64,000 nucleotides of DNA from Escherichia coli (lineage in GTDB: Bacteria; Pseudomonadota; Gammaproteobacteria; Enterobacterales; Enterobacteriaceae). Made by a program: the position numbers and the translations under genes. Each line of letters begins with the position of its first letter. Positions within the stretch are counted from its first letter, which is position 1. The stretch lies in the NCBI RefSeq assembly GCF_003334785.1, contig NZ_QOWV01000014.1; one strand, 5' to 3'. The notes below the pieces were generated by a model, which did not search any database, was not told the DNA's origin, and was given only the letters and a program-made list of their open reading frames with translations. This document shows, piece after piece, positions 1 to 64,000 of the stretch.

Positions 1-11138: not shown

Positions 11139-11863
11139 TGATTACCCTGAAAAATGTTTCAAAATGGTATGGTCACTTTCAGGTGCTGACCGACTGCTCA
11201 ACCGAAGTGAAAAAAGGCGAAGTGGTGGTGGTTTGCGGCCCGTCTGGTTCCGGCAAATCAACGCTGATTAAAACCGTCAACGGCCTCGAACCGGTGCAGC
11301 AAGGTGAAATCACCGTCGATGGTATCGTGGTTAACGACAAGAAAACCGATCTGGCAAAGCTGCGTTCCCGCGTCGGGATGGTATTCCAGCATTTCGAGCT
11401 GTTCCCTCATCTGTCGATTATCGAAAACCTGACCCTGGCGCAGGTGAAAGTGCTTAAACGCGATAAAGCGCCGGCTCGTGAAAAAGCCCTGAAACTGCTG
11501 GAGCGTGTCGGGCTTTCTGCTCACGCCAATAAGTTTCCGGCGCAGCTTTCCGGCGGTCAGCAGCAGCGTGTGGCAATCGCTCGCGCGTTGTGTATGGATC
11601 CTATTGCGATGCTGTTTGACGAACCGACATCGGCGCTGGATCCGGAGATGATCAACGAAGTACTGGACGTGATGGTGGAACTGGCGAACGAAGGAATGAC
11701 CATGATGGTGGTGACCCACGAAATGGGCTTTGCCCGTAAAGTGGCGAATCGGGTGATCTTTATGGACGAGGGTAAAATTGTCGAAGACTCGCCGAAAGAC
11801 GCTTTCTTCGATGATCCGAAATCGGACCGCGCAAAAGACTTCCTCGCGAAAATCCTGCATTAA
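11138..11863 (+). CDS. gltL: Glutamate/aspartate ABC transporter ATP-binding protein
   Basis: 241-aa ORF with Walker [10 protein letters not shown], signature LSGGQQQR and Walker [11 protein letters not shown]. Confidence 0.9.
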
Positions 11864-11980
11864 TCACTCTGGCGCGCATACCCAATTGCGCGCCATCTCA
11901 CGCTTTATCGTTTCGCCCCTCGTATCTGTTACATCCTGGCGTTACCCTTGTCGCAAAGAAGCACACAACAAGGAGCAACA

Positions 11981-12916
11981 ATGGCACTGCCAATTCTGTT
12001 AGATTGCGACCCAGGTCATGACGACGCTATCGCAATAGTTCTCGCCCTCGCCTCACCAGAGCTTGATGTCAAAGCAATTACGTCTTCCGCCGGAAACCAG
12101 ACACCAGAAAAAACCTTACGCAATGTTCTGCGTATGCTGACCTTGCTTAATCGCACCGATATTCCGGTAGCAGGCGGCGCGGTAAAACCGTTAATGCGTG
12201 AGTTGATTATCGCGGACAATGTGCACGGCGAAAGCGGTCTCGACGGCCCGGCATTACCGGAACCGACATTCGCACCGCAAAACTGTACGGCGGTAGAGCT
12301 GATGGCGAAAACGCTGCGTGAAAGTGCGGAACCTGTCACCATTGTGTCTACCGGACCGCAAACTAACGTTGCCTTGCTGCTCAATAGCCATCCGGAACTG
12401 CATAGCAAAATTGCCCGTATCGTGATTATGGGTGGCGCTATGGGGCTGGGTAACTGGACGCCTGCGGCTGAATTTAATATTTACGTTGACCCGGAAGCGG
12501 CAGAAATTGTCTTCCAGTCAGGGATCCCGGTGGTGATGGCCGGTCTGGATGTTACTCATAAAGCACAAATCCACGTTGAAGACACCGAGCGTTTCCGCGC
12601 GATTGGTAACCCTGTTTCAACCATTGTTGCCGAACTGCTGGATTTCTTCCTCGAATATCATAAAGACGAAAAATGGGGCTTTGTCGGCGCACCACTGCAT
12701 GACCCATGCACCATCGCCTGGCTGTTGAAACCGGAGTTATTTACCTCTGTTGAGCGCTGGGTTGGCGTGGAAACACAGGGGAAATATACCCAGGGTATGA
12801 CGGTTGTTGATTATTATTATCTGACAGGCAATAAACCGAATGCCACCGTAATGGTCGATGTTGATCGTCAGGGCTTTGTTGATTTACTGGCTGATCGTCT
12901 GAAATTTTACGCTTAA
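11981..12916 (+). CDS. rihA: Pyrimidine-specific ribonucleoside hydrolase
   Basis: Start at ATG 11981 ([18 protein letters not shown], the nucleoside hydrolase DxDxxxDD motif), preceded by AGGAG; 311 aa. Confidence 0.85.
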
Positions 12917-12925
12917 CACACGTCA

Positions 12926-12985
12926 TTGATTAAGATCACCACGCGTTACCTGGGTGGTCTTAATCTGTTTATCTCTTTTTCTTTC
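12926..12985 (+). terminator. Candidate intrinsic terminator after rihA
   Basis: Inverted repeat GATTAAGATCACC / GGTGGTCTTAATC followed by a T-rich tract. Confidence 0.5.
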
Positions 12986-12999
12986 AAGATATAAATGCA

Positions 13000-14670
13000 A
13001 TGGATAATGCAGAACTCGCCATTGGTATCGATCTCGGTACTACCAATAGTTTAATTGCCGTCTGGAAAGACGGTGCCGCGCAATTAATTCCAAATAAGTT
13101 CGGTGAATATTTAACACCATCCATAATTAGCATGGATGAAAATAATCATATTTTAGTCGGAAAACCGGCTGTATCACGGCGTACTTCGCATCCGGATAAA
13201 ACGGCAGCGTTATTTAAACGTGCAATGGGCAGTAATACCAACTGGCGGTTAGGCAGCGACACATTTAACGCGCCAGAACTGTCCTCTTTGGTATTACGCT
13301 CATTAAAAGAAGATGCCGAAGAATTTCTGCAACGTCCGATTAAAGATGTGGTGATCTCCGTTCCGGCTTATTTCAGCGATGAACAACGCAAGCATACCCG
13401 TTTAGCAGCGGAGTTAGCCGGGTTAAATGCGGTACGCTTAATTAATGAACCCACAGCAGCTGCGATGGCGTATGGCCTGCATACCCAACAAAATACCCGT
13501 TCGCTGGTGTTTGATCTCGGTGGCGGCACGTTTGACGTTACGGTGCTTGAGTACGCCACGCCGGTGATTGAAGTTCACGCCTCCGCTGGCGACAACTTTC
13601 TTGGTGGCGAAGATTTTACCCATATGCTGGTCGATGAGGTTTTAAAACGCGCGGATGTCGCCAGGACCACGCTTAACGAGAGTGAACTGGCAGCCTTGTA
13701 CGCCTGTGTGGAAGCGGCAAAATGTAGCAATCAATCGCCATTGCACATTCGCTGGCAGTATCAGGAAGAAACGCGGGAATGCGAATTTTACGAGAACGAA
13801 CTGGAAGATTTGTGGTTGCCGCTGCTCAATCGCTTGCGAGTGCCGATTGAACAGGCGTTGCGCGATGCGCGTCTGAAGCCGAGTCAAATCGACAGTCTGG
13901 TGCTGGTTGGCGGCGCGTCACAAATGCCGCTGGTGCAGCGAATCGCCGTGCGTCTGTTTGGCAAATTACCGTATCAAAGTTACGATCCGAGCACCATTGT
14001 CGCGCTGGGCGCAGCAATCCAGGCCGCCTGCCGCTTACGCAGTGAAGATATTGAAGAGGTAATCCTCACTGATATTTGCCCTTACTCGTTGGGCGTTGAA
14101 GTTAACCGCCAGGGCGTTTCCGGCATTTTCTCGCCGATTATTGAACGAAACACCACTGTGCCCGTGTCGCGTGTAGAAACTTATTCAACCATGCACCCGG
14201 AACAGGATTCAATTACGGTTAACGTCTATCAGGGAGAAAACCACAAAGTTAAAAACAACATTCTGGTGGAATCCTTCGATGTGCCGTTGAAGAAAACCGG
14301 GGCTTATCAGTCGATTGATATTCGCTTTAGTTATGATATCAACGGGTTGCTTGAAGTTGACGTGCTTCTGGAAGACGGCAGCGTTAAGTCCAGAGTGATT
14401 AACCACAGCCCGGTAACATTGAGCGCGCAGCAGATTGAAGAGAGTCGGACGCGGTTATCCGCATTGAAAATTTATCCGCGCGATATGCTCATCAATCGCA
14501 CCTTTAAAGCCAAACTGGAAGAGTTGTGGGCGCGGGCGCTGGGTGACGAGCGAGAAGAGATCGGCCGGGTGATCACCGATTTTGATGCGGCGTTGCAGTC
14601 AAACGATATGGCCCGCGTGGATGAAGTTCGGCGGCGGGCGAGCGATTATTTAGCCATTGAGATCCCATAA
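13000..14670 (+). CDS. hscC: Hsp70-family chaperone Hsc62
   Basis: 556-aa ORF with Hsp70 ATPase signatures (IGIDLGTTNS, DLGGGTFD); shorter than DnaK. Confidence 0.9.
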   Translation: MDNAELAIGIDLGTTNSLIAVWKDGAAQLIPNKFGEYLTPSIISMDENNHILVGKPAVSRRTSHPDKTAALFKRAMGSNTNWRLGSDTFNAPELSSLVLRSLKEDAEEFLQRPIKDVVISVPAYFSDEQRKHTRLAAELAGLNAVRLINEPTAAAMAYGLHTQQNTRSLVFDLGGGTFDVTVLEYATPVIEVHASAGDNFLGGEDFTHMLVDEVLKRADVARTTLNESELAALYACVEAAKCSNQSPLHIRWQYQEETRECEFYENELEDLWLPLLNRLRVPIEQALRDARLKPSQIDSLVLVGGASQMPLVQRIAVRLFGKLPYQSYDPSTIVALGAAIQAACRLRSEDIEEVILTDICPYSLGVEVNRQGVSGIFSPIIERNTTVPVSRVETYSTMHPEQDSITVNVYQGENHKVKNNILVESFDVPLKKTGAYQSIDIRFSYDINGLLEVDVLLEDGSVKSRVINHSPVTLSAQQIEESRTRLSALKIYPRDMLINRTFKAKLEELWARALGDEREEIGRVITDFDAALQSNDMARVDEVRRRASDYLAIEIP

Positions 14671-14673
14671 ACA

Positions 14674-14716
14674 CGGCTGCCGGATGCGGCGTAAACGCTG
14701 CATCCGGCATCGGCGC
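14674..14716. repeat. REP-type palindrome between the convergent hscC and djlC
   Basis: GCTGCCGGATGCGGCGTAAACGCTGCATCCGGCATCGGCG. Confidence 0.55.
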
Positions 14717-14729
14717 AAAAAACACATCG

Positions 14730-16181
14730 TCAGCTAAACAACATCGCGATTTTGCCGAGAGCATAACCTATCACCAGCACCGTTAAACTGATTTTGATAA
14801 TGCTGGTAATGCTCTGTGGTTTTTCACCCTCATCATTTTTTTCTTCATGATTTTCAGGTGTTGGCTCATCGACATCTTCATCCTCCGGCTCGAGTTTCAC
14901 TTTCGTCAAAAGCATCCGGGTGACAATGGCCTCTAATGGATGAGCATCTCCGCCTTCCAGCCTTGTATTAAGACGGGCCAGCATCTCTTGTTTCGGAAAC
15001 GCTTCAAGTACTACCTGTTCCGCTACCCGATACAAATCCAGGAACGGTGAATCTTGCTCTGTCTCGCTACCGACTCTCGATTTCCACCACGCCCATGCTT
15101 TGCGCTTGAAGAATAACGACTCAATAAACGATTGACCTAACGGCGATAATTTTCCGCTATGTAAAATCTCCGCCCATAACAGCCGCGTCCGGGCGCTCTC
15201 ACCAGGAACATATTTCAGCGGTTGACCTTGCGCATCTACCATGCTCCGCGCTTCGATAACCATCACTAATAACGCGAAATAATCCGGGCAATGACGCTTG
15301 CTCCACTGCAACAACAAATTATCAGCTTGTGTAGATGGGTAACTTTCCCAGTACGCGCAGAGATCGGCAAGCAGGCTTTCCCCCTCGCCGCAGTACAAAC
15401 GTTGTGCACACAAGTAATACCGGGCATCTTCGCTTTCTGGTTCTTCCGTTTGCCACTGTTGAGCGACAGGAATGAGTTCCGCCATACCTGTTTGCACCGA
15501 GCTGTACCAGCGCAACAGTTTGCGATGTAACTTTGCATCATCAGGAATTAACCACGGACCTTCCATCGCCAAAAACGCAGTGACATAGTCAGGATGGTAA
15601 CGGCAGCAACGTTCCAGCGCGAAGTAATACTCAACAGTCTGGTTCTGCAACGCAATGGGATATTCCAGAAGGCTAAGGAAATCGAAACAATCACCAGCCT
15701 GAATGGCCTCAAGAAAAGCCTCCCTTTCTTCCTCATCCATTCCTTCGCTGTCATTAAATGAATGCCAGTTCAAACGCTCTGCCAGCAAAGAAGCACAATT
15801 TAATGAAAGATATCGCGCTTCTATGGCGATTGCACACAGCGGCCAGCGTAATTGATCGACATCCTCCATGTTCCAGGTATTTAATTGCTGAATAAATTTC
15901 TGCCAGGCGGAAGGCTGAAAACGATCACTTTCTGAATCCAGTAATGTCCTGAATGCACGTAGTATTTCATGTTCAGCGGCAGCATCTTTTTCTTCATCAT
16001 CTGCTTCCTCGACAGGATTTACCGCCAGTCGCAGGGCCTCTTCATAGGCCTGGCGTAATGCTTTAAACCCTTGCGGATCGGTTTCGGGATGACACAACGG
16101 TAAGCGAGCAAGATAAGCCTGGCGGATAATGTCTATTTGCGTCGTGCTTTCAATTTCGAGGATTTGCCAACATGTTTTCAT
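14730..16181 (-). CDS. djlC: Tail-anchored J-domain co-chaperone (Hsc56)
   Basis: 483-aa ORF with an N-terminal J-like domain (ILEIE...[21 protein letters not shown]) and a hydrophobic C-terminal segment; paralog of the djlB ORF. Confidence 0.85.
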
Positions 16182-16885
16182 AGGTCGCTCACATCCTTAA
16201 GCGTTACCGGGCATTCAGACTGGACAGTTAATGGCTGCCAGGGAAGCGTGGCATAGAAACGATCGCTTCCCGCTGCCAGCTCTTCGAACATACGACTCCC
16301 GGCGCTATCGTATTTGTACAGGGTTAGCGCCTCGCGTAGCGAAGTGTTGTCTTCGCACTGAGAAGATTGCCAGTAGAGACGTCCTAACGAATAGGCGGAA
16401 AAATAGTGCATCCAGCTGTGATAGTAATGGTGAGCTCGTACATAGACGCGCGATTGCAGCCATAAACTCTCTTCTTCCGTCAGCCACTTGTTGAGCACAC
16501 CGACCCGTGACAGAAACCCCATTCGAACATAATCCCAGGCTTTGATTCCCCCTTCCCCACAGCACATAGCGGTTTGGGCAACGAATTGGGTATAAATCAA
16601 CCCTCTCTCCGAGCCACCAGCAATTAATGCTTTCCACTCTTCAGGGGAAGAGCGATGCCATGTCAGATATAAGCCAGCTAAATCATTGGCATGACCATCA
16701 TCAGTCATCTGATAAATAGTCTGAATTAAATCATCACGATTATTTATTCCCCAGGATGATGAGAGCTCGAATTCTTTTATCCCAGTATACATTTTTGGCG
16801 AGTCATGCGCGGGTTTGCAACCCTGATTAAGTATTTCCATGGGCGCAGAAAGCGCAAAAAGAAGATATTGTTCTTCCTTATTCAT
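16178..16885 (-). CDS. ybeU: DUF1266-family protein
   Basis: 235-aa ORF, paralogous to the ybeR ORF with a shared [20 protein letters not shown] block; ATGA overlap with djlC. Confidence 0.8.
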
Positions 16886-16986
16886 TTGTTAATAATCCCT
16901 TAAGTGCATTAACTGACTACTTTTTTATTATTGATGAGTATAAACTTGACGCTTTCAAAATAAAAAGAAAATCGAAGCATTCACAC

Positions 16987-17541
16987 ATGAATAAAAAATT
17001 AATGTATATATTCGCAATTTTTATAGTTGCAGCAATTACCTGTATTAGCCAACCCAAGAAAACGACGTTGCGTGATAAAGCCATGGTGAATTATGCCTTT
17101 GATTATTTAAGCTCACCGGGCAGTCTTCCATTCACCACGGCAGCCACGGAGCTTTCCGCGATTCATGGTCACTCAACGTCGCAATATCGCCTTGGAGAAT
17201 TTTATCTTCATGGTAGCGACGGTAAACCACTGGATTATACACAGGCGAGATACTGGTATGAGCAATCAGCGGAACAGGAAAATCCACGCGCGCAAAGTAA
17301 ACTGGGGTGGATCTACCTCAAAGGTCTGGGGGTCAAACCCGACACCCGTAAAGCAATTCTCTGGTATAAGGAAGCAGCTGAACAAGGGTATGCTCATGCT
17401 CAATATACTTTAGGTTTGATCTACAGAAATGGCTCAGGTATTAATGTTAACCATTATGAATCTCAAAAATGGTTAAAACTGGCCGCCAAACAACATTACA
17501 AAAATGCGGAAAGATTACTTGCCGGGCTTCCCGCACATTAA
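16987..17541 (+). CDS. ybeT: Sel1-repeat protein with N-terminal signal peptide
   Basis: 184-aa ORF with a hydrophobic N-terminus and Sel1-like repeats ([16 protein letters not shown]..., [15 protein letters not shown]...). Confidence 0.8.
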
Positions 17542-17550
17542 CGTCGACTG

Positions 17551-18978
17551 TCACCCGAACAGATGGAGTATTTTCCCTATCAAACCAGCAAAGATAAAAA
17601 TATAGAAAATAATTTTAATGATGCCCAGACAGCCTGGCCCACCATCGTCAACGGGCATTGGCTGCGGTTGCGGCTCCGGTTCAACAGTTTGCTTCTCGGT
17701 AAAATTCGCCGCCTGAATTAATAATCGACGAATAATTAATGCTTCCAGTGGACAACGATTTTCTGCATCAAGGCGGCTCACAATCGGCATTAATGATTCT
17801 TCTGTAGGTTGGCAGGCCTGCACTAATTGTTTGGCAACTAGATATAATGGCCATAAGGTATGTTCTGTATCACGCGTGAGTGAGATCCGCGGCTTACGTC
17901 CTTTGTGCAAAACCATCTCGACCAGTGAACGCCCCAGCGCAGAGAGTTTTTCATCGCTGAGTATTTCGTATAAATGAAAACGCGTACGGGCGCTGTCGCC
18001 GGGGACATAAAGTAGCGGTTTTCCCTGATCGTTAACCAGATCACGCGCTTCAATCATCATCACCAGTAATGGGTAATAATCGACCCGATGCTGACGGCAC
18101 CATTGCAACATTAAAGCATCCGCCTGGGTGGAGGGATACTCGCGCCAGTAGTCACAAAGTTCTGCCAACAGGCTTTCGCCTTCTCCACAATAGACGCGTT
18201 GCGCGTATTCATAATAAGGCGCATCTTCATTATCAGGTTCAGTTTCCCGCCATGACTGGGCGTAATCCAGAAGTTCGGGGATATCCAGGCGACCTGCGCT
18301 ATACCAGCGGAGTAAATTTCTGTGCAGTTTTGCATCATCGGGGATAATCACTGCGCGATGTTGCGCTAAATACAATGTCAGCCATTGTGGATGCGATGAC
18401 CAAATCCGAGCGAACATTTGGTAAAAATCGATGGTGTCATTTTGCACGGCAACGGGCAGATGCAGAATGGTCTGGAAGTTAAAAACATTCCCCTTCGCAA
18501 TGGCATATAAAAAGGATTCCAGTTCTTCTTCGTCTATTTCCCCGGTATTTTCCTCCTGTAACCACCGCAATCTTTCTGCTAATAACACCACGCACTCGAA
18601 GGATAAATGGGCAGTGTTCATGGCGATTGTGCACAGCGACCAGCGTAATTCATCAATCTCCTCCATCGAGCAATAATTTAATTGCTGAATGAATCGCTGC
18701 CAGGCGGAGGGCAGAAAACGTTCACTATCAGAGGCAAGTAACGCACGAAAGGCGAGCAGAATTTCATGTTCTGCTACCTCATATTCTTCTGGTTGCCAAA
18801 CAGATTTAGCAGGCGACTGCGCAATCCGTAGCGCCTCCTCATACGCCTGACGAAGTTGTTTAAAACCCTGCGGATCGGTTTCTGGATGAAAGGACGGTAA
18901 CAGCGCCAGATAAGCGCGGCGGATAATATCGACGTCAGTCGTTTCCTCTATATCGAGGATCTTCCAGCAATTTTTCAT
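17551..18978 (-). CDS. djlB: Tail-anchored J-domain co-chaperone
   Basis: 475-aa ORF paralogous to djlC ([38 protein letters not shown]...), with a C-terminal hydrophobic segment. Confidence 0.85.
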
Positions 18979-19682
18979 AGGTCGCTCATATCCTTAAGCG
19001 TTTCCGGGCATGCAGAATAGTAAGCCAATGGTTGCCAGGACAAGGTAGGGTAATACGCATCATCACTGGCAAATAATTGATAAAACATATCATTGCCGGA
19101 ATCGTCGTATTCTTTACGCGCTAAGAATTCGCGTAATAAAGGCAGATGATCATCTTCGGGAGACTGCCAATATTGCCGACCAAAGGTATAACCGGCAAAG
19201 TATTGCCGCCAGTTACTATAATAACGTAGAGCCCGTAGATGAATGCGCGACTGGATCCATAGACTTTCTTCTTCGCTCAACCAGTTATTAAGTACGCCCA
19301 TTCGGCTTAAAAAACCCATCCGGACATAATCCCAGGCTTTGATTCCCCCTTCGCCACAGCATTCGGCGGTGCTGGCGACAAATTGCGCATAAGCCTGACC
19401 TTGCTCATTTAGTTCAGCAAGATAGTCACGCCATTCACATGGCGAATAACGAAACCAGCGGTGATAAAACCCTGCCAACCGAGCGGCATGACCGTTATCG
19501 ATCATTCGGTGAATTGTGCGCAGCAGGTCATCACGGTCATCAATTCCCCATGAGGAAGAAAGGTCAAAAAAGCATGTACCTAAATACATTTTGGGTGATG
19601 AATGCGAAGGTAAACAGCATTCATTGCGTATTTCCATCGGAGTGGAAAGTGCAAACAATATTTTTTGCGACTCCATGTCCAT
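18975..19682 (-). CDS. ybeR: DUF1266-family protein
   Basis: 235-aa ORF paralogous to ybeU; ATGA overlap with djlB. Confidence 0.8.
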
Positions 19683-19845
19683 ATAATTTATCCTTAAATA
19701 TTCATTAAATGAATATTAGCCGCATTGCGAGGCTCGTTTATTTATACTTTTCTGACGCGACATAATACGCATAAAATAAGGCTTACGCAAAAATGGAACA
19801 CATAAAAATATAATATGTTTTATCTGCAACCATAAGGAAATGATA

Positions 19846-20823
19846 ATGATTTTCACGTCAAGTTGCTGCGATAATTTATCAATAGATGAGATTATCGAAC
19901 GTGCTGAAAAAGGCGATTGCGAGGCTCAATATATTGTTGGGTTTTATTATAATCGCGATAGCGCAATTGATTCTCCGGACGACGAAAAAGCCTTTTACTG
20001 GCTGAAGCTGGCCGCTGAGCAAGGTCATTGTGAAGCACAGTATTCCTTAGGGCAAAAGTATACCGAGGATAAAAGCCGTCATAAAGATAATGAGCAAGCC
20101 ATCTTCTGGCTGAAAAAAGCTGCCCTACAAGGCCATACTTTCGCTTCCAACGCCCTTGGCTGGACACTGGATCGTGGAGAAGCCCCCAATTATAAAGAAG
20201 CGGTTGTCTGGTATCAGATAGCCGCGGAGAGCGGAATGTCTTATGCGCAAAATAATCTTGGGTGGATGTACAGAAATGGCAACGGAGTCGCAAAAGACTA
20301 TGCGCTGGCATTTTTCTGGTACAAACAAGCTGCATTACAAGGCCATAGTGACGCGCAAAACAATCTGGCCGATCTTTATGAAGACGGAAAAGGCGTTGCT
20401 CAAAACAAGACACTCGCCGCATTCTGGTATTTGAAAAGCGCACAGCAGGGTAATCGGCACGCCCAGTTTCAAATTGCATGGGATTATAACGCTGGCGAAG
20501 GGGTGGACCAGGACTATAAGCAAGCGATGTACTGGTATCTGAAGGCTGCCGCTCAGGGGAGCGTCGGCGCTTACGTCAACATCGGTTATATGTATAAACA
20601 CGGACAAGGCGTTGAGAAAGATTATCAGGCTGCCTTTGAATGGTTTACGAAAGCCGCTGAATGCAATGACGCCACTGCCTGGTATAACCTGGCCATTATG
20701 TATCACTACGGAGAAGGAAGACCTGTCGATCTCCGACAGGCTCTCGACCTGTATCGTAAAGTTCAGTCATCCGGAACCAGAGATGTCAGTCAGGAAATTC
20801 GTGAGACTGAAGATTTACTGTAG
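19846..20823 (+). CDS. ybeQ: Sel1-repeat protein, apparently cytoplasmic
   Basis: About seven Sel1-like repeats (AQY.LG..Y..G.GV..D); no N-terminal signal peptide. The start is uncertain (ATG at 19840 or 19846). Confidence 0.8.
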   Translation: MIFTSSCCDNLSIDEIIERAEKGDCEAQYIVGFYYNRDSAIDSPDDEKAFYWLKLAAEQGHCEAQYSLGQKYTEDKSRHKDNEQAIFWLKKAALQGHTFASNALGWTLDRGEAPNYKEAVVWYQIAAESGMSYAQNNLGWMYRNGNGVAKDYALAFFWYKQAALQGHSDAQNNLADLYEDGKGVAQNKTLAAFWYLKSAQQGNRHAQFQIAWDYNAGEGVDQDYKQAMYWYLKAAAQGSVGAYVNIGYMYKHGQGVEKDYQAAFEWFTKAAECNDATAWYNLAIMYHYGEGRPVDLRQALDLYRKVQSSGTRDVSQEIRETEDLL

Positions 20824-20833
20824 AGATAAAAAC

Positions 20834-20875
20834 AAGGGCCGGGGAATTTCATTCGGCCCATATTCTCTTTATTGC
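20834..20875 (+). terminator. Candidate intrinsic terminator between the convergent ybeQ and ybeL
   Basis: Hairpin GGGCCG-GGGAATTTCATT-CGGCCC followed by a T-rich tract. Confidence 0.5.
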
Positions 20876-20892
20876 TGTGCGAAATCAGACTA

Positions 20893-21375
20893 TTACGGCT
20901 CAAACGGGCGTCTCTGGAACTGGTCATGACCACATTTCGGGCATAGCGTCAGCACTTCCGGTGTGTAGATCGGGAGATGGAAGTGACATTTCTCGCAGAC
21001 CAGATTTCCCAGCCCGACCACTTCTCCGCTGTGATAAACCCCATGATGATTGAGGTCCTGGAAAACTTCGCGCCATTCAAGCTGCGTTTTATCGGTGATG
21101 TCTGCCAGCTCCTGCCACAAGCTTTCTTTAATCACCCGCATAAAGACGCTGTCAGATTCTTCTTTCAGGCTCTCTTCATAGCTCATGGCGAACTCTTCCA
21201 GGTCACGTCTGACAGCTCGCGTCAGCTCATCGACCTCGGTTCGCGTTAACTCCCCTGTTTTTATTACGCGCTCGCGCGCCTGTTCCACCAGTGCGTCGAT
21301 ATCACGTTCGCCATTGCGCAGGCGTTCGCTCAGTGACGCAACCAGTTCACGGTAATATTGAGCAACCTTGTTCAT
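20893..21375 (-). CDS. ybeL: DUF1451 zinc-ribbon-containing protein
   Basis: 160-aa ORF with C-terminal CxxC...CxxC (CEKCHFH...CPKCGH). Confidence 0.8.
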   Translation of the reverse strand: MNKVAQYYRELVASLSERLRNGERDIDALVEQARERVIKTGELTRTEVDELTRAVRRDLEEFAMSYEESLKEESDSVFMRVIKESLWQELADITDKTQLEWREVFQDLNHHGVYHSGEVVGLGNLVCEKCHFHLPIYTPEVLTLCPKCGHDQFQRRPFEP

Positions 21376-21609
21376 CGTTTCATCTCCCGGGTCGTTAACT
21401 GACTATAATAATAGACGTTCTTTGTTCCTTGCTTTGCTAATACGCCCACAAACTCTGTAAATTAATGTATGAATAATCCGGGCATCATTTCAACGTCGAG
21501 TGCGCGAAAGGCTGTTTTGACGCGGACGTTTGGGCTATGCTATGCGGATCTGAAAAACCACCTCAACGCTACATTTGTAGCCGTATTGAAAACAGGACCA
21601 CTGGCTGCC

Positions 21610-24192
21610 ATGCAAGAGCAATACCGCCCGGAAGAGATAGAATCCAAAGTACAGCTTCATTGGGATGAGAAGCGCACATTTGAAGTAACCGAAGACGAGA
21701 GCAAAGAGAAGTATTACTGCCTGTCTATGCTTCCCTATCCTTCTGGTCGACTACACATGGGCCACGTACGTAACTACACCATCGGTGACGTGATCGCCCG
21801 CTACCAGCGTATGCTGGGCAAAAACGTCCTGCAGCCGATCGGCTGGGACGCGTTTGGTCTGCCTGCGGAAGGCGCGGCGGTGAAAAACAACACCGCTCCG
21901 GCACCGTGGACGTACGACAACATCGCGTATATGAAAAACCAGCTCAAAATGCTGGGCTTTGGTTATGACTGGAGCCGCGAGCTGGCAACCTGTACGCCGG
22001 AATACTACCGTTGGGAACAGAAATTCTTCACCGAGCTGTATAAAAAAGGCCTGGTATATAAGAAGACTTCTGCGGTCAACTGGTGCCCGAACGACCAGAC
22101 CGTACTGGCGAACGAACAAGTTATCGACGGCTGCTGCTGGCGCTGCGATACTAAAGTTGAACGTAAAGAGATCCCGCAGTGGTTTATCAAAATCACTGCT
22201 TACGCTGACGAGCTGCTCAACGATCTGGATAAACTGGATCACTGGCCAGACACCGTTAAAACCATGCAGCGTAACTGGATCGGTCGTTCCGAAGGCGTGG
22301 AGATCACCTTCAACGTTAACGACTATGACAACACGCTGACCGTTTACACTACCCGCCCGGACACCTTTATGGGTTGTACCTACCTGGCGGTAGCTGCGGG
22401 TCATCCGCTGGCGCAGAAAGCGGCGGAAAATAATCCTGAACTGGCGGCCTTTATTGACGAATGCCGTAACACCAAAGTTGCCGAAGCTGAAATGGCGACG
22501 ATGGAGAAAAAAGGCGTCGATACTGGCTTTAAAGCGGTTCACCCATTAACGGGCGAAGAAATTCCCGTTTGGGCAGCAAACTTCGTATTGATGGAGTACG
22601 GCACGGGCGCAGTTATGGCGGTACCGGGGCACGACCAGCGCGACTACGAGTTTGCCTCTAAATACGGCCTGAACATCAAACCGGTTATCCTGGCAGCTGA
22701 CGGCTCTGAGCCAGATCTTTCTCAGCAAGCCCTGACTGAAAAAGGCGTGCTGTTCAACTCTGGCGAGTTCAACGGTCTTGACCATGAAGCGGCCTTCAAC
22801 GCCATCGCCGATAAACTGACTGCGATGGGCGTTGGCGAGCGTAAAGTGAACTACCGCCTGCGCGACTGGGGTGTTTCCCGTCAGCGTTACTGGGGCGCGC
22901 CGATTCCGATGGTGACGCTGGAAGACGGTACCGTAATGCCGACCCCGGACGACCAGCTGCCGGTGATCCTGCCGGAAGATGTGGTAATGGACGGCATTAC
23001 CAGCCCGATTAAAGCAGATCCGGAGTGGGCGAAAACTACCGTTAACGGTATGCCAGCACTGCGTGAAACCGACACTTTCGACACCTTTATGGAGTCCTCC
23101 TGGTACTATGCGCGCTACACTTGCCCGCAGTACAAAGAAGGTATGCTGGATTCCGAAGCGGCTAACTACTGGCTGCCGGTGGATATCTACATTGGTGGTA
23201 TTGAACACGCCATTATGCACCTGCTCTACTTCCGCTTCTTCCACAAACTGATGCGTGATGCAGGCATGGTGAACTCTGACGAACCAGCGAAACAGTTGCT
23301 GTGTCAGGGTATGGTGCTGGCAGATGCCTTCTACTATGTTGGCGAAAACGGCGAACGTAACTGGGTTTCCCCGGTTGATGCTATCGTTGAACGTGACGAG
23401 AAAGGCCGTATCGTGAAAGCGAAAGATGCGGCAGGCCATGAACTGGTTTATACCGGCATGAGCAAAATGTCCAAGTCGAAGAACAACGGTATCGACCCGC
23501 AGGTGATGGTTGAACGTTACGGCGCGGACACCGTTCGTCTGTTTATGATGTTTGCTTCTCCGGCTGATATGACTCTCGAATGGCAGGAATCCGGTGTGGA
23601 AGGGGCTAACCGCTTCCTGAAACGTGTCTGGAAACTGGTTTACGAGCACACAGCAAAAGGTGATGTTGCGGCACTGAACGTTGATGCGCTGACTGAAAAT
23701 CAGAAAGCGCTGCGTCGCGATGTGCATAAAACGATCGCTAAAGTGACCGATGATATCGGCCGTCGTCAGACCTTCAACACCGCAATTGCGGCGATTATGG
23801 AGCTGATGAACAAACTGGCGAAAGCACCAACCGATGGCGAGCAGGATCGCGCTCTGATGCAGGAAGCACTGCTGGCCGTTGTCCGTATGCTTAACCCGTT
23901 CACCCCGCACATCTGCTTCACGCTGTGGCAGGAACTGAAAGGCGAAGGCGATATCGACAACGCGCCGTGGCCGGTTGCTGACGAAAAAGCGATGGTGGAA
24001 GACTCCACGCTGGTCGTGGTGCAGGTTAACGGTAAAGTCCGTGCCAAAATCACCGTTCCGGTGGACGCAACGGAAGAACAGGTTCGCGAACGTGCTGGCC
24101 AGGAACATCTGGTAGCAAAATATCTTGATGGCGTTACTGTACGTAAAGTGATTTACGTACCAGGTAAACTCCTCAATCTGGTCGTTGGCTAA
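21610..24192 (+). CDS. leuS: Leucyl-tRNA synthetase
   Basis: Start at ATG 21610 ([15 protein letters not shown]...), 860 aa, with the class I HMGH motif ([13 protein letters not shown]) and KMSKS (MSKMSKS). Confidence 0.95.
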
Positions 24193-24206
24193 GCGCGGGA
24201 GGAAGC

Positions 24207-24788
24207 GTGCGATATCTGGCAACATTGTTGTTATCTCTGGCGGTGTTAATCACCGCCGGGTGTGGCTGGCATCTGCGTGATACCACGCAGGTTCCTTCCA
24301 CTATGAAGGTCATGATCCTGGACTCAGGCGATCCGAACGGGCCATTAAGCCGTGCGGTGCGTAACCAGTTACGTCTGAATGGTGTCGAGTTGCTTGATAA
24401 AGAAACCACGCGTAAGGACGTTCCATCCTTGCGTTTGGGTAAAGTGAGCATCGCGAAAGATACCGCATCGGTATTCCGTAACGGTCAAACAGCAGAGTAT
24501 CAGATGATCATGACGGTTAATGCGACCGTGTTGATCCCCGGCCGTGATATCTACCCGATTAGCGCCAAAGTCTTCCGTTCGTTCTTCGATAACCCGCAAA
24601 TGGCGTTAGCGAAAGATAACGAACAAGACATGATCGTAAAAGAGATGTACGACCGTGCTGCCGAACAGCTGATTCGTAAGCTGCCAAGCATCCGTGCTGC
24701 GGATATTCGTTCCGACGAAGAACAGACGTCGACCACAACGGATACTCCGGCAACGCCTGCACGCGTCTCCACCACGCTGGGTAACTGA
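24207..24788 (+). CDS. lptE: LPS-assembly lipoprotein LptE
   Basis: 193-aa ORF with GTG start and lipobox LITAGC. Confidence 0.9.
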
Positions 24789-25819
24789 TGATTCGGTTGT
24801 ACCCGGAACAACTCCGCGCGCAGCTCAATGAAGGGCTGCGCGCGGCGTATCTTTTACTTGGTAACGATCCTCTGTTATTGCAGGAAAGCCAGGACGCTGT
24901 TCGTCAGGTAGCTGCGGCACAAGGATTCGAAGAACACCACACTTTTTCCATTGATCCCAACACTGACTGGAATGCGATCTTTTCGTTATGCCAGGCTATG
25001 AGTCTGTTTGCCAGTCGACAAACGCTATTGCTGTTGTTACCAGAAAACGGACCGAATGCGGCGATCAATGAGCAACTTCTCACACTCACCGGACTTCTGC
25101 ATGACGACCTGCTGTTGATCGTCCGCGGTAATAAATTAAGCAAAGCGCAAGAAAATGCCGCCTGGTTTACTGCGCTTGCGAATCGCAGCGTGCAGGTGAC
25201 CTGTCAGACACCGGAGCAGGCTCAGCTTCCCCGCTGGGTTGCTGCGCGCGCAAAACAGCTCAACTTAGAACTGGATGACGCGGCAAATCAGGTGCTCTGC
25301 TACTGTTATGAAGGTAACCTGCTGGCGCTGGCTCAGGCACTGGAGCGTTTATCGCTGCTCTGGCCAGACGGCAAATTGACATTACCGCGCGTTGAACAGG
25401 CGGTGAATGATGCCGCGCATTTCACCCCTTTTCATTGGGTTGATGCTTTGTTGATGGGAAAAAGTAAGCGCGCATTGCATATTCTTCAGCAACTGCGTCT
25501 GGAAGGCAGCGAACCGGTTATTTTGTTGCGCACATTACAACGTGAACTGTTGTTACTGGTTAACCTGAAACGCCAGTCTGCCCATACGCCACTGCGTGCG
25601 TTGTTTGATAAGCATCGGGTATGGCAGAACCGCCGGGGCATGATGGGCGAGGCGTTAAATCGCTTAAGTCAGACGCAGTTACGTCAGGCCGTGCAACTCC
25701 TGACACGAACGGAACTCACCCTCAAACAAGATTACGGTCAGTCAGTGTGGGCAGAGCTGGAAGGGTTATCTCTTCTGTTGTGCCATAAACCCCTGGCGGA
25801 CGTATTTATCGACGGTTGA
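24788..25819 (+). CDS. holA: DNA polymerase III delta subunit
   Basis: 343-aa ORF immediately after lptE with a 1-nt overlap; conserved leuS-lptE-holA-nadD order. Confidence 0.9.
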
Positions 25820-25820
25820 T

Positions 25821-26462
25821 ATGAAATCTTTACAGGCTCTGTTTGGCGGCACCTTTGATCCGGTGCACTATGGTCATCTAAAACCCGTGGAAACGCTGGC
25901 GAATTTGATTGGTCTGACGCGGGTCACAATCATCCCTAATAATGTTCCTCCGCATCGTCCCCAGCCGGAAGCGAACAGCGTGCAGCGTAAACACATGCTT
26001 GAACTGGCGATTGCCGACAAGCCATTATTTACTCTTGATGAACGCGAGCTAAAGCGCAATGCCCCCTCTTACACTGCGCAAACACTGAAAGAGTGGCGGC
26101 AGGAACAAGGACCGGACGTGCCGCTGGCGTTTATTATTGGTCAGGATTCACTGCTGACCTTTCCGACCTGGTACGAATACGAAACGATACTCGACAATGC
26201 ACATTTGATCGTCTGTCGGCGTCCAGGTTACCCACTTGAAATGGCGCAACCGCAATACCAGCAATGGCTGGAAGATCATTTGACACATAACCCGGAAGAT
26301 CTTCACCTTCAGCCTGCCGGTAAAATTTATCTGGCTGAAACGCCGTGGTTTAACATCTCGGCGACCATCATCCGCGAACGTTTGCAAAACGGTGAATCAT
26401 GTGAGGATTTATTGCCGGAACCGGTACTGACTTACATTAACCAACAAGGCTTGTATCGCTGA
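25821..26462 (+). CDS. nadD: Nicotinate-mononucleotide adenylyltransferase
   Basis: 213-aa ORF with the nucleotidyltransferase motif [11 protein letters not shown]. Confidence 0.9.
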
Positions 26463-26485
26463 TACCTGTCGTTACGGAGGGCATG

Positions 26486-27097
26486 ATGCGACTGTGGTTA
26501 ATTCGTCATGGTGAAACGCAAGCGAATATCGATGGTCTTTACAGCGGTCATGCGCCCACCCCCCTGACCGCGCGCGGTATTGAGCAAGCGCAAAATCTGC
26601 ATACGCTGCTACATGGTGTTTCCTTTGATCTGGTTTTATGCAGTGAACTGGAACGGGCACAGCATACCGCGCGACTGGTTCTCAGTGACCGCCAGCTCCC
26701 CGTGCAAATCATACCTGAACTCAACGAAATGTTTTTTGGCGACTGGGAGATGCGACATCATCGCGACCTCATGCAAGAAGATGCCGAAAACTATAGCGCG
26801 TGGTGCAATGACTGGCAGCATGCAATCCCCACGAACGGTGAAGGATTTCAGGCATTTTCGCAACGTGTGGAACGCTTTATCGCAAGGCTTAGTGAATTTC
26901 AGCACTATCAGAATATTTTAGTCGTCAGCCATCAGGGTGTACTGAGTCTGTTAATCGCCCGTTTAATTGGCATGCCTGCCGAGGCTATGTGGCATTTTCG
27001 CGTTGACCAGGGGTGTTGGAGCGCCATTGATATCAACCAAAAATTCGCGACGCTACGCGTCCTCAATAGCCGTGCCATCGGGGTCGAGAATGCATGA
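26486..27097 (+). CDS. cobC: Alpha-ribazole phosphatase (histidine phosphatase family)
   Basis: RHGE motif (MRLWLIRHGETQAN); start placed at the second ATG, giving 203 aa. Confidence 0.85.
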   Translation: MRLWLIRHGETQANIDGLYSGHAPTPLTARGIEQAQNLHTLLHGVSFDLVLCSELERAQHTARLVLSDRQLPVQIIPELNEMFFGDWEMRHHRDLMQEDAENYSAWCNDWQHAIPTNGEGFQAFSQRVERFIARLSEFQHYQNILVVSHQGVLSLLIARLIGMPAEAMWHFRVDQGCWSAIDINQKFATLRVLNSRAIGVENA

Positions 27098-27338
27098 CTT
27101 TTCTGTTTTTTTACGGGTAAGCCGCAACGACCATTGACAGACCCGGGCAGGCTGATATTCTCCGCAGCCAGACTTTTTCCGCCAGACACGACTTTGTAGA
27201 AATTGTTTTACAAAAATGGCGATGCAATCTGCGGCGCGGGGTGGGATGATAGCCCACTTTCGAAAGCCGATTCGGCGACAATTGTCCCGAAATCGCCTCT
27301 GGTTCAGGTATACTGACAGACCATTTTTATCTATTTGA

Positions 27339-27674
<336 letters not shown>

Positions 27675-27677
27675 TGC

Positions 27678-28145
27678 GTGAAGCTGCAACTTGTCGCCGT
27701 GGGAACGAAAATGCCGGACTGGGTACAAACCGGTTTTACCGAGTACCTGCGTCGTTTTCCGAAAGATATGCCCTTCGAGCTGATTGAAATTCCGGCCGGA
27801 AAACGCGGCAAGAATGCGGACATCAAGCGCATACTCGACAAAGAGGGTGAGCAGATGTTGGCGGCCGCAGGCAAAAACCGCATTGTCACCCTCGATATTC
27901 CAGGCAAGCCCTGGGATACGCCGCAGTTAGCCGCTGAGCTGGAACGCTGGAAGCTGGATGGTCGCGACGTCAGTCTACTGATTGGCGGGCCTGAAGGGTT
28001 GTCGCCTGCCTGTAAAGCGGCGGCTGAGCAGAGCTGGTCGCTGTCGGCGCTTACCCTCCCCCATCCGCTGGTTCGCGTGCTGGTCGCAGAGAGTCTGTAC
28101 CGGGCGTGGAGCATCACCACCAACCATCCTTATCACCGTGAGTGA
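27678..28145 (+). CDS. rlmH: 23S rRNA m3-pseudouridine1915 methyltransferase (SPOUT)
   Basis: 155-aa ORF with GTG start. Confidence 0.85.
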
Positions 28146-28175
28146 TAAGGGAGCTTTGAGTAGAAAACGCAGCGG

Positions 28176-30077
28176 ATGAAACTACAGAACTCTTTTCGCG
28201 ACTATACGGCAGAGTCCGCGCTGTTTGTGCGCCGGGCGCTGGTCGCCTTTTTGGGGATTTTGCTGCTGACCGGCGTGCTTATCGCCAACCTGTATAATCT
28301 GCAAATTGTTCGCTTTACCGACTACCAGACCCGCTCTAATGAAAACCGCATTAAGCTGGTGCCTATCGCGCCCAGCCGCGGCATTATCTACGATCGTAAC
28401 GGTATCCCTCTGGCCCTCAACCGCACTATCTACCAGATAGAAATGATGCCGGAGAAAGTCGATAACGTGCAGCAAACGCTGGACGCTTTGCGCAGCGTGG
28501 TAGATCTGACCGATGACGATATTGCTGCATTCCGAAAAGAGCGCGCACGTTCACACCGTTTCACCTCTATTCCGGTGAAAACTAACCTGACCGAAGTACA
28601 AGTAGCTCGCTTTGCCGTCAATCAGTACCGTTTTCCGGGTGTCGAAGTTAAAGGCTATAAACGTCGTTACTATCCTTACGGTTCGGCGTTGACCCACGTC
28701 ATCGGCTATGTGTCGAAAATCAACGATAAAGACGTCGAACGCCTGAATAATGACGGCAAACTGGCCAACTATGCGGCAACGCATGATATCGGTAAGCTGG
28801 GCATTGAGCGTTACTATGAAGATGTGCTGCACGGTCAGACCGGTTATGAAGAGGTTGAAGTTAACAACCGTGGGCGTGTTATTCGCCAGTTAAAAGAAGT
28901 ACCACCGCAAGCCGGACACGATATTTACCTGACGCTGGATCTCAAACTCCAGCAATATATTGAAACGCTGCTGGCGGGTAGCCGCGCAGCTGTGGTAGTC
29001 ACCGATCCGCGTACAGGTGGGGTGCTGGCGCTGGTTTCCACGCCTAGTTATGACCCAAACTTGTTTGTTGACGGTATCTCCAGCAAAGATTATTCCGCCT
29101 TGTTGAACGATCCGAATACACCGCTGGTGAACCGCGCCACACAGGGGGTTTATCCTCCCGCGTCTACAGTTAAACCCTATGTGGCGGTTTCGGCATTGAG
29201 CGCCGGGGTGATCACGCGCAATACGACGCTGTTTGACCCAGGCTGGTGGCAACTGCCAGGTTCGGAAAAACGTTATCGTGACTGGAAAAAATGGGGCCAC
29301 GGGCGTCTGAATGTCACAAGATCGCTGGAAGAATCTGCGGATACCTTCTTCTATCAGGTGGCCTACGATATGGGGATCGATCGCCTCTCCGAATGGATGG
29401 GTAAATTCGGTTATGGTCATTACACCGGTATCGACCTGGCGGAAGAACGTTCCGGCAACATGCCTACCCGCGAATGGAAACAGAAACGCTTTAAAAAACC
29501 GTGGTATCAGGGTGACACCATTCCGGTTGGTATCGGTCAGGGTTACTGGACAGCGACCCCAATCCAGATGAGTAAGGCACTGATGATCCTGATTAATGAC
29601 GGTATCGTGAAGGTTCCTCATTTGCTGATGAGCACCGCCGAAGACGGCAAACAGGTGCCATGGGTACAGCCGCATGAACCGCCCGTCGGCGATATTCATT
29701 CCGGTTACTGGGAGCTGGCGAAAGACGGTATGTACGGTGTTGCTAACCGCCCTAACGGTACGGCGCATAAATACTTTGCTAGCGCACCGTACAAAATTGC
29801 GGCGAAATCCGGTACCGCTCAGGTCTTCGGTCTGAAAGCGAACGAAACCTATAATGCGCACAAAATTGCCGAGCGTTTACGTGACCACAAACTGATGACC
29901 GCCTTTGCGCCATACAACAATCCGCAAGTGGCTGTCGCCATGATTCTGGAGAACGGTGGTGCGGGTCCGGCGGTTGGTACACTGATGCGCCAGATCCTCG
30001 ACCACATTATGCTGGGTGATAACAACACCGATCTGCCTGCGGAAAATCCAGCGGTTGCCGCAGCGGAGGACCATTAA
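28176..30077 (+). CDS. mrdA: Penicillin-binding protein 2 (elongasome transpeptidase)
   Basis: 633-aa ORF with an N-terminal TM segment and the transpeptidase motifs STVK, SAD and KSGT. Confidence 0.95.
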
Positions 30078-30079
30078 TC

Positions 30080-31192
30080 ATGACGGATAATCCGAATAAA
30101 AAAACATTCTGGGATAAAGTCCATCTCGATCCCACAATGCTGCTGATCTTACTGGCATTGCTGGTTTACAGCGCCCTGGTTATCTGGAGCGCCAGCGGTC
30201 AGGATATTGGCATGATGGAGCGTAAAATCGGCCAAATCGCGATGGGTCTGGTCATCATGGTGGTGATGGCGCAAATTCCTCCACGCGTTTATGAAGGCTG
30301 GGCCCCCTATCTCTATATCATCTGTATTATTTTGCTGGTGGCGGTAGATGCTTTCGGTGCCATCTCTAAAGGTGCTCAACGCTGGCTGGACCTCGGTATT
30401 GTTCGTTTTCAGCCGTCGGAAATTGCCAAAATAGCCGTACCACTGATGGTTGCGCGCTTTATCAACCGCGACGTTTGCCCGCCATCGTTGAAGAACACTG
30501 GCATCGCGCTGGTGCTGATATTTATGCCCACGCTGCTGGTGGCTGCACAGCCTGACCTGGGAACATCAATCCTCGTTGCGCTTTCCGGTCTGTTTGTACT
30601 GTTCCTCTCTGGCCTTAGCTGGCGTCTGATTGGCGTCGCAGTAGTGCTGGTAGCGGCGTTCATTCCGATTCTGTGGTTCTTCCTGATGCATGATTACCAG
30701 CGCCAGCGCGTAATGATGCTCCTGGACCCGGAATCAGACCCACTCGGCGCGGGCTATCACATTATTCAGTCTAAAATTGCTATTGGCTCCGGCGGATTAC
30801 GCGGCAAAGGCTGGCTGCACGGCACTCAGTCACAGCTTGAATTTCTCCCCGAACGCCATACTGACTTTATCTTCGCGGTACTGGCGGAAGAGCTGGGATT
30901 AGTGGGCATTCTGATTCTGCTCGCTCTCTACATTCTGCTGATCATGCGCGGGCTGTGGATAGCCGCCAGAGCGCAAACCACCTTTGGTCGCGTCATGGCT
31001 GGCGGCTTAATGCTGATATTATTCGTTTATGTCTTCGTAAATATTGGTATGGTAAGCGGTATTCTGCCGGTTGTAGGGGTTCCGCTCCCACTGGTCAGTT
31101 ATGGAGGATCGGCGCTAATTGTGCTGATGGCTGGGTTCGGGATTGTAATGTCAATCCACACCCACAGGAAAATGTTGTCGAAAAGCGTGTAA
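30080..31192 (+). CDS. mrdB: Peptidoglycan glycosyltransferase RodA (SEDS family)
   Basis: 370-aa polytopic membrane ORF directly after mrdA. Confidence 0.95.
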
Positions 31193-31202
31193 GAGGTGCG
31201 CA

Positions 31203-32291
31203 ATGCGTAAGCAGTGGCTCGGGATCTGCATCGCGGCAGGAATGCTCGCGGCATGTACAAGCGATGATGGTCAGCAACAGACGGTAAGTGTACCGCAGCC
31301 TGCGGTATGTAACGGCCCTATAGTTGAAATTAGCGGGGCGGACCCGCGTTTCGAACCACTGAACGCGACGGCAAATCAGGATTACCAGCGCGACGGTAAA
31401 AGCTACAAAATCGTGCAGGATCCGTCTCGATTTAGCCAGGCGGGACTGGCGGCAATCTATGATGCCGAACCCGGCAGTAACCTGACGGCCTCTGGCGAAG
31501 CATTCGATCCGACACAGCTGACGGCAGCCCATCCAACGCTTCCGATCCCCAGCTACGCCAGAATCACTAACCTGGCTAACGGGCGAATGATCGTGGTGCG
31601 CATTAATGATCGCGGCCCTTACGGCAACGACCGCGTTATTTCACTTTCTCGCGCGGCAGCTGACCGTCTTAACACGTCAAACAACACCAAAGTTCGTATC
31701 GATCCGATTATTGTTGCCCAGGATGGTTCGCTTTCTGGTCCTGGTATGGCTTGTACCACAGTCGCCAAACAGACTTACGCCCTGCCTGCACCTCCCGATT
31801 TAAGCGGTGGCGCGGGAACAAGTTCAGTGTCTGGCCCGCAGGGTGACATTCTTCCGGTCAGTAATTCGACGCTAAAAAGCGAAGATCCGACCGGCGCGCC
31901 GGTAACCAGTAGCGGTTTCCTCGGCGCACCAACGACCTTAGCGCCTGGTGTACTGGAAGGCAGCGAACCGACGCCTGCGCCACAGCCCGTTGTTACAGCT
32001 CCGTCGACAACGCCTGCAACCTCGCCTGCAATGGTGACACCGCAAGCCGTCTCGCAAAGCGCCAGCGGCAACTTTATGGTGCAAGTCGGGGCCGTAAGCG
32101 ATCAGGCTCGTGCGCAACAGTACCAACAGCAACTGGGACAGAAGTTCGGCGTCCCCGGTCGCGTAACTCAAAATGGCGCGGTCTGGCGGATCCAGCTTGG
32201 CCCATTCGCCAGCAAAGCCGAAGCCAGTACCTTGCAGCAACGTTTGCAAACCGAAGCCCAATTACAGTCATTTATTACTACCGCGCAGTAG
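31203..32291 (+). CDS. rlpA: Septal lytic transglycosylase lipoprotein RlpA
   Basis: 362-aa ORF with lipobox MLAAC, a DPBB domain, a Pro/Thr/Ala-rich linker and a C-terminal SPOR-like domain. Confidence 0.9.
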   Translation: MRKQWLGICIAAGMLAACTSDDGQQQTVSVPQPAVCNGPIVEISGADPRFEPLNATANQDYQRDGKSYKIVQDPSRFSQAGLAAIYDAEPGSNLTASGEAFDPTQLTAAHPTLPIPSYARITNLANGRMIVVRINDRGPYGNDRVISLSRAAADRLNTSNNTKVRIDPIIVAQDGSLSGPGMACTTVAKQTYALPAPPDLSGGAGTSSVSGPQGDILPVSNSTLKSEDPTGAPVTSSGFLGAPTTLAPGVLEGSEPTPAPQPVVTAPSTTPATSPAMVTPQAVSQSASGNFMVQVGAVSDQARAQQYQQQLGQKFGVPGRVTQNGAVWRIQLGPFASKAEASTLQQRLQTEAQLQSFITTAQ

Positions 32292-32429
32292 CGTAAAGCA
32301 GGCATCTGATGTGTCAATTTCTGTAAATGACGTTAACAAAGTCACGCGGAAAGTCAGATGCCTGCCGGTAGTGCATTTGCTATAGTAGGGCACTTTTTTA
32401 ATTCCATCACGGATGTCGTAGTTCAGACC

Positions 32430-33641
32430 ATGAATACCATTTTTTCCGCTCGTATCATGAAGCGCCTGGCGCTCACCACGGCTCTTTGCACAGCCTTTAT
32501 CTCTGCTGCACATGCCGATGACCTGAATATCAAAACTATGATCCCGGGTGTACCGCAGATCGATGCGGAGTCCTACATCCTGATTGACTATAACTCCGGC
32601 AAAGTGCTCGCCGAACAGAACGCAGATGTCCGCCGCGATCCTGCCAGCCTGACCAAAATGATGACCAGTTACGTTATCGGCCAGGCAATGAAAGCCGGTA
32701 AATTTAAAGAAACTGATTTAGTCACTATCGGCAACGACGCATGGGCCACCGGTAACCCGGTGTTTAAAGGTTCTTCGCTGATGTTCCTCAAACCGGGCAT
32801 GCAGGTTCCGGTTTCTCAGCTGATCCGCGGTATTAACCTGCAATCGGGTAACGATGCTTGTGTCGCCATGGCCGATTTTGCCGCTGGTAGCCAGGACGCT
32901 TTTGTTGGCTTGATGAACAGCTACGTTAACGCACTGGGCCTGAAAAATACCCACTTCCAGACGGTACATGGTCTGGATGCTGATGGTCAGTACAGCTCCG
33001 CGCGAGATATGGCGCTGATCGGCCAGGCATTGATCCGTGACGTACCGAATGAATACTCGATCTATAAAGAAAAAGAATTTACGTTTAACGGTATTCGCCA
33101 GCTGAACCGTAACGGCCTGTTATGGGATAACAGCCTGAATGTCGACGGCATCAAAACCGGACACACTGACAAAGCAGGTTACAACCTTGTTGCTTCTGCG
33201 ACTGAAGGCCAGATGCGCTTGATTTCTGCGGTAATGGGCGGACGTACTTTTAAAGGCCGTGAAGCCGAAAGTAAAAAACTGCTAACCTGGGGCTTCCGTT
33301 TCTTTGAAACCGTTAACCCACTGAAAGTAGGTAAAGAGTTCGCCTCTGAACCGGTTTGGTTTGGTGATTCTGATCGCGCTTCGTTAGGGGTTGATAAAGA
33401 CGTGTACCTGACCATTCCGCGTGGTCGCATGAAAGATCTGAAAGCCAGCTATGTGCTGAACAGCAGTGAATTGCATGCGCCGCTGCAAAAGAATCAGGTC
33501 GTCGGAACTATCAACTTCCAGCTTGATGGCAAAACGATCGAGCAACGCCCGCTGGTTGTGTTGCAAGAAATCCCGGAAGGTAACTTCTTCGGCAAAATCA
33601 TTGATTACATTAAATTAATGTTCCATCACTGGTTTGGTTAA
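32430..33641 (+). CDS. dacA: D-alanyl-D-alanine carboxypeptidase PBP5
   Basis: Start at ATG 32430 ([29 protein letters not shown]), 403 aa; motifs SLTK, SGN and KTG. Confidence 0.95.
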
Positions 33642-33692
33642 AAATTAAACACTTGAAAGTGTAATTTCCGTCCCCATATACTAAGCATCAGT

Positions 33693-33728
33693 AAAAAACT
33701 CCCGCCTTCTGGCGGGAGTTGCTATTTA
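33693..33728 (+). terminator. Intrinsic terminator after dacA
   Basis: Hairpin ACTCCCGCC-TTCT-GGCGGGAGT followed by TGCTATTT. Confidence 0.65.
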
Positions 33729-33750
33729 ATTACGTTACGCCGGAGCTGAC

Positions 33751-34014
33751 ATGAAAACCAAACTTAACGAACTGCTTGAATTCCCTACTCCTTTTACTTA
33801 CAAAGTTATGGGGCAGGCGTTACCTGAGCTGGTTGATCAGGTGGTTGAAGTGGTACAGCGCCATGCGCCAGGTGACTACACCCCAACGGTAAAACCAAGC
33901 AGCAAAGGCAACTACCACTCGGTATCTATCACTATCAACGCCACTCATATCGAGCAGGTTGAAACACTGTATGAAGAACTGGGCAAAATCGATATTGTCC
34001 GCATGGTTCTGTAA
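33751..34014 (+). CDS. ybeD: UPF0250-family small protein
   Basis: 87-aa ORF at the conserved position between dacA and lipB. Confidence 0.85.
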
Positions 34015-34114
34015 CTCGCTTCTCCGTTACCCGGCTCCTGGTCGGGTAACTCCCCTCTCCTCGCTGTGATATACTTTTCCCCCACTTTTACTCATTCTCC
34101 ACGGAGATGCCGTT

Positions 34115-34756
34115 TTGTATCAGGATAAAATTCTTGTCCGCCAGCTCGGTCTTCAGCCTTACGAGCCAATCTCCCAGGCTATGCATGAATTCACCGATAC
34201 CCGCGATGATAGTACCCTTGATGAAATCTGGCTGGTCGAGCACTATCCGGTATTCACCCAAGGTCAGGCAGGAAAAGCGGAGCACATTTTAATGCCGGGT
34301 GATATTCCGGTGATCCAGAGCGATCGCGGTGGGCAGGTGACTTATCACGGGCCGGGGCAACAGGTGATGTATGTGTTGCTTAACCTGAAACGCCGTAAAC
34401 TCGGTGTGCGTGAACTGGTGACCTTGCTTGAGCAAACAGTGGTGAATACCCTGGCTGAACTGGGTATAGAAGCGCATCCTCGGGCTGACGCGCCAGGTGT
34501 CTATGTTGGGGAAAAGAAAATTTGCTCACTGGGTTTACGTATTCGACGCGGTTGTTCATTCCACGGTCTGGCATTAAACGTCAATATGGATCTTTCACCA
34601 TTTTTACGTATTAATCCTTGTGGGTATGCCGGAATGGAAATGGCTAAAATATCACAATGGAAACCCGAAGCGATGACTAATAATATTGCTCCACGTTTAC
34701 TGGAAAATATTTTAGCGCTACTAAACAATCCGGACTTCGAATATATTACCGCTTAA
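34115..34756 (+). CDS. lipB: Octanoyltransferase (lipoyl(octanoyl) transferase)
   Basis: 213-aa ORF with TTG start ([12 protein letters not shown]...). Confidence 0.9.
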
Positions 34757-35014
34757 TTCCATACATCAATGGCCCAATTTACACTGGGTCATTACTCATA
34801 ATATCTGCTAATGCTTTACATCTCCTTCGCGTTTGTATATTTTCTTTATCACTTGCAGAAATGCGGTGCCACGCCTTGCTCCGTAACTCACCCCATTGAT
34901 TAACCTATTGAAATAGTTGATTATGGTGAGCAAAAGCGTTCCGTTCCAATTAGACATAAGATTATTGTAATTTTTTAAATATTATTTTTCCATGAATAAA
35001 ATTGGAGTAAGTGC

Positions 35015-35968
35015 GTGGATAGTAATAATCAAATTGAACCCTGTTTAAGCAGAAAGTCGTCAGAAGGTAAACCACAAATATTTACAACCTTACGAAATAT
35101 TGATCTTAACCTTCTGACTATTTTTGAAGCTGTATATGTACATAAAGGGATCGTTAATGCAGCGAAAGTGCTTAATCTGACCCCCTCGGCAATCAGTCAG
35201 TCTATTCAGAAACTGCGCGTTATATTCCCTGACCCATTGTTTATTCGCAAAGGCCAGGGTGTCACTCCTACCGCATTTGCGATGCATCTACATGAGTATA
35301 TCAGTCAGGGCCTTGAGTCCATTCTTGGCGCGCTGGATATCGAAGGAAGCTATGATAAGCAACGAACGATAACTATTGCGACCACTCCCTCGGTCGGAGC
35401 ACTGGTCCTTCCTGTCATCTATCGGGCGATTAAAACTCACTATCCGCAGCTTTTACTGCGCAACCCGCCCATCAGCGACGCGGAAAACCAACTCAGTCAG
35501 TTTCAAACCGATCTCATCATCGATAACATGTTTTGCACCAATCGTACGGTGCAACATCATGTTCTGTTCACCGACAATATGGTGTTAATTTGCCGCGAGG
35601 GAAATCCACTACTCTCTTTAGAAGATGACAGAGAGACTATCGACAACGCTGCGCATGTACTTCTGTTACCGGAAGAGCAAAATTTCAGCGGTCTGCGGCA
35701 GAGAGTTCAAGAAATGTTTCCGGACCGGCAAATCAATTTCACCAGCTACAACATTTTGACAATCGCTGCACTGGTTGCCAACAGTGACATGTTAGCGATT
35801 ATTCCCAGCCGTTTTTATAACCTGTTTAGCCGCTGCTGGCCGCTGGAAAAACTGCCTTTTCCGTCCTTAAATGAGGAGCAAATAGATTTCTCTATCCACT
35901 ACAACAAATTCAGCCTGCGTGATCCCATCCTGCACGGAGTAATAGATGTTATCCGTAATGCATTTTGA
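35015..35968 (+). CDS. ybeF: LysR-family transcriptional regulator
   Basis: 317-aa ORF with GTG start and an N-terminal wHTH (KVLNLTPSAISQSIQKLR). Confidence 0.8.
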   Translation: MDSNNQIEPCLSRKSSEGKPQIFTTLRNIDLNLLTIFEAVYVHKGIVNAAKVLNLTPSAISQSIQKLRVIFPDPLFIRKGQGVTPTAFAMHLHEYISQGLESILGALDIEGSYDKQRTITIATTPSVGALVLPVIYRAIKTHYPQLLLRNPPISDAENQLSQFQTDLIIDNMFCTNRTVQHHVLFTDNMVLICREGNPLLSLEDDRETIDNAAHVLLLPEEQNFSGLRQRVQEMFPDRQINFTSYNILTIAALVANSDMLAIIPSRFYNLFSRCWPLEKLPFPSLNEEQIDFSIHYNKFSLRDPILHGVIDVIRNAF

Positions 35969-36176
35969 AAAAGTATTGTTACAGCCAGATCACAGCGCAG
36001 AACGATAAAATGGCACAATCCAACAACAATTTTACATTTTCGCGACCGCTTTGGCTGCTTTCAGGTCCGTTTCAATGATATACTGCCAGTCGTTAATTCA
36101 AAAATAGTTGATAATTACAACAATCTATTGAATTGAAACGCTTTCCTTCGTAATTCGCAACTGGAACACGCACGCT

Positions 36177-37142
36177 ATGAGTAAACCCATTGTGATGGAA
36201 CGCGGTGTTAAATACCGCGATGCCGATAAGATGGCCCTTATCCCGGTTAAAAACGTGGCAACAGAGCGCGAAGCCCTGCTGCGCAAGCCGGAATGGATGA
36301 AAATCAAGCTTCCAGCGGACTCTACACGTATCCAGGGCATCAAAGCCGCAATGCGCAAAAATGGCCTGCATTCTGTCTGCGAGGAAGCCTCCTGCCCTAA
36401 CCTGGCGGAATGCTTCAACCACGGCACAGCAACGTTTATGATCCTCGGCGCTATTTGTACCCGCCGTTGTCCGTTCTGTGATGTTGCCCACGGTCGCCCG
36501 GTAGCTCCTGATGCCAATGAACCAGTGAAACTGGCTCAGACCATTGCCGATATGGCGCTGCGTTATGTGGTTATCACCTCCGTTGACCGTGATGACCTGC
36601 GCGATGGCGGTGCCCAGCACTTTGCGGATTGCATTACTGCCATTCGGGAAAAAAGCCCGCAAATCAAAATTGAAACTCTGGTGCCGGATTTCCGCGGTCG
36701 TATGGATCGTGCTCTGGATATTCTGACTGCAACGCCACCAGATGTGTTCAACCATAACCTGGAAAACGTACCGCGTATTTACCGTCAGGTACGGCCTGGT
36801 GCAGATTACAACTGGTCGCTGAAGCTGCTGGAACGCTTTAAAGAAGCGCATCCGGAAATCCCGACCAAGTCTGGTCTGATGGTGGGACTGGGTGAAACCA
36901 ATGAAGAAATTATTGAGGTAATGCGCGACCTGCGCCGTCATGGTGTGACGATGTTAACGCTGGGGCAATATTTGCAGCCAAGCCGCCATCACCTGCCGGT
37001 TCAACGTTACGTTAGCCCGGATGAGTTCGACGAAATGAAAGCCGAAGCGCTGGCGATGGGCTTTACCCATGCTGCATGCGGTCCGTTTGTCCGCTCTTCT
37101 TACCACGCCGATTTGCAGGCGAAAGGGATGGAAGTTAAGTAA
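36177..37142 (+). CDS. lipA: Lipoyl synthase (radical SAM)
   Basis: 321-aa ORF with the two cysteine clusters [12 protein letters not shown] and CTRRCPFC. Confidence 0.95.
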
Positions 37143-37171
37143 TCCTGTAATAATTACTTACATCTGTCTGA

Positions 37172-37204
37172 TAAAAAACCCGCTTTTTGAAGCGGGTTTT
37201 TTGT
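37172..37204. terminator. Bidirectional intrinsic terminator between the convergent lipA and tatE
   Basis: AAAAAACCCGCTTTTTGAAGCGGGTTTTTTG: a hairpin flanked by an A-run and a T-run. Confidence 0.8.
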
Positions 37205-37242
37205 ATCGAACAAGATATTGAGGGAGCGTCCTGCTCGCCACG

Positions 37243-37446
37243 TCACTCTTTATGAGAGAGCTTTTCAGCCTGAAGATCAACGTCTGCGCCTTTTTTCGCC
37301 GCAGCATCGTCATCATTCATCGCCTTCTTGAACCCTTTAATGGCCGCTCCAAGGTCTCCGCCCAGCGTACGTAACTTCTTAGTCCCAAACAGCAGAACGA
37401 CCAGCGCCGCAACTACCAGCAGTTTGGTAATACTAATCTCACCCAT
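37243..37446 (-). CDS. tatE: Twin-arginine translocase subunit TatE (TatA paralog)
   Basis: 67-aa [36 protein letters not shown].... Confidence 0.9.
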
Positions 37447-37574
37447 AGATACCTTCTTGACATATAACCGGCAACAGAACGCGCCTTAAAAACCAGAGAA
37501 TATTAACGGTCATTCGACGCGCGCACACAATAGCAATCTGTAACAAGGTGAATCAAGCGCCGAGTAAAAAAACA

Positions 37575-38368
37575 TCATAATAATTGCGGCGGCGCAAAGC
37601 GACGGTTGTTTAAGACGGGCAGTTGCGCGCGCACCTGACGCACACGTTCGGGCGTCACTTCCGCCATAATGAGTGCAGGCATTTCTGACGCTGCCGCAAT
37701 GGTGACGCCAAAGGGATCTATAATCCGGCTTTGACCGATATTTTTGTTCCCGCACTCCCCCGCCGCCACCATATAACAGGTGGTATCCAGCGCACGAGCG
37801 GCAAGCAACGTTGACCAGTGATGCTCTTTGAGCGGCCCGCGAACCCAGGCGGCAGGAAGTACCAGGATTTCAGCTCCCTGTAATGCCTGTGCCAGCGCCA
37901 GCTCTGGAAAGCGTAAGTCATAACAGGTCATCAGACCGACCTTCATCCCTTCCACCTCCAGTAACGGAGCGATTTCATTACCAGCATCAACACGGCGTGA
38001 TTCCTGAATGGCAAATGCATCATAGAGATGCAGTTTGGCATAACGGGCGACGATGTTTCCTGCCTGAAGTGCCACCAGCATATTCCATGCGCGCCCCGGC
38101 GTTGAAGGAACATGAATCGTCAGAATTGTCGTCATCATGTTACGTTTACTTTCTCGCCGTAAAGTCCGAGGAATTCGCCTTCCAGCAGCTGTGCTGATTT
38201 AACCGATAGATCTGCATCATGATCATCGCGCGCCAGCAATGCTTCCGGCAGGACAAACAGCGATACGTCGTTTTCCGCCGCCTGCGCCATCAACGAGGCA
38301 CAAATCTCAGCGTTCTTTTCCCACACAGATGTAACAGCAAACTGTCCTGCGGCAACCAGCATTGCCAC
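37575..38368 (-). pseudogene. ybeM: Carbon-nitrogen hydrolase (nitrilase superfamily) gene interrupted by a frameshift
   Basis: Two overlapping minus-strand ORFs in different frames (38135-38368, 77 aa, and 37575-38138, 187 aa). The catalytic Glu (LPE) lies in the upstream ORF and the Lys (AKLHLYD) and Cys (CYDLRFPE) in the downstream ORF. Confidence 0.7.
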
Positions 38369-38454
38369 CTCCTGTCAGAGTCGTAAAATTCGCCAACGAC
38401 GATTATTCGGCGTTACACTTATCACTCATACAAATCAAATAGCAGGATTTTGCA

Positions 38455-38838
38455 GTGTTACAACTTCTTTTAGCAGTTTTTATTGGCGGTGGTACGGGAA
38501 GCGTGGCGAGATGGCTGTTAAGTATGCGATTTAACCCACTGCATCAGGCGATTCCGTTGGGGACGCTGACAGCAAACCTGATTGGGGCATTCATCATAGG
38601 AATAGGATTCGCATGGTTCAGCAGGATGACGAACATTGATCCAGTGTGGAAAGTATTAATCACCACCGGATTTTGTGGCGGTCTAACAACCTTCTCAACA
38701 TTTTCGGCAGAAGTGGTGTTTTTGTTACAAGAGGGCCGCTTTGGCTGGGCATTACTGAACGTTTTCGTCAACCTTCTGGGGTCTTTTGCCATGACCGCAC
38801 TGGCATTCTGGCTGTTTTCGGCCTCAACCGCACACTAA
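38455..38838 (+). CDS. crcB: Fluoride channel CrcB/Fluc
   Basis: 127-aa four-TM ORF with GTG start. Confidence 0.9.
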
Positions 38839-38842
38839 AGAC

Positions 38843-38875
38843 CAAAAAAAACCCGCTGATTAAGCGGGTTTTGAA
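38843..38875. terminator. Bidirectional intrinsic terminator between the convergent crcB and cspE
   Basis: AAAAAAAACCCGCTGATTAAGCGGGTTTTGAATT. Confidence 0.8.
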
Positions 38876-38891
38876 TTCTTGCTGACGTATC

Positions 38892-39101
38892 TTACAGAGC
38901 GATTACGTTTGCAGCAGAAGGGCCTTTGGCACCGTTAGTGATTTCGAACTCTACGCGCTGACCTTCAGCAAGAGTTTTAAAACCATTAGTCTGGATTGCA
39001 GAGAAGTGTACGAACACGTCTTTGCTGCCGTCTTCCGGAGTAATGAAACCGAATCCTTTGGACTCATTAAACCACTTAACGTTACCTTTAATCTTAGACA
39101 T
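38892..39101 (-). CDS. cspE: Cold-shock-domain RNA chaperone CspE
   Basis: 69-aa [23 protein letters not shown]... with the RNP motifs of a cold-shock domain. Confidence 0.95.
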
Positions 39102-39275
39102 CAAAATTACCTTTACATGAAAAATAGACACAAATGCTGTGTCGGTTACCAGTACACCAATTGTGGTACGCTTTGTCCAGTGTAACTTTACTAAAAAGTG
39201 ATAAAAGTCGCGTTATTTTTGATGTTACTTATTTTAGCTATTGATTTTAAAGAAGTTACTAAAACTTCATTTGTC

Positions 39276-39836
39276 TCAAAACTGAAAGCGCATCCAGGCA
39301 AAGTACACATTGCCATTGTTGTAGGTACCCGGAATGTAGGTCATCTGAAAAGTCACTGGGCCATAACCCACGGAGGCCAATGGCAGTAGAACCGGGAGAG
39401 GGATGTAATTCCAGTTATCGCGTGCCGTTACGCCAGCGGTGAATCCCAGACCTAAATGAAAATTTTCATCCGCCAGCGGTCGCCAGGTACTTTCCCATCC
39501 GTATCCGGCAATCGGTTCCCATTTGTTCCACGAGTCCTTAAATGCCATGGCATACAGGCCATGCCAGTTTCCTTTTTCATCCCAACGCGACAGGCCAAAA
39601 CCGCCACCCCACGGTCGCTCGTTATAGCGATCGGTTTTTTCTTTGTCGTAAGCGAAACGTGCATGCCAGGTGATGGCAGGAATATATAAATCATAATGTT
39701 CAGGCTGTTGCCAGGTTTGTGCAATATTTTCTCTAAACGTTGTCATCCACTCATCTGCGTTAGCAAAAACTTTACCAACGCTGATTAACTGAATAAAAAC
39801 AAAGGAAAAGATAGCGACATATTTACTCACGTTCAT
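39276..39836 (-). CDS. pagP: Lipid A palmitoyltransferase (outer membrane beta-barrel)
   Basis: Start at the internal ATG ([25 protein letters not shown]..., signal peptide), 186 aa. Confidence 0.9.
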
Positions 39837-40321
39837 TTGTGACCATAAAACATTTATCAAAAATCTACTACTAGCATAGCAAAGCTACAATTAACATAAC
39901 CTTAATAGACCCAACATAAAGAATAATCTGAATAGCTGCTCTATTTATTTCCGCTTGTTCAAGTTAAATATTTCCGCGCATCGATTAAAGATGATGCGTC
40001 GTTTTCTGCGATGGGAATAGTCAAAAAAGAAAAACCAAGTCTTTTTTGATGACAAAATGCAATCAAGGAAAAATTATTTTATTTTTTAACGAGATACAAC
40101 AATCATCTTAACGAAGTATATAATATATATCGTCAACCTATGCTCATATTAGATTATTTTTTGAGCGCACAGCCGCAGCTAACACCATTGCAATTAACAA
40201 ATTTGCATCAATCCACCATCAATTTGCACACATTATTATGTGATAATTGCCAACCGCTAAATATGCGTTTTGTTATCTATGTATAAAAACAGCAACTTCA
40301 ATGTCTTAATGGCAGTTTTTA

Positions 40322-40335
40322 TTGATTTTAATCAG
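40322..40335 (+). promoter_or_regulatory. Candidate FNR-type site in the dcuC upstream region
   Basis: TTGATTTTAATCAG matches TTGAT-N4-ATCAA at 9 of 10 positions, about 96 bp upstream of the dcuC ATG in an AT-rich region. Confidence 0.4.
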
Positions 40336-40424
40336 CATTCATCGCCAATTTATTGGGCATATTTTTTCCTTAAGCTTTAGGAATTTTTTATTATTTACTT
40401 TGGGGCCTGGAGACAGGAAAAATT

Positions 40425-41810
40425 ATGCTGACATTCATTGAGCTCCTTATTGGGGTTGTGGTTATTGTGGGTGTAGCTCGCTACATCATTAAAGGGTATT
40501 CCGCCACTGGTGTGTTATTTGTCGGTGGCCTGTTATTGCTGATTATCAGTGCCATTATGGGGCACAAAGTGTTACCGTCCAGCCAGGCTTCAACAGGCTA
40601 CAGCGCCACGGATATCGTTGAATACGTTAAAATATTACTAATGAGCCGCGGCGGCGACCTCGGCATGATGATTATGATGCTGTGTGGATTTGCCGCTTAC
40701 ATGACCCATATCGGCGCGAATGATATGGTGGTCAAGCTGGCGTCAAAACCATTGCAGTATATTAACTCCCCTTACCTGCTGATGATTGCCGCCTATTTTG
40801 TCGCCTGTCTGATGTCTCTGGCCGTCTCTTCCGCAACCGGTCTGGGTGTTTTGCTGATGGCAACCCTATTTCCGGTGATGGTAAACGTTGGTATCAGTCG
40901 TGGCGCAGCTGCTGCCATTTGTGCCTCCCCGGCGGCGATTATTCTCGCACCGACTTCAGGGGATGTGGTGCTGGCGGCGCAAGCTTCCGAAATGTCGCTG
41001 ATTGACTTCGCCTTCAAAACGACGCTGCCTATCTCAATTGCTGCAATTATCGGCATGGCGATCGCCCACTTCTTCTGGCAACGTTATCTGGATAAAAAAG
41101 AGCACATCTCTCATGAAATGTTAGATGTCAGTGAAATCACCACCACTGCTCCTGCGTTTTATGCCATTTTGCCGTTCACGCCGATCATCGGTGTACTGAT
41201 TTTTGACGGTAAATGGGGTCCGCAATTACACATCATCACTATTCTGGTGATTTGTATGCTGATTGCCTCCATTCTGGAGTTCCTCCGCAGCTTTAATACC
41301 CAGAAAGTTTTCTCTGGTCTGGAAGTGGCTTATCGCGGGATGGCAGATGCGTTTGCTAACGTGGTGATGCTGCTGGTTGCCGCTGGGGTATTCGCTCAGG
41401 GGCTTAGCACCATCGGCTTTATTCAAAGTCTGATTTCTATCGCTACCTCGTTTGGTTCGGCGAGTATCATCCTGATGCTGGTATTGGTGATTCTGACAAT
41501 GCTGGCGGCAGTCACGACCGGTTCAGGCAATGCGCCGTTTTATGCGTTTGTTGAGATGATCCCGAAACTGGCGCACTCTTCCGGCATTAACCCGGCGTAT
41601 TTGACTATCCCGATGCTGCAGGCGTCAAACCTTGGCCGTACCCTTTCGCCCGTTTCTGGCGTAGTCGTTGCGGTTGCCGGGATGGCGAAGATCTCGCCGT
41701 TTGAAGTCGTAAAACGCACCTCGGTACCGGTGCTTGTTGGTTTGGTGATTGTTATCGTTGCTACAGAGCTGATGGTGCCAGGAACGGCAGCAGCGGTCAC
41801 AGGCAAGTAA
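40425..41810 (+). CDS. dcuC: Anaerobic C4-dicarboxylate transporter DcuC
   Basis: 461-aa polytopic membrane ORF at the conserved position between pagP and dpiA. Confidence 0.9.
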   Translation: MLTFIELLIGVVVIVGVARYIIKGYSATGVLFVGGLLLLIISAIMGHKVLPSSQASTGYSATDIVEYVKILLMSRGGDLGMMIMMLCGFAAYMTHIGANDMVVKLASKPLQYINSPYLLMIAAYFVACLMSLAVSSATGLGVLLMATLFPVMVNVGISRGAAAAICASPAAIILAPTSGDVVLAAQASEMSLIDFAFKTTLPISIAAIIGMAIAHFFWQRYLDKKEHISHEMLDVSEITTTAPAFYAILPFTPIIGVLIFDGKWGPQLHIITILVICMLIASILEFLRSFNTQKVFSGLEVAYRGMADAFANVVMLLVAAGVFAQGLSTIGFIQSLISIATSFGSASIILMLVLVILTMLAAVTTGSGNAPFYAFVEMIPKLAHSSGINPAYLTIPMLQASNLGRTLSPVSGVVVAVAGMAKISPFEVVKRTSVPVLVGLVIVIVATELMVPGTAAAVTGK

Positions 41811-41816
41811 ATAGTA

Positions 41817-41846
41817 ATGCCGGAGGCAAGTTTCCTCCGGCTTTAT
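41817..41846 (+). terminator. Intrinsic terminator after dcuC
   Basis: Hairpin GCCGGAGG-CAAGTTT-CCTCCGGC followed by TTTAT. Confidence 0.6.
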
Positions 41847-41850
41847 CATG

Positions 41851-42531
41851 TCACCCACTGTGGTATATGCGTTGTGGTCTGCCAACTTTGCCGTGAACAA
41901 TTTCAGCAATAATCAGATGGCGGCTGGCGCAATATTCAAGATAACGCCTGGCAGTGGTGCGGCTGATGGTCAGTGCCTGCGCCACCGTTTCTGCCGTATG
42001 TTGCACACCAGGCTCTTTAAACAGTTTTCGCACCGCGTTTAGCGTCAAGGGGTCAATGCCGGTCGGTAGCTCGTCCTTAGGTTCACCGCGAGCATAAGCA
42101 TTAAACATCTCATCAATTTGCTTCTGGCTGGCGCTATCAATACTTTCCAGCATATGTTTACGCTGGCGGAAACGGGTTAGCGTTTGCCCCAGCCGTTCAT
42201 AGGCAATGGGCTTAATGAGATAATCAAATACACCACAACGTACGGCTTCAGACACCGTTTCCATATCGCTGGCTGCAGTGGTAAACACCACGTCGCCGGG
42301 ATAATGCGCCTGCACCAGTTCATGCAGTAAATTAATCCCTCTACCGTCAGGAAGATAGTTATCGAGCAAGATTAGCCCCGGCTTAAAACGCTCGATCATC
42401 ATTCGGGCCTGCGCCAGATTTCCCGCCAGTAATATCTGACTGAATCCGGGAATGTGACGAATATATTCCGCATGCATCTCTGCCAGCGGCGTTTCGTCCT
42501 CAACGATCAATAGGGTTAATGGAGCTGTCAT
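41851..42531 (-). CDS. dpiA: Two-component response regulator DpiA (CitB)
   Basis: 226-aa ORF with a receiver domain and a C-terminal HTH. Confidence 0.9.
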   Translation of the reverse strand: MTAPLTLLIVEDETPLAEMHAEYIRHIPGFSQILLAGNLAQARMMIERFKPGLILLDNYLPDGRGINLLHELVQAHYPGDVVFTTAASDMETVSEAVRCGVFDYLIKPIAYERLGQTLTRFRQRKHMLESIDSASQKQIDEMFNAYARGEPKDELPTGIDPLTLNAVRKLFKEPGVQHTAETVAQALTISRTTARRYLEYCASRHLIIAEIVHGKVGRPQRIYHSG

Positions 42532-44158
42532 TAGGTTTCACTTTCGGAATATAGATTGAAAATAAGGTACCGCAGGGATCATTATCTTCGAGAGTGATAA
42601 CACCACCGCAGCGCGTTACGTAGCTGGCAATCAAGTACAACCCAATGCCATGTTCACCGGGCTCGTCAGCACGCGTACTGACCCCCTGCTCAAATATTTT
42701 GTCTCGTAGAGACTCTGGAACGCCGCAGCCCTGATCGGCGACTTCAATCACCACATCATCGCCTTCATCGCTGAGGAATAATTCAACGATCTTGTTTCCT
42801 TCATCGCTACGCAGGCTGGCTTCGAAGGCGTTATCAAGTAAATTGCCCACAATGGCTGCAAACTCGGTGCTATCCAGTCCTGGCGGCAGTTGCGAAAGCT
42901 GGCTACCGGGGACAATGATCATTTTTAGCCCCAGTTCCCGGGCGCGCTGCACTTTACCAAAAAGCAGCCCCGCCACCTGGCGATCGGCAAACGCCTCGCG
43001 CAGGCTGTCAATAAGCTGTTGCTGGGCCTGAGACTCCCCCTGCACCATCGCCAGCACGCGATCATACTCTTTCATCTGCAACAGACCATTGAGCGTCGAC
43101 ATCCAATTGAGATGCTCGTGTCGCAATGTACGAAGGCTCTCAACGTATTGTTTTATTTGCGTCAGTTGCGCATTGAGGGTGGAAATTTCGTCTTTACTAC
43201 GAAAGCTGATAATGGCCCCCAGCAAATCATCACCTGAACGAATAGCTTCCCGGTTGGCAATAACGCTCAGACCGTTAAAGTTCGCCACCACATCCTGACG
43301 TTTTTCATCAATCTGTTCGGTAAAGAAATCGGCGGGCCTGACCACTTCAACAATGGGTTTACCCAACCATTGCCGTCCGGGGGAACTCAGCCCCAGCATC
43401 TTTCTTGCGTTACGATTGATGGCGGTAATGTAACCATGCGGATCCACCGCAATCAGCCCTTCATAAACCGAACTAAACAGCGCCTCTTGCTGACGGACCA
43501 CGCGTGCGATTTGCTTTGGCTCCATGCCCATCATCTGCCGACGGATATGCGCGGCCAGGAACCACGACAGCAACATCAGAATCCCTAACAGCACGACAAA
43601 CACACCTGCCATCGGTAATAAAAACTCAGCCCGCCAGCTATCGATTTTACTCACCAGGTAGCCAATCGACACCACGCCGATGACTTTTCCATCGTCATCA
43701 AAGATTGGCGTTTTGGCGCGCATCGCCATCCCCATTGACCCTTTCCCGGTAATGAAGTAGCTCTCCCCTTTCTCCAGCGCGCCCTGTTTGGTGAACTGCA
43801 TAGGATAACCAATTTTCTCCGGATTAGGATGGTAAAGGCGGATCGAGTGCCGGTCCCCAATCACCACATAATCAAAATCGGTATCTCTTTGTAATTTGTT
43901 AGCGATGGTCGCCAGCCGTTTGTAGTCACGCGTTTTCACCGCAGAGATGACACTGTCATTGGAGGCAATAATTTTCGCCTGATTCATTGCCATGTCGCGT
44001 ACATGAAGCGTTAAATAGTCCTCAAAACTGGCCGCAAAATATTGCGCCAGGGCTGCAATGACAAATATTGAGAACACCAGAATCAGCAAAAAGATACGCA
44101 GCGGAAATGCCAGTCTTTGGAAAAATGCAAACTGTTTATTCTCGTTAAGCTGCAACAT
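42500..44158 (-). CDS. dpiB: Sensor histidine kinase DpiB (CitA)
   Basis: Start at the internal ATG (MLQLNENKQ...), 552 aa, with two TM segments, a periplasmic domain and kinase/ATPase domains; 32-nt overlap with dpiA. Confidence 0.9.
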   Translation of the reverse strand: MLQLNENKQFAFFQRLAFPLRIFLLILVFSIFVIAALAQYFAASFEDYLTLHVRDMAMNQAKIIASNDSVISAVKTRDYKRLATIANKLQRDTDFDYVVIGDRHSIRLYHPNPEKIGYPMQFTKQGALEKGESYFITGKGSMGMAMRAKTPIFDDDGKVIGVVSIGYLVSKIDSWRAEFLLPMAGVFVVLLGILMLLSWFLAAHIRRQMMGMEPKQIARVVRQQEALFSSVYEGLIAVDPHGYITAINRNARKMLGLSSPGRQWLGKPIVEVVRPADFFTEQIDEKRQDVVANFNGLSVIANREAIRSGDDLLGAIISFRSKDEISTLNAQLTQIKQYVESLRTLRHEHLNWMSTLNGLLQMKEYDRVLAMVQGESQAQQQLIDSLREAFADRQVAGLLFGKVQRARELGLKMIIVPGSQLSQLPPGLDSTEFAAIVGNLLDNAFEASLRSDEGNKIVELFLSDEGDDVVIEVADQGCGVPESLRDKIFEQGVSTRADEPGEHGIGLYLIASYVTRCGGVITLEDNDPCGTLFSIYIPKVKPNDSSINPIDR

Positions 44159-44218
44159 TGTTTTCCTTGCGGGTTGTCCCGAGCCTCTTTGACGGATGTA
44201 ATTAAAATGTTGAATCAA

Positions 44219-44536
44219 AATACATAGATATTAATTATGATCGTGGCAAATTTTATTCATTAAATCAATTAAATCACTTAAACCTGCGAGTCATTTCGTA
44301 ATTACATTAATTAAAAAACTTAAAATCATTAAATAAATAAAAAACCACTAACTCTATGTGAAATAAATCAAAATTTCACGCCGAAATACTCCTTAGGATG
44401 TATAGCGAAAGGAGAAAAAGATATACCTCGATCACCCCCTTTCTCCCAAGTGAAAATAAAAGGTTATCAGTTTGCAACATTGAACAACATTCGTTGCAAA
44501 TCGATAACAACATGCACCTTCAGGATACTATTTATT
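44219..44536. promoter_or_regulatory. Divergent dpiBA / citCDEFXGT control region
   Basis: 318-bp AT-rich spacer with repeated TTAAATCA motifs and the palindromes GTGAAAT...ATTTCAC and TTGCAAC...GTTGCAA. Confidence 0.5.
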
Positions 44537-45595
44537 ATGTTCGGCAATGATATTTTCACCCGCGTAAAACGTTCAGAAAATAAAAAAATGGCGGAAATCG
44601 CCCAATTCCTGCATGAAAATGATTTGAGCGTTGACACCACAGTCGAAGTATTTATTACCGTAACCCGCGATGAAAAGCTTATCGCGTGCGGTGGAATTGC
44701 CGGAAATATTATTAAATGCGTTGCTATCAGTGAATCCGTCCGCGGTGAAGGACTGGCGCTGACATTAGCCACTGAATTGATAAACCTCGCCTATGAGCGG
44801 CACAGCACGCATCTGTTTATTTATACCAAAACCGAATACGAGGCGCTGTTCCGCCAGTGCGGTTTTTCCACGCTGACCAGCGTACCCGGCGTGATGGTGC
44901 TGATGGAAAACAGCGCCACGCGACTGAAACGCTATGCCGAATCGCTGAAAAAATTTCGTCATCCAGGGAACAAGATTGGCTGCATTGTGATGAACGCCAA
45001 TCCCTTTACGAATGGTCACCGTTATCTGATTCAACAGGCTGCGGCACAGTGCGACTGGTTGCATCTGTTTTTAGTCAAAGAAGATTCTTCACGCTTCCCC
45101 TATGAAGACCGGCTGGATTTGGTGTTAAAAGGCACCGCCGATATTCCACGCCTGACTGTGCATCGTGGCTCCGAATACATCATCTCCCGCGCTACGTTCC
45201 CTTGCTACTTCATTAAAGAACAGAGCGTCATTAACCATTGTTACACCGAAATTGATCTGAAGATTTTCCGTCAGTACCTCGCTCCCGCGCTGGGTGTAAC
45301 TCACCGCTTTGTCGGTACTGAACCCTTTTGTCGCGTTACCGCCCAGTACAACCAGGATATGCGCTACTGGCTGGAAACGCCGACTATCTCCGCACCGCCC
45401 ATCGAACTGGTTGAAATTGAGCGGCTGCGTTACCAGGAGATGCCGATATCCGCTTCCCGGGTACGTCAACTGCTGGCGAAAAACGATCTCACGGCTATCG
45501 CGCCGCTGGTCCCTGCAGTCACGCTGCATTATTTGCAGAACCTGCTTGAGCACTCCCGCCAGGACGCGGCAGCTCGTCAAAAGACCCCCGCATGA
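44537..45595 (+). CDS. citC: [Citrate (pro-3S)-lyase] ligase
   Basis: Start at the internal ATG 44537 (MFGNDIFTRVKRSEN...), 352 aa. Confidence 0.9.
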   Translation: MFGNDIFTRVKRSENKKMAEIAQFLHENDLSVDTTVEVFITVTRDEKLIACGGIAGNIIKCVAISESVRGEGLALTLATELINLAYERHSTHLFIYTKTEYEALFRQCGFSTLTSVPGVMVLMENSATRLKRYAESLKKFRHPGNKIGCIVMNANPFTNGHRYLIQQAAAQCDWLHLFLVKEDSSRFPYEDRLDLVLKGTADIPRLTVHRGSEYIISRATFPCYFIKEQSVINHCYTEIDLKIFRQYLAPALGVTHRFVGTEPFCRVTAQYNQDMRYWLETPTISAPPIELVEIERLRYQEMPISASRVRQLLAKNDLTAIAPLVPAVTLHYLQNLLEHSRQDAAARQKTPA

Positions 45596-45609
45596 GAAAC
45601 AGGTGAAAA

Positions 45610-45906
45610 ATGAAAATAAACCAGCCCGCCGTTGCAGGCACCCTTGAGTCTGGGGATGTGATGATACGCATCGCCCCACTCGATACGCAGGATATCGACC
45701 TGCAAATCAATAGCAGCGTTGAGAAACAGTTTGGCGATGCAATTCGCACCACCATTCTGGACGTTCTCGCCCGCTACAACGTGCGCGGCGTACAGCTGAA
45801 TGTCGATGACAAAGGCGCACTGGACTGCATTTTACGTGCACGACTGGAAGCCCTGCTGGCACGCGCCAGCGGTATCCCGGCTCTGCCATGGGAGGATTGC
45901 CAATGA
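45610..45906 (+). CDS. citD: Citrate lyase acyl carrier protein (gamma subunit)
   Basis: 98-aa [26 protein letters not shown].... Confidence 0.9.
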
Positions 45907-46811
45907 TTTCCGCTTCGCTGCAACAACGTAAAACTCGCACCCGCCGCAGCATGTTGTTTGTGCCTGGTGCCAATGCCGCGATGGTCAGCAACTCCTTCAT
46001 CTACCCGGCTGATGCCCTGATGTTTGACCTCGAAGACTCCGTAGCATTGCGTGAAAAAGACACCGCCCGCCGCATGGTTTACCACGCGCTGCAACATCCG
46101 CTGTATCGCGATATTGAAACCATTGTGCGTGTCAACGCGCTGGATTCCGAATGGGGTGTTAACGACCTGGAAGCCGTCGTTCGCGGTGGTGCGGACGTTG
46201 TGCGTCTGCCGAAAACCGATACCGCTCAGGATGTTCTGGATATTGAAAAAGAGATCCTGCGTATCGAAAAAGCCTGTGGTCGTGAACCCGGCAGCACCGG
46301 CCTGCTGGCGGCGATTGAATCTCCGCTGGGGATTACCCGCGCAGTGGAAATCGCTCACGCTTCCGAGCGTTTGATCGGTATCGCCCTCGGTGCAGAAGAC
46401 TATGTGCGCAACCTGCGTACAGAACGCTCCCCGGAAGGAACTGAACTGCTGTTCGCACGCTGTTCCATTTTGCAGGCCGCGCGCTCTGCGGGTATTCAGG
46501 CGTTCGATACCGTCTATTCCGACGCTAACAACGAAGCCGGATTTCTGCAAGAAGCCGCCCACATCAAACAGCTGGGCTTTGACGGCAAATCGCTGATCAA
46601 CCCGCGTCAGATTGATCTGCTGCACAACCTCTACGCACCGACCCAGAAAGAAGTGGATCACGCCCGCCGCGTCGTAGAAGCCGCTGAAGCCGCCGCTCGC
46701 GAAGGCCTCGGCGTGGTTTCCCTGAACGGCAAGATGGTGGACGGTCCGGTTATCGATCGCGCCCGTCTGGTGCTCTCCCGTGCAGAACTTTCCGGCATCC
46801 GCGAAGAATAA
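45903..46811 (+). CDS. citE: Citrate lyase beta subunit (citryl-ACP lyase)
   Basis: Start at ATG 45903 ([22 protein letters not shown]...), 302 aa; ATGA overlap with citD. Confidence 0.9.
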
Positions 46812-46821
46812 GGCAATCAAA

Positions 46822-48354
46822 ATGACGCAGAAAATTGAACAATCTCAACGACAAGAACGGGTAGCGGCCTGGAATCGTCGCGCTGAATGCGATCTTGCCG
46901 CTTTCCAGAACTCGCCAAAGCAAACCTACCAGGCTGAAAAAGCGCGCGATCGCAAACTGTGCGCCAACCTGGAAGAAGCGATTCGTCGCTCTGGTTTACA
47001 GGACGGCATGACGGTTTCCTTCCATCACGCTTTCCGTGGCGGTGACCTGACCGTCAATATGGTGATGGACGTCATCGCGAAGATGGGCTTTAAAAACCTG
47101 ACCCTGGCGTCCAGCTCCCTGAGTGATTGCCATGCGCCGCTGGTAGAACACATTCGCCAGGGCGTGGTTACCCGCATTTATACCTCCGGCCTGCGTGGTC
47201 CACTGGCGGAAGAGATCTCCCGTGGTCTGCTGGCAGAACCGGTGCAGATCCACTCTCACGGCGGTCGTGTGCATCTGGTACAGAGCGGCGAACTGAATAT
47301 CGACGTGGCTTTCCTCGGCGTCCCGTCCTGTGATGAATTCGGTAATGCCAACGGCTACACCGGTAAAGCCTGCTGCGGCTCCCTCGGCTATGCAATGGTT
47401 GATGCCGACAACGCAAAACAGGTCGTGATGCTTACCGAAGAACTGCTGCCTTATCCGCATAATCCGGCAAGCATTGAGCAAGATCAGGTTGATTTGATCG
47501 TCAAAGTTGACCGCGTTGGCGATGCTGCAAAAATCGGCGCTGGCGCGACCCGTATGACCACTAACCCGCGCGAACTGCTTATTGCCCGTAGCGCTGCGGA
47601 TGTGATTGTCAACTCTGGCTACTTCAAAGAAGGTTTCTCCATGCAAACCGGCACCGGCGGCGCATCGCTGGCGGTAACCCGTTTCCTGGAAGACAAAATG
47701 CGTAGCCGCGATATTCGCGCCGACTTCGCCCTTGGCGGTATTACCGCGACGATGGTTGACCTGCACGAAAAAGGTCTGATCCGCAAACTGCTGGATGTGC
47801 AGAGCTTTGACAGCCATGCTGCGCAATCGCTGGCCCGTAACCCCAATCACATCGAAATCAGCGCCAACCAGTACGCTAACTGGGGTTCGAAAGGCGCATC
47901 GGTTGATCGTCTCGACGTGGTGGTACTGAGCGCGCTGGAAATTGACACCCAGTTCAACGTTAACGTGCTGACCGGCTCTGACGGCGTACTGCGTGGTGCT
48001 TCCGGTGGTCACTGCGATACCGCGATTGCCTCTGCGCTTTCCATCATCGTCGCGCCGCTGGTACGCGGTCGTATTCCGACTCTGGTGGATAACGTACTGA
48101 CCTGCATCACCCCAGGCTCCAGTGTCGATATTCTGGTCACAGACCACGGTATCGCAGTTAACCCGGCACGTCCGGAACTGGCAGAACGTCTGCAGGAAGC
48201 GGGCATTAAAGTGGTTTCCATTGAGTGGCTGCGCGAACGTGCGCGTCTGCTGACCGGTGAACCACAGCCGATTGAATTCACAGACCGCGTCGTTGCCGTT
48301 GTGCGTTACCGCGATGGCTCGGTGATCGATGTTGTGCATCAGGTGAAGGAATAA
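46822..48354 (+). CDS. citF: Citrate lyase alpha subunit (citrate:acetyl-ACP transferase)
   Basis: Start at ATG 46822 (MTQKIEQSQRQERV...), 510 aa. Confidence 0.9.
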   Translation: MTQKIEQSQRQERVAAWNRRAECDLAAFQNSPKQTYQAEKARDRKLCANLEEAIRRSGLQDGMTVSFHHAFRGGDLTVNMVMDVIAKMGFKNLTLASSSLSDCHAPLVEHIRQGVVTRIYTSGLRGPLAEEISRGLLAEPVQIHSHGGRVHLVQSGELNIDVAFLGVPSCDEFGNANGYTGKACCGSLGYAMVDADNAKQVVMLTEELLPYPHNPASIEQDQVDLIVKVDRVGDAAKIGAGATRMTTNPRELLIARSAADVIVNSGYFKEGFSMQTGTGGASLAVTRFLEDKMRSRDIRADFALGGITATMVDLHEKGLIRKLLDVQSFDSHAAQSLARNPNHIEISANQYANWGSKGASVDRLDVVVLSALEIDTQFNVNVLTGSDGVLRGASGGHCDTAIASALSIIVAPLVRGRIPTLVDNVLTCITPGSSVDILVTDHGIAVNPARPELAERLQEAGIKVVSIEWLRERARLLTGEPQPIEFTDRVVAVVRYRDGSVIDVVHQVKE

Positions 48355-48357
48355 GCC

Positions 48358-49762
<1,405 letters not shown>

Positions 49763-49812
49763 TTATTTAAGCACTTGATAAATTTGGAAATATTAATTTT
49801 CGGAGAACCCGT

Positions 49813-51276
49813 ATGTCTTTAGCAAAAGATAATATATGGAAACTATTGACCCCACTGGTGGTGATGGGTGTCATGTTTCTTATCCCTGTCCCCGACGGTA
49901 TGCCGCCGCAGGCATGGCATTACTTCGCTGTGTTTGTGGCAATGATTGTCGGCATGATCCTCGAGCCAATTCCGGCAACAGCGATCAGTTTTATTGCGGT
50001 TACTATTTGCGTTATTGGCAGTAATTACCTGCTCTTTGATGCCAAAGAATTAGCTGACCCAGCGTTTAATGCGCAAAAACAGGCGCTGAAATGGGGCCTG
50101 GCTGGTTTTTCCAGCACCACGGTATGGCTGGTATTTGGCGCATTTATTTTTGCATTAGGGTATGAAGTTTCCGGGTTAGGTCGTCGCATTGCCCTTTTCC
50201 TGGTGAAATTCATGGGCAAACGCACGCTGACGTTGGGTTATGCGATTGTCATTATCGACATTCTGCTGGCACCGTTTACACCTTCCAACACCGCGCGTAC
50301 CGGGGGTACGGTTTTTCCGGTCATTAAAAACCTGCCGCCGTTGTTTAAATCATTCCCGAACGATCCGTCCGCGCGTCGTATTGGCGGCTATTTGATGTGG
50401 ATGATGGTCATTAGTACCAGTCTGAGTTCGTCCATGTTTGTCACCGGTGCGGCACCAAACGTGCTGGGTCTGGAGTTCGTCAGCAAAATTGCCGGTATCC
50501 AGATTAGCTGGTTGCAGTGGTTCCTCTGCTTCCTGCCGGTTGGGGTTATCTTGCTTATCATTGCGCCGTGGCTTTCCTACGTGCTGTACAAACCGGAAAT
50601 CACACACAGTGAAGAAGTGGCAACCTGGGCGGGTGATGAACTGAAAACCATGGGTGCGCTGACACGCAGAGAGTGGACACTGATTGGCCTTGTATTGCTC
50701 AGCTTAGGTTTGTGGGTATTTGGCAGTGAAGTCATTAATGCTACTGCGGTTGGTCTGCTGGCAGTTTCGCTAATGCTGGCCCTGCACGTTGTGCCTTGGA
50801 AAGACATTACCCGCTATAACAGCGCATGGAACACACTGGTCAACCTGGCAACTCTGGTTGTGATGGCTAACGGCCTGACTCGTTCTGGTTTTATTGACTG
50901 GTTCGCCGGTACCATGAGTACGCACCTGGAAGGATTCTCACCAAACGCAACGGTGATTGTACTGGTTCTGGTGTTCTACTTTGCACACTACCTGTTTGCC
51001 AGCCTGTCTGCGCACACCGCAACCATGCTGCCGGTTATTCTGGCCGTCGGTAAAGGTATTCCGGGCGTACCAATGGAACAACTGTGTATCCTGCTGGTGC
51101 TGTCTATCGGTATCATGGGCTGTCTGACGCCGTATGCAACCGGTCCTGGGGTGATTATTTACGGCTGTGGCTATGTGAAATCAAAAGATTACTGGCGTCT
51201 TGGCGCAATCTTCGGGGTGATTTACATCTCTATGTTGCTGTTGGTTGGCTGGCCGATTCTCGCCATGTGGAACTAA
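49813..51276 (+). CDS. citT: Citrate:succinate antiporter (DASS family)
   Basis: 487-aa polytopic membrane ORF closing the cit operon. Confidence 0.9.
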   Translation: MSLAKDNIWKLLTPLVVMGVMFLIPVPDGMPPQAWHYFAVFVAMIVGMILEPIPATAISFIAVTICVIGSNYLLFDAKELADPAFNAQKQALKWGLAGFSSTTVWLVFGAFIFALGYEVSGLGRRIALFLVKFMGKRTLTLGYAIVIIDILLAPFTPSNTARTGGTVFPVIKNLPPLFKSFPNDPSARRIGGYLMWMMVISTSLSSSMFVTGAAPNVLGLEFVSKIAGIQISWLQWFLCFLPVGVILLIIAPWLSYVLYKPEITHSEEVATWAGDELKTMGALTRREWTLIGLVLLSLGLWVFGSEVINATAVGLLAVSLMLALHVVPWKDITRYNSAWNTLVNLATLVVMANGLTRSGFIDWFAGTMSTHLEGFSPNATVIVLVLVFYFAHYLFASLSAHTATMLPVILAVGKGIPGVPMEQLCILLVLSIGIMGCLTPYATGPGVIIYGCGYVKSKDYWRLGAIFGVIYISMLLLVGWPILAMWN

Positions 51277-51304
51277 TACGTTCGCCAAACGCTGAATAAA
51301 TCAT

Positions 51305-51345
51305 CACGCCCGCCAGGTAAGCCCACCTGGCGGGCTTTTTTATGA
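51305..51345 (+). terminator. Intrinsic terminator after citT
   Basis: Hairpin CCCGCCAGGT-AAGCCC-ACCTGGCGGG followed by CTTTTTTAT. Confidence 0.8.
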
Positions 51346-51389
51346 TTTAATAGATAGTATTCAGTGTATGTATGAGTTCCACACCCATT

Positions 51390-52196
51390 ATGAAAGCATT
51401 CTGGCGTAACGCCGCGTTGCTCGCGGTTTCTCTGCTTCCCTTCTCTTCTGCCAACGCCTTAGCGTTGCAGGCAAAACAGTATGGCGATTTTGATCGCTAT
51501 GTCCTGGCCCTCTCCTGGCAAACCGGATTTTGCCAGAGTCAACACGATCGAAATCGTAACGAACGAGATGAATGTCGCCTGCAAACCGAAACGACCAACA
51601 AAGCTGATTTTCTGACCGTACATGGTCTGTGGCCAGGATTGCCTAAATCGGTTGCTGCCCGTGGTGTTGATGAACGCCGCTGGATGCGCTTCGGTTGCGC
51701 TACTCGCCCAATCCCGAATCTACCAGAAGCGCGCGCCAGCCGAATGTGTTCATCGCCGGAAACCGGATTATCACTGGAAACGGCCGCTAAACTAAGTGAA
51801 GTCATGCCAGGAGCTGGCGGACGTTCCTGCCTGGAACGCTACGAATATGCCAAACACGGTGCCTGCTTTGGTTTTGATCCGGACGCATACTTCGGTACGA
51901 TGGTACGCCTGAATCAAGAAATTAAAGAGAGCGAAGCCGGAAAATTCCTTGCGGATAATTACGGTAAAACAGTGAGCCGCCGTGACTTTGACGCCGCCTT
52001 TGCCAAAAGCTGGGGAAAAGAGAACGTGAAAGCAGTTAAGCTAACGTGCCAGGGTAACCCTGCGTATTTGACTGAAATTCAGATCTCGATCAAAGCTGAC
52101 GCCATCAACGCTCCGCTTTCTGCAAACTCATTCTTGCCACAACCTCACCCAGGTAACTGTGGCAAAACCTTTGTGATTGATAAAGCGGGTTATTAA
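51390..52196 (+). CDS. rna: Periplasmic ribonuclease I (RNase T2 family)
   Basis: Start at the internal ATG (MKAFWRNAALLAVSLLPFSSANA, signal peptide), 268 aa; RNase T2 motifs HGLWP and KHGAC. Confidence 0.9.
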   Translation: MKAFWRNAALLAVSLLPFSSANALALQAKQYGDFDRYVLALSWQTGFCQSQHDRNRNERDECRLQTETTNKADFLTVHGLWPGLPKSVAARGVDERRWMRFGCATRPIPNLPEARASRMCSSPETGLSLETAAKLSEVMPGAGGRSCLERYEYAKHGACFGFDPDAYFGTMVRLNQEIKESEAGKFLADNYGKTVSRRDFDAAFAKSWGKENVKAVKLTCQGNPAYLTEIQISIKADAINAPLSANSFLPQPHPGNCGKTFVIDKAGY

Positions 52197-52425
52197 TCAT
52201 CTGATTTACAAAACACGCTAATTCGTCTTCCATAAACCAAGGCGATTAAGATTTATACATAATGCGCTGCATTGAGGAATTCCCTGAATGTGACGCAAAT
52301 CACTTCAAAGAGTGAGCAACAGTCAGTATCATCATGTGAGTTAAACCCTCGCCGCCTGACGGTGAGGGTTTTCTTTTGGGTATGTTTATCTGCGACACTC
52401 GCAGCACCGACGACATGGAGTAAAA

Positions 52426-52836
52426 ATGTCCAGACCAACTATCATCATTAACGACCTGGATGCCGAACGCATCGATATTCTGCTGGAGCAACCCGCCTAT
52501 GCTGGTTTGCCAATCGCCGACGCGTTAAACGCAGAGTTGGATCGCGCCCAAATGTGTTCGCCAGAAGAGATGCCACACGACGTGGTGACAATGAACAGCC
52601 GGGTTAAATTCCGCAATCTTAGCGATGGCGAAGTGCGTGTGCGCACGCTGGTGTATCCGGCAAAAATGACCGATAGCAATACTCAGCTTTCCGTTATGGC
52701 TCCGGTAGGTGCCGCACTGCTGGGGCTGCGCGTTGGCGATTCCATTCACTGGGAACTTCCGGGTGGCGTTGCAACCCACCTTGAAGTGCTGGAACTCGAA
52801 TACCAGCCAGAAGCTGCTGGCGACTACCTGCTTTAA
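52426..52836 (+). CDS. rnk: Regulator of nucleoside diphosphate kinase (GreA/GreB-like C-terminal domain)
   Basis: 136-aa ORF. Confidence 0.85.
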
Positions 52837-53066
52837 TCCCATCTGCACAAGCGATAACTCGCTTTGCCCAGAGGATGCACTCGCATCCTCTTTACGCAAA
52901 ATCAGCAATTTTTCCTGGTTCTCACTGTTCACTTTTGCTGCAAAATTATTCCGTTTCGTTTGTGGGAATAACCATGGCAGAAGCATTTTACATCCTGATA
53001 GGATTTCTGATTATGGCGGTGATTATCGTCATGGCTGTCCTTTACCTCGAAAACCACTCCTGACGA

Positions 53067-54305
53067 TCATATTGTTCCCCCCGGCATCGCATTCACCAGA
53101 CCTGAAACCGCCTTCTGCGCCGCCTCTGCGCTTTGTGCACCGGGTACCAGAATCACCTTACGGCACTCCTCTTCACGTTTTTCGAAAATCTCATATCCCC
53201 GGGCGGCCTCTTCAAACGGCATATAGTGGGTAACAATTTCTTCTGGTTTCAGTAATCCTTTCTCAATTAACGGTAATAATTCTCCCAGCCATGCGTGAAC
53301 GTGGGTCTGTCCCATTTTAAACGACAACCCTTTATCAAAGGCGTCGCCAAACAGGAAACCGTGAATAAATCCAGCGTAGACGCCCGGTACGCTAACAATG
53401 CCGCCACGCCTGACCGCCGCAATACACTGACGCAACGCTTTACCGCTGCTGCCCTCCAGTTTCAGGTTAGTCAGCACCGTTTCCGTGGTGCTGCCTTTCG
53501 CTTCAAAACCGACGGCGTCTATTACTGCATCCACGCCCCGGTGACCTGCCGTTTGTTCAATAATTGACTGTGCCGGATCGCTGTCTTCATCAAAATTAAT
53601 CGGGATCGCGCCGTAGCGGTCGGCGGCGAAATGCAAGCGGTAGGGATGATGATCAACAACAAAAATCTGTTCCGCACCGAGCAACCGTGCACAGGCGATT
53701 GTCAACAATCCCACAGGACCAGCACCATAGACTGCAACGCTTGAACCTTGTTGGATCTGCGCATTTTTTGCTGCCTGCCATGCCGTTGGCAGAATATCAG
53801 AAAGGAAAAGCGCTTTATCATCTGAAAGCAAAGGCGGTACTTTAAACGGCCCCACATTCCCTTTAGGGACGCGGACATATTCCGCCTGCCCACCAGGAAC
53901 GCCGCCATACAGGTGACTATAACCAAACAATGCCGCTGGAGCTGGTATCTGTTTTTTATTGAGCGCAGCGCCTTTACCCGCATTGGTATTTTCGCAGGCG
54001 GCATATTGTTGCAATCGACAGAAAAAACAGTCGCCACAAGCAATGACGAACGGAATTACCACTCGGTCGCCTTTTTGCAAATTTTTTACGTCCTTTCCGG
54101 TTTCAACTACTTCCCCCATAAATTCATGACCAAAAATATCGCCATGTTTAACCTGAGGTATTTTGCCTCGATAAAGATGGAGGTCAGAGCCACAGATCGC
54201 CGTTGCCGTAATACGCAGAATAATATCATCTGCCTGTTCAACGCCCGGATCGGGAACATTTTCTACCTGAACGTGATGTGGGCCGTGATAAGTCAATGCT
54301 TTCAT
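53067..54305 (-). CDS. ybdR: Zn-dependent alcohol dehydrogenase-like oxidoreductase (MDR family)
   Basis: 412-aa ORF with a GHE zinc-binding signature (GHEFMGEV) and a Rossmann GAGPVG motif. Confidence 0.85.
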
Positions 54306-54525
54306 GCAACCTCCAGAGACAGTTCAAAAAAGAGTCAGTCTTTAAGGGTAGCTATCACAGCGGGAAAACGGGCGGTACCACAGGTTTTGGGAGAATTCCT
54401 GGTGTTCAGTGAGAATATATTCATCACAGAAACAGTTCGTAAGGAAAAAGAACCAGACAAATATCAGGGATAAATATTATAATCATGGCGAATGATTTGT
54501 TCATGATTAACAGGGAGAAAGGGTT

Positions 54526-54954
54526 ATGTATAAGACAATCATTATGCCAGTTGATGTATTTGAAATGGAATTGAGCGACAAAGCTGTTCGCCACGCTGAA
54601 TTCCTCGCCCAGGATGACGGAGTTATTCATCTACTTCACGTACTACCCGGGTCAGCCAGCCTGAGCCTGCACCGTTTTGCCGCTGATGTGCGTCGTTTTG
54701 AAGAGCATCTGCAACATGAAGCACAAGAACGTCTGCAAACGATGGTCAGCCACTTCACCATCGATCCTTCCCGCATTAAACAACATGTCCGTTTTGGTAG
54801 CGTGCGGGATGAAGTCAATGAGTTGGCAGAAGAACTGGGGGCTGATGTTGTAGTTATTGGTTCTCGCAACCCATCGATTTCGACCCATCTGTTAGGTTCT
54901 AACGCCTCGAGCGTGATCCGCCACGCCAATCTGCCGGTGCTGGTTGTGCGTTAA
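54526..54954 (+). CDS. uspG: Universal stress protein G
   Basis: 142-aa ORF with a UspA-like fold ([10 protein letters not shown]...). Confidence 0.85.
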
Positions 54955-54969
54955 TTGCCAGAATAAGTA

Positions 54970-55017
54970 TCCCGCCCTGCCCGGAGCCATCCCGGCGGGG
55001 CTTTTTAATGCCATAAA
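54970..55017 (+). terminator. Candidate intrinsic terminator after uspG
   Basis: GC-rich hairpin CCCGCC...GGCGGG followed by GCTTTTT. Confidence 0.5.
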
Positions 55018-55046
55018 AAAGCCGCCAGGTTTGACCCCGGCGGCTA
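55014..55046 (-). terminator. Candidate intrinsic terminator after ahpF (minus strand)
   Basis: AAAAAAGCCGCCAGGTTTGACCCCGGCGGCT on the plus strand, which gives a hairpin plus U-run on the minus-strand transcript. Confidence 0.55.
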
Positions 55047-55074
55047 AGCAATTGCAGGTGAATCTTACTTCTTC

Positions 55075-56640
55075 TTATGCAGTTTTGGTGCGAATCAGGT
55101 AGTCAAAAGCACTCAGAGAGGCTTTGGCACCTTCGCCAGTGGCGATGATGATCTGCTTGTACGGAACCGTCGTACAGTCACCCGCTGCGAACACGCCTTT
55201 CACGTTGGTTTCGCATTTCGCATCAATGATAATCTCGCCCATGCGGTTACGTTCGACTGCGCCTTCGAGCCAGTTGGTGTTCGGCAGCAGACCAATCTGG
55301 ACGAAAATACCGGCCAGTTCGATGTTGTGAATATCGCCGCTGACACGATCTCGATATTCCAGACCAACGACTTTGCTGCCGTCGCCTTTCACTTCCGTGG
55401 TTTGCGCATTCAGAATAATGTCGACGTTTTTCAGGCTGCGCAGTTTGTCCTGCAGAACCTGGTCGGCTTTCATTTCTGGCGCAAATTCCAGCAGCGTTAC
55501 GTGCTCAACGATACCCGCCAGGTCAATTGCCGCTTCCACGCCGGAGTTACCGCCGCCGATAACCGCTACGCGTTTACCTTTAAACAGCGGGCCGTCGCAG
55601 TGCGGGCAGTAGGTCACGCCTTTGGTGCGATACTGATCTTCGCCCGGAACGTTCATGTTGCGCCATTTTGCACCGGTCGCCACGATAATGCTGCGTGCTT
55701 TCAGTACCGCGCCAGAAGCTGTTTCAATCTGATGCAGACCACCTTCAACTGCTGCTGGGATCAGTTTGCTGGCGCTCTGGCTGTCGATCACATCAACGTC
55801 GTATTCATCAACGTGAACTTTCAGTGCGCCTGCCAGCTTCTGCCCTTCAGTCTTCGGTACAGAAATGTAGTTTTCGATATCAACGGTATCGAGGATCTGA
55901 CCACCAAAACGTTCGCCCATCAGACCGGTACGGATGCCTTTACGTGCGGAGTAAATTGCTGCCGCTGCACCCGCCGGGCCGGAACCGACGATTAATACGT
56001 CATAAGCATCACGCTTGTTCAGCTCTTCTGCCGCACGTTTTTCCGCGCCAGTATCAATTTTGGCAACGATTTCAGTCAACGTCATGCGGCCCTGACCAAA
56101 CTCTTTCCCGTTTACGAACACTGCCGGAACGCCCATCACGTTGCGATCGGTGATTTCGTTCTGGAAGGTGCCGCCGTCAATTGCAGTGTGCTTGATGCGC
56201 GGGTTCAGTACGCTCATCAGGTTCAGCGCCTGCACCACGTCCGGGCAGTTGTGGCAAGAGAGCGAGTAATAGGTTTCGAATTCAAAATCACCGTCAATAT
56301 GGCGAATCTGCTCCAGCAGAGACTGCGCTTCTTTCGACGGATGACCACCGGTCCACAGCAACGCCAGTACCAGCGAGGTGAACTCGTGGCCCAGCGGGGA
56401 GCCTGCAAAACGTGGCCCCTGGTTGGAACCTGGGTTGGTGATCAGGAAAGACGGCTTACGCACCGGCAAGCTGTTATCTTCTTTAAAGGTGACTTTGTCT
56501 GACAGTTCTGCGATTTCAGCCAACAGTTCCTTGATTTCTGCCGATTTAGCGCTGTCATCCAGCGTGGCAATTAACTCAACAGGCTTGGTCAATTTCTCAA
56601 GGTAAGCCTTGAGTTGAGTTTTCATATTTGTGTCGAGCAT
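55075..56640 (-). CDS. ahpF: Alkyl hydroperoxide reductase subunit F (NADH:peroxiredoxin oxidoreductase)
   Basis: Start at the internal ATG ([16 protein letters not shown]...), 521 aa; redox CxxC centres (CHNCP, CPHCDG) and FAD/NAD motifs. Confidence 0.95.
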
Positions 56641-56884
56641 GTTTATCTCCTGGGCTTTAAACATCATCATGCAAGCGGCCTCTGCGGCTACCTGGATGCA
56701 GCTTGCATCATGGTGCGGGGAAGAAAATCGGGTGCCGCAGCACCCGAAGAATTAGGTGAATTTCCGAAGTATTTCGCGTCAGAGCAAGGCGGCTAGCCTG
56801 TGAATCCCCGGGAGCTTACACAAGTAAGTGACCGGGGTGAGCGGGCGACGCCAACGCCGCTATGGCGTGAAAGACGAAGGAAAT

Positions 56885-57448
56885 TTAGATTTTACCAACC
56901 AGGTCCAGAGACGGAGCCAGAGTTGCTTCACCTTCTTTCCATTTAGCCGGGCAAACTTCACCTGGGTGAGAAGCTACGTACTGTGCTGCTTTGATTTTAC
57001 GCAGCAGGTCAGACGCGTCACGGCCAATGCCTTCAGCGGTAACTTCGATTGCCTGGATGATACCCTGCGGGTCAACAACGAAGGTCGCACGGTCAGCCAG
57101 ACCTTCATCTTCACGCATGTTGTCGAAGTTACGGGTCAGGGCGCCAGTCGGGTCGCCGATCATCGCATATTTGATTTTAGCGATGGTTTCAGAGCTGCTG
57201 TGCCATGCTTTGTGGGTGAAGTGAGTATCGGTAGATACTGCGTATACGTCTACGCCCAGTTTCTGCAGTTCTTCGTAGTGGTCAGCAACGTCACCCAGTT
57301 CGGTCGGGCATACGAAAGTAAAGTCAGCCGGGTAGAAGAAGAAGACGCTCCAGCGGCCTTCGGTATCTTTTTCGGTGATTTCGATGAATTCGCCGTTTTT
57401 GAATGCCTGGTTTTTAAAAGGTTTAATTTTGGTGTTAATCAAGGACAT
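56885..57448 (-). CDS. ahpC: Alkyl hydroperoxide reductase subunit C (2-Cys peroxiredoxin)
   Basis: 187-aa ORF with the peroxidatic Cys motif FTFVCPTE and the resolving Cys in EVCPAKW. Confidence 0.95.
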
Positions 57449-57819
57449 CTATACTTCCTCCGTGTTTTCGATGAGATGTAAGGTAACCAATTTTTGCCGA
57501 TTCGGCTAATGCGTTTCCATTATCAAATCGATAAGTTTTACCTTACAACCTTCGTAAGACAACTTTGTGAACTTTGCACCGCCAGCGGCGATAAAAAGTA
57601 AAATGGCCCCCTTTCCAGGTGACCGTGTAATCTGAACTACCCTTTGGTATCTTCAGTGCCTGCCTGCAGGCTGAGGTGTTGCCCTTACAAATGCAACAAC
57701 GACATGGATTACAACACCCTCATAAACAAAGGGCAATCACCTGATCTAAGCTCTTACCTATGACAGTGATAGGTTATGCCTTTTACTCGACTTTTGCACT
57801 GACTGAAAAGGACAAATTA
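57449..57819. promoter_or_regulatory. Divergent ahpC / dsbG control region (expected OxyR-responsive promoter region)
   Basis: 371-bp spacer between divergent redox genes containing the palindrome CTAT-N7-ATAG at 57757-57771. OxyR control of ahpC is established knowledge; the exact site was not mapped here. Confidence 0.45.
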
Positions 57820-58566
57820 ATGTTAAAAAAGATACTTTTACTGGCTCTGCTTCCTGCAATCGCCTTCGCAGAGGAACTTCCTGCTCCAGTAAAAGCGATT
57901 GAAAAACAGGGCATTACAATCATCAAAACATTCGATGCCCCCGGAGGAATGAAAGGTTATCTCGGAAAGTATCAGGATATGGGCGTCACCATCTACCTGA
58001 CTCCAGATGGTAAGCACGCTATCTCTGGTTACATGTACAACGAGAAAGGTGAAAACCTGAGTAACACACTTATCGAAAAAGAAATTTACGCACCAGCCGG
58101 ACGCGAAATGTGGCAACGGATGGAACAATCCCACTGGCTCCTCGACGGTAAAAAAGATGCGCCGGTCATTGTCTACGTCTTCGCCGATCCGTTCTGCCCA
58201 TATTGTAAACAGTTCTGGCAGCAGGCGCGCCCGTGGGTAGATTCTGGCAAAGTGCAATTAAGAACATTGTTGGTTGGGGTTATCAAGCCAGAAAGCCCGG
58301 CGACAGCAGCGGCAATTCTTGCCTCCAAAGATCCCGCAAAAACCTGGCAACAATATGAAGCCTCTGGTGGCAAGCTTAAGCTAAACGTGCCTGCAAACGT
58401 AAGTACAGAGCAAATGAAAGTGTTAAGTGACAATGAGAAACTGATGGACGATCTGGGGGCAAATGTCACGCCGGCTATCTATTACATGAGTAAGGAAAAT
58501 ACGCTACAACAGGCCGTGGGGTTGCCCGATCAGAAAACGCTTAATATCATTATGGGGAATAAATAA
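57820..58566 (+). CDS. dsbG: Periplasmic disulfide isomerase/chaperone DsbG
   Basis: Start at the internal ATG ([17 protein letters not shown], signal peptide), 248 aa; thioredoxin CPYC active site. Confidence 0.9.
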
Positions 58567-58774
58567 AAGGTAATTCATGGATGGTTGAACTATATCCCTG
58601 CTTTTCAACCATCCTAAAAAAGCATGAATTGCTCGCTCTGCCCTAAGTGGCTGTGCTATTTTAGAAAAACTTAATCCTGAGTTAAGCAAAAAAACATAAT
58701 CAATAAAAATATATACGCAAAAAACATTGATTAAGTGAATATATCATGGAAGAAAAATATAACCGGAGTAGTGT

Positions 58775-64000: not shown

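Follow-up and report, generated by a model that had tools for sequence, protein, structure and literature searches.

A DUF1266 protein as a candidate third component of the HscC–DjlB/DjlC Hsp70 system of Escherichia coli

Across Gammaproteobacteria, the conserved core of the hscC chaperone locus consists of three genes, encoding a DUF1266 protein, a membrane-anchored J-protein and the Hsp70 HscC. The pairing of HscC with DjlB and DjlC is already known since about 2002, and it is described as the third Hsp70 system of E. coli, alias Hsc62/Hsc56 (Yoshimune 1998 and 2002 and Kluck 2002, as cited in PMC8215388 and PMC8957991). Within this known system, the DUF1266 protein as a possible obligate third component represents a modest new lead. 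Of the three Hsp70s in E. coli, HscC is understood least, and more than 20 years after its description reviews still name neither its clients nor its purpose; should the HscC-specific J-protein have the DUF1266 protein as a constitutive partner, this would provide a concrete handle on the question.

Organisation of the locus

The window, a stretch of 64,000 nucleotides, is E. coli K-12-like, and its positions 13000-20823 are the known hscC–djlC–djlB chaperone locus. Annotated E. coli chromosomes with genes named hscC, djlC, ybeU, ybeT, djlB, ybeR and ybeQ match the region at 100% identity, and all genes named for it in a preliminary description of this DNA were found in place. The hscC ORF (13000-14670, plus strand, 556 aa, 100% identity to the annotated hscC) is convergent with djlC, and between the two lies a REP-like G+C-rich hairpin read from the sequence (14679-14708, GCCGGATGC...GCATCCGGC). 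The first module comprises djlC (14730-16181, minus strand), for a J-protein of 483 aa that has a J domain of the HPE type, a helical, TPR-like middle domain and a tail anchor at its C-terminus, and ybeU (16178-16885, minus strand), which encodes a DUF1266 protein of 235 aa. An AT-rich divergent control region of 101 bp (16886-16986, 27.7% GC by composition) separates ybeU from ybeT (16987-17541, plus strand), whose 184-aa Sel1-repeat product has a hydrophobic signal or anchor at the N-terminus. In the second module, djlB (17551-18978, minus strand, 475 aa) is a paralogue of djlC with the HPE motif and tail anchor, and ybeR (18975-19682, minus strand, 235 aa) is a DUF1266 paralogue of ybeU; a further AT-rich control region (19683-19839, 157 bp, 29.3% GC by composition) leads divergently to ybeQ (19840-20823, plus strand), whose 327-aa Sel1-repeat product is of the cytoplasmic type and has 7-8 repeats by Pfam.

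Each DUF1266 gene overlaps its J-gene through a start/stop ATGA, at 16178-16181 (ybeU/djlC) and 18975-18978 (ybeR/djlB), and each DUF1266 gene has a divergently transcribed Sel1 gene beside it; these features, together with the AT-rich promoter spacers, had all been described correctly. A consensus scan marked a terminator-like hairpin 3' of ybeQ (20836-20859, plus strand), and in the scan of the locus for promoters and terminators promoter-like sites were fewer than in shuffled sequence, making it uninformative.

HscC and its J-proteins

Judged from its sequence, the 556-aa ORF is an HscC-subfamily Hsp70, distinct from DnaK and HscA; its matches to the NCBIfam DnaK and HscA models (E ~1e-113 to 1e-115) score far below the cut-offs of these models. 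The relatedness previously claimed for the paralogue pairs holds for DjlC and DjlB, which are 49% identical (E 6e-156), and for YbeU and YbeR, with 59% identity (E 1e-104), both far beyond chance, but for YbeT and YbeQ only at the level of the repeats, to which their 36% similarity is confined.

Both DjlC and DjlB carry the HPE variant of the HPD motif, which is tolerated only in DjlB/C and described as their hallmark (PMC13254874). Their hydropathy peaks at the C-terminus (residues 457-483 in DjlC and 446-475 in DjlB), bearing out the proposed tail anchoring and, with it, a membrane-tethered, specialised Hsp70 machine at this locus; membrane insertion and tail anchoring of DjlC are attributed to Peschke 2018 in PMC8215388. 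The same review cites Kluck 2002 for the stimulation of the HscC ATPase by DjlC alone among J-proteins. The system is the published HscC–DjlB/DjlC of E. coli, as seen in the identical sequence, the HPE J domain and the tail-anchored, HscC-specific J-protein. Like DjlA, the membrane-tethered J-protein of DnaK, DjlB/C place the J domain at the membrane and so localise Hsp70 action, and as in DNAJC7 and DNAJC3, members of the 'DnaJ-TPR' class (PMC10410713), their J domain is joined to a TPR-type client-binding scaffold.

Conservation of the three-gene unit

Genome contigs were scanned with an alignment of the DUF1266 subfamily, giving a sample of 74 species-representative loci, 70 of which had enough downstream sequence. 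A DjlB/C-like membrane J-gene directly follows the YbeU-like DUF1266 gene in all of these 70 informative loci, 69 of the partner J-proteins carry HPE, and an HscC-like Hsp70 is found within the locus in 69/70 cases, in convergent orientation in 66/68. The exception is Leminorella, which has the DUF1266-J pair without HscC within 10 kb. Among the gene calls checked, the overlap between the DUF1266 gene and the J-gene is 4 nt wherever the calls are reliable. The module as first described depended on its genes being inherited together across genomes, and the DUF1266-J-HscC unit is indeed shared by at least 12 gammaproteobacterial genera and kept in metagenomic relatives at 24-30% identity, which upholds the DUF1266 protein as a dedicated partner. 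In published descriptions the HscC–DjlB/DjlC system is a two-component Hsp70/J pair, whereas here the DUF1266 gene emerges as an equally conserved third gene. By gene adjacency, however, adaptor, client and regulator would all look alike.

In E. coli the locus is derived: its J-protein is truncated, a duplication has taken place and Sel1 genes have been added. Ancestral single-copy carriers such as Pseudomonas and Gilliamella may therefore be better models. A long J-protein with a DUF805 end, in which Pfam gives only DnaJ and DUF805, appears to be ancestral, and the short form of E. coli derived from it. The ancestral protein would have had about 900 aa and a DUF805-like multi-pass membrane end, and in the lineage of Escherichia, Salmonella and Klebsiella it would have shrunk to about 475 aa and a lone tail anchor. 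Duplication of the DUF1266-J pair probably came after this shortening and before the Escherichia/Salmonella split, and the Sel1-repeat genes would have joined later, outside the core.

The DUF1266 partner and its possible role

YbeU matches Pfam DUF1266 (PF06889) over model positions 2-175 of 175 (E 4.7e-45). The YbeU subfamily is marked by two conserved terminal motifs, an N-terminal ALSAP and a KP-x-SL close to the C-terminus, both lacking in the wider DUF1266 family. In this wider family, DUF1266 occurs in fusions with TPRs or with extracellular or cell-wall domains (Cu_amine_oxidN1, SLH), in genes that have no Hsp70 or J neighbours; association with an Hsp70 is not inherent in DUF1266. No paper discussing YbeU/YbeR function or the DUF1266 partner was found, DUF1266 appearing only as an entry in an expression table, and the roles of the DUF1266 and Sel1 proteins are, as the preliminary description supposed, unassigned in the searchable literature.

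We propose, at evenly balanced confidence, that the HscC-type system works as a three-part functional unit of J-protein, DUF1266 protein and HscC. DjlC and DjlB would be anchored in the inner membrane via their C-terminus, with the HPE J domain and the TPR-like scaffold facing the cytoplasm, and translation of YbeU and YbeR would be coupled to that of the J-protein on a shared mRNA. Seated on the J-protein scaffold, YbeU/YbeR may act as a constitutive subunit which forms or gates a platform for client recognition, while the J domain would recruit HscC and trigger its ATPase, so that HscC clamps clients at the membrane; these clients are presumed to be membrane-proximal. The DUF1266 protein would in such a scheme be an adaptor or a regulator. 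A stronger version, which we advance with somewhat more hesitation, holds that every HscC-type Hsp70 machine has an obligate third subunit, so far overlooked, in a DUF1266 protein of the YbeU/YbeR class, which would attach at the inner membrane to the TPR-like domain of its HPE J-protein and set the targets of HscC. If this third-subunit reading is true, the ligand of DUF1266 would reveal the physiological role of HscC, which could be stress sensing or membrane-protein quality control, an anti-invader function being less likely. For annotation, DUF1266 genes of the YbeU/YbeR subclass could be named as components of the HscC system.

Predicted structures and the YbeU–DjlC complex

Structure prediction, suggested earlier for YbeU and YbeR, was run for YbeU and returned a confident all-helical fold (pLDDT 93.2, pTM 0.91), for which a solved relative was not found. 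The suggested complex prediction was taken up for one pair, as a fusion model of YbeU-(GGGGS)6-DjlC(1-430) built on a genome-paired alignment, which reached pLDDT 85.7 and pTM 0.79, bearing in mind that a tethered fusion can bias packing. The middle domain of DjlC is TPR-like in this model. If the 235 residues of YbeU were unplaced relative to DjlC, a pTM of about 0.6 would be expected, a bound which is our own estimate from the definition of pTM. The fusion pTM and the TPR-like DjlC middle domain together suggest that YbeU and DjlC form a defined physical complex, with pTM as the sole basis for the interface.

In a rival reading YbeU/YbeR would be the dedicated client, held at the membrane by the J-protein and remodelled or released by HscC, with the switched DUF1266 protein as the output. 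The parallel is IscU: like the HscC system, HscA-HscB-IscU brings together a specialised Hsp70, a J-protein exclusive to it and a small third protein whose gene is linked in the genome, both systems are independent of nucleotide exchange factors according to reviews, and the HscA system, in which the J-protein escorts one client and which is reviewed in PMC8215388, illustrates that bacterial Hsp70s serving a single client are known. The DUF1266-J-HscC linkage fits a client as well as it fits a subunit, and the ALSAP and KP-x-SL motifs of the YbeU subfamily could be chaperone-binding elements. The likeness has its limits, since IscU has a known function and an HscA-binding motif, LPPVK, while YbeU/YbeR have neither; HscB is soluble whereas DjlB/C are membrane-anchored and bear a TPR-like domain; and the DUF1266 gene, in contrast to the HscA-HscB-IscU arrangement, is translationally coupled to the J-gene. 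Moreover, positive charge dominates the peptide preference of HscC (PMC8215388), while YbeU ends in a conserved tail that is acidic or neutral, and a stable, well-folded helical YbeU whose translation is coupled to that of the J-protein suits a subunit role no less well than a client role. We regard the client role as unlikely.

History, regulation and selection of the island

The island is found in 4449 of 5426 E. coli genomes, present or absent as a block, and a clean rihA|ybeL empty site occurs in 965/5426, so that about 18% lack it. Its GC content is 47.0%, against 50.7% in the rest of the window. Insertion scars were sought at the island borders, where the empty-site spacer proved unrelated to both flanks and no direct repeats were seen. 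The same rihA/ybeL site is occupied in Salmonella and in Klebsiella spallanzanii, and both modules are already present in Salmonella. The shared site and the two modules in Salmonella indicate that the island is an old resident, the empty site of E. coli being more likely a loss, and the module duplication predates the Escherichia/Salmonella split. The horizontal acquisition followed by duplication envisaged in the preliminary description thus finds mixed support: block presence or absence, low GC and membership of the H-NS/SlyA regulon speak for it, but an old resident at the same site across genera does not. As to that regulation, ybeT and ybeU-djlC are upregulated on SlyA overexpression and belong to the H-NS regulon (PMC5797941), and a DUF1266 gene is derepressed about 300-fold in an hns mutant (PMC7582179).

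This silencing, the clean empty sites and the further signs of decay raise the question of whether the island in E. coli is largely a cryptic, H-NS-silenced remnant, with modules and Sel1 genes drifting toward loss. At a query coverage of at least 80%, module 2 is found in 3713 genomes and module 1 in 4269; IS insertions occur in both modules, and partial deletions or IS hits are frequent in module 2. The co-chaperone genes retain 47-64% identity between E. coli and Salmonella, compared with 92-95% for the flanks, and HscC, DjlB and DjlC escape proteomic detection in E. coli during exponential growth (PMC8215388). The absence of the island from 18% of E. coli and the frequent damage to module 2 imply a function which is dispensable or conditional. 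Decay to a remnant, however, sits poorly with a dN/dS of 0.06-0.15 for all the island co-chaperone genes, a sign of purifying selection continuing on every island gene, by which they are maintained as coding genes, with the retention of both modules since before the Escherichia/Salmonella split, and with the sensitivity to Cd2+ and UV reported for deletion mutants (PMC8215388). On balance, we doubt that the island is such a remnant.

Defence and mobile elements

The preliminary description had also raised a stress or conflict system, and for conflict the results were negative throughout. The idea would be that of an anti-phage function, in which a membrane Hsp70 machine with fast-evolving adaptors senses or blocks an invader. 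Block-wise presence in E. coli, AT-rich promoters with published H-NS silencing, and dN/dS values of the DUF1266, J and Sel1 proteins 3-5 times faster than those of HscC and the flanking genes are compatible with it, and some predicted restriction systems (CoCoNuTs, PMC11090510) do contain Hsp70-like domains, but there the domains form fusions with McrB or McrC and have no J partners. The chromosomal position is, in addition, fixed across genera, and gene-wide dN/dS is well below 1. PADLOC-DB 2.0 gave no matches for HscC, DjlC, DjlB, YbeU or YbeR, and only marginal, partial ones for the Sel1 proteins, aligning Sel1 repeats to the N-terminus of PtuA (E 1e-4 to 2e-3). Co-occurrence with defence islands, which had been put forward for testing, was not observed, as 0/35 flanking proteins from four genera (Pseudomonas, Rahnella, Marinobacter and Pectobacterium) matched PADLOC, and the neighbours in other genomes are ordinary genes of a housekeeping or regulatory kind, among them c-di-GMP enzymes, gor, uvrD, fecR/tonB and sufE. 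Searches of phages by tblastn recovered no genuine carriage, the matches being unannotated fragments of 1.5-2.6 kb, and no PHROG family was found for YbeU or DjlC. Among plasmids, tblastn identified true carriage only on Erwinia persicina megaplasmids, other matches looking like chromosomal DNA deposited as plasmid records. With the PADLOC, PHROG and phage and plasmid tblastn searches all pointing the same way, a defence or conflict function was set aside as highly improbable.

Sel1-repeat genes

The Sel1 gene had been taken as a part of the repeated unit, a view which the wider sample does not sustain. Sel1 genes occur in 3/74 loci, all of Escherichia, ybeT is absent from 71/74, and the Salmonella locus has ybeQ, with an orthologue of 331 aa (E 5e-102, 50% identity), and no ybeT. 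Within E. coli, YbeT and YbeQ are not equivalent copies: YbeT holds 3 Sel1 repeats (PF08238) and a hydrophobic segment at residues 2-23, signal- or anchor-like, while YbeQ holds 7-8 repeats and showed no hydrophobic segment in a hydropathy scan. On this sequence evidence YbeT looks exported or membrane-anchored. The gene ybeT is an Escherichia-specific insertion between the two modules, and the Sel1 genes are a local add-on, restricted to Escherichia (ybeT and ybeQ) and Salmonella (ybeQ). A role as core adaptors was rejected, given the 3/74 loci, the missing ybeT of Salmonella and the apparent export of YbeT. An origin as a split-off piece of the long-form J-protein found no support either, with no Sel1 or TPR Pfam repeats in the extra region of that form.

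YbeT and YbeQ reach no NCBIfam cut-off and, in distinction to known Sel1-repeat proteins, have an Hsp70 link, limited to Escherichia and Salmonella. They are likewise built of Sel1 repeats, as are MotX, AlgK, ExoR and MerG, and YbeT shares with the periplasmic members of this group an export- or anchor-like N-terminus.

Locus anatomy and paralogy

The window is E. coli K-12-like chromosome, and its 8 kb between 12900 and 20900 show 100% identity to E. coli genomes annotated with hscC, djlC, ybeU, ybeT, djlB, ybeR and ybeQ; the locus is the already known HscC system. The preliminary description had read this island (13000-20823) as the Hsp70 gene hscC followed by two tandem DUF1266/J-protein/Sel1-repeat modules, ybeU-djlC/ybeT and ybeR-djlB/ybeQ, and as a whole its observation was confirmed, with a correction regarding the Sel1 genes, and its interpretation was borne out in part. 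Its gene coordinates are exactly those of the ORFs, both ATGA stop/start overlaps are real (ybeU/djlC, 16178-16181; ybeR/djlB, 18975-18978), and the spacers between the divergent Sel1 and DUF1266 genes are AT-rich (101 bp, 27.7% GC; 157 bp, 29.3% GC). The island has a GC content of 47.0%, compared to 50.7% in the rest of the window, and hscC and djlC converge on a REP-like hairpin (GCCGGATGC..GCATCCGGC, 14679-14708).

DjlC and DjlB share 49% identity over their full length, YbeU and YbeR 59%, and the DNA of the two modules is ~66-67% identical. YbeU matches DUF1266 with an E-value of 4.7e-45. The Pfam DnaJ match of DjlC is weak (E 0.036), but the protein bears the HPE signature and ends in a hydrophobic anchor, and its homologues carry the new Pfam family PF27158 'DjlB_C_2nd'. 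YbeT (184 aa, three repeats, with a hydrophobic signal or anchor at the N-terminus) and YbeQ (327 aa, seven to eight repeats, no N-terminal hydrophobic segment) are alike only in their repeats and are not equivalent copies. In the AlphaFold database, residues 1-235 of the E. coli entry A0A2X3M2D5 (627 aa, 'Hsc56 co-chaperone of HscC') correspond to YbeU, and the entry seems to result from a gene call that fuses YbeU and DjlC.

Conservation of the DUF1266-J-HscC unit

An alignment of the YbeU subfamily was searched against one representative genome per species, yielding 74 loci from Escherichia, Klebsiella, Leminorella, Rahnella, Pragia, Erwinia, Pectobacterium, Limnobaculum, Gilliamella, Pseudomonas, Marinobacter and Bowmanella, all ORFs of which were scored against the E. 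coli proteins. Seventy were informative, the others being contig ends, one contaminant and a distant Bdellovibrio homologue. A DjlB/C-like gene lies directly 3' of the DUF1266 gene in 70/70 loci with enough downstream sequence, with a 4-nt overlap, as in E. coli, where the source had called genes; HPE is present in 69 of the 70 J-proteins. An HscC-like Hsp70 is encoded in 69/70 loci, usually by the next gene and in convergent orientation (66/68), and an informative Leminorella locus has the DUF1266-J pair with no HscC within 10 kb. The same unit occurs in metagenomic relatives with only 24-30% identity to YbeU. YbeT/YbeQ-like Sel1 genes, in contrast, are found in only 3/74 loci, all from Escherichia. 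Because of this difference in linkage, the conserved unit is DUF1266, HPE J-protein and HscC, and the Sel1 genes are lineage-specific additions; the co-inheritance expected of the whole module holds for the former and not for the latter. A universal DUF1266 partner of the HscC system is a new lead.

In many Pseudomonas genomes (L026-L033 among the retrieved loci, and others) the J gene and hscC, which are convergent, share 4 nt at their 3' ends, and a large PAS-GGDEF-EAL gene lies beside the unit in two of the examined Pseudomonas loci (L022, L037). A Paenibacillus sp. USDA918EY contig end (L016) and the Trichuris trichiura entry A0A077ZGN2 ('DnaJ like protein subfamily C member 13') are 97-100% identical to E. 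coli ybeU, and are almost certainly E. coli contamination of public records.

The suggestion that the locus might be a conflict system fared poorly and is very unlikely. HscC, DjlC, DjlB, YbeU and YbeR have no match in PADLOC or PHROGs, and none of 35 flanking proteins from Pseudomonas, Rahnella, Marinobacter and Pectobacterium matches PADLOC. The neighbours are ordinary and differ by genus (c-di-GMP enzymes, LysR regulators, glutathione reductase, FecR/TonB, UvrD, SufE, XseA). The only 'phage' matches are two tiny unannotated fragments with ybeU/ybeR-like DNA, OR851168.1 (2.6 kb) and OR845923.1 (1.5 kb), which resemble pieces of host DNA, not phage genes, and the only plasmids that truly carry the module are Erwinia persicina megaplasmids. 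The Hsp70-like domains of CoCoNuT systems belong to a different architecture.

Origin and selection of the E. coli form

In genera other than Escherichia, Salmonella and Klebsiella the J-protein has ~890-930 aa (e.g. L018, 6747-9410; L037, L040 and L083). Besides its HPE J domain, this form comprises a long helical stretch and, at the C-terminus, a multi-pass membrane segment that matches DUF805 (YhaH/YhaI-type family). The 475-483-aa J-proteins of E. coli align to approximately the first 310-350 residues of this form and then end in a single tail anchor of their own. The E. coli tail-anchored protein is a truncated derivative, and the recognition of the E. coli arrangement as derived is also new.

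In Salmonella the order is ybeL, ybeQ, divergent from ybeR'-djlB'-ybeU'-djlC', then hscC, a 412-aa ORF and rihA, without ybeT; in Klebsiella spallanzanii a single module and hscC adjoin ybeL, without a Sel1 gene. The 412-aa ORF (L086, 15082-16320) has no Pfam match on record and no E. coli counterpart. In identity matrices, the E. coli DUF1266 copies and DjlC are slightly closer to their positional Salmonella counterparts than to their own paralogues, DjlB being the exception, slightly closer to DjlC. Gene order and matrices therefore place the duplication before the Escherichia/Salmonella split.

Island DNA is present in 4449 of 5426 complete E. coli genomes, 3663 of them with a query coverage of 80% or more; rihA directly abuts ybeL in 965, e.g. 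Nissle 1917. A near-complete module 1 is found in 4269 genomes, as against only 3713 for module 2, and deletions and IS insertions are found in both. Natural E. coli variants (Eco-15, L001, 7152-7617; H37-H41) include a type with a djlB-ybeR deletion and a ybeQ pseudogene, and others with IS1, IS3, IS4 or IS5 in djlB/ybeR or djlC/ybeU. In E. coli strains without the island, rihA and ybeL are separated by an unrelated 44-bp spacer (L003, 818-861) that contains a different hairpin, GCCGGATG..CATCCGGC. The island borders show neither direct repeats nor att-like scars. Of the horizontal acquisition and duplication initially proposed, the duplication stands. Since the chromosomal site is common to three genera, the island is more probably long established and occasionally lost than recently imported.

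Between E. coli and Salmonella, amino acid identity is 95%, 92% and 93% for the flanking GltL, RihA and YbeL, 83% for HscC, 63-64% for YbeU and YbeR, 47-57% for DjlC and DjlB and 50% for YbeQ, YbeT being absent from Salmonella. Against three cryptic Escherichia lineages, dN/dS is 0.00-0.04 for the flanks (leuS included), 0.02-0.03 for HscC, 0.06-0.12 for YbeU and YbeR, 0.10-0.15 for DjlC and DjlB, 0.09-0.12 for YbeQ and 0.07-0.12 for YbeT. Compared with the Hsp70 and the flanking genes, the co-chaperone genes change several times faster, yet purifying selection on them is clear; they are not pseudogenes, and no gene-wide positive selection was seen in these comparisons.

Proposed function and the DUF1266 family

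DjlC is a tail-anchored protein of the inner membrane, DjlB is assumed to work like it, hscC mutants and djlB djlC double mutants are sensitive to Cd2+, and hscC affects UV resistance (PMC8215388). HPE is the sole tolerated variant of HPD and the hallmark of DjlB/C (PMC13254874). A full-text search for 'DUF1266' returned only an expression table, which shows ~300-fold derepression of a DUF1266 gene when hns is mutated in strain 042 (PMC7582179), and no discussion of the function of YbeU, YbeR, YbeT or YbeQ was found in the literature searched.

The YbeU model (55-sequence alignment) is compact and all-helical (pLDDT 93.2, pTM 0.91). A YbeU-(GGGGS)6-DjlC(1-430) fusion of 695 residues, modelled with a genome-paired alignment, reached pLDDT 85.7 and pTM 0.79, with disorder only in the linker and an acidic loop. 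As we estimate a pTM of ~0.6 for a rigid DjlC part with YbeU unplaced, this value implies, indirectly, that the network placed YbeU relative to DjlC with moderate confidence.

The locus may encode a three-part, membrane-tethered Hsp70 machine; its anatomy, linkage and purifying selection come from the present analysis, and ATPase specificity, tail anchoring and mutant phenotypes from the literature (PMC8215388). The J-protein would be anchored in the inner membrane, its TPR-like domain would carry the co-translated DUF1266 subunit, and its HPE J domain would recruit HscC and fire its ATPase on clients at the membrane. We infer a DUF1266-J complex in which DUF1266 acts as adaptor or regulator; alternatively, DUF1266 could be a dedicated, IscU-like client. 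The E. coli copy might also be largely cryptic; the system's proteins are under the proteomic detection limit in exponential growth (PMC8215388). Expression studies (PMC5797941) count ybeT and ybeU-djlC among the members of the SlyA/H-NS regulon.

Distant DUF1266 domains (proteins P0291-P0384, alignment A4) are fused, in a set of 40 multidomain proteins, to Cu_amine_oxidN1 (8), SLH (3), TPR repeats (4-5), and LRR_5 or Peptidase_M54; the one distant-DUF1266 locus examined (L011) has no Hsp70 or J neighbours. These observations indicate that the domain has uses outside the cytoplasm as well. The core motif (GGIxAWDxxR, GH, SW, GR..W) is common to the whole family, whereas N-terminal ALSAP and C-terminal KPxSL are exclusive to the YbeU subfamily. 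Given the varied fusions and this motif distribution, DUF1266 is a general binding-type module, one subfamily of which was recruited to the HscC system.

What the first reader, a model, noticed from the sequence alone, without database searches (positions are those of the whole stretch)
14730..18978. Both J-proteins carry HPE in place of the canonical HPD motif and end in a hydrophobic tail anchor
Both J-like domains read ...HPETDPQGF where DnaJ has HPD, and the Asp of HPD is normally needed to stimulate Hsp70 ATPase. Both proteins end in a hydrophobic segment of about 22 residues ([18 protein letters not shown] and [20 protein letters not shown]), which would tether them to the inner membrane. 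A variant motif fits a private co-evolved interface with HscC and not with DnaK.
Basis: partly seen in the sequence, partly recalled or inferred. Interest (0 to 1): 0.45.

Follow-up and report, generated by a model that had tools for sequence, protein, structure and literature searches.

The report
E. coli DjlC/DjlB: known HPE co-chaperones
The two genes are E. coli djlC and djlB, membrane-anchored helper proteins of the minor Hsp70 chaperone HscC; their unusual HPE (instead of HPD) motif and their C-terminal membrane anchor are both real, but both are already described in the literature.

Summary
The window is the E. coli chromosome. The two ORFs are djlC (14730-16181, -) and djlB (17551-18978, -), next to hscC.

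- **HPE motif:** both proteins read HPE at residues 31-33. A 36-sequence family profile matches only solved J-domains (27 of 27 hits, best E 1e-7), with HPE on the HPD column. An AlphaFold2 model (pLDDT 86) puts HPE in the loop between helices II and III.
- **Tail anchor:** each protein has one strongly hydrophobic segment, at the extreme C-terminus.
- **Prior literature:** HPE in DjlB/DjlC is stated in PMC10410713 and PMC13254874. Tail-anchoring and the exclusive stimulation of HscC by DjlC are stated in PMC8215388.
- **Not independent:** the proteins are paralogues (49% identity), so "both" reflects one ancestral change.

Added here: HPE is near-invariant across a wide family (99 of 100 close and 42 of 51 distant relatives, none with HPD). 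Six of six distant relatives lie beside an HscC-type Hsp70. The DnaK residues that contact the HPD Asp (R167, Q378) are unchanged in HscC. Specificity more likely comes from other interface changes. A DUF1266 gene overlaps each J-protein gene by 4 bp and is essentially unstudied.

The parts
13000..14670 (+). hscC, the specialised Hsp70 partner (556 aa)
   Evidence: RefSeq annotation at 100% identity. About 32-34% identical to DnaK, depending on the alignment. R167, Q378, L391 and P419 equivalents are retained; DnaK loop 208-211 is deleted; D477->S and D481->N.
14730..16181 (-). djlC (ybeV), a tail-anchored class C J-domain co-chaperone (483 aa)
   Evidence: ORF. RefSeq 'co-chaperone DjlC'. AF2 model with pLDDT 86.2.
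16017..16181 (-). DjlC J-domain (residues 1-55)
   Evidence: Pfam DnaJ residues 4-47, E 0.036. Family profile against PDB hits 27 of 27 J-domains. AF2 helices at 4-8, 16-29 and 36-54.
16083..16091 (-). DjlC HPE codons (CAT CCC GAA, residues 31-33)
   Evidence: Aligned to the HPD column.
14901..16007 (-). DjlC central all-alpha domain (residues 59-427; Pfam PF27158 DjlB_C_2nd)
   Evidence: Precomputed Pfam annotation on homologues. AF2 predicts all helices. No significant PDB fold match: best E 0.09, TM <= 0.24.
14733..14810 (-). DjlC C-terminal transmembrane tail anchor (residues 458-483, [26 protein letters not shown])
   Evidence: Kyte-Doolittle 19-residue maximum 1.99. AF2 helix 458-482 follows a disordered linker at 433-455. 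Membrane insertion reported by Peschke 2018, as cited in PMC8215388.
16178..16885 (-). ybeU, a DUF1266 protein (235 aa); its stop overlaps the djlC start by 4 bp (ATGA)
   Evidence: The same 4-bp overlap occurs in distant loci L003, L004, L005 and L009.
16987..17541 (+). ybeT, a Sel1/TPR repeat protein (184 aa) with a hydrophobic N-terminus
17551..18978 (-). djlB (ybeS), a paralogous tail-anchored J-domain protein (475 aa)
   Evidence: ORF. RefSeq 'J domain-containing protein' djlB. 49% identical to DjlC over the full length.
18814..18978 (-). DjlB J-domain (residues 1-55)
   Evidence: Pfam DnaJ residues 4-47, E 0.0017. phmmer against PDB J-domains.
18880..18888 (-). DjlB HPE codons (residues 31-33)
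17554..17634 (-). DjlB C-terminal transmembrane tail anchor (residues 449-475, [27 protein letters not shown])
   Evidence: Kyte-Doolittle 19-residue maximum 2.39; sequence.
18975..19682 (-). ybeR, a DUF1266 protein (235 aa); 4-bp ATGA overlap with djlB
   Evidence: 59% identical to YbeU.
19840..20823 (+). ybeQ, a Sel1 repeat protein (327 aa)
   Evidence: Repeats are 32-36% identical to YbeT.

Best explanation
These are the E. coli genes djlC and djlB. They are paralogous class C J-domain co-chaperones dedicated to the specialised Hsp70 HscC, which is encoded next door.

Each protein has four parts:
- an N-terminal J-domain whose helix II-III loop reads HPE instead of HPD;
- an all-alpha domain of about 370 residues (Pfam DjlB_C_2nd), presumably for client or partner binding;
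- a disordered acidic or proline-rich linker;
- a single C-terminal transmembrane helix.

The tail anchors the protein in the inner membrane with the rest in the cytoplasm. There the J-domain recruits HscC and triggers its ATP hydrolysis.

The Glu keeps the carboxylate that the Asp of HPD offers to the conserved Arg and Gln of the Hsp70 (R146 and Q341 in HscC; R167 and Q378 in DnaK). HPE is therefore a functional, lineage-fixed variant of HPD, not a defect.

Orthogonality to DnaK most likely comes from the interface as a whole. HscC-type Hsp70s lack the acidic loop 208-211, carry D477->S/T and D481->N, and have an altered linker. DjlB and DjlC have a much less basic helix II.

Shown here: gene identity, motif register, fold, hydrophobic tail, family-wide conservation and gene adjacency. 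Taken from the literature: ATPase stimulation, membrane insertion and the Cd2+ phenotype. Inferred: the role of the Glu carboxylate and the source of specificity.
For: - **Identity:** 100% match to annotated hscC, djlC, ybeU, ybeT, djlB, ybeR and ybeQ.
- **J-domain and register:**
- **AF2:** HPE lies in the loop 30-35 between helices 16-29 and 36-54. The linker 433-455 is disordered and the terminal helix spans 458-482.
- **Hydropathy:**
- **HPE conservation:** 99 of 100 close homologues and 42 of 51 distant J-bearing relatives; H31, P32 and E33 are invariant in alignments A1 and A2.
- **Gene adjacency:** an HscC-type Hsp70 is adjacent in 6 of 6 distant loci.
- **HPD-contact residues:** R167, Q378, L391 and P419 are invariant in HscC-type proteins, while loop 208-211 is deleted and D477 and D481 are replaced.
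- **Helix II charge:** K+R count is 6 in DnaJ against 2 in DjlC and 2 in DjlB.
- **Literature:** HPE in DjlB/C (PMC10410713; PMC13254874). DjlC alone stimulates HscC; tail-anchoring; Cd2+ sensitivity (PMC8215388).
Against: - Single-sequence Pfam DnaJ scores fall below the usual significance level (E 0.036 and 0.0017). The J-domain call rests on the family profile and the model.
- No direct evidence here, or in the papers I could read, that DjlB (as opposed to DjlC) stimulates HscC. The review only assumes it.
- The primary papers (Kluck 2002, Peschke 2018, Barriot 2020) could not be opened, so the experimental claims are second-hand.
- The near-absolute fixation of Glu, with no HPD among about 150 relatives, is stronger than expected if D and E were freely interchangeable.
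Confidence: 0.88

Rival explanations
1. The Glu itself determines specificity. HPE is required for productive docking on HscC-type Hsp70s and prevents productive docking on DnaK. It would have co-evolved with a change in the Hsp70 Arg167 network, the consistent candidate being D481->N (N448 in HscC).
For: - No HPD in 100 close or 51 distant J-bearing relatives, and E33 is invariant in alignments A1 and A2.
- Every HPE protein examined is next to an HscC-type Hsp70.
- All of those Hsp70s carry D481->N. In DnaK, D481 pairs with R167/I168, the same Arg that binds the HPD Asp.
Against: - The direct partners of the Asp (R167, Q378) are unchanged.
- Larger interface differences could explain specificity on their own: the loop 208-211 deletion, D477->S/T, and the less basic helix II.
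- Family members with NPE or RPD still sit beside HscC-type Hsp70s, so the triad is not rigidly coupled to the partner.
- No swap experiment was found in the searchable literature.
Confidence: 0.25
2. The HPE J-like domains are degenerate and inactive (type IV J-like), and DjlB/DjlC act independently of any Hsp70.
For: Weak single-sequence Pfam DnaJ scores. Replacements in HPD usually abolish function (PMC13254874).
Against: - DjlC is reported to stimulate HscC ATPase (PMC8215388).
- His, Pro and the carboxylate are invariant, and the helix III FK/LR/AYE signature is conserved.
- An Hsp70 gene is adjacent in every locus examined.
Confidence: 0.03
3. The C-terminal hydrophobic stretch is not a membrane anchor. 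It could be, for example, a buried or oligomerisation helix, and the proteins would be soluble.
For: Both tails contain two lysines within the hydrophobic stretch. Some distant relatives have no hydrophobic segment at all.
Against: - Kyte-Doolittle maxima of 1.99 and 2.39, restricted to the last 26-30 residues.
- A 25-residue helix isolated from the body of the protein by a disordered linker.
- Retained in 92 of 100 homologues.
- Membrane insertion of DjlC reported by Peschke 2018, as cited.
- The ~890-aa relatives have 1-3 C-terminal hydrophobic segments instead.
Confidence: 0.03

Closest known systems
E. coli DjlC (YbeV, Hsc56) and DjlB (YbeS), co-chaperones of HscC (Hsc62)
   Same: They are the same genes. 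The DNA is 100% identical to annotated djlC and djlB in several RefSeq E. coli genomes. The HPE motif, the tail anchor and the HscC specificity are as described in the literature.
   Different: Nothing differs.
DnaJ/CbpA/DjlA J-domains (Pfam PF00226) working with DnaK
   Same: The helix II - loop - helix III architecture is shared. So are the invariant His-Pro, the carboxylate at the third position, and the conserved F-K and AYE in helix III.
   Different: - Glu replaces Asp.
- Helix II carries 2 basic residues rather than 6.
- The loop after HPE is 3-6 residues shorter (alignments).
- The partner is HscC, not DnaK.
DjlA (E. coli membrane-anchored J-protein)
   Same: It is an inner-membrane-tethered class C J-protein that brings an Hsp70 to the membrane (own knowledge; listed as a class C JDP in PMC8215388).
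   Different: DjlA has an N-terminal TM segment and a C-terminal J-domain with canonical HPD, and it works with DnaK (own knowledge, not tested here). DjlB and DjlC have the reverse topology (N-terminal J-domain, C-terminal tail anchor), HPE, and HscC as partner.
HscB-HscA (Hsc20-Hsc66) dedicated Hsp70/J pair
   Same: It is another private Hsp70/J-protein pair in E. coli, with the genes clustered.
   Different: HscB is soluble, has a dedicated client (IscU), and works in Fe-S cluster assembly (own knowledge). The client of HscC with DjlB/DjlC is unknown.

Membership tests
J-domain (Pfam PF00226 DnaJ) | Sequence match to the J-domain profile | tested here: met
   Single-sequence matches are weak: Pfam E 0.036 (DjlC) and 0.0017 (DjlB), covering model positions 2-51 of 63. 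A 36-member family profile hits only J-domains in the PDB (27 of 27, best E 9.7e-8).
J-domain (Pfam PF00226 DnaJ) | Literal His-Pro-Asp tripeptide in the loop between helices II and III | tested here: not met
   The aligned column reads His-Pro-Glu in both proteins. The field nevertheless counts HPE proteins as J-domain proteins and notes HPE as the one tolerated replacement (PMC10410713, PMC13254874).
J-domain (Pfam PF00226 DnaJ) | Helix II - loop - helix III hairpin fold with the triad in the loop | tested here: met
   AF2 model: helices 16-29 and 36-54, loop 30-35 containing HPE at 31-33; pLDDT 86-93 across residues 1-50.
J-domain (Pfam PF00226 DnaJ) | Stimulates ATP hydrolysis by a partner Hsp70 | not testable with these tools
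   Reported for DjlC with HscC (Kluck 2002, as summarised in PMC8215388). Only assumed for DjlB.
DjlB/DjlC family (Pfam PF27158 DjlB_C_2nd) | Central DjlB_C_2nd domain following the J-domain | tested here: met
   Precomputed PF27158 on clusters 97-100% identical to the query (P0001, P0002) and on the DjlC clusters (P0017). The domain name appears. The Pfam copy used by profile_search lacks this family.
DjlB/DjlC family (Pfam PF27158 DjlB_C_2nd) | Encoded next to an HscC-type Hsp70 | tested here: met
   hscC lies at 13000-14670, 59 bp from the djlC stop. The same adjacency holds in 6 of 6 distant loci.
Tail-anchored inner-membrane protein | A single hydrophobic helix within about 30 residues of the C-terminus, and no signal peptide or other TM segment | tested here: met
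   Kyte-Doolittle values above 1.6 occur only at the C-terminus. AF2 predicts a terminal helix at 458-482.
Tail-anchored inner-membrane protein | Experimentally inserted in the membrane with the N-terminus in the cytoplasm | not testable with these tools
   Reported for DjlC (Peschke 2018, cited in PMC8215388).
HscC subfamily of Hsp70 (the neighbouring gene) | Hsp70 of about 560 aa with the NBD loop deletions and without DnaK-type J-contact acidic residues | tested here: met
   556 aa. DnaK segments of about 23 residues (about 78-100) and 208-211 are absent, and D477->S and D481->N. This agrees with the description in PMC8215388.

The most novel reading that the evidence does not exclude
The D-to-E change may not be neutral history. 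It could be one half of a compensatory pair with the HscC-specific D481->N substitution in the Arg167 clamp, making HPE a true orthogonality switch between Hsp70 systems. Separately, the DUF1266 protein, whose gene overlaps each djl gene by 4 bp and is conserved with it from Proteobacteria to an apparent Firmicute locus, could be an unrecognised obligatory third component of the HscC machine.
Probability: 0.2. Interest if true: 0.45.

Novelty: already known. Interest (0 to 1): 0.12.

Why it matters
As stated, the finding adds nothing new. HPE in DjlB/DjlC, their tail anchors and their exclusive partnership with HscC are in reviews and a large-scale J-domain survey. What remains open is the biology. 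The client of HscC is unknown, no HPE/HPD swap experiment was found, and the DUF1266 partner is essentially unstudied. If Glu-versus-Asp proved to be an orthogonality switch, it would give a simple rule for insulating parallel Hsp70 systems within one cell.

Tried and rejected
- **Displaced HPD:** DjlC has a literal HPD at residues 196-198. I rejected it as the motif because it lies in the central helical domain, is HPQ in DjlB, and no J-domain profile aligns there.
- **Anti-phage defence system:** rejected. PADLOC gave no hit for HscC, DjlB, DjlC, YbeU or YbeR, and only sub-threshold repeat noise for the Sel1 proteins.
- **NCBIfam:** no model matches DjlB, DjlC or YbeR. YbeU gave only a far-sub-threshold hit.
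- **Fold of the central domain:** Foldseek against the PDB returned nothing with E <= 0.001, only vague TPR or solenoid resemblance (TM <= 0.24).
- **YbeU (DUF1266) against PDB sequences:** no meaningful hit.
- **Primary papers:** Kluck 2002, Peschke 2018 and Barriot 2020 are not held in the library.
- **Search for 'Hsc56/YbeV/YbeS':** returned mostly unrelated acronyms.
- **Covariation between the triad variant and the Hsp70 contact residues:** none found. N170->S occurs in three Hsp70s whose partners carry HPE, NPE and RPD respectively.
Full report
**What the region is.** The window is E. coli chromosome. An 8.5-kb query around the finding is 100% identical to several RefSeq genomes, including strains WG5 and C. 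The annotation there reads gltL, rihA, hscC, djlC, ybeU, ybeT, djlB, ybeR, ybeQ, ybeL, leuS. In window coordinates:

| Gene | Coordinates | Strand |
|---|---|---|
| hscC | 13000-14670 | + |
| djlC | 14730-16181 | - |
| ybeU | 16178-16885 | - |
| ybeT | 16987-17541 | + |
| djlB | 17551-18978 | - |
| ybeR | 18975-19682 | - |
| ybeQ | 19840-20823 | + |

These ORFs are listed. The finding's span therefore covers the two J-protein genes plus ybeU and ybeT.

**Checking the HPE observation.** Both proteins read HPETDPQGF, with HPE at residues 31-33. The codons lie at 16083-16091 and 18880-18888.

- Single-sequence Pfam scans give only weak DnaJ hits (E 0.036 and 0.0017, residues 4-47).
- phmmer of the DjlB N-terminus against PDB sequences returns mostly J-domains, the best being dnj-12 at E 0.008, with weaker hits to E. 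coli DnaJ 1BQZ and 5NRO chain B. In all four alignments printed, HPE sits on HPD.
- A profile built from 36 diverse family N-termini (alignment A1) hits 27 PDB sequences at E <= 0.001. All 27 are J-domains, the best at 9.7e-8, in the same register.
- An AlphaFold2 model of DjlC, built from a 47-sequence alignment (mean pLDDT 86.2, pTM 0.70), has helices at 16-29 and 36-54. HPE lies in the loop between them.

The refutation condition "profile alignment places the HPD equivalent elsewhere" is therefore not met. DjlC also has a literal HPD at 196-198. It lies in the central helical domain, and DjlB has HPQ at that position, so it is coincidental.

**Checking the tail observation.** Both quoted hydrophobic strings are present. 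In each protein, the only 19-residue windows with Kyte-Doolittle hydropathy above 1.6 are at the extreme C-terminus. The maxima are 1.99 for DjlC and 2.39 for DjlB, against 1.36 and 1.53 elsewhere. The model shows a 25-residue terminal helix (458-482) separated from the body of the protein by a disordered linker at 433-455.

**The two cases are not independent.** DjlC and DjlB are 49% identical over their full length. YbeU and YbeR are 59% identical, and YbeT and YbeQ share Sel1 repeats. The locus is a tandem duplication of a three-gene module, so "both carry HPE and a tail" reflects one ancestral state.

**What is already published.**
- PMC10410713 (PNAS 2023) found an HPE triad in 2,921 J-domains, about 1% of all J-domain proteins. 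It names DjlB and DjlC as examples.
- PMC8215388 (2021) covers most of the rest:
[quoted passage not shown] - HscC lacks a loop containing the J-contact residue D211.
  - HscC co-evolved with specialised J-proteins.
  - hscC and djlB djlC mutants are Cd2+-sensitive.
- A 2026 preprint treats HscC and DjlC as one of three co-evolving Hsp70/J classes.

Observation and interpretation are thus both correct and both known.

**Family-wide conservation.** Among 100 full-length close homologues (Escherichia, Salmonella, Citrobacter, Enterobacter; down to 38% identity), 99 have HPE at residues 31-33 and one has HLE. 92 keep a strongly hydrophobic C-terminus.

An exhaustive search of 1.84 billion representatives found 1,598 relatives at E <= 0.001. 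Of the 52 listed that are at least 300 aa long, one lacks the J-domain. The other 51 divide as follows:

| Triad | Count |
|---|---|
| HPE | 42 |
| NPE | 5 |
| RPD | 2 |
| KPE | 1 |
| HPPE (one-residue insertion) | 1 |
| HPD | 0 |

The family signature is HPE-x-DP-x-GF-x-x-LR-x-AYE. Architectures vary. Some members are about 470 aa with a tail anchor. Others are about 890 aa with 1-3 C-terminal hydrophobic segments, and one of these carries DUF805. A third group of about 950-1200 aa is fused to TPR repeats and has no hydrophobic segment.

**Pairing with HscC-type Hsp70s.** All six distant members whose contigs I examined lie directly beside a 559-567-aa Hsp70. This includes an NPE variant and an RPD variant. 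The five complete neighbouring Hsp70s are 45-60% identical to HscC and 34-38% identical to DnaK.

**Is the Glu itself the private interface?** According to PMC8215388, four HPD contacts are seen in the DnaK-J complex:
- D35 hydrogen-bonds R167 and Q378.
- H33 contacts the backbone of L391.
- P34 contacts P419.
- K48 bridges to D477.

In HscC and in all five HscC-type neighbours, R167, Q378, L391 and P419 are unchanged.

What changes, consistently, is the following:
- DnaK residues 208-211 (DEVD) are deleted.
- D477 becomes S or T.
- D481 becomes N.
- The linker reads ILTD instead of LLLD.

On the J side, the 16 residues before the triad carry 6 Lys/Arg in DnaJ but 2 in DjlC and 2 in DjlB. The simplest reading is that Glu still supplies the carboxylate to the conserved Arg and Gln, and that specificity comes from the electrostatic surroundings.

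The complete absence of HPD in the family, together with the universal D481->N, leaves room for a real compensatory role for the Glu. In DnaK, D481 pairs with R167. I found no swap experiment in the searchable literature.

**Other components.** ybeU and ybeR encode DUF1266 proteins. Their stop codons overlap the djlC and djlB start codons by 4 bp (CCTATGAAAA in both). The same 4-bp overlap between a DUF1266 gene and the J-protein gene recurs in L003, L004 and L005 (twice). In L009 the order is reversed: Hsp70, then J, then DUF1266. DUF1266 appears in only one paper of the searchable library, has no PDB relative by sequence, and co-occurs with "Hsp70" in no paper. The central DjlB_C_2nd domain is all-alpha and has no significant structural neighbour in the PDB. 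No gene of the locus matches a PADLOC defence model.

**Distribution within E. coli.** djlC is present at >=80% coverage in 4,372 of 5,426 complete genomes, and djlB in 3,709. About 1,030 genomes have no match to either gene. The module is therefore dispensable and variable within the species.

**Verdict.** The residual interest lies in three untested points: whether Glu is required, what DUF1266 does, and what the client of HscC is.

Noticed in passing
window 16178-16181 and 18975-18978; also L003 8001-8004, L004 6677-6680, L005 12195-12198 and 14341-14344, L009 7362-7365: The DUF1266 genes (ybeU, ybeR) overlap the J-protein genes by 4 bp (ATGA), which suggests translational coupling. This pairing recurs in distant loci, including an apparent Firmicute locus where the order is Hsp70, J, DUF1266. 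DUF1266 is mentioned in only one paper of the searchable library and has no PDB relative by sequence. It may be an unrecognised component of the HscC system.
   Followed up: partly
window 16178-20823: The locus is a tandem duplication of a three-gene module: DUF1266, tail-anchored J-protein, and a divergently transcribed Sel1-repeat protein. Identities are DjlC/DjlB 49%, YbeU/YbeR 59%, and YbeT/YbeQ repeats about 36%. A Salmonella-like locus (L005) carries three J-protein genes at the same ybeL-leuS position.
   Followed up: partly
P0230, P0246, P0255, P0256, P0258 (NPE); P0216, P0259 (RPD); P0245 (KPE); loci L007 and L009: Some family members lack the His of the triad (NPE, RPD, KPE). The two I checked (P0246 and P0216) are still encoded directly beside an HscC-type Hsp70. 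In canonical systems, loss of the His abolishes ATPase stimulation, so it is unclear how these work.
   Followed up: partly
P0134, P0136, P0139 and other ~890-aa relatives; P0224, P0246 and other ~950-1200-aa relatives: Distant relatives replace the single tail anchor with 1-3 C-terminal hydrophobic segments (one has DUF805). Others have none and are fused to TPR repeats. Membrane tethering is therefore common in the HPE J-protein family but not universal.
   Followed up: partly
window 14730-18978 compared with 5,426 complete E. coli genomes: The module is accessory within E. coli. djlC is present at >=80% coverage in 4,372 genomes and djlB in 3,709, and about 1,030 genomes have no match to either gene. 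One strain (hit H17) has an IS1 element inside djlB.
   Followed up: partly
window 16987-17541 (ybeT) compared with 19840-20823 (ybeQ): YbeT starts with a hydrophobic, signal-peptide-like segment ([21 protein letters not shown]). YbeQ does not. The two Sel1-repeat paralogues may therefore sit in different compartments.
   Followed up: no
window 15590-15598 (DjlC residues 196-198): DjlC contains a literal HPD tripeptide in its central domain (RYHPDYV). DjlB has HPQ at that position. It is not part of a J-domain.
   Followed up: yes
window 14901-16007 (DjlC residues 59-427): The central DjlB_C_2nd domain is confidently predicted as all-alpha. It has no significant structural match in the PDB (best Foldseek E 0.09, TM <= 0.24), and its function is unknown.
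   Followed up: partly

Follow-up and report, generated by a model that had tools for sequence, protein, structure and literature searches.

The HscC locus and its DUF1266 genes

The window, i.e. the whole 64,000-nt stretch of Escherichia coli DNA analysed here (contig NZ_QOWV01000014.1), holds the E. coli HscC chaperone locus, which is built from two tandem modules, ybeQ/ybeR-djlB and ybeT/ybeU-djlC (Table 1); some 3,700 E. coli genomes have both modules. In both modules, a DUF1266 gene leads into a J-domain gene via a 4-nt ATGA overlap, and PMC6469107 lists ybeU and djlC as a single transcription unit. The published system comprises only HscC, DjlC, and DjlB and assigns no role to the DUF1266 proteins; according to a review, the ATPase of HscC is stimulated by DjlC, DjlC and DjlB both have tail anchors, and strains with hscC or djlB djlC deleted are sensitive to Cd2+ (PMC8215388). 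By position, ybeU and ybeR resemble parts of this system, lying directly upstream of djlC and djlB with 4-nt overlaps and next to hscC; however, their products are outside the published set, and a physical interaction is something that we infer. We found no report in the literature of an interaction of YbeU or YbeR with DjlB, DjlC, or HscC.

Table 1. Genes and repeated segments of the HscC locus; positions refer to the window
Feature	Position	Strand	Description
hscC	13000..14670	+	Hsp70 served by DjlC/DjlB (PMC8215388)
djlC (ybeV)	14730..16181	-	Tail-anchored J-domain co-chaperone of HscC; downstream of ybeU (PMC8215388)
ybeU	16178..16885	-	235 aa; Pfam DUF1266 at residues 41-216; stop overlaps djlC start (ATGA)
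Coding region of 20-aa identical block, ybeU	16505..16564	-	Residues 108-127
29-nt exact block, ybeU	16527..16555	-	Gene nt 331-359; codons E111-Y119 and 2 nt of V120
ybeT	16987..17541	+	Sel1/TPR-repeat gene, ybeU module
djlB (ybeS)	17551..18978	-	djlC paralogue (51% aa identity); downstream of ybeR (PMC8215388)
ybeR	18975..19682	-	235 aa; DUF1266 paralogue; stop overlaps djlB start (ATGA)
Coding region of 20-aa identical block, ybeR	19302..19361	-	Residues 108-127
29-nt exact block, ybeR	19324..19352	-	Gene positions as in ybeU
ybeQ	19840..20823	+	Sel1/TPR-repeat gene, ybeR module

The pairing of the two gene types recurs outside E. coli. At four distant homologue loci, the gene downstream of the DUF1266 gene overlaps it by 4-14 nt; at three of them, this gene carries PF27158 (DjlB_C_2nd), while the fourth has an unannotated 921-aa gene without a Pfam match, and an Hsp70 gene adjoins the DUF1266 pair at two of the four. 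The order of a DUF1266 gene followed by a DjlB C-terminal-type gene is found in homologues of 25-40% identity, and the gene order in Klebsiella is ybeL, DUF1266, djl, hscC. These gene orders and overlaps show that DjlB/DjlC-type genes have a conserved partner in the DUF1266 gene, which is translationally coupled to them and often located beside an HscC-type Hsp70 gene. The pairing suggests an overlooked additional component in the poorly understood HscC system. PADLOC gave no match for YbeU, YbeR, DjlC, DjlB, or HscC, and the DUF1266 and Djl proteins of the locus had no match in NCBIfam; an assignment of the module to a defence system or a curated family was rejected.

An exact 29-nt repeat in two diverged genes

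ybeU and ybeR are anciently duplicated DUF1266 genes. Their products align without gaps at 59% amino acid identity, the genes are 63% identical at the nucleotide level, third codon positions are 45.5% identical, and synonymous sites are saturated (pS 0.76 overall). Orthologues group by copy, with identities of 91-97% among ybeU genes and 90-96% among ybeR genes. An earlier note on this DNA had reported an identical 27-nt block in the two genes, surrounded by diverged sequence, and we confirmed both observations. In the window, the 27-mer ATAATCCCAGGCTTTGATTCCCCCTTC is found at two places only, 16529-16555 and 19326-19352, and allowing up to three mismatches adds no third copy (0 expected in shuffles). 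The exact run extends 2 nt beyond the 27-mer to 29 nt, with a mismatch on either side (16526/19323 and 16556/19353). Its sequence on the coding (minus) strand is GAA GGG GGA ATC AAA GCC TGG GAT TAT GT, which encodes E111-V120 in both proteins, within a block of 20 amino acids that is identical between YbeU and YbeR.

Because ybeU and ybeR are paralogues, the repeat is far above what chance would give in random sequence. Given the aligned amino acids, the P value for a run of 29 nt or more is 0.004 if codons are redrawn independently, 0.012 if codon pairs are permuted within each amino acid, and 0.014 if the scan includes the neighbouring djlC/djlB pair; the second-longest exact run between the two genes is 13 nt. 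Thus, the 29-nt run exceeds chance given the protein identity modestly, but not strongly, which leaves pure chance a somewhat uneasy explanation. None of the 5.0 synonymous sites differ in codons 111-119, but next to them, in codons 120-127, which belong to the same identical amino acid block, ~6.8 of 6.7 synonymous sites differ, so that the flanks are fully diverged. At nonsynonymous sites, the block has the lowest pN in the gene (0.05 vs 0.26 overall).

The protein segment encoded by the repeat

YbeU matches the Pfam DUF1266 model (PF06889) at model positions 2-175 of 175 (E 4.7e-45, 154 bits); the HMM scan was run on YbeU, and YbeR is assigned to the family by its gapless identity to YbeU together with its RefSeq annotation. 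Using a conservation profile of 95 diverse DUF1266 proteins and a 53-sequence alignment, we found that the best-conserved 9-residue window of the family is GIKAWDYVR (residues 113-121). W117, D118, and R121 are near-invariant with weighted frequencies of 90-96%, and R121 is invariant in the 53-sequence alignment. Together with W45, H65, E139, W158, G168, and W172 (YbeU numbering), these near-invariant residues and A116 make up a signature that the Klebsiella orthologue has in full, as do YbeU and YbeR. The earlier note had suggested that the block is a functional core. At the protein level, this idea is supported by the low pN and by the family-wide peak at GIKAWDYVR; it does not extend to the DNA identity, and conservation across the family is limited to the AWD..R half of the block, while the CCGEGG half is subfamily-specific.

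The amino acid block is retained in other species, the absence of which had been named as a result that would speak against a constrained segment: the Klebsiella spallanzanii orthologue keeps 18 of the 20 amino acids, and the core CG.GGI[KR]AWD is present in homologues at 35-40% identity. Tandem DUF1266 paralogues in another genome were considered as an independent replication and set aside as uninformative; they are 31% identical, and one lacks the AWD motif. The AlphaFold model is all-alpha and confident (pLDDT 94). Mapping onto it, as the earlier note had proposed, places the block at the end of helix 93-109, in the loop 110-112, and in the first two-thirds of the central helix 113-131. A Foldseek search against AFDB50 returned solely DUF1266 proteins, including a Salmonella 'ybeR' at 60-62% identity. 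We suggest that the AWD..R helix is a putative binding surface, by which the DUF1266 protein may work with the co-translated DjlB or DjlC, and thus with HscC, at the inner membrane. The A-W-D-x-x-R helix is the part to mutate for learning the role of YbeU and YbeR.

Synonymous drift and the origin of the nucleotide identity

At the nucleotide level, the block varies among orthologues and within E. coli. At synonymous sites, ybeR of Escherichia sp. has GGG GGG and that of E. whittamii GGC GGA ATA, while the Klebsiella block reads GGT GGA ATA CGC. In E. coli itself, ybeR haplotype B (GAG GGA GGA ATT) carries three synonymous differences inside the block and is present in 1,849 genomes vs ~1,900-2,270 with the ybeU-identical haplotype, i.e. 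in about half. Polarisation on three outgroup Escherichia species, a thin sample with four usable non-coli loci from a genome-contig scan, identifies the ybeU-identical state of ybeR as ancestral, and the in-block changes in ybeR of E. coli, Escherichia sp., and E. whittamii all lead away from ybeU. The nucleotide identity of the block, therefore, drifts freely and is not itself conserved or selected.

These data bear directly on the idea that the block acts as a nucleotide element (as structured mRNA, as the target of an sRNA, as a Shine-Dalgarno-like pause site within the gene at GGGGGA, or as a site read from the other strand), with selection on DNA or RNA keeping its synonymous sites identical. 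Both paralogues share the rare, purine-rich codons GAA GGG GGA, including the rare glycine codons GGG GGA, which form the Shine-Dalgarno-like AAGGGGGA, and the G113 codon is GGA or GGG in all Escherichia and Klebsiella copies examined. However, a family-wide rule of rare GGR codons for G112 and G113 does not hold, as distant homologues use GGT GGG or GGC GGC for these glycines, and the free variation of synonymous sites in orthologues and in half of the E. coli ybeR alleles largely refutes such an element. Searches for RNA or DNA elements at the block were likewise negative. With E values up to 1, Rfam returned nothing at the block in a scan of 12900-21500, where the only matches were sub-threshold, REP-like, and located elsewhere; predicted RNA folds of the block region are no more stable than those of shuffled sequences (z +1.41, +0.74, and -0.01) and differ between the two copies; and no promoter-like site on either strand overlaps the block. 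One weak hairpin resembling a terminator, at 19335-19320, overlaps the ybeR block and has no counterpart in ybeU, and terminator-like sites are no commoner than in shuffles (4 found vs 4.3 expected). Altogether, we regard a nucleotide element as very improbable.

Gene conversion between the two copies, which the earlier note had raised for the block, deserves more weight. According to this alternative, ectopic conversion in short tracts, either old or recurring from time to time, made or refreshed the identity of ybeU and ybeR, and the block serves as an anchor of about the minimal RecA-type homology length; the minimal efficient processing segment for recombination in E. coli is ~23-27 bp. 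Consistent with conversion, protein constraint by itself predicts a shorter run (P ~0.01). Moreover, the ybeU allele of the B2/ST131 type has seven lineage-specific changes, six of which lie in the 25 nt that adjoin the block on its 3' side, a clustering reached in 0 of 200,000 simulations. This patch (nt 360-384; GTG CGG ATG GGT TTT TTA TCA CGG GTT), present in ybeU of 798 genomes, consists of derived synonymous changes that are partly ybeR-like: those at nt 363, 369, 373, and 375 have the ybeR state, while those at nt 360 and 384 do not match ybeR. The B2-type ybeU thereby contains a 45-nt tract with one mismatch to ybeR (permutation P 2e-4 for a tract chosen post hoc). A third ybeU haplotype, a mosaic present in 24 genomes (L022 type), has ybeR-like states only in part. 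Within nt 355-395 of ybeU, five of nine changes match ybeR, which is near the expectation from transition bias. Across the whole of ybeU, derived variants match ybeR more often than expected (19 vs 13.4; P 0.019), but the reciprocal excess in ybeR is not significant (16 vs 12.8 expected; P 0.14).

Several observations argue against conversion at the block itself. The ybeU-identical state of ybeR is not lineage-specific but common to several species, and because it is ancestral and being lost, recent gene conversion is contradicted. The in-block changes of E. coli lead away from ybeU, and no genome shows concerted changes in its ybeU and ybeR. The codons right after the block are maximally diverged (TCA vs AGC), so that any conversion tract would be ~30 nt or less; typical bacterial conversion tracts are far longer. 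Duplicated bacterial genes can evolve in concert by RecA-dependent gene conversion, as do tufA and tufB, which likewise are two paralogues on one chromosome with a common identical DNA stretch. However, the tuf genes are ~99% identical throughout and closer to each other as paralogues than to their orthologues, whereas ybeU and ybeR are 63% identical with saturated synonymous sites and share 29 identical nt.

The block was also evaluated as a crossover point. Recombination between the two modules at short identity does occur, as in the djlB/djlC hybrid of BL21(DE3), a deletion fusion with its junction in a 14-nt identical stretch, and with 29 nt the block likewise approximates a minimal substrate for short-homology deletions and fusions. 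We built both hybrid junctions (ybeU 3' half with ybeR 5' half, and vice versa) and used them as queries against 5,426 complete E. coli genomes; they had no match at high identity along their full length, and the only sequences returned were normal ybeU and ybeR, whose alignments ran on into the diverged half with 86-90% identity. No ybeU/ybeR hybrid or other recombinant junction at the block was found among these genomes, in which respect the block differs from short-homology fusions, and its use as a crossover point was rejected. Considering both sides, we find it unlikely that conversion made or refreshed the identity. In a combined scenario, the block and its immediate 3' flank would form a hot spot for ectopic conversion of very short tracts anchored on protein-constrained minimal homology, while the identical AWD..R docking helix would be kept for a shared partner surface in HscC/DjlB/DjlC; we consider this scenario less likely still.

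Rather, the 29-nt identity probably reflects, at the DNA level, an invariant signature segment common to two old DUF1266 duplicates, and not a functional DNA or RNA element: ybeU and ybeR would share 29 identical nt because this stretch encodes the most conserved protein motif of the family. Under this explanation by protein constraint, purifying selection on the protein would fix about two-thirds of the bases in the block, which encodes the loop and the N-terminal turns of the central helix with G113, A116, W117, D118, and R121, and the remaining eight synonymous positions would coincide by chance. This coincidence dates back to the Escherichia ancestor and would be a neutral feature; it is now eroding in many lineages. 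The repeat is, then, real and explained, but ordinary. It illustrates how old paralogues with a conserved protein motif can come to share a short stretch of exactly repeated DNA, which resembles a signal without being one.

Two further explanations were considered. The one-module arrangement of the ST131 type did not arise via the block, as the deletion spans from inside djlB to inside ybeQ and thus joins non-paralogous points. Finally, some ybeR alleles (the ATLPW variant) have YbeU-like amino acids in their 3' part; conversion from ybeU was rejected as their origin, as the codons differ from those of ybeU, arguing instead for convergence or allelic divergence.

The identity between ybeU and ybeR

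The repeat shared by the DUF1266 paralogues ybeU and ybeR is real and, save for a 2-nt undercount of its length, was correctly located by the earlier note; it is not novel. The 27-mer described there occurs at only two sites (16529-16555 and 19326-19352), with no further match at up to three mismatches, and the exact run is 29 nt (16527-16555, identical to 19324-19352). On the coding strand, it reads GAA GGG GGA ATC AAA GCC TGG GAT TAT GT, encodes E111-V120 in both proteins, and sits within a block of 20 identical residues (residues 108-127). As the earlier note held, the surroundings have diverged: ybeU and ybeR align without gaps, with identities of 59% for amino acids, 63% for nucleotides, and 45.5% for third positions, and no other exact run exceeds 13 nt. 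We conclude that purifying selection of the ordinary kind, acting on an annotated family motif, explains the identity together with eight synonymous sites that were mildly lucky or anciently converted, and that the block is not a separate functional element.

Against random sequence, the repeat is trivially beyond chance; the fair null for run length keeps the protein alignment fixed. With the two codons at each identical residue drawn anew from the codon pool of both genes, the probability of a run of at least 29 nt is 0.004; it is 0.012 with the observed codon pairs permuted among positions of the same identical amino acid and 0.014 once the djlC/djlB pair enters the scan. Synonymous divergence (pS) between the two genes is saturated at 0.76. 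Within the identical block, 0 of 5.0 synonymous sites differ in codons 111-119, and essentially all differ in codons 120-127 (e.g., serine TCA versus AGC). Based on these P values and the saturated flanks, the 29-nt run is thus a modest outlier inside fully diverged sequence.

At the protein level, YbeU gives a full-length match to Pfam DUF1266 (E value, 4.7e-45), and 373 relatives were found among 1.84 billion cluster representatives. Among 95 aligned sequences that cover the core, GIKAWDYVR (113-121) is the most conserved 9-residue window and the best-conserved 20-residue windows begin at residues 110-117; weighted frequencies are 0.90-0.96 for W117, D118, and R121, and conservation extends to G113, A116, L125, and R127. 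An alignment of 53 sequences, in which R121 and G168 never vary, gave a confident, all-alpha AlphaFold2 model (pLDDT 94, pTM 0.91). On this model, the block takes in the end of helix 93-109 and the loop 110-112 and continues two-thirds of the way along the long helix 113-131. A search for solved structures with a similar fold found none, and an AFDB50 search returned DUF1266 proteins only. A check of divergence rates showed that nonsynonymous divergence (pN) is lowest in the gene at the block (0.05 versus 0.26 overall). Because the block combines the family conservation peak and the lowest pN with a confident model, the suggestion that it marks a functional core is supported at the protein level, with AWD..R the clearest case; conservation of the CCGEGG half is limited to the closer subfamily. 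The suggestion does not extend to the DNA identity, which is variable in ybeR orthologues.

Drift of the block and the question of gene conversion

The ybeR block reads GAA GGG GGG ATC in two Escherichia species and GAA GGC GGA ATA in E. whittamii, and the single-copy gene of Klebsiella spallanzanii has GAA GGT GGA ATA CGC. Among the 13 E. coli haplotypes examined, ybeR has two forms. In haplotype A, the block is identical to ybeU; haplotype B has GGT GAG GGA GGA ATT, with three synonymous changes inside the block. Using 60-nt queries that allow no seeding by the other haplotype, we counted 1,849 genomes with haplotype B; haplotype A was present in about 1,900 genomes by exact matching and in 2,270 when coverage of 80% or more was accepted. 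Because the block DNA varies in orthologues and alleles, and searches there for promoter-like sites, Rfam families, and a stable or shared RNA fold were negative, a nucleotide-level function is very unlikely.

The earlier note also offered gene conversion as an explanation. Polarizing the E. coli polymorphisms with three outgroup species, we found that the ancestral ybeR state is identical to ybeU (A, G, and C at gene nt 333, 336, and 342) and that haplotype B is derived, in a direction away from ybeU. Therefore, the identity is older than E. coli and eroding, which rules out a recent conversion event at the block. The three derived changes are fully linked within 10 nt (ybeR nt 333-342; window 19341-19350; e.g., 7363-7372 in locus L007), a further linked difference between haplotypes A and B lies at nt 330, and none of the changes matches ybeU. 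This clustered change is possibly a multinucleotide mutation or an import from an unsampled lineage. Orthologues cluster by copy (ybeU-ybeU, 91-97%; ybeR-ybeR, 90-96%; ybeU-ybeR, 62-63%), and parallel changes in ybeU and ybeR occur in no genome.

We consider it rather improbable that short-tract conversion between ybeU and ybeR contributed to the identity. The argument for it comes from B2/ST131-type ybeU, in which six of seven lineage-specific changes are packed into a patch at nt 360-384, immediately 3' of the block. The ybeR state is adopted by four of these changes, making 44 of 45 nt identical to haplotype A ybeR (permutation P of 2e-4, for a pair picked post hoc), and 798 genomes have the patch. 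However, the flanking changes of this patch (nt 360 and 384) do not have the ybeR state, there is also a third ybeU haplotype of mosaic type, and the ybeR matches within nt 355-395 (5/9 changes) are near the prediction from transition bias. Moreover, over the whole gene, variants that match the paralogue are only slightly in excess (ybeU, 19 versus 13.4 expected, P of 0.019; ybeR, 16 versus 12.8 expected, P of 0.14), and none of 5,426 genomes has a hybrid gene joined at the block.

Separately, the 3' end of ybeR (nt 621-670; window 19013-19062) has two deep E. coli haplotypes with 13 differing sites in 50 nt, including amino acid changes (YYPTLSW versus YYATLPW), and a local divergence far above the gene average.

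Tandem modules and overlap with J-domain genes

Genes at the ybeU-ybeR locus
Gene	Position in window	Strand
hscC	13000-14670	+
djlC	14730-16181	-
ybeU	16178-16885	-
ybeT	16987-17541	+
djlB	17551-18978	-
ybeR	18975-19682	-
ybeQ	19840-20823	+
ybeL, leuS	beyond ybeQ, in that order	

Positions 14730-19682 are 100% identical to K-12-like E. coli genomes. The genes listed include two tandem copies of a three-gene module. In each copy, one strand carries a Sel1/TPR gene, and the opposite strand carries a DUF1266 gene with a J-domain co-chaperone gene downstream of it. The dot-plot comparison proposed earlier was answered by direct-repeat analysis, in which the two modules were collinear, always displaced by 2,797 nt, and their best segments had 71-77% identity. 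G+C content is 0.42-0.48 over both modules (~15000-20000) versus 0.51-0.54 in the flanks. This fits the strong H-NS repression reported for a DUF1266 gene in E. coli strain 042 (PMC7582179), the variable presence of the locus, and Klebsiella, which lacks the Sel1 genes and the second module. Sub-threshold Rfam naRNA4 (RF02564) matches on both strands of the hscC-djlC gap (14659-14731; 28-30 bits versus a gathering score of 59.5) probably reflect a REP-type palindromic element between these convergent genes.

ATGA is shared by the end of each DUF1266 gene and the start of the J-protein gene paired with it. The same order, DUF1266 then Djl-type, is present in Klebsiella and in three of four distant homologue loci examined, the fourth having an unannotated 921-aa gene there; an Hsp70 gene adjoins in two of the four, and one has tandem copies of the pair. 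TPR repeats are fused to some longer DUF1266 proteins (4/36), echoing the neighboring Sel1/TPR genes. We infer that YbeU and YbeR are co-produced as partners of DjlC and DjlB and that the invariant W117-D118-x-x-R121 helix could form part of their binding or active surface. In a distant genome (L019, 1547-10741), two DUF1266/DjlB-like pairs stand in tandem with a third DjlB-like gene after them, beside a gene for PspA; Escherichia is therefore not alone in having amplified the module in tandem. Escherichia sp. MOD1-EC7003 (L001, 2648-3976) has an extra djl-like gene beside ybeL, 27-29% identical to DjlB/DjlC.

A second patch of synonymous identity lies at the 3' ends of ybeU and ybeR, where the final 37 nt have 35/37 identities, ATGCCCGG.AACGCTTAAGGAT.TGAGCGACCTATGA (16178-16214 and 18975-19011, minus strand); pS in codons 216-235 is 0.16 versus 0.76 gene-wide. 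It includes an SD-like TAAGGA, located 12 nt before the djl start codon that overlaps the end of the gene (ATGA). Other Escherichia species retain most of the patch, and Klebsiella retains part of it. This DNA may be constrained by translational coupling; if so, selection at the nucleotide level would be more plausible here than at the 29-nt block.

Module loss, decay, and database entries

Both modules are present in about 3,690 of 5,426 genomes and the locus is unmatched in about 1,009, so that it represents a presence/absence polymorphism. BL21(DE3) has one module (hscC, a hybrid djl gene, ybeR, and ybeQ; L017, 2483-3933). The hybrid, djlB for approximately the first 95 nt and djlC thereafter, is joined inside the 14-nt identity GAAACCGATCCGCA (16072-16085 and 18869-18882), which encodes the J-domain HPETDPQ motif, and is frameshifted by the loss of 1 nt. 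In 111 E. coli collection records, the ybeU query matched ybeR alone. In ST131-type genomes (L006, 6822-7287), a deletion between points that are not paralogous has removed most of djlB, the whole of ybeR, and ybeQ in its 5' part. Internal stops are present in djlC of O157:H7 strain 1130 and strain LR-64-1 and in ybeQ of ATCC 43896, O157:H7, and BL21; the decayed modules come from loci L009, L012, L013, and L017. Inside the ybeU block, rare nonsynonymous variants are G112R (L010) and F124V (L014). The frequent module decay and these rare variants suggest relaxed selection in some lineages.

Three public entries are probable contamination or misannotation: a contig end of "Paenibacillus sp. USDA918EY" (L005) that is 100% identical to E. 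coli ybeU, a 932-aa AFDB "Trichuris trichiura DnaJ-like protein" with 97% identity to YbeU over the matched part, and a 627-aa AFDB E. coli entry, "Hsc56 co-chaperone of HscC," that looks like a ybeU-djlC fusion call.

Follow-up and report, generated by a model that had tools for sequence, protein, structure and literature searches.

YbeT and YbeQ, two Sel1-repeat proteins encoded in the hscC region of Escherichia coli, differ at their N-termini in every orthologue examined. The difference is real, yet ordinary. We propose that YbeT is a bitopic inner-membrane protein whose first ~21 residues (MNKK and a 17-residue hydrophobic helix) would serve as an uncleaved signal anchor of the Sec/SRP type, oriented N-in/C-out, and that YbeQ, likewise built of Sel1 repeats, would be soluble in the cytoplasm. 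The two genes are lineage-variable, H-NS-silenced accessories, each divergent from an operon that encodes a DUF1266 protein and a tail-anchored J-protein serving HscC. Judged from the sequence, the chance that this reading holds in all its parts is about even.

The locus and its two Sel1-repeat genes

The window, that is, the whole stretch of 64,000 nucleotides that was analysed, holds the E. coli hscC–djlC–ybeU, ybeT, djlB–ybeR and ybeQ locus, with 100% identity to E. coli C. Its relevant features are as follows:

13000–14670, plus strand: hscC, encoding a specialised Hsp70 of the cytoplasm that works with DjlC and presumably also with DjlB (PMC8215388)
14730–16181, minus strand: djlC, tail-anchored J-domain co-chaperone of HscC
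16178–16885, minus strand: ybeU, encoding a cytoplasmic DUF1266 protein; leads the ybeU-djlC operon and is divergent from ybeT
16987–17541, plus strand: ybeT coding sequence, 184 aa (open reading frame and PGAP annotation); putative N-terminal anchor, short hinge and Sel1-like repeat (SLR) solenoid
17551–18978, minus strand: djlB, paralogous to djlC at 49% identity; its product has a hydrophobic tail at the C-terminus
18975–19682, minus strand: ybeR, DUF1266, paralogous to ybeU at 59% identity; transcribed divergently from ybeQ
19834–19838, plus strand: AAGGA Shine-Dalgarno sequence of ybeQ
19846–20823, plus strand: ybeQ coding sequence from the PGAP start, 325 aa, 7–8 Sel1 repeats, with neither a signal nor a transmembrane segment

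The genes djlB and ybeT are convergent, with 9 nt between their stops. A promoter and terminator scan of positions 16700–20000 returned fewer promoter-like sites than shuffled sequence and nothing usable. The locus is often decayed. A full-text search for ybeT, ybeQ and DUF1266 gave incidental mentions only: a TraDIS match without knockout confirmation, regulation by H-NS and SlyA, and a coral scaffold carrying a "YbeQ" label that is unrelated. YbeT, YbeQ, DjlB, DjlC and HscC were not found in the supplements of the E. coli localisation and proteome studies searched, in the case of YbeT and YbeQ probably because the locus is silenced by H-NS (PMC7582179, PMC3946193).

Both YbeT and YbeQ belong to the SLR family (PF08238). 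Pfam recognised three significant Sel1 repeats in YbeT (residues 64–169, E 1e-11 to 3e-5) and seven in YbeQ at E ≤ 4e-4, plus one weaker. The AF2 model of YbeT shows an alpha/alpha hairpin solenoid and has a mean pLDDT of 85.7, exceeding 90 from residue 60 (over residues 60–180), and when it was compared with the PDB by Foldseek the best 30 matches were all SLR proteins; the best of them included LceB, LpnE, EsiB and SEL1L. The earlier note on this DNA had called YbeT and YbeQ paralogs. The term is apt at the level of the repeat family only, as the two align at 32–36% identity in many registers, compared with 49% for DjlB/DjlC and 59% for YbeR/YbeU.

The open reading frames lie where that note had placed them (ybeT at 16987–17541, plus strand, 184 aa; end of ybeQ at 20823), with the exception of the ybeQ start, which it had set at 19840, two codons upstream of the likelier start (MIFTSS..., 325 aa). 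Most likely, ybeQ starts at 19846, because the AAGGA sequence is spaced 7 nt from the ATG at 19846 and only 1 nt from the ATG at 19840, and because it is the second Met that is conserved. No in-frame start was found upstream of 19840, so there is no hidden signal peptide. The Hessa score of YbeQ (11.1) is in the range of cytoplasmic proteins, and none of its orthologues has a hydrophobic N-terminus; the claim that YbeQ lacks a signal peptide is thus borne out. The protein has five cysteines, an odd number. On these features, YbeQ should be a soluble cytoplasmic protein.

The N-terminal segment of YbeT

YbeT can be divided into four parts:

16987–16998, plus strand: n-region MNKK, net charge +2, with K/R within positions 2–4 in all orthologues
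16999–17049, plus strand: hydrophobic helix L5–S21, a putative signal anchor that holds the non-lipobox Cys19 (Hessa score, AF2, dN/dS)
17050–17079, plus strand: hinge and basic cluster directly after the helix, with AF2 pLDDT <50 at residues 21–26
17068–17523, plus strand: helical solenoid, residues 28–179, with two capping helices, three Sel1 repeats and a C-terminal helix (AF2)

The uncharged run spans residues 5–23 and its hydrophobic stretch 16–17 residues; in the AF2 model, residues 3–20 (18 residues) form an isolated helix. On the Hessa scale, the 17-residue sum of YbeT is −2.36, which ranks fourth among the 48 annotated proteins of the region and puts the segment alongside transmembrane helices of the same region, those of DpiB, MrdB, MrdA and TatE. 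All cleavable signal peptides within the same 50 kb are less hydrophobic. The hydrophobic, signal-like segment that had been reported at the start of YbeT is therefore confirmed. In the orthologues, Tyr and Phe flank both of its ends.

The segment is translated and under purifying selection, because dN/dS of codons 1–23 is 0.11–0.19 in orthologues compared with E. coli, and the helix is retained down to 37–52% identity (P0188, P0189, P0203). This bears on where translation begins. Some database entries (P0012, P0015) start YbeT at Met33 (MVNYAFDY...), which would yield a 152-aa cytoplasmic protein lacking the hydrophobic N-terminus, and the Shine-Dalgarno sequence before 16987 is weak (GAAG, 9 nt upstream). 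However, the ATG at 16987 and codons 1–32 are conserved (dN/dS 0.16–0.21 compared with E. coli), Met33 itself is not conserved in P0188, and the helix persists at the low identities given above, which makes a start at Met33 highly improbable. A 168-aa variant starting with "MTCISQ" (P0004, 444 sequences) was rejected as an assembly artefact, since its calls start 10 nt from the contig end.

A second possibility is that YbeT is a lipoprotein, with Cys19 as the acylated residue and signal peptidase II as the processing enzyme. Cys19 does follow the hydrophobic stretch, and Escherichia-like orthologues conserve the ITC. However, the residues up to the cysteine read AITC; with Thr in position −1 and Ala in position −3, they fail both PROSITE PS51257 and the pattern [LVI][ASTVI][GAS]C, a rule that recovered LptE and RlpA only when it was applied to all open reading frames of the 64 kb window. 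Moreover, the cysteine is missing in the distant orthologues P0188, P0189 and P0203, which have none in their N-terminal 30 residues and yet keep the helix. The description of Cys19 as lying in a lipobox-like position thus falls, and we regard a lipoprotein as almost certainly the wrong reading.

More has to be said of a cleavable Sec signal peptide, removed by signal peptidase I, which would leave a soluble periplasmic YbeT as in many bacterial SLR proteins. A positive n-region followed by a hydrophobic h-region is present in YbeT, at the long and very hydrophobic extreme for a signal peptide; at 16–17 residues, the stretch is on the short side for a membrane-spanning helix and overlaps the lengths of signal-peptide h-regions. 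The sequence can plausibly be parsed into n-, h- and c-regions (MNKK ... ITCIS↓QP, where Cys occupies −3 and Ser −1), and C-I-S↓Q of E. coli is a permissible though poor site. In addition, many characterised bacterial SLR proteins are exported, and the sub-threshold NCBIfam matches are the Sel1-repeat proteins MerG, AlgK, MotX and ExoR. Against cleavage, the residues before Q/N22 are CIS, CFS, CIF, YVI, FYY and YII, with no small −3/−1 pair conserved, and the sole alternative site in P0203 has Pro at +1. YbeT also has neither a helix breaker nor a polar c-region, its segment exceeds all signal peptides of the region in hydrophobicity, and the putative mature protein would carry K at +3 and +4, which is unfavourable for Sec export. 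We consider a cleavable signal peptide improbable, and because no signal peptidase I site is conserved, an uncleaved anchor appears to be the best reading of the YbeT N-terminus. Under it, the 6-residue hinge would keep the small Sel1 solenoid (residues 28–179) near the membrane surface.

Proposed orientation of YbeT in the membrane

The two sides of the helix give conflicting signals in E. coli. Within the 15 residues past the helix lie K24, K25, R29 and K31, for a net charge of +3, so that K and R number two on the N side and four on the C side. By the positive-inside rule, this distribution would place the Sel1 domain in the cytoplasm. The matching flank of TatE, which is cytoplasmic, is also +3, while those of six translocated controls (including GltI, DacA, PagP, RlpA and LptE) range from −2 to +1. 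Among the YbeT orthologues, the flank past the helix ranges from −1 to +3 overall and is only −1 to +1 in L012, L002, P0188, P0189 and P0203. The N-flank is positive throughout (+1 to +3 in all orthologues; n-regions MNKK, MKRK, MKKG and MSNK). Taken over the family, the flank charges favour N-in.

Two membrane proteins of the region illustrate the ambiguity. MrdA (PBP2), a type II signal-anchor protein, resembles YbeT in having one N-terminal hydrophobic helix of similar hydrophobicity (Hessa sums −3.1 for MrdA, −2.4 for YbeT); however, its C-flank is neutral and its N-tail long, while YbeT has an N-tail of +2 and a C-flank of +3. TatE, an N-out anchor, likewise has one N-terminal helix of similar hydrophobicity (Hessa sum −1.2) and shares the C-flank of +3, but its N-tail is uncharged, in contrast to +2 in YbeT. 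Because it combines an N-tail of +2 with a C-flank of +3, YbeT fits neither pattern cleanly.

In case of the N-out/C-in orientation, MNKK alone would reach across the membrane, and the Sel1 domain would be held at the cytoplasmic face of the inner membrane beside DjlC, YbeU and HscC, which would make YbeT a membrane-tethered version of YbeQ in the same compartment. The KK..R.K cluster speaks for this orientation, with its net +3 and four K/R compared with two in the N-flank, like TatE and unlike the translocated controls. So does the company that YbeT keeps, as HscC, DjlB, DjlC, YbeU, YbeR and YbeQ are all cytoplasmic or cytoplasm-facing (partly PMC6794478). In another enterobacterium (L022), moreover, a YbeT-type gene fills the slot that ybeQ occupies in E. 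coli, suggesting functional equivalence, and the ~6-residue hinge would keep the domain at the membrane, where the bulk of DjlC sits. However, all orthologues have two to three K/R in the 4-residue N-tail, and translocation of such a tail is strongly disfavoured under the established positive-inside and N-tail rules. In several orthologues, moreover, the C-flank is neutral or acidic, e.g., QSDEEIQRNK in P0189. We therefore hold the N-out/C-in orientation to be possible, if unlikely.

Since the positive N-flank is conserved, N-in/C-out is the most likely orientation of YbeT, with the predicted Sel1 domain on the periplasmic face. The proposal in the earlier note that the two proteins occupy different compartments is partly supported: a membrane-targeted YbeT and a soluble cytoplasmic YbeQ are expected from sequence, whereas the YbeT Sel1 domain may be periplasmic or, given the TatE-like flank of +3 in E. 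coli, cytoplasmic.

Sel1 genes, the HscC system and known parallels

A scan of contigs by peptide patterns gave nine loci, a thin taxonomic coverage. YbeT-type genes adjoin a DUF1266 gene in Escherichia spp., L002 and L022, the last being the locus in which the gene stands at the ybeQ position of E. coli, and YbeQ-type genes adjoin ybeR in Escherichia, Salmonella and Citrobacter. In Salmonella and Citrobacter, ybeT is absent from an otherwise intact locus, and in Klebsiella spallanzanii and Budviciaceae no Sel1 gene adjoins the module. The 900-aa J-proteins of Budviciaceae were considered as carriers of a fused Sel1 domain; none is present, and they have a C-terminal DUF805 membrane domain instead. 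These neighbourhoods support a genomic tie of YbeT and YbeQ to DUF1266–J-protein operons: every DUF1266–djl operon tends to be accompanied by a single divergent Sel1 gene, of the membrane-anchored type in some cases and of the soluble type in others.

It had been suggested that Sel1 adaptors on both sides of the inner membrane would suit membrane-anchored J-proteins. DjlC, which stimulates the ATPase of HscC, is a tail-anchored inner-membrane J-protein, and its tail anchoring has been shown experimentally (PMC8215388, PMC6794478). The hydrophobic C-terminal segment of DjlC comprises residues 464–482 of 483 (window 14736–14792), and the segments of DjlB and DjlC reach within about 1–8 residues of the C-terminus; DjlB and DjlC therefore offer a periplasmic adaptor nothing to hold. 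Nor is a two-sided Sel1 pair a conserved feature, since ybeT is missing in Salmonella and Citrobacter and K. spallanzanii and Budviciaceae have no Sel1 gene there. The idea of adaptors on both sides is accordingly weak. In the papers searched, no role in the HscC system is given to YbeT, YbeQ or DUF1266, and no evidence that YbeT or YbeQ interacts with DjlB, DjlC, DUF1266 or HscC was found. NCBIfam returned far sub-threshold matches to other Sel1 proteins only, and none for DjlB, DjlC or DUF1266. A role in anti-phage defence was also considered and rejected, as the only PADLOC signal was repeat noise against PtuA, below the threshold.

Of the Hsp70 systems of E. coli, that of HscC, DjlB and DjlC is the least understood. 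Cadmium and UV sensitivity have been reported for hscC and djlB djlC deletions, with no known client (PMC8215388). If the Sel1 neighbours were adaptors of HscC, their location would mark the site of the client, i.e., the cytosol for YbeQ and the membrane or periplasm for YbeT, and the comparative pattern of one divergent Sel1 gene per DUF1266–djl operon offers a concrete starting point. Any role of the Sel1 proteins would be accessory, because the locus is silenced by H-NS and often decayed, and because related genera lack one Sel1 gene or both. One may further speculate that YbeT-type and YbeQ-type proteins are interchangeable adaptors that specify the client or location of DUF1266–DjlB/C–HscC modules, and that a periplasmic YbeT Sel1 domain couples envelope events to HscC via helix contacts with the DjlC tail anchor, as a bacterial counterpart of SEL1L/Hrd3–Hrd1; we think this quite improbable.

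Relative to the HscC–DjlB/DjlC system itself, ybeT and ybeQ lie inside the locus and each diverges from a DUF1266–djl operon, an arrangement that recurs in other Enterobacterales; they are nevertheless dispensable parts, absent in K. spallanzanii and Budviciaceae. Known SLR proteins (E. coli EsiB/c5321, Legionella LpnE and LceB, Helicobacter HcpB/HcpC) belong to the same PF08238 family, with E down to 1e-11, and the AF2 model of YbeT superposes on them (Foldseek E ~1e-7, 28–40% identity). EsiB, LpnE, LceB and HcpB/HcpC act as protein-binding solenoids and are secreted or periplasmic, whereas YbeQ has no export signal and YbeT has ~4.5 hairpins behind an apparently uncleaved anchor. The Cys pairs found in Hcp proteins have no counterpart in the YbeT Sel1 domain. 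To our knowledge, none of these SLR proteins is tied to an Hsp70/J-protein operon.

The layout of YbeT is analogous to that of eukaryotic SEL1L/Hrd3 of Hrd1 ERAD, where an SLR solenoid on one transmembrane helix stands by a membrane quality-control machine that uses an Hsp70. The likeness is one of layout only, with a shared repeat fold and with SEL1L structures among the Foldseek matches of YbeT. SEL1L is large, C-terminally anchored and lumenal, while YbeT is small and would be anchored at its N-terminus.

The N-terminal segment of YbeT

The two Sel1-like repeat (SLR) proteins of the locus are encoded by the following genes:

16987-17541, plus strand: ybeT, 184 aa
19846-20823, plus strand: ybeQ, 325 aa from its probable start

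Hydrophobicity was computed for all 48 annotated proteins in the region as a 17-residue sum on the Hessa biological scale. YbeT scored −2.36 (rank 4/48) and grouped with the DpiB, MrdB, MrdA and TatE transmembrane helices; the cleavable signal peptides in the sample were all less hydrophobic (LptE −0.7, DacA 2.4, PagP 3.0, RlpA 3.3, GltI 4.7). Both the start codon (ATG, 16987) and the peptide that it opens are shared by four further Escherichia lineages and by an orthologue of 71% identity. Codons 1-23 had dN/dS values of 0.11 and 0.19 against E. coli, with synonymous sites near saturation and with the dN/dS from L003 versus L002 (two of the compared loci) being a small, noisy comparison. When residues 1-79 were used as the query, an exhaustive HMMER search returned more orthologues, at 37-52% identity, and the distant ones retain a start rich in K/R and a hydrophobic stretch of 17 residues with aromatics at either end: MSNKLLYICTSLILTTLFYYNRPAEK, MKKGYLYIAAIVLFTPIFYVIQSDEE and MNKKIIYALSTLAVATLTYIIQSPET. 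The signal-like start described in the earlier note is real.

A group of 444 database "YbeT" sequences has 168 aa and starts with MTCISQ. Their contigs break 10 nt upstream, within the 5' end of ybeT (L007, L008, position 11), which suggests a repeat or IS insertion there in one lineage.

The lipobox-like Cys proposed for this segment did not survive scrutiny. With Thr at −1, A-I-T-C matches neither PROSITE PS51257 nor the classic [LVI][ASTVI][GAS]C; the same rule, applied to every ORF and start of the 64-kb window, recovered exactly LptE and RlpA, the two known lipoproteins. The Cys is also missing from distant orthologues, and YbeT was rejected as a lipoprotein. For signal peptidase I, E. 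coli YbeT offers a single reasonable site, C-I-S↓Q, a position occupied in orthologues by CIF, YVI, FYY and YII; a helix-breaking or polar c-region is absent. Since the cleavage site is not conserved, such a c-region is lacking and the hydrophobicity is of transmembrane grade, the sequences favour an uncleaved N-terminal anchor.

Orientation of YbeT and location of YbeQ

A positive N-flank is the usual sign of a cytoplasmic N-terminus, and that of YbeT is +2 (+1 to +3 across all orthologues). In E. coli YbeT, the 15 residues past the helix carry K24, K25, R29, K31 and D30, a net +3. This equals the cytoplasmic flank of TatE (+3), unlike the translocated flanks of GltI, DacA, PagP, RlpA, LptE and MrdA (−2 to +1), and makes an N-out/C-in topology, with the Sel1 domain on the cytoplasmic side, a serious rival. 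However, the post-helix flank is −1 to +1 in other orthologues. Because of this and the uniformly positive N-flank, N-in/C-out, with a periplasmic Sel1 domain, is favoured, though only moderately. The E. coli localisation and proteome data searched gave no experimental localisation of YbeT or YbeQ.

YbeQ (Hessa score 11.1) falls among the cytoplasmic proteins, as do YbeU, YbeR and YbeL, and its frame has no start codon 5' of 19840; it was rightly described as lacking a signal peptide. Of the two candidate ATGs, the one at 19846 lies 7 nt from the AAGGA Shine-Dalgarno and the one at 19840 lies 1 nt from it. This spacing, the PGAP start (19846) and conservation of the second Met argue for 19846, so that the MIMIFTSS start is probably two residues too long, which is immaterial.

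Of the proposal that the two paralogs occupy different compartments, the lipobox is lost and the difference in location stands: the two almost certainly differ, YbeT being membrane-bound and YbeQ soluble and cytosolic, and they may lie on opposite sides of the membrane.

Locus organization across lineages

Gene order at 13000-21400 of the window is hscC (+), djlC–ybeU (−), ybeT (+), djlB–ybeR (−), ybeQ (+), ybeL and leuS. Over a 6-kb span the locus shows 100% identity with E. coli C and further strains; the PGAP annotation agrees. DjlB and DjlC share 49% identity and YbeR and YbeU 59%; both pairs are plainly tandem duplicates. YbeT and YbeQ share just 32-36%, in many alternative registers, and this likeness is generic Sel1-repeat similarity. 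Pfam counts 3 Sel1 repeats for YbeT (residues 64-169) and 7-8 for YbeQ.

The stops of ybeT and djlB are convergent and 9 nt apart (17539-17553), leaving no space for a terminator. In rare 244-aa variants (P0001, P0003), the ybeT stop is read through into the djlB antisense strand. GC content is 0.34-0.35 in the divergent intergenic regions 16886-16986 (ybeU/ybeT) and 19683-19845 (ybeR/ybeQ), compared with ~0.48 in flanking genes. Such AT-richness is consistent with reports that H-NS silences the locus and is listed at the ybeQ/ybeR intergenic region, a DUF1266 gene being ~300-fold derepressed in an hns mutant; SlyA-responsive promoters include those of ybeT and ybeU (PMC7582179, PMC3946193, PMC7417354).

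Salmonella and Citrobacter lack ybeT and have the order ybeQ, ybeR-djlB-ybeU-djlC, hscC, with a djlB–ybeU gap of 12-72 nt. The four genes form one co-directional run, with gaps of 12 and 72 nt, in Salmonella (L004, 9001-13305) and Citrobacter enshiensis (L006, 6788-11165). In Escherichia (14730-19682), the oppositely oriented ybeT lies between djlB and ybeU, and the run is divided into two operons. Klebsiella spallanzanii has a single DUF1266–djl module beside hscC and no Sel1 gene. Budviciaceae also lack a Sel1 gene, and have DUF1266 together with a J-protein of 900 aa that carries a DUF805 membrane domain at its end. A metagenomic enterobacterium (L002) carries one hscC, djlC-ybeU, ybeT module at a different chromosomal site; in L022 (DUF1266, YbeT-type, ybeL), the anchored type occupies the E. 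coli ybeQ slot. Among complete E. coli genomes, ybeT is found in 4288/5426 (missing from ~21%) and ybeQ in 4448/5426 (~18%), and some strains show erosion of the locus by IS elements. What holds up robustly is that each DUF1266–djl operon has a single divergent Sel1 gene, of the anchored or the soluble type, and that this gene is often missing; no conserved two-sided Sel1 pair was seen among the lineages compared.

Several individual loci were also recorded. In E. coli YZ22PE106 (L019, 6248-9658), hscC, djlC, ybeU and the greater part of ybeT are gone through a deletion linked to IS1, and djlB is split by ISEc33; in other strains IS1 lies within ybeT (H11) or ybeQ (H23). Escherichia sp. MOD1-EC7003 (L010, 1648-3003) has two added ORFs (93 and 344 aa) between ybeL and ybeQ, with 47% and 25% identity to the N-terminal J-domain and middle part of DjlB/DjlC, respectively; the two resemble a third djl-like gene that has been split. 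A contig end in an assembly labelled Paenibacillus sp. USDA918EY (L014, 8001-8387) is 100% identical to E. coli ybeU, probably through contamination or a chimeric contig. In L015 (8711-11422) and also in L016-L018 (Leminorella, Pragia and Limnobaculum), the DUF1266 gene is followed by that of a ~905-aa J-protein; its C-terminus matches DUF805, a polytopic membrane domain, where DjlB/DjlC have a single tail anchor, and the ~700 residues between J-domain and DUF805 gave no Pfam match.

J-proteins and the Sel1 domain

The canonical J-domain motif is HPD; the J-domains at the N-termini of DjlC (16040-16181) and DjlB (18840-18978) have HPE in its place, and the DnaJ Pfam match of DjlC is marginal (E = 0.036). 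The hydrophobic segment of both proteins ends ~1-8 residues short of the C-terminus, and experiments have established that DjlC sits in the inner membrane by a tail anchor (PMC6794478, PMC8215388). The cytoplasm houses HscC, both DUF1266 proteins and the entire bulk of the J-proteins; a periplasmic adaptor could reach them by transmembrane helix contacts only. An adaptor role for the Sel1 proteins is conjectural, and the anatomy of DjlB/DjlC does not particularly favour it.

The recurrent pairing of a Sel1 gene with a DUF1266–J-protein operon offers a modest, testable lead on the poorly understood HscC system. The AF2 model of YbeT (pLDDT 85.7) has an isolated helix (3-20) and a disordered hinge (21-26), after which come a pair of capping helices and a solenoid modelled with confidence up to residue 179. 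YbeT is an ordinary SLR protein with a probable signal anchor, and the structures nearest its model are the SLR proteins LceB, LpnE, EsiB, SEL1L and HcpC.

Follow-up and report, generated by a model that had tools for sequence, protein, structure and literature searches.

The window analysed here, a stretch of 64,000 nucleotides of Escherichia coli DNA, contains between positions 37575 and 38368 two minus-strand ORFs which overlap in different frames. They appear in the ORF list as 38135..38368 and 37575..38138, just as a preliminary description of this DNA had presented them, and together they occupy the position of the gene ybeM. The nearest genes are crcB, tatE and lipA, with cspE and pagP as further neighbours. 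The gene order pagP-cspE-crcB-ybeM-tatE-lipA is common to the window and to strains with an intact ybeM, which places the two ORFs at the orthologous position.

36177..37142, plus strand: lipA, neighbour of ybeM
37243..37446, minus strand: tatE, neighbour of ybeM
37575..38362, minus strand: frameshifted pseudogene of ybeM, the gene for deaminated glutathione amidase, 788 nt as compared with 789 nt in the intact gene
38455..38838, plus strand: crcB, neighbour of ybeM

The lengths of the two ORFs had first been given as 77 and 187 amino acids. The second value is correct for the downstream ORF (37575..38138), which starts with an ATG. The 77-aa reading of the upstream ORF (38135..38368) exists when translation is taken from a GTG, but the start of ybeM is almost certainly the ATG at 38362 and not the GTG at 38368, and the N-terminal product accordingly has 75 amino acids. 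This choice is made because an AGGAGG motif lies 5 nt upstream of the ATG, because the GTG falls within this Shine-Dalgarno sequence and because PGAP picks the same ATG. Downstream, the native frame is open from position 38198 on, and its first ATG is the codon for Met76 at position 38138.

38368..38373, minus strand: AGGAGG, the Shine-Dalgarno sequence of ybeM, separated by 5 nt from the ATG at 38362 and with a predicted anti-Shine-Dalgarno duplex of -11.6 kcal/mol
38135..38362, minus strand: ORF of the N-terminal fragment (the YbeH equivalent), 75 aa, which on translation gives native residues 1-66 followed by the out-of-frame LYGEKVNVT and then TGA
37575..38138, minus strand: ORF of the C-terminal fragment, 187 aa, corresponding to native residues 76-262

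The assignment of the gene to ybeM and to the C-N hydrolase (nitrilase) family, made at first from the letters of the DNA, agrees with Pfam, with the NCBIfam model NF033621 and with the order of genes at the locus. The intact allele gives a full-length match to the Pfam family CN_hydrolase (PF00795), over residues 3-245 (E=9.4e-41). When one G was added to the window sequence, the repaired protein matched NF033621 (deaminated glutathione amidase) from end to end with 452 bits, the cut-off being 355. The two fragments as they stand in the window cover the two halves of the family separately: they scored 85.3 bits (model positions 2-65) and 344.6 bits (positions 76-260), both under the cut-off. 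Chance is no explanation for the two-ORF pattern, since a single restored G gives full-length matches to both CN_hydrolase and NF033621. Among the proteins of known structure, the best sequence matches of YbeM were NitFhit (1EMS, E=3e-29) and yeast Nit2 (4H5U, 1e-26). An AlphaFold2 model of the intact protein, computed with no alignment, was discarded as unusable (pLDDT 35, pTM 0.27).

The catalytic residues are distributed over the two ORFs. The Glu (in LPE) is encoded in the upstream ORF, and the Lys (in AKLHLYD) and the Cys (in CYDLRFPE) are encoded in the downstream ORF. Their counterparts in the alignment with 1EMS are Glu54, Lys127 and Cys169 of the Caenorhabditis elegans NitFhit protein, which we take to be its catalytic triad.

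38243..38245, minus strand: codon GAA of the catalytic Glu40 (LPE), aligned with Glu54 of NitFhit 1EMS
38034..38036, minus strand: codon AAA of the catalytic Lys110 (AKLHLYD), aligned with Lys127 of NitFhit 1EMS
37923..37925, minus strand: codon TGT of the catalytic nucleophile Cys147 (CYDLRFPE), aligned with the Cys of ICYDVRFPE in NitFhit 1EMS (Cys169)

Both the positions of the motifs and the 1EMS alignment thus bear out the early observation that a frameshift separates the Glu from the Lys and the Cys, and no single polypeptide encoded at the locus has all three. Because the triad residues are split over two ORFs, the ybeM locus of the window is a relic of a member of the C-N hydrolase family and not an intact member. 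The more distant homologues Nit1, yeast Nit2 (4H5U) and the Nit domain of NitFhit (1EMS) belong to the same CN_hydrolase fold family as YbeM and have the Glu-Lys-Cys motifs in common with it; they are active enzymes made of a single chain, whereas the copy in the window is interrupted. According to the text of PMC5714238 that cites Peracchi et al. 2017, deaminated glutathione (dGSH), a side-product of transaminases, is a substrate hydrolysed by Nit1 of mammals and Nit2 of yeast. The intact YbeM, which is of the Nit1 type within the nitrilase superfamily, is predicted to convert dGSH into 2-oxoglutarate and Cys-Gly. Peracchi's 2017 work reportedly also covered the E. coli homologue.

The lesion was located by a DNA alignment of the window with the 951-nt alleles of strains 300709 and K-12 AG100 and with the intact 789-nt CDS of strains EC-107, B and P31. 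Aligning the locus with intact orthologues had been recommended at the outset as the way to find the indel, and it gave a clear answer: the only length-changing difference in this set is a 1-bp deletion in codon 67 (CGT, Arg67), whose G is missing between C38164 and T38163. The site reads GGAC^TTTAC in the window, in 300709 and in K-12, as compared with GGACGTTTAC in the intact alleles, and the window allele around this site reads GGACTTTAC. The deleted G is outside any homopolymer run.

38163..38164, minus strand: site of the 1-bp deletion, from the alignment of the window with two frameshifted and three intact alleles
38135..38138, minus strand: ATGA stop/start overlap, in which the TGA of the shifted N-terminal frame (38137-38135) lies over the Met76 ATG of the native frame (38138-38136)

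The allele of EC-107 differs from the window by one base only, the deleted G (99.9% DNA identity), and the addition of one G to the window gives exactly the 262-aa protein of EC-107. The C-terminal ORF of the window is identical to the corresponding part of this intact allele and has no second lesion. In the preliminary description the junction had been placed at an ATGATGA sequence near 38135-38140. This placement was not correct: the motif lies at 38138..38132, with the deletion 26 nt upstream of it, and corresponds only to the overlap of the ORFs. In the intact gene ATGATG is simply the codons of Met76 and Met77, and the TGA is the first stop of the shifted frame. The ATGA overlap is a by-product of the shifted frame meeting these two codons.

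The frameshifted ybeM is a known and already annotated pseudogene. PGAP describes the same coordinates as "deaminated glutathione amidase, frameshifted", with a pseudogene flag, in strain 300709, whose DNA is identical here, and in K-12 AG100. An exact-sequence look-up of the 187-aa ORF returned "PUTATIVE PSEUDOGENE: Putative protein YbeM [E. coli K-12]", the 75-aa ORF of K-12 is "Putative protein YbeH" in UniProt (YBEH_ECOLI), and the entry for the intact protein is named "Deaminated glutathione amidase" (YBEM_ECO57). The two fragments have been on record in UniProt and GenBank since the original annotation of K-12. Published work treats the K-12 ybeM as a pseudogene and makes use of it as a neutral site for chromosomal integration (PMC4788846; PMC11731478). 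The K-12 pseudogene (old gene models ybeH and ybeM) lies at the same locus, has the same codon 67 deletion and is residue-identical to the window over the C-terminal 187 aa. It differs from the window, and from all aligned intact alleles, by two T>C changes at second codon positions (window 38252-38264; L002:1686 and 1698), which produce V33A and V37A. Both are nonsynonymous and lie in the N-terminal fragment just upstream of Glu40. They fit drift under relaxed constraint after inactivation, two changes being too few as proof. The intact YbeM (YBEM_ECO57; WP_000959109.1; NF033621) is encoded by DNA 99.9% identical to the window and forms a single ORF, whereas the window, with one G less, has none.

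The distribution of the deletion was examined with a 951-nt query over the ybeM locus, which found matches in 5425 of the 5426 complete E. coli genomes, with a span of either 951 nt or at least 952 nt. The exact 70-nt deletion junction was present by BLAST in 860 of these 5425 genomes, a count based, like that of the reciprocal search below, on identity bands and sampled rows, in which a few genomes of the 95-99% band could also carry the deletion together with a SNP. The rows sampled among the remaining genomes spanned at least 71 nt and so had the extra base, and in the reciprocal search the intact 71-mer was found exactly in 3553 genomes. The deletion is thus carried by about 16% of the complete E. 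coli genomes (approximately one in six, K-12 included), and the two-frame arrangement is missing in about 84%. It had been considered at first that intact orthologues might show the same organisation in two ORFs. They do not, the intact orthologues and alleles being single ORFs of 262 aa.

The K-12 haplotype with V33A and V37A was found exactly in 365 genomes, and approximately 500 carriers of the deletion are not of the K-12 type. The segment 26000-50000 of the window (24 kb) is 100% identical to the corresponding DNA of more than 15 unrelated wild isolates, which came from Canada goose, opossum, poultry, humans and fresh water and include NCTC9041 and NCTC9100. At ybeM itself the window, unlike K-12, is 100% identical to the wild isolates 300709, NCTC9100 and NCTC9041. 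The source of the window is a natural isolate, a wild relative of K-12 with a widespread near-identical haplotype, and not K-12 itself, since the 24 kb are shared with unrelated wild isolates and V33A and V37A are missing.

Other lesions were encountered in ybeM. A second, independent 1-bp deletion affects codon 26/27, where GATGGCGCAGG is changed to GATGGC-CAGG. This deletion was present in 8 or 9 complete genomes and, among draft assemblies, in hundreds of contigs; it was seen in GCA_010994105.2 (L007:~620) and also in EA7, B27, HeN100, MB30, TUM2820 and others, and the allele leads to a 242-aa gene call (P0018). In the O166:H15 strain JNE21-003 (NZ_AP041809.1, L006:3817-5911), an insertion of the IS21-family element ISEc62, with istA and istB, disrupts the 3' portion of ybeM. 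The existence of at least three independent knock-outs (the two deletions of a G, in codon 67 and in codon 26/27, and the ISEc62 insertion) suggests weak selection on the function of ybeM in some lineages. A 215-aa "YbeM" call (P0017) was considered as a further frameshift allele. It contains 1-bp insertions at two separate places, of which one is a run of A, and one of its source loci (L010) also has aberrant calls for tatE (95 aa) and lipA (87 aa). It was rejected, and the two loci concerned (L009, GCA_020556205.1; L010, GCA_020555935.1) are probably long-read assembly errors and not real alleles.

The P0017 case illustrates one alternative to be weighed for the window, namely that its genome truly has an intact ybeM and that the missing G is an error of sequencing or assembly, as had been envisaged when the split was first described. 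Single-base indels are indeed the commonest assembly error, and P0017 looks like such an artefact. However, 860 independent complete assemblies, obtained with many technologies and including the K-12 references and NCTC strains, share the codon 67 deletion, its site is not a homopolymer, and the fragments have stood in the databases since K-12 was first annotated. An intact gene hidden by a faulty base call is therefore extremely improbable. The deletion is real and not a sequencing artefact, because these 860 assemblies carry it and because the 24 kb around it are identical in unrelated isolates. A full-length protein could also be restored from the frameshifted gene by programmed -1 ribosomal frameshifting or by transcriptional slippage. 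The geometry would allow it, as the two frames overlap over approximately 38198..38135 and a -1 shift anywhere in this interval would yield a near-native protein. Against this, no slippery heptamer of the form X XXY YYZ was found in the N-terminal ORF, the homopolymers within the frame overlap do not exceed 3 nt, and the deleted G was not part of a run. Furthermore, most strains do not have the frameshift at all, whereas programmed shifts are conserved. Such a recoding hardly deserves any credence and is the least probable of the readings considered.

The preliminary description had left a choice between a true pseudogene and two coupled fragments. In the latter case, the 75-aa and the 187-aa products would both be made, the second one by termination and re-initiation at the ATGA, and would assemble, without a covalent link, into an amidase that is active at least in part. 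The position of the TGA (38137-38135) over the ATG (38138-38136) is the classic arrangement for such coupling, the C-terminal ORF is undamaged, and all three residues of the triad are kept between the two ORFs. However, the same ATGA is already explained as a by-product of the Met76-Met77 ATGATG, and the 20 nt ahead of Met76 contain no Shine-Dalgarno sequence (the strongest anti-Shine-Dalgarno pairing in them amounts to -3.1 kcal/mol, with a 13-nt spacing). The native residues 67-75 are gone, with nine unrelated residues in their place on the N-terminal fragment. Nor is the split conserved: only a minority of genomes of this one species show it, 3553 genomes have an exact copy of the intact 71-mer, every intact allele inspected encodes one chain, and neither the NCBIfam model, with its 260 positions, nor any of the solved homologues is divided. 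The two nonsynonymous changes of K-12 adjoin Glu40, and ybeM has been independently disrupted elsewhere. A functional split enzyme is thus very unlikely, and it is just as doubtful that the allele is a hypomorph, a weakly active split dGSH amidase sustained by re-initiation at the ATGA and kept as such in approximately 16% of E. coli, and not a dead gene. The true pseudogene is favoured over two coupled fragments, because the internal ATG is not preceded by a Shine-Dalgarno sequence, because the split is not conserved and because K-12 has acquired further nonsynonymous changes.

We propose, with a probability of roughly 0.93, that the ybeM of the window is an inherited loss-of-function allele of the dGSH amidase gene, a plain pseudogene, a reading drawn from comparison of sequences. 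With the G of codon 67 deleted, ribosomes starting at the ATG 38362 synthesize 66 native residues including Glu40, then nine wrong residues, and stop at the TGA 38137. The other 187 codons, with Lys110 and Cys147, would have no ribosome-binding site of their own and would be reached at most by weak re-initiation at the ATGA. Neither fragment possesses the whole Glu-Lys-Cys triad, and residues 67-75 are lost. The strain is most likely devoid of dGSH amidase activity, because the triad is incomplete on either piece and this segment is missing. The allele probably had a single origin, on a haplotype otherwise identical to the intact one, and would now be distributed in a widespread group with near-identical ybeM haplotypes, K-12 included. 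The undamaged state of the C-terminal ORF fits a recent event and is still compatible with a residual use. The loss of the dGSH amidase appears to be tolerated, since dGSH metabolite repair is not essential. Publications were searched for proteomic or expression data on the YbeH and YbeM fragments, and none of relevance came up.

The genome from which the window comes is probably, like K-12, without the amidase for the metabolite repair of dGSH. This lack is worth keeping in mind in work that takes K-12-like strains as a model for the repair of glutathione damage, and it would account for the suitability of ybeM as a safe site of chromosomal integration. In itself the frameshifted ybeM is real but ordinary, and it matters little.

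Some observations concern the regulation and the surroundings of the gene. A scan of 37200-38600 for promoters and terminators gave a number of sites not above that obtained in shuffled sequence. The 92-nt intergenic region between ybeM and crcB contained no Rfam family at the gathering score, the only element detected in the Rfam scan of 36000-40000 being of the cspA type, at cspE. There, cspE and its 5' leader (38844-39286, minus strand) matched the cspA thermoregulator RF01766 with 124 bits, the gathering score of this family being 78. For NsrR, a ChIP peak at ybeM is on record in CFT073 and in K-12; the peak is listed 345 bp from the start of ybeM, hence within the gene, and ybeM was down-regulated in CFT073 under NO stress (PMC5320621). 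Finally, a 56-aa out-of-frame ORF beginning with MFLQRRGAH is present inside ybeM at 37943-38113 on the minus strand of the window. The same MFLQRRGAH peptide was encountered in a study of a UTI89 expression library, in which a 29-bp fragment of ybeM over-expressed from pBAD caused filamentation, an effect that the authors consider not to have evolved for that function (PMC6206680).

Follow-up and report, generated by a model that had tools for sequence, protein, structure and literature searches.

Relation to described FNR-dependent promoters

At the class II FNR promoters of narG, dmsA, nirB, pflB P6 and yfiD, FNR is centred at -41.5. The region upstream of dcuC in Escherichia coli appears to share this organization, with a 14-mer that would replace the -35 element, a 22-bp gap, a weak -10 element and strong anaerobic induction, although narG, nirB and yfiD have stronger FNR boxes (PatSer scores of 14.8-17.3 versus 12.4 for dcuC). 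The likeness extends to class II CRP promoters such as galP1, where a protein of the same family binds as a dimer overlapping the -35 region, but the dcuC box has a TTGAT half-site and a 4-bp inner spacer instead of TGTGA-N6-TCACA, and the signal is oxygen rather than cAMP. Like dcuB, dcuC encodes a Dcu carrier, is induced anaerobically in an FNR-dependent manner and has an FNR ChIP peak. Regulation of dcuC is reportedly independent of DcuR. The top FNR site of dcuB, unlike that of dcuC, lies at -132.5 (Myers et al. Table 1, PMC3688515). According to a review, dcuB requires DcuSR and fumarate, and nitrate represses it through NarXL; unlike dcuB, dcuC has a spacer in which no NarL heptamers were found.

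The FNR site of dcuC is itself already known, as is evident from RegulonDB, the review literature and a genome-wide study. By 2006 dcuC was tagged as FNR-regulated in RegulonDB, with the interaction based on Zientz et al. 1999, and reviews place DcuC under FNR activation. Myers et al. 2013 (PLoS Genet 9:e1003565, PMC3688515) list CTGATTAAAATCAA in Table S6 as a predicted FNR site for dcuC/pagP at 655281 (U00096.2). The entry has a PatSer score of 12.38 and an ln p of -10.96, which narrowly clears their cut-off of -10.75, and it falls, as Tables 1 and S5 also record, at an FNR ChIP-seq peak in K-12 that does not overlap Fis, H-NS or IHF. Their Table 1 places dcuC in Category 1, the directly FNR-activated genes, with one motif, a summit at 655,298, and both sigma-70 occupancy and expression increased anaerobically; it gives no prior binding evidence for dcuC and cites Zientz 1999 for expression. 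In an RNA-seq comparison of wild type with an fnr deletion, dcuC is 'Activated' by FNR (Table S8), and its aerobic/anaerobic ratio of 0.0498 (Table S12) corresponds to expression about 20-fold higher without oxygen, as the preliminary description of this DNA had supposed. That description proposed the box unaware of this record.

The published site and the one described here agree in 14-mer, position, regulator, target and direction of regulation. The record leaves the start site and the promoter class of dcuC open. What our analysis adds to it is a cross-genus footprint with a fixed 22-bp geometry. The result has little importance beyond annotation, other than that a reading of the bare sequence recovered a true, experimentally supported operator; its residual value is that the footprint predicts both where transcription starts (near 40370) and which promoter class applies (class II).

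The pagP-dcuC locus

All positions refer to the window, which is the whole 64,000-nucleotide stretch of E. coli DNA that was analysed. Its strand is the E. coli chromosome reversed relative to the K-12 orientation. The 1.3 kb surrounding the box is found in 5,423 of 5,426 complete genomes and is 100% identical in several of them, and the MG1655 gene set at the locus is dpiBA, dcuC (b0621), pagP (b0622), cspE and crcB. The features relevant to the promoter are the following.

39276-39836, minus strand: pagP coding sequence, lipid A palmitoyltransferase, divergent from dcuC (open reading frame and RefSeq annotation)
40322-40335, no strand assigned: FNR binding site TTGATTTTAATCAG, centre 40328.5 (sequence, Myers 2013 Table S6, conservation)
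40336-40352, plus strand: variable stretch from box to -10, with no recognisable -35 hexamer (conservation, sequence)
40353-40357, plus strand: conserved TTnGG (T-17, T-16, G-14, G-13) abutting the -10 (conservation)
40358-40363, plus strand: candidate sigma-70 -10 hexamer CATATT, which is CACATT in most other genera (conserved spacing)
40368-40373, plus strand: predicted FNR-dependent start at about 40370 (U00096.3 656,023), corresponding to a 5' UTR of some 55 nt (position of the -10)
40387, plus strand: 454-sequenced 5' end at -38 from the ATG, within a T-run (Mendoza-Vargas 2009 Table S1)
40415-40418, plus strand: Shine-Dalgarno-like AGGA, 6 nt 5' of the dcuC ATG (sequence)
40425-41810, plus strand: dcuC coding sequence, anaerobic C4-dicarboxylate transporter, 461 aa (open reading frame and RefSeq annotation)

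The start codons of dcuC (40425, plus strand) and pagP (39836, minus strand) enclose a divergent spacer of 588 bp (39837-40424) with a GC content of 31.3%, compared with 50.3% for the whole window. The box centre is 96.5 bp from the dcuC ATG and 492 bp from that of pagP. As first described, the 14-mer agrees with TTGAT-N4-ATCAA in 9 of the 10 positions: its left half has no mismatch, and its right half, ATCAG, ends in G where the consensus has A. It is a 14-bp imperfect palindrome whose half-sites are of the FNR type, with T in the first position and a 4-bp centre. The gap between the box and CATATT, given initially as about 22 bp, measures exactly 22 bases (40336-40357).

Correspondence with the published binding site

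The Table S6 sequence CTGATTAAAATCAA is the reverse complement of the window box TTGATTTTAATCAG. In K-12 the 14-mer occupies U00096.3 656,058-656,071 and is identical to that of the window, and the published FNR ChIP summit maps to 40317, which is 11.5 bp from the box centre. As a cross-check on the coordinate conversion, the hscC entry of Table S6 falls on window position 12926 with an equal offset. The K-12 spacer differs from that of the window by a single base, at 40321, outside the box. Because the spacers are nearly identical and the box is unchanged, the published ChIP data apply to the window site, and the FNR box assigned to dcuC in the preliminary description is the sequence found at the ChIP-seq peak of this directly FNR-activated gene. 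In the accessible literature, we found neither a site-directed mutation of the dcuC box nor an in vitro footprint of it.

The one divergent base lies directly 5' of the box. Position 40321 is an A in the window, as it is in the majority of sequences across genera (55 of 79), and a C in K-12 and in most E. coli.

Conservation across the Enterobacteriaceae and within E. coli

With one genome taken per species, we obtained 80 DcuC loci, which represent at least 15 genera within the Enterobacteriaceae. The pattern TTGAT-N4-(A/G)TCA(G/T) occurs 5' of dcuC in all 80, usually 90-110 bp from the ATG. In an ungapped alignment of 79 sequences anchored on the box, TTGAT is kept in 78-79 of the 79 and TCA in every one, while 12 different tetramers fill the central N4. 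This distribution points to purifying selection on the half-sites from which the central spacer is exempt.

The 17 bases 3' of the box are largely variable, with an information content mostly below 1 bit. They are followed by a conserved block, T-T-n-G-G-C-A-(C/T)-A-T-T, in which the TTnGG portion is nearly fixed (T-17 in 79/79, G-14 in 78/79, G-13 in 77/79) and so are four positions of the -10 hexamer (A-11 in 77/79, A-9 and T-8 in 79/79, T-7 in 77/79). Box and hexamer are 22 bp apart in 77 sequences and 21 bp apart in the other two. Under the strict pattern CAnATT, a hexamer stands exactly 22 bp after the box in 76 of the 79, and the other three have TACATT at 22 or CACAAT at 21. Extended -10 promoters carry the motif TGn. 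By analogy, we infer that the conserved TTnGG may be read as a partial extended -10 element. Farther upstream of the box, a modest A-tract near -84 to -81 is the only feature of the ungapped profile.

Two positions at the 3' edge of the box behave unlike its core. The final G at 40335 (the C of CTGAT on the other strand) is non-consensus and yet kept in 74 of the 79 sequences, with T in the other five. Among the 62 other ChIP-bound FNR sites in Myers Table S6, none has C at this outer position. It looks, from its conservation, like a sub-optimal half-site that has been maintained. The three bases that follow the box are moderately conserved, and read CAA in most genera and CAT in E. coli.

Within E. 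coli, an 81-bp core is present in 5,324 of 5,426 complete genomes; only 107 of the 5,324 match it at 99% or better. In the three divergent E. coli alleles that we examined, all variable positions are outside the box and the -10.

Some individual loci are unusual in other respects. The Citrobacter amalonaticus S646 locus (L046) carries a GC-rich, repeat-like insertion of about 235 bp between the -10 and the dcuC ATG, so that its box centre-to-ATG distance is 334 bp compared with 99 in the sister strain L008; its FNR box and -10 are conserved. The insertion resembles a small mobile repeat within the 5' UTR. The records named 'Chryseobacterium sp. 18061' (L027) and 'Pantoea sp. BAV 3049' (L011), whose labels point outside the Enterobacteriaceae or to distant genera, encode DcuC proteins that are 90-91% identical to that of E. 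coli and have the same promoter footprint. Both records are probably mislabelled or contaminated.

Promoter architecture and transcription start

These data make it likely that the box is the operator by which FNR activates dcuC, in a class II arrangement with a start near 40370. The 22-bp gap places the site centre at -41.5 if transcription begins 7 nt after the hexamer, at about 40370, and in the compilation of Myers et al. (PMC3688515), the site lies at -41.5 +/- 4 in 19 of the 23 FNR-activated promoters whose start is known. The class II arrangement is favoured because the spacing is rigid across genera while the intervening sequence changes, as direct contact between FNR and polymerase predicts. 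The sequence GCATTC at -35 to -30 matches TTGACA at none of its six positions, and a promoter scan returned no sigma-70 consensus promoter for the region of the box and -10, as expected of an activator-dependent promoter. The class II placement with CATATT as the -10, proposed at the outset, thus has the backing of conservation (a gap of 21-22 bp in 79/79) rather than of a mapped start.

In the mechanism that we propose, a dimer of [4Fe-4S] FNR would bind TTGATTTTAATCAG when oxygen is absent. The site would overlap the place where a -35 element is otherwise expected, at a fixed 22 bp from the weak -10 CATATT, so that the bound protein, centred at about -41.5, could touch RNA polymerase directly. 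The sigma-70 holoenzyme would thereby be recruited and begin transcription near 40370, and DcuC, the succinate efflux carrier, would as a result be induced about 20-fold in the absence of oxygen. From the geometry we infer both where exactly transcription begins and that FNR makes a class II contact; if the contact forms, activating regions 1 and 3 would presumably mediate it, as established knowledge of FNR suggests.

The conserved GGCAC also led us to consider a sigma-54 promoter, which we rejected. Such a promoter has GG at -24 and GC at -12, spaced 10 bp apart, but the GC is missing: after GG-N10, E. coli has CC and the other sequences have bases that are not conserved. The sigma-54 paper that was retrieved deals with dcuD, not dcuC.

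The dcuC entry of Myers et al. reads 'TSS not in peak region' (PMC3688515), and no dcuC transcription start mapped anaerobically was found in the accessible literature. The available portions of the Kim 2012 start-site tables for E. coli and Klebsiella (KPN_00654) and of the Cappable-seq tables yielded no usable dcuC entry. The sole experimental 5' end that we found is listed by Mendoza-Vargas 2009 (Table S1) with position -38 relative to the ATG, the method HTPS(454), a frequency of 4 and a predicted -10 of 'CTTAAGCT'. This end, at window position 40387, would put the box centre at -58.5 and not at -41.5. The cultures from which the end derives are said not to have been anaerobic.

Taken at face value, the 454 end would favour a functional FNR box in a class I-like promoter, where transcription starts at about 40383-40390 and FNR, at about -54 to -61.5, acts solely via the alpha C-terminal domain. 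With A-40390 as the start, the box centre would fall exactly at -61.5, and Table 1 of Myers et al. (PMC3688515) does contain a few activated promoters with sites at -56.5 to -74.5. However, the -10 proposed for this end (CTTAAGCT, 40369-40376, with TAAGCT at 40371-40376) is not conserved across genera or even within Escherichia and varies in E. coli AH21C082, and there is no acceptable -10 located 7 nt upstream of 40390. The end itself falls inside a run of six T residues, 11 nt 3' of its proposed -10, and was seen in four reads of a 454 data set that is prone to homopolymer errors; it may be a processed end or the product of a minor promoter. The invariant 22-bp spacing between box and hexamer is, moreover, a prediction of class II geometry and not of class I. 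We therefore regard a class I-like promoter as improbable.

In the available portion of the Myers et al. peak data (PMC3688515), the only sigma-70 peak reported in the spacer increases from 37 to 366 anaerobically. Its position, about 39873, is on the pagP side of the spacer and 455 bp away from the box; on those data the peak neither helps nor excludes a dcuC-proximal promoter.

Other regulators and the divergent gene

The box might instead serve mainly another protein of the CRP/FNR family, such as CRP, or FNR bound there might act chiefly on pagP or on local DNA architecture. Several observations are compatible with such a role: the outermost base of the right half-site, a discriminating position, is not that of the FNR consensus, pagP expression increases 3.4-fold anaerobically (Myers Table S12, PMC3688515), and many FNR ChIP peaks have no effect on expression. 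The left half, however, is TTGAT, which is of the FNR type and not the GTGA of CRP, and the inner spacer is 4 bp rather than 6; on half-site type and spacer length we rejected a CRP site. In addition, dcuC is reportedly not subject to glucose repression. Against a function directed at pagP, the box is much closer to the dcuC ATG than to that of pagP, and its spacing to the dcuC-facing -10 is kept even in 34 loci that have no PagP match in the 1.5 kb upstream. The table of FNR-dependent expression contains dcuC and not pagP, and it has already been reported that an fnr mutant no longer induces dcuC anaerobically. A principal role for CRP, pagP or DNA architecture is accordingly very improbable, and FNR activation of dcuC remains the preferred reading.

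Motif score and chance expectation

Matches of at least 9/10 to the FNR consensus are more frequent in the window than expected, with 8 observed versus 2.86 expected, and none of 100 shuffles reached 8. We also scored the window with a symmetrised position weight matrix that was built from the 62 other ChIP-bound FNR sites of Myers et al., with the dcuC site left out. The box scores 11.4 bits, which is below all 62 bound training sites (the lowest of which scores 11.8) and ranks third in the window, where about 2.4 equally good sites are expected per 64 kb. The motif match by itself is consequently not significant at the scale of the window, and the case for function rests on position, conservation and published in vivo binding. 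For the spacer the expected number is only 0.02, and the next best FNR-like word there scores 2.4 bits. In the matrix scan, which the preliminary description called for, the box is the sole FNR-like word of the spacer.

The top match of the window is TTGATTAAGATCAC, which scores 16.3 bits and is located upstream of hscC at 12926-12939. In Myers 2013 Table S6 (PMC3688515), TTGATTAAGATCAC (682,677) is unbound by FNR in vivo and lies inside an H-NS ChIP region. That a better-scoring site is silent in vivo means that score alone cannot settle function or occupancy, and the hscC match is a useful reminder that motif score is no predictor of occupancy on its own.

A functionless chance match in AT-rich DNA would agree with these expected numbers and with the other seven 9/10 matches of the window, none of which is ChIP-bound and the best of which is the silent one at 12926, but it has a negligible probability for the dcuC box, since published FNR occupancy in vivo and FNR-dependent expression, together with near-total conservation over at least 15 genera while the flanks diverge, have in practice already refuted it.

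Remainder of the pagP-dcuC spacer

The spacer was initially called unusually long and AT-rich and was thought to hold more regulatory sites. In 46 of the 80 loci pagP and dcuC are likewise divergent, and the spacer there ranges from 281 to 899 bp (median 460). At 588 bp and 31.3% GC, the spacer of the window is indeed long and AT-rich, but given this range its length is not unusual for the locus. Three further candidate elements are present.

39891-39907, minus strand: ArcA-like direct repeat TATTAAGGTTATGTTAA, 11/12 (consensus match only)
39906-39922, minus strand: PhoP-box-like repeat TCTTTATGTTGGGTCTA, 10/12 (consensus match only)
40193-40210, minus strand: ArcA-type element TGATGCAAATTTGTTAA, which contains TGTTAAT and is 112-128 bp upstream of the box (9/12 to TGTTAA-N5-TGTTAA)

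Across genera, no 7-mer is more strongly enriched 5' of the FNR box than TGTTAAT, which occurs in 43 of 78 sequences versus 4.7 expected, nearly always on the minus strand and 120-160 bp upstream of the box. An ArcA-type repeat that matches at 10/12 positions or better is found in 39 of the 78 sequences, compared with 2.6% of shuffles. Equivalents of the ArcA-type repeat occur in loci L007, L018-L020, L024, L034, L049, L052 and others. In an arcA mutant, dcuC expression is 4.1-fold lower and pagP expression 2.8-fold lower (Park et al. 2013), and the same study has a predicted ArcA site in the spacer that lacks a ChIP signal. The conserved, predicted ArcA-type element fits the arcA dependence of both genes and could explain it.

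It is conceivable, though we consider it doubtful, that the spacer is a shared anaerobic control region. An unannotated class II dcuC start near U00096.3 656,023 would be combined with the element at 40193-40210, through which phosphorylated ArcA would co-activate both divergent genes, and the sub-optimal outer FNR base would limit the response to high levels of active FNR. If this arrangement exists, then it would tie lipid A palmitoylation (pagP) and succinate export (dcuC) to one redox signal.

Near pagP, TATTAAGGTTATGTTAA overlaps TCTTTATGTTGGGTCTA by two bases, 55-86 bp upstream of the pagP ATG, and the sigma-70 ChIP peak at about 39873, from the available portion of those data, is nearby. 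For matches of at least 10/12, one ArcA repeat is observed versus 0.27 expected and two PhoP repeats versus 0.54. With these ArcA-like and PhoP-like repeats and the arcA effect on expression, the suggestion of additional regulatory sites is plausible yet unproven. The spacer also contains one 8/9 match to the IHF core, at 39855.

Other candidate features in and around the spacer were set aside or are recorded here as minor observations. A 48-aa open reading frame at 40140-40286 was rejected: it has no Shine-Dalgarno sequence and contains a 2-nt indel in Escherichia relatives. A paper on MavR reports only a change in dcuC expression and has no bearing on the promoter. A search of 39200-40600 against Rfam at E <= 1 gave no match. 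Midway through the spacer, the dcuC strand (39976-39999, plus strand) contains a hairpin that resembles a terminator, GCGCATCGATTAAAGATGATGCGT, with CGTTTTCTGC directly after it; at the same position, L003 has a different hairpin, and L004 and L006 have none. On the pagP strand of the spacer, a Shigella study predicted a small RNA, Ssr31, that was positive by RT-PCR.

Follow-up and report, generated by a model that had tools for sequence, protein, structure and literature searches.

Phylogenetic footprint of the divergent dpiB (citA)–citC control region of Escherichia coli: phased TTAAA repeats as candidate DpiA operators

Results

The dpiB–citC spacer

The stretch of DNA analysed here (the window; 64,000 nucleotides of E. 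coli contig NZ_QOWV01000014.1, assembly GCF_003334785.1) contains at positions 44159 to 44536 the divergent spacer between dpiB (citA) and citC, in the form found in E. coli K-12. The spacer is 378 bp long. The genes dcuC and dpiA lie to its left and citDEFXGT to its right, and the RefSeq annotation, the ORFs and the translations agree on these neighbours. A 501 bp query (44100 to 44600) is matched in 5420 of the 5426 complete E. coli genomes and is 100% identical to K-12-type records in which RefSeq annotates the two flanking genes as dpiB and citC. This agrees with the initial annotation, made from the sequence alone, which had placed here the control region that separates dpiBA from the citrate lyase operon. 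The segment is the promoter/operator region of the divergent dpiBA (citAB) and citCDEFXGT operons and has already been characterised in E. coli. It was also correctly described as AT-rich: the G+C content is 31% over 44159 to 44536 and 23% over 44219 to 44382, in comparison with 50% for the whole window.

The spacer is bounded by the following features:

44156–44158, minus strand: dpiB (citA) start codon ATG (CAT on the plus strand), conserved in 23 of 23 spacers and annotated by RefSeq in an identical record
44522–44539, plus strand: citC Shine-Dalgarno sequence AGGA (44522–44525) and start codon ATG (44537–44539), with 'CAGG' and 'TATGTT' conserved

The left edge of the spacer is set at 44159 because the conserved dpiB ATG, on the minus strand, is at 44158. 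The initial annotation had begun the spacer at 44219, but that is merely where the longest dpiB ORF, which has a TTG start, ends. It had also pointed out that the citC start lies well inside the longest ORF, and the ATG at 44537 is indeed 87 nt into an ORF with a GTG start at 44450. The in-frame extension of citC has stop codons in E. albertii, Citrobacter and Hafnia, however, so this position is without significance. The frames 5' of both the dpiB and the citC ATG contain stops in E. albertii, Citrobacter, Salmonella or Hafnia, and beyond the two ATGs conservation drops sharply; the annotated starts of both genes therefore stand, and a coding role for the upstream ORF extensions was rejected on the strength of these stop codons. 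A coding role was likewise rejected for a 50-aa ORF at 44398 to 44550, since the spacer alignment has indels that are not multiples of three. The segment is not a mobile or dispersed repeat (REP/BIME/IS), as it is single-copy with a median of one place per E. coli genome.

In 49 of the 5420 matching genomes less than 80% of the 501 bp query is covered in one piece, and NZ_CM196076.1 has its match divided between two places. A few strains thus seem to have a spacer that is interrupted by an insertion or deletion. Outside the spacer, the end of dpiB and the start of dpiA overlap by 32 nt (window positions 42500 to 42531), which is consistent with translational coupling, as in many two-component operons.

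Conservation of the spacer across species

A scan for CitC using one genome per species gave 80 loci. Escherichia, Citrobacter, Salmonella (arizonae and diarizonae), Hafnia, Buttiauxella, Atlantibacter, Edwardsiella and others all have dpiB and citC in divergent orientation, separated by about 380 bp. Spacers from 23 taxa of Escherichia, Citrobacter and Salmonella were aligned; no change is seen in 37% of their columns, whereas only 11.7% of third-codon positions in citC are invariant. The invariant columns form blocks, the spacing between the blocks is fixed, and several of the blocks are conserved well beyond these three genera, as described for each block below.

Two of the 80 loci look like contamination or mislabelling in public assemblies. 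One is a low-coverage contig of 484 bp in a Terrisporobacter mayombei assembly, which is 99% identical to E. coli citC. The other (L032) is a contig labelled 'Chryseobacterium sp. 18061' that carries an enterobacterial citC (77% identical).

Two phased arrays of TTAAA repeats

The dpiB-proximal half of the spacer contains the following features:

44197–44211: block B1, TGTAAT[T/A]AAAATGTT, 39–53 bp upstream of the dpiB ATG, with TGTAAT and AAATGTT invariant in the 23 spacers
44239–44251: block B2, GATCGT..CA.AT, on the dpiB side of the arrays, with 0–3 mismatches at a fixed offset in Escherichia, Citrobacter, Salmonella and Hafnia
44260–44282, plus strand: array O1, TTAAAtcaaTTAAAtcacTTAAA, three TTAAA pentamers in a 9 bp phase (44260, 44269 and 44278)
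44311–44333, plus strand: array O2, TTAAAaaacTTAAAatcaTTAAA, three pentamers in a 9 bp phase (44311, 44320 and 44329), in the orientation of O1
44326, plus strand: K-12-type allele T, giving CTTAAAATCAT where other sequences have C (TTAAAACCAT), at a position that is otherwise invariant in O2

Tandem TTAAATCA-type repeats had been noticed at first reading, with the repeat TAAATCAATTAAATCACTTAAA at 44261 to 44282, which is O1; all the strings quoted at that stage are present as given. The repeats exceed chance expectation. TTAAA occurs seven times in the spacer, always on the plus strand, in comparison with 2.6 ± 1.4 times in dinucleotide shuffles (p = 0.006), and six of the seven copies fall into two triplets with an exact 9 bp spacing. 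The corresponding pattern, TTAA-N5-TTAA-N5-T[TA]AA, is found only at O1 and O2 within the 64 kb window. O2 lies 51 bp downstream of O1 and its last pentamer is 28 bp ahead of the TGTGA of the box described in the next section. Counted from the citC start predicted below, O1 extends from about -146 to -124 and O2 from about -95 to -73. The region also contains a 31-nt module repeated 42 bp apart with 77% identity. Small repeats of 7–10 nt are numerous here, and AT-rich composition alone inflates the number of such repeats.

Both arrays are deeply conserved. In O1 the 13-nt run TTAAATCAATTAA is invariant in the 23 spacers, and TTAAATCAATTAAA is found exactly in Hafnia, Buttiauxella and Atlantibacter, with one mismatch in a Vibrio locus (L078) and with two mismatches in Providencia. 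In O2 the runs TAATTAAA and AACTTAAAA are invariant in the 23 spacers (as TAATTAAA.AACTTAAAA), and Providencia, Pragia and Enterobacter sp. have a related sequence, TTAAAACCATTAA. When 78 loci are taken together, the 450 bp that precede citC contain the phased pattern at 4.16 per kb and the rest of the loci at 0.012 per kb, an enrichment of about 350-fold, and 9-bp-phased TTAAA triplets are present in 43 of the 78. In two loci without a divergent dpiB (L030 and L032) the TTAAA box still precedes citC, and in L030 a TTAAA pentamer stands 28 bp before TGTGA, as in E. coli. Conservation in other enterobacteria had been proposed as a check on the motifs, and for the TTAAA repeats the outcome is that they are kept from Escherichia to Providencia and in one Vibrio locus.

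The K-12-type sequence departs from this conservation at one position of O2. The base equivalent to 44326 is C in six other E. coli strains and in all 22 other Escherichia, Citrobacter and Salmonella spacers. The change to T in the K-12 type may weaken citrate induction.

Reporter constructs bear on the function of the arrays. A sensor built from Citrobacter rodentium dpiAB and PcitC responds to citrate anaerobically in E. coli and is strongly inhibited by nitrate (PMC12405535). A derivative that keeps the DpiA operator sites while its own dpiAB is deleted (DTR304) responds to citrate through the DpiAB of the host (PMC12405535). In the same study, citrate switching is lost in DTR305, which is without the 'DpiA operator sites' mapped from EcoCyc (PMC12405535). 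The forward primer of DTR305 anneals to CATCTAACTCTTTGTGAAATAAATCAAA, which corresponds to window positions 44346 to 44373, starting just upstream of the TGTGA box. Because DTR305 begins at the equivalent of 44346, near the TGTGA box, the deleted part that is required is the segment containing O1 and O2. The TTAAATCA-type TTAAA repeats are the best candidates for operators of DpiA/CitB. The initial annotation had offered its motifs as sites for DpiA or global anaerobic regulators. For the repeats, which are invariant in the 23 spacers and lie in the segment required for the citrate response, this proposal is supported; it holds in part for the first of two palindromes and fails for the second (see below).

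A related regulator has to be considered for the same arrays. DcuR is a paralogue of DpiA/CitB and belongs to the same regulator family, and DcuR sites consist of AT-rich hexamers in tandem, (T/A)(A/T)(T/C)(A/T)AA, which ATTAAA fits. Scheu and colleagues reportedly described a DcuR binding site upstream of citAB in 2012, and O1 is 102–124 bp from the dpiB ATG. The arrays, or at least O1, might thus be mainly DcuR operators that connect C4-dicarboxylate sensing to citAB, with DpiA binding elsewhere in the spacer. We think this unlikely. The TTAAA box, with the TGTGA box following at a fixed spacing, is also found directly upstream of citC in L030 and L032, where there is no divergent dpiB, and in Vibrio locus L078, and deletion of the region abolished induction by citrate, which is therefore DpiA-dependent induction (PMC12405535). 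Operators primarily for DpiA/CitB account better for these observations.

A CRP/FNR-type box and the core promoter

Between the arrays and citC lie the following features:

44357–44372: CRP/FNR-family box TGTGA-N6-TCAAA, centre 44364.5, containing the left arm of the palindrome GTGAAAT-N8-ATTTCAC
44373–44379: ATTTCAC, the right arm of this palindrome, found in Escherichia only; ATTTACC or ATTACC in Citrobacter and Salmonella
44385–44403, plus strand: core-promoter block AATACTCCTTAsGATGTAT, with the -10 hexamer TAGGAT at 44394–44399; a NarL-like match overlaps it

The longest invariant run of the spacer in the 23 taxa is the 17-nt unit TGTGAAATAAATCAAAA. The sequence TGTGAaataaaTCAAA agrees with the CRP consensus TGTGA-N6-TCACA at nine of ten core positions and is one of two such matches in 64 kb, where 0.5 would be expected. 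Read as gTGAa-N4-ATCAA, the box also agrees at eight of ten positions with the FNR consensus TTGAT-N4-ATCAA; its right half is perfect and its left half has the CRP-type G. The protein that binds the box is thus ambiguous, because the box is a hybrid of a CRP-like left half and an FNR-like right half. TGTGA/TTGAA-N6-TCA is retained in Hafnia, Buttiauxella, Providencia and Moellerella, in the last as cTTGAAatagGTCAA. The centre of the box is at -41.5, the class II position, when counted from the start inferred through the conserved TAGGAT -10. The promoter has been described as induced in the presence of glucose (PMC12405535), so simple activation by CRP fits poorly.

The palindrome GTGAAAT (44358–44364), N8, ATTTCAC (44373–44379) had been proposed as a regulator site. 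Its left arm lies in the conserved box and its right arm is restricted to Escherichia. As the right arm becomes ATTTACC outside this genus, the palindrome is not the functional unit. Perfect 7 bp inverted repeats with a spacer of up to 20 nt number three in the spacer, and 16% of shuffles reach three, so these are not above chance. TGTGAAATAAATCAAAA reads as a CRP/FNR-family box; a global regulator is therefore plausible here, but not by way of the GTGAAAT-N8-ATTTCAC palindrome.

In the core-promoter block the runs AATAC, CCTTA and GATGTA are invariant in the 23 spacers (AATAC.CCTTA.GATGTA, 44385 to 44402). The -10 hexamer is TAGGAT in E. coli and TACGAT in Citrobacter and Salmonella, and TACyCCTTAsGAT is retained in Hafnia and Buttiauxella. 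From this hexamer, citC transcription would be predicted to start near 44406, about 7 nt past the end of the -10 at 44399. A promoter/terminator scan found neither a sigma-70 consensus promoter nor a terminator in the spacer. The absence of a sigma-70 consensus is what one would expect of a promoter that depends on an activator.

Two further matches to known regulators were seen. TACTCCT-TA-GGATGTA (44387 to 44402) agrees at 14 of 16 positions with the NarL/NarP 7-2-7 pattern TACYYMT-NN-AKRRGTA; TACTCCT is a perfect NarL heptamer, and in distant genera only this first heptamer is kept. In block B1, TGTAA-N6-TGTTG agrees at eight of ten positions with the ArcA pattern TGTTA-N6-TGTTA. Both patterns are at chance level in the window (NarL, 3 matches against 2.9 expected; ArcA with two mismatches, 55 against 46 expected), so the names NarL and ArcA are taken as leads only. 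Block B1 itself is probably part of the dpiBA promoter or operator.

The citC leader

The predicted leader contains three features:

44411–44446, plus strand: leader stem 1, in which GGAGAAA (44411–44417) pairs with TTTCTCC (44440–44446) around a 22-nt loop
44452–44469, plus strand: leader block B7, GAAAAyAAAAnGTTATCA, A-rich, at about +47 to +64, with 0–3 mismatches at a fixed offset
44463–44508, plus strand: leader hairpin 2, with 16-nt arms GTTATCAGTTTGCAAC and GTTGCAAATCGATAAC and a 14-nt loop, containing TTGCAAC-N14-GTTGCAA

Stem 1 appears in the minimum free energy folds of individual species, and the arms of Citrobacter and Salmonella differ in sequence but are still complementary. In an arm-swap test with one representative per clade, each clade's own arms gave -10.15 kcal/mol in comparison with -7.09 ± 0.78 kcal/mol for cross-clade pairings, and none of 7389 derangements reached the observed value. 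Stem 1 is absent in C. koseri and Intestinirhabdus. RNAalifold found no consensus structure in a MAFFT alignment of 16 leaders and did not recover stem 1. A search of 43900 to 44900 against Rfam 15 at a permissive threshold returned nothing except a snoRNA match (E = 0.21) that falls well short of the gathering score and is spurious. The K-12-type allele has a run of C at 44435 to 44439, in the leader loop, that is one base shorter than in the other E. coli sampled. Most spacers of Escherichia, Citrobacter and Salmonella retain block B7, as does Hafnia.

The E. coli leader as a whole is not unusually stable (z = -1.2); only the sub-hairpin 44463 to 44508 is (-16.5 kcal/mol, z = -4.4). Its arms, 44463–44478 and 44493–44508, are complementary at 14 of 16 positions, and this extended inverted repeat is above chance (p about 0.003). 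The hairpin is kept in four Escherichia species, and no equivalent was found in Citrobacter, Salmonella or more distant genera. Variation within Escherichia preserves U.G pairs or restores A-U pairs, on the plus strand only, and one population variant, G44470A, turns a G.U pair into an A-U pair. The retention of U.G on the plus strand alone indicates pairing in RNA. Hairpin 2 includes the second palindrome, TTGCAAC (44472–44478), N14, GTTGCAA (44493–44499), which had also been put forward as a regulator site. It lies at about +67 to +94 from the predicted start, in the transcribed leader, and is better explained as an RNA stem specific to Escherichia than as a conserved binding site for a regulator. 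The conservation check thus gives a different answer for the palindromes than for the repeats, as neither is conserved as a palindrome outside Escherichia.

Could both palindromes nevertheless be operators for a dimeric anaerobic regulator, with the second acting as the site of a roadblock repressor in the leader? Both are perfect 7 bp inverted repeats that are nearly invariant within E. coli, and the second extends to 14 of 16 positions, which is above chance. This reading is improbable, however, as Citrobacter and Salmonella, which keep the regulators and the remaining promoter, conserve neither the right arm of the first palindrome nor any of the second, and the changes within Escherichia keep U.G pairs on the plus strand only. 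To our knowledge there is no CRP, FNR, NarL or ArcA consensus with a spacing of N8 or N14. The conserved box and the leader stem described above are the preferred readings of the two palindromes. Stem 1, as a covarying stem at 44411 to 44446, and the Escherichia hairpin at 44463 to 44508 may have a role in mRNA stability or in the control of translation.

Discussion

A model for control of citC and dpiBA

Taken together, the data suggest that citC is controlled by DpiA/CitB acting on O1 and O2, by a CRP/FNR-type box at -41.5 and by a promoter with a -10 element only, and we would give this reading a probability of roughly 0.75. Citrate-activated, phosphorylated DpiA/CitB would bind two AT-rich operators, the distal O1 (44260–44282) and the proximal O2 (44311–44333). 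The 51 bp between them correspond to about five helical turns, and the pentamers, all in the same orientation, would lie on roughly one helical face. DpiA would then act with a CRP/FNR-family dimer at -41.5 to recruit RNA polymerase to a putatively weak citC promoter, in which the -10 is TAGGAT, there is no -35 and TGTGA-N6-TCAAA would occupy the -35 position. Repression by nitrate is probably exerted through the conserved block that overlaps the -10. The predicted transcript would carry a leader of about 131 nt with two stem-loops ahead of the citC Shine-Dalgarno sequence.

In the other direction, the divergent dpiBA promoter probably makes use of O1 and O2 along with blocks B1 and B2, which would provide autoregulation and an input from DcuR; O1 may be used by DcuR as well as by DpiA. 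Our analysis establishes which locus this is, how the repeats are arranged and that they exceed chance, and that the blocks are conserved at fixed distances from one another; the proteins assigned to the blocks are inferences.

The idea that the repeats and palindromes are by-products of an AT-rich spacer of the H-NS-bound or curved type, with no sequence-specific role, has the 23–31% G+C (against 50% for the window), the many 7–10 nt repeats and the chance-level 7 bp palindromes in its favour, and it is very hard to reconcile with invariant runs of 13–17 nt where only 11.7% of third-codon positions are invariant, with TTAAA on one strand in an exact 9 bp phase, with the roughly 350-fold enrichment of the phased pattern upstream of citC across genera or with the loss of function on deletion (PMC12405535).

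E. coli and its relatives control the anaerobic fermentation of citrate through this region, which is now being reused as a promoter for gut biosensors. The region and its regulatory logic are already known, and our analysis adds no new biology of note. What it does add is a phylogenetic footprint at the level of single bases: the phased TTAAA arrays, the -10 block and the TGTGA-N6-TCAAA box are constrained, whereas the two palindromes are specific to particular lineages. Such a map is useful for the design of promoter mutants or sensors.

A more far-reaching interpretation would have three parts. An operator of the CitB family may be defined by same-orientation TTAAA in an unusual 9 bp phase, conserved between Vibrio and E. 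coli and always 28 bp from the hybrid CRP/FNR box, which could integrate both global signals. The leader stems may regulate at the RNA level, as suggested above, and the K-12 type may be affected by its C-to-T operator change. That the region holds these as undescribed layers beyond the known DpiA promoter seems doubtful to us.

Comparison with known systems

The closest system is the E. coli citA(dpiB)–citC control region as entered in EcoCyc and RegulonDB, which is the same locus with the same sequence and the same flanking genes. The sole peculiarity of the window is its K-12-type allele, with T at 44326 and the C-run one base shorter. CitA/CitB is known to control citCDEFXGT (PMC3694859), and dpiBA is one of the promoters whose architecture the Reg-Seq preprint counts as known.

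The citS–citC2 spacer of Klebsiella pneumoniae is the next closest. According to a paper that cites Meyer, Dimroth & Bott 1997 and 2001, this spacer has CitB and CRP sites (PMC2735749). As proposed for E. coli, its divergent cit promoters are activated by phospho-CitB on A+T-rich DNA and have a CRP-family site (PMC2735749). The locus is, however, a paralogue and not the same one: CitC of the Klebsiella-type locus in our set (L068) shows 55% identity, and the divergent partner of citC2 is citS-oadGAB-citAB rather than citAB as in E. coli. Upstream of this Klebsiella-type locus, the search for the strict 9-bp-phased TTAA pattern gave no match.

Class II CRP- and FNR-dependent promoters share with citC the TGA-N6-TCA core, a box at -41.5 (here from the predicted start) and the lack of a -35 hexamer. 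They differ in their half-sites, which at citC are hybrid, with a CRP-like GTGA and an FNR-like TCAA. Finally, the DcuR operators of the dcuB, frdA and dctA promoters are, as general background on DcuR, AT-rich tandem short repeats far upstream of their promoters, and in this they resemble O1 and O2. The signal is different, since DcuR responds to C4-dicarboxylates and DpiA to citrate.

Follow-up and report, generated by a model that had tools for sequence, protein, structure and literature searches.

The 29-codon gene yldA downstream of rnk in Escherichia coli encodes a predicted single-pass membrane peptide that is very probably a shorter paralogue of YoaI

We analysed a 64,000-nucleotide stretch of Escherichia coli DNA (contig NZ_QOWV01000014.1, hereafter the window) at the short region between rnk and ybdR. 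The flanking ORF rna occupies positions 51372..52196 and is followed by the rnk leader RNA (52272..52380, + strand), which matches the Rfam family RF01771 (124.9 bits; gathering score, 50). This leader is a known element, and it includes a terminator-like hairpin (52343..52371) with TCTTTTGGGT behind it. The nucleoside diphosphate kinase regulator gene rnk (52426..52836, + strand) is the constant upstream neighbour of the gene considered here, yldA, whose coding sequence runs from 52974 to 53063 on the same strand, with its ATG 138 nt past the rnk stop and its own stop codon at 53061..53063. Between the two genes lie, all on the + strand, the rnk 3′ hairpin with a 9-bp stem and a 4-nt loop (52870..52891), a spacer (52892..52963) that we studied by promoter scan and alignment, and a weak Shine-Dalgarno-like GGGAA (52964..52968) placed 5 nt before the ATG. 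On the other side, the zinc-dependent alcohol dehydrogenase gene ybdR (53067..54305, - strand) converges on yldA, with 3 nt between the two stop codons, as expected from the preliminary description, in which the ORF ended close to the convergent ybdR stop.

The coding assignment of yldA is based on its translation, the RefSeq annotation, the match to NF041476, the fixed length and pN/pS of the family and the hydrophobicity of the peptide. The 29 codons at 52974..53063 (+) translate into MAEAFYILIGFLIMAVIIVMAVLYLENHS followed by TGA, exactly the peptide that had been read from the ATG at 52974. Comparing the spacer by megablast with 5,426 complete E. coli genomes returned the RefSeq label ‘yldA: small membrane protein YldA’ at the same site, and in strain S1 both the coordinates and the peptide are identical to those of the window ORF (WP_016241970.1). 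The gene is b4734 (643330..643419) in K-12 MG1655, and the corresponding UniProt entry is YLDA_ECOLI. Against the NCBIfam equivalog model NF041476 (‘small membrane protein YldA’), the window peptide scores 51.7 bits (E 6.1e-14), above the curated cutoff of 45 bits, with residues 1-29 aligned to profile positions 1-29. The exact window peptide is found under the YldA name on more than 1000 contigs in public protein collections. Furthermore, K-12 YldA has been detected by immunoblot of a chromosomal SPA-tag fusion, and the tagged protein accumulates in rich medium (VanOrsdel 2018, PMC6001520). It is nearly certain that the window ORF is the real, known gene yldA (b4734), and the proposal of a translated peptide with a single transmembrane segment agrees with the RefSeq annotation, with the NF041476 match and with the K-12 orthologue seen as an SPA-tagged protein. 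The gene carries no novelty, being already named, annotated and experimentally detected; the case shows that a reading of raw sequence alone can single out a genuine 29-codon gene. A plasmid origin of the region was rejected, with a single match in 72,556 plasmids, located on a 517-kb replicon.

The window and K-12 peptides are identical at 28 of 29 residues, the sole change being Val16 in the window versus Ala16 in K-12. This codon (53019..53021) specifies Ala in K-12 and in 32 of the 34 distinct peptides of the family, so the window is not derived from K-12 MG1655. All family-invariant residues (M1, E3, A21, V22, L25 and E26) are present in the window peptide, with the near-invariant A16 changed to V, and both the family core M-x-E ... 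A-x-I-I-V-x-A-V-L-Y-L-E and the length of 29 residues are found. The tail reads ENHS as opposed to the family-consensus ERHW, so that Arg27 and Trp29 are missing. With this tail and Val16, the window allele may be a weaker or altered version of the peptide.

Between the invariant E3 and E26, YldA has an uncharged stretch of 22 residues (A4 to L25). Of the 172 ATG-initiated ORFs in the 64-kb window that encode 25-40 aa, no other is as hydrophobic: the best 19-residue Kyte-Doolittle mean is 3.09 for YldA and 2.61 for the runner-up. On the basis of the uncharged stretch and the hydrophobicity, YldA is predicted to be a single-pass membrane peptide. Two other markedly hydrophobic short ORFs of the window, at 63607..63705 (+, MWWMLLLLVVGWLVVWAIVLRVWRQLMPCITV) and 19886..20005 (+, MRLSNVLKKAIARLNILLGFIIIAIAQLILRTTKKPFTG), were rejected as genes: they lie out of frame inside hcxA and a 327-aa ORF, respectively, and are most likely chance frames. 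As many as 39 ORFs of at least 20 aa overlap the 2.5 kb around the yldA locus; ORF length alone is therefore no evidence of a gene.

Conservation was assessed at 80 rnk loci, one genome per species, from Escherichia, Citrobacter, Salmonella, Enterobacter, Lelliottia, Leclercia, Kosakonia, Kluyvera and others. More specifically, the DNA of each rnk locus was searched with a profile in six frames, ignoring annotation. A YldA-like ORF was found in about 40 of the 80 loci, in every case on the rnk strand, with a start usually about 140 nt past the rnk stop and further away in a few loci with insertions. Extraction by motif yielded 37 ORFs with 36 distinct DNAs and 34 distinct peptides, every one of them 29 codons long, with the consensus MxExLxITLxFLIxxAIIVxAVLYLERHW. 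Mean pairwise differences at codon positions 1, 2 and 3 are 0.27, 0.21 and 0.49, respectively. In frame, pN/pS is 0.39 and, for pairs of moderate divergence, dN/dS is about 0.29; the two shifted frames, most of them interrupted by stops, give pN/pS values of 1.33 and 1.43. The peptide sequence of YldA is under purifying selection. Conservation with synonymous variation in other Enterobacteriaceae, which had been put forward as a check on the ORF, was thus found in the 36 distinct DNAs, all of 29 codons. The ATG of yldA is the only start codon common to all lineages, and many loci have no in-frame upstream alternative. A 62-aa in-frame extension from an ATG at 52875 was rejected on the same grounds, the upstream in-frame starts being missing or unconserved in other lineages.

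The gene is absent from the sampled Salmonella, Kluyvera, most Kosakonia and several Enterobacter, indicating repeated loss, so any role must be dispensable. At one locus, from Enterobacter hormaechei subsp. hoffmannii (L039, approximately 3470..3550), the region upstream of yldA is kept, GGGGACG Shine-Dalgarno included, while a clean deletion has removed the ORF and joins this region to the 3′ end of ybdR. This locus represents a natural yldA knockout, and larger deletions are seen in L033, L034 and L045.

Within E. coli, yldA occurs in two haplotypes. Haplotype 1, the window type, combines the ENHS form of yldA with ybdR and is carried by 3605 complete genomes. Haplotype 2, in 1818 complete genomes, has the EQRW form and lacks ybdR, so that rnk is followed directly by uspG; the 29-codon ORF located at the same place encodes MSEALGITAFYIFIAAIIVAAVLYLEQRW. 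The boundary was apparent from the megablast, in which the haplotype-1 match ends just past the rnk hairpin, at about 52897, in about one third of complete genomes (L002, 3195..3490). The two E. coli YldA alleles are 48% identical in protein and share the motif A-IIV-AVLYLE, and the DNA surrounding them is unalignable by megablast. Haplotype-2 yldA is also the type found in the GTDB representative of E. coli, in E. albertii and in Escherichia sp. MOD1-EC7003 (L003-L005); the window-type peptide resembles those of Citrobacter amalonaticus (69% identity) and C. sedlakii (55%). Since the two haplotypes together account for 5423 of the 5426 complete genomes, which is every genome with rnk, yldA is a core gene of E. 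coli present in two old alleles. The description of two ancient alleles partitioning the species is an addition of this analysis. Across genera, all four combinations of presence and absence of yldA and ybdR were found, and yldA is therefore not an appendage of ybdR.

The ribosome-binding site had been described as weak. This is accurate for the window allele, in which pairing of GGGAA (52964..52968) with the anti-Shine-Dalgarno sequence yields -4.2 kcal/mol, a value equalled by 26% of arbitrary ATGs in the window, yet it is no argument against translation. The median for the orthologues is -8.4 kcal/mol, which corresponds to about the top 3% of arbitrary ATGs, and the orthologues have their G-rich element at the same place (GGGGA in Enterobacter and Lelliottia).

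The possibility that yldA is a chance frame in a T-rich spacer, with an RNA or DNA element (terminator, 3′ UTR) and not the peptide as the conserved entity, was raised in the preliminary description in the form of a chance ORF and now has a negligible probability: short ORFs are indeed abundant, a quarter of arbitrary ATGs have a Shine-Dalgarno element as good as that of the window allele and, as far as the tetracycline ribosome-profiling screen is described in the study citing it (PMC6001520), the ORF is not among its small proteins, but it is refuted by codon-level selection (a length of 29 codons fixed in all 36 distinct DNAs and a pN/pS of 0.39 versus more than 1.3 out of frame) and by the immunoblot of the K-12 allele tagged at its chromosomal locus, and it is contradicted by the retention of the same ORF and motif in the two unalignable E. 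coli haplotypes and by the lack of both significant RNA structure over the ORF ends and an Rfam match at the ORF.

The presence of a hairpin downstream of rnk was confirmed at 52870..52891, where AGAGGATGC-actc-GCATCCTCT folds with -17.8 kcal/mol (z = -5.4 relative to dinucleotide shuffles). The sequence directly 3′ of it, CTCTTTACGC, makes a poor U-tract, and the hairpin was passed over by the consensus terminator scan; it is probably a leaky terminator. The spacer block just beyond is partly conserved, reading aaaaTCAgCa in the window and aaaaTCACCC in most orthologues. A sigma-70 consensus scan found no promoter from the hairpin to the yldA ATG, the sole nearby + strand match (52987..53014) being located inside the ORF, and no convincing -35/-10 pair was seen in a manual look at the spacer alignment. 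The lack of a recognisable promoter, together with the poor U-tract, suggests that rnk and yldA may be co-transcribed. On this reading, which is the simplest, yldA would be transcribed from the rnk promoter by read-through of the leaky hairpin, as samT is with asr, and the rnk leader would also control yldA. It is also possible that yldA has its own promoter of an unrecognised kind. The supplement of Stringer 2021 contains no match for yldA by name or coordinate, and the Term-seq supplements of Adams 2021 contain none for yldA, rnk or ybdR. In a table of fluoride-response genes, yldA is placed ahead of the ‘Downregulated genes’ heading and is thus apparently up-regulated (PMC10100675).

Across about 80 enterobacterial species, the rnk hairpin has a stem (AGAGGATGC / GCATCCTCT) of nearly constant sequence and a variable loop. 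Covariation is confined to the top pair and to a few loci (GATGT..ACATC in L042, L059 and L075). Because intrinsic terminators usually drift faster than this, a sequence-specific role of the stem, for example as a protein site, a processing site or a recombination target, is possible. In Citrobacter amalonaticus (L017, approximately 3445..3640), two copies of the hairpin (gagaggatgcgctcgcatcctct) enclose an extra segment of about 150 nt located between rnk and yldA, and this insert contains a hairpin of its own (aaagaaggaaaaaccacgttttttccttcttt); it looks as if a small element had been inserted at the rnk hairpin or had duplicated it.

The convergent arrangement with ybdR raises the question of whether the peptide matters at all. 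Transcription and translation of yldA into the ybdR 3′ end could by themselves make expression of the two genes mutually exclusive, an arrangement termed excludon. Neither the fold nor the terminator scan revealed a terminator or structure between the two stop codons, only 3 nt apart, so the sequence would let the transcripts overlap; such overlap is reported, with ybdR-yldA listed among the convergent excludons in at least 50% of RNA-seq samples (PMC12288877). Nevertheless, we consider such a purely cis-acting role very unlikely. yldA is kept together with its protein motif in the 1818 E. coli genomes of haplotype 2 and in many other species lacking ybdR, which argues against it, and ybdR is conversely found without yldA in Salmonella and several Enterobacter. 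Moreover, a role in interference would leave the amino-acid sequence unconstrained. Overlap of the yldA and ybdR transcripts may still occur as a secondary effect in ybdR-positive strains.

Database comparison of the peptide pointed to a single related family. For window YldA, the second-best family is the YoaI model NF041475 (E 6.9e-5, 22.8 bits), and the same model is matched by four further YldA variants (E 4e-7 to 1e-4), whose residues 3-29 align to profile positions 8-34. Reciprocally, the second-best NCBIfam family for K-12 YoaI is the YldA model, in one and the same register. YldA variants reach 22-30 bits on NF041475, below its cutoff of 45, and YldA is for this reason not a YoaI orthologue. 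YoaI orthologues were gathered by an exhaustive phmmer search and both families were aligned. In an hhalign comparison, the two alignments match over 27 columns without gaps, offset by 5 residues (probability 96.7%, E 3.6e-10). Transmembrane helices can inflate profile-profile scores. As a control, the column order of the YldA alignment was shuffled, either for all columns or for the helix interior only, 150 times each. The observed hhalign score of 39.5 compares to 9.4 +/- 2.2 when all columns are shuffled and to 14.4 +/- 3.2 when only the helix interior is, and none of the shuffles reached 39.5 (0/150 in each control, 0/300 altogether). In addition, the invariant columns of the two families coincide, with E8, I12, F16, S26, V27 and E31 of YoaI corresponding to E3, I7, F or Y11, A21, V22 and E26 of YldA.

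From these comparisons, YldA is very probably a shorter paralogue of YoaI. Short hydrophobic helices can also converge, and the shuffle control counts against a composition artefact, not against convergence. YoaI (b1788, NF041475) is a 34-aa inner-membrane peptide with, like YldA, a single hydrophobic helix; an N-proximal Glu and a juxtamembrane C-terminal L-E-R/K motif are found in both, and both genes are present in K-12. Differences are also apparent. At the N-terminus, YldA is shorter by 5 residues and does not have the MNDQM of YoaI; the Ser-rich stretch S13-S15 is missing as well, and YldA has Ala where YoaI has the invariant Ser26. It ends in RHW (NHS in the window allele), whereas YoaI ends in RTG, and the genomic context is rnk for yldA as opposed to yeaK/yeaL for yoaI. 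YldA is not known to share the PhoB regulation, the Mg2+ response or the EnvZ interaction of YoaI. No mention of paralogy between YldA and YoaI was found in the searchable literature. What is new here is the statistical case for YldA as a probable YoaI paralogue that keeps the kinase-binding glutamate.

The relevance of this glutamate derives from published work on YoaI (Vellappan et al., PMC11429745). YoaI resides in the membrane, and GFP fused to its C-terminus gives fluorescence at the cell periphery, placing this terminus in the cytoplasm. In a two-hybrid assay YoaI interacts with EnvZ, and it activates omrB, a reporter of EnvZ-OmpR. Both E31A and E31Q abolish the two-hybrid signal with EnvZ and the activation of omrB, and leave abundance and localisation unaffected (PMC11429745). 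YoaI E31 is thus needed for EnvZ binding, and its equivalent in YldA is the invariant E26.

We infer that YldA would insert as one helix with the N-terminus out and the C-terminus in, like YoaI, and that it would act by docking onto a larger inner-membrane protein. Because the glutamate equivalent to YoaI E31 is conserved, a role as kinase modulator can be proposed for YldA: the most likely partner would be EnvZ or a different sensor histidine kinase, with which YldA would make contact via its helix face and the juxtamembrane Glu26, tuning the output of this kinase as YoaI tunes that of EnvZ. We put the probability that the partner of YldA is a sensor kinase at roughly one in three.

Other tiny membrane peptides offer partial parallels. 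The gene of SamT (YdgU, 27 aa) follows the larger gene asr on the same strand at a distance of 93 bp, and the two are co-transcribed; like yldA, it is a tiny transmembrane-peptide gene close behind a larger one. SamT binds the sensor kinase RstB (PMC13425233). No sequence similarity between SamT and YldA was detected, and whereas co-transcription is established for asr and samT, we only infer it for rnk and yldA. Moreover, in contrast to the asr-samT pair, the upstream gene product Rnk is a cytoplasmic factor and not an envelope protein. MgrB, a small single-pass peptide of 47 aa, acts on a histidine kinase by inhibiting PhoQ (PMC11429745). Its likeness to YldA is limited to this proposed functional class: MgrB is unrelated in sequence, longer, and carries cysteines in a functional periplasmic domain.

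The main rival to a kinase partner is another kind of membrane protein. YldA would then be a genuine membrane peptide that assists or stabilises a transporter or respiratory complex in the manner of AcrZ, MgtS, CydX and KdpF, or it would be a membrane-perturbing peptide; we regard this possibility as having somewhat less than an even chance. Transporters or enzyme complexes are the partners of most small membrane proteins characterised in E. coli (review PMC12648545), part of the YoaI sequence is missing from YldA, and overexpression of YoaI itself also has EnvZ-independent effects (PMC11429745). In the fluoride response, yldA is listed beside envelope and osmotic stress genes (PMC10100675), a context indicating no single pathway. 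On the other hand, YoaI is the only family with detectable similarity to YldA, and the residue critical for the YoaI-EnvZ interaction is invariant in YldA. Furthermore, no transporter gene is consistently adjacent, the neighbours being rnk, ybdR or uspG. A role as toxin is unlikely given that the tagged protein accumulates in normal growth and that yldA is an E. coli core gene without a dedicated antitoxin.

Returning to the sensor-kinase reading, the YoaI link provides a concrete and cheap hypothesis, namely a Glu26-dependent contact with EnvZ or another histidine kinase. A broader proposal, which remains doubtful, is that YldA and YoaI could constitute one family of peptides of about 30 residues, oriented N-out/C-in and docking on histidine kinases via a juxtamembrane Glu, with YldA as a second, rnk-linked input to EnvZ-OmpR or another two-component system. 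If this one-family proposal is true, the two E. coli alleles, with their ENHS and EQRW tails, would differ in partner affinity or specificity. The two natural alleles within E. coli, together with the natural deletions in related genera, constitute material for the functional testing of yldA.
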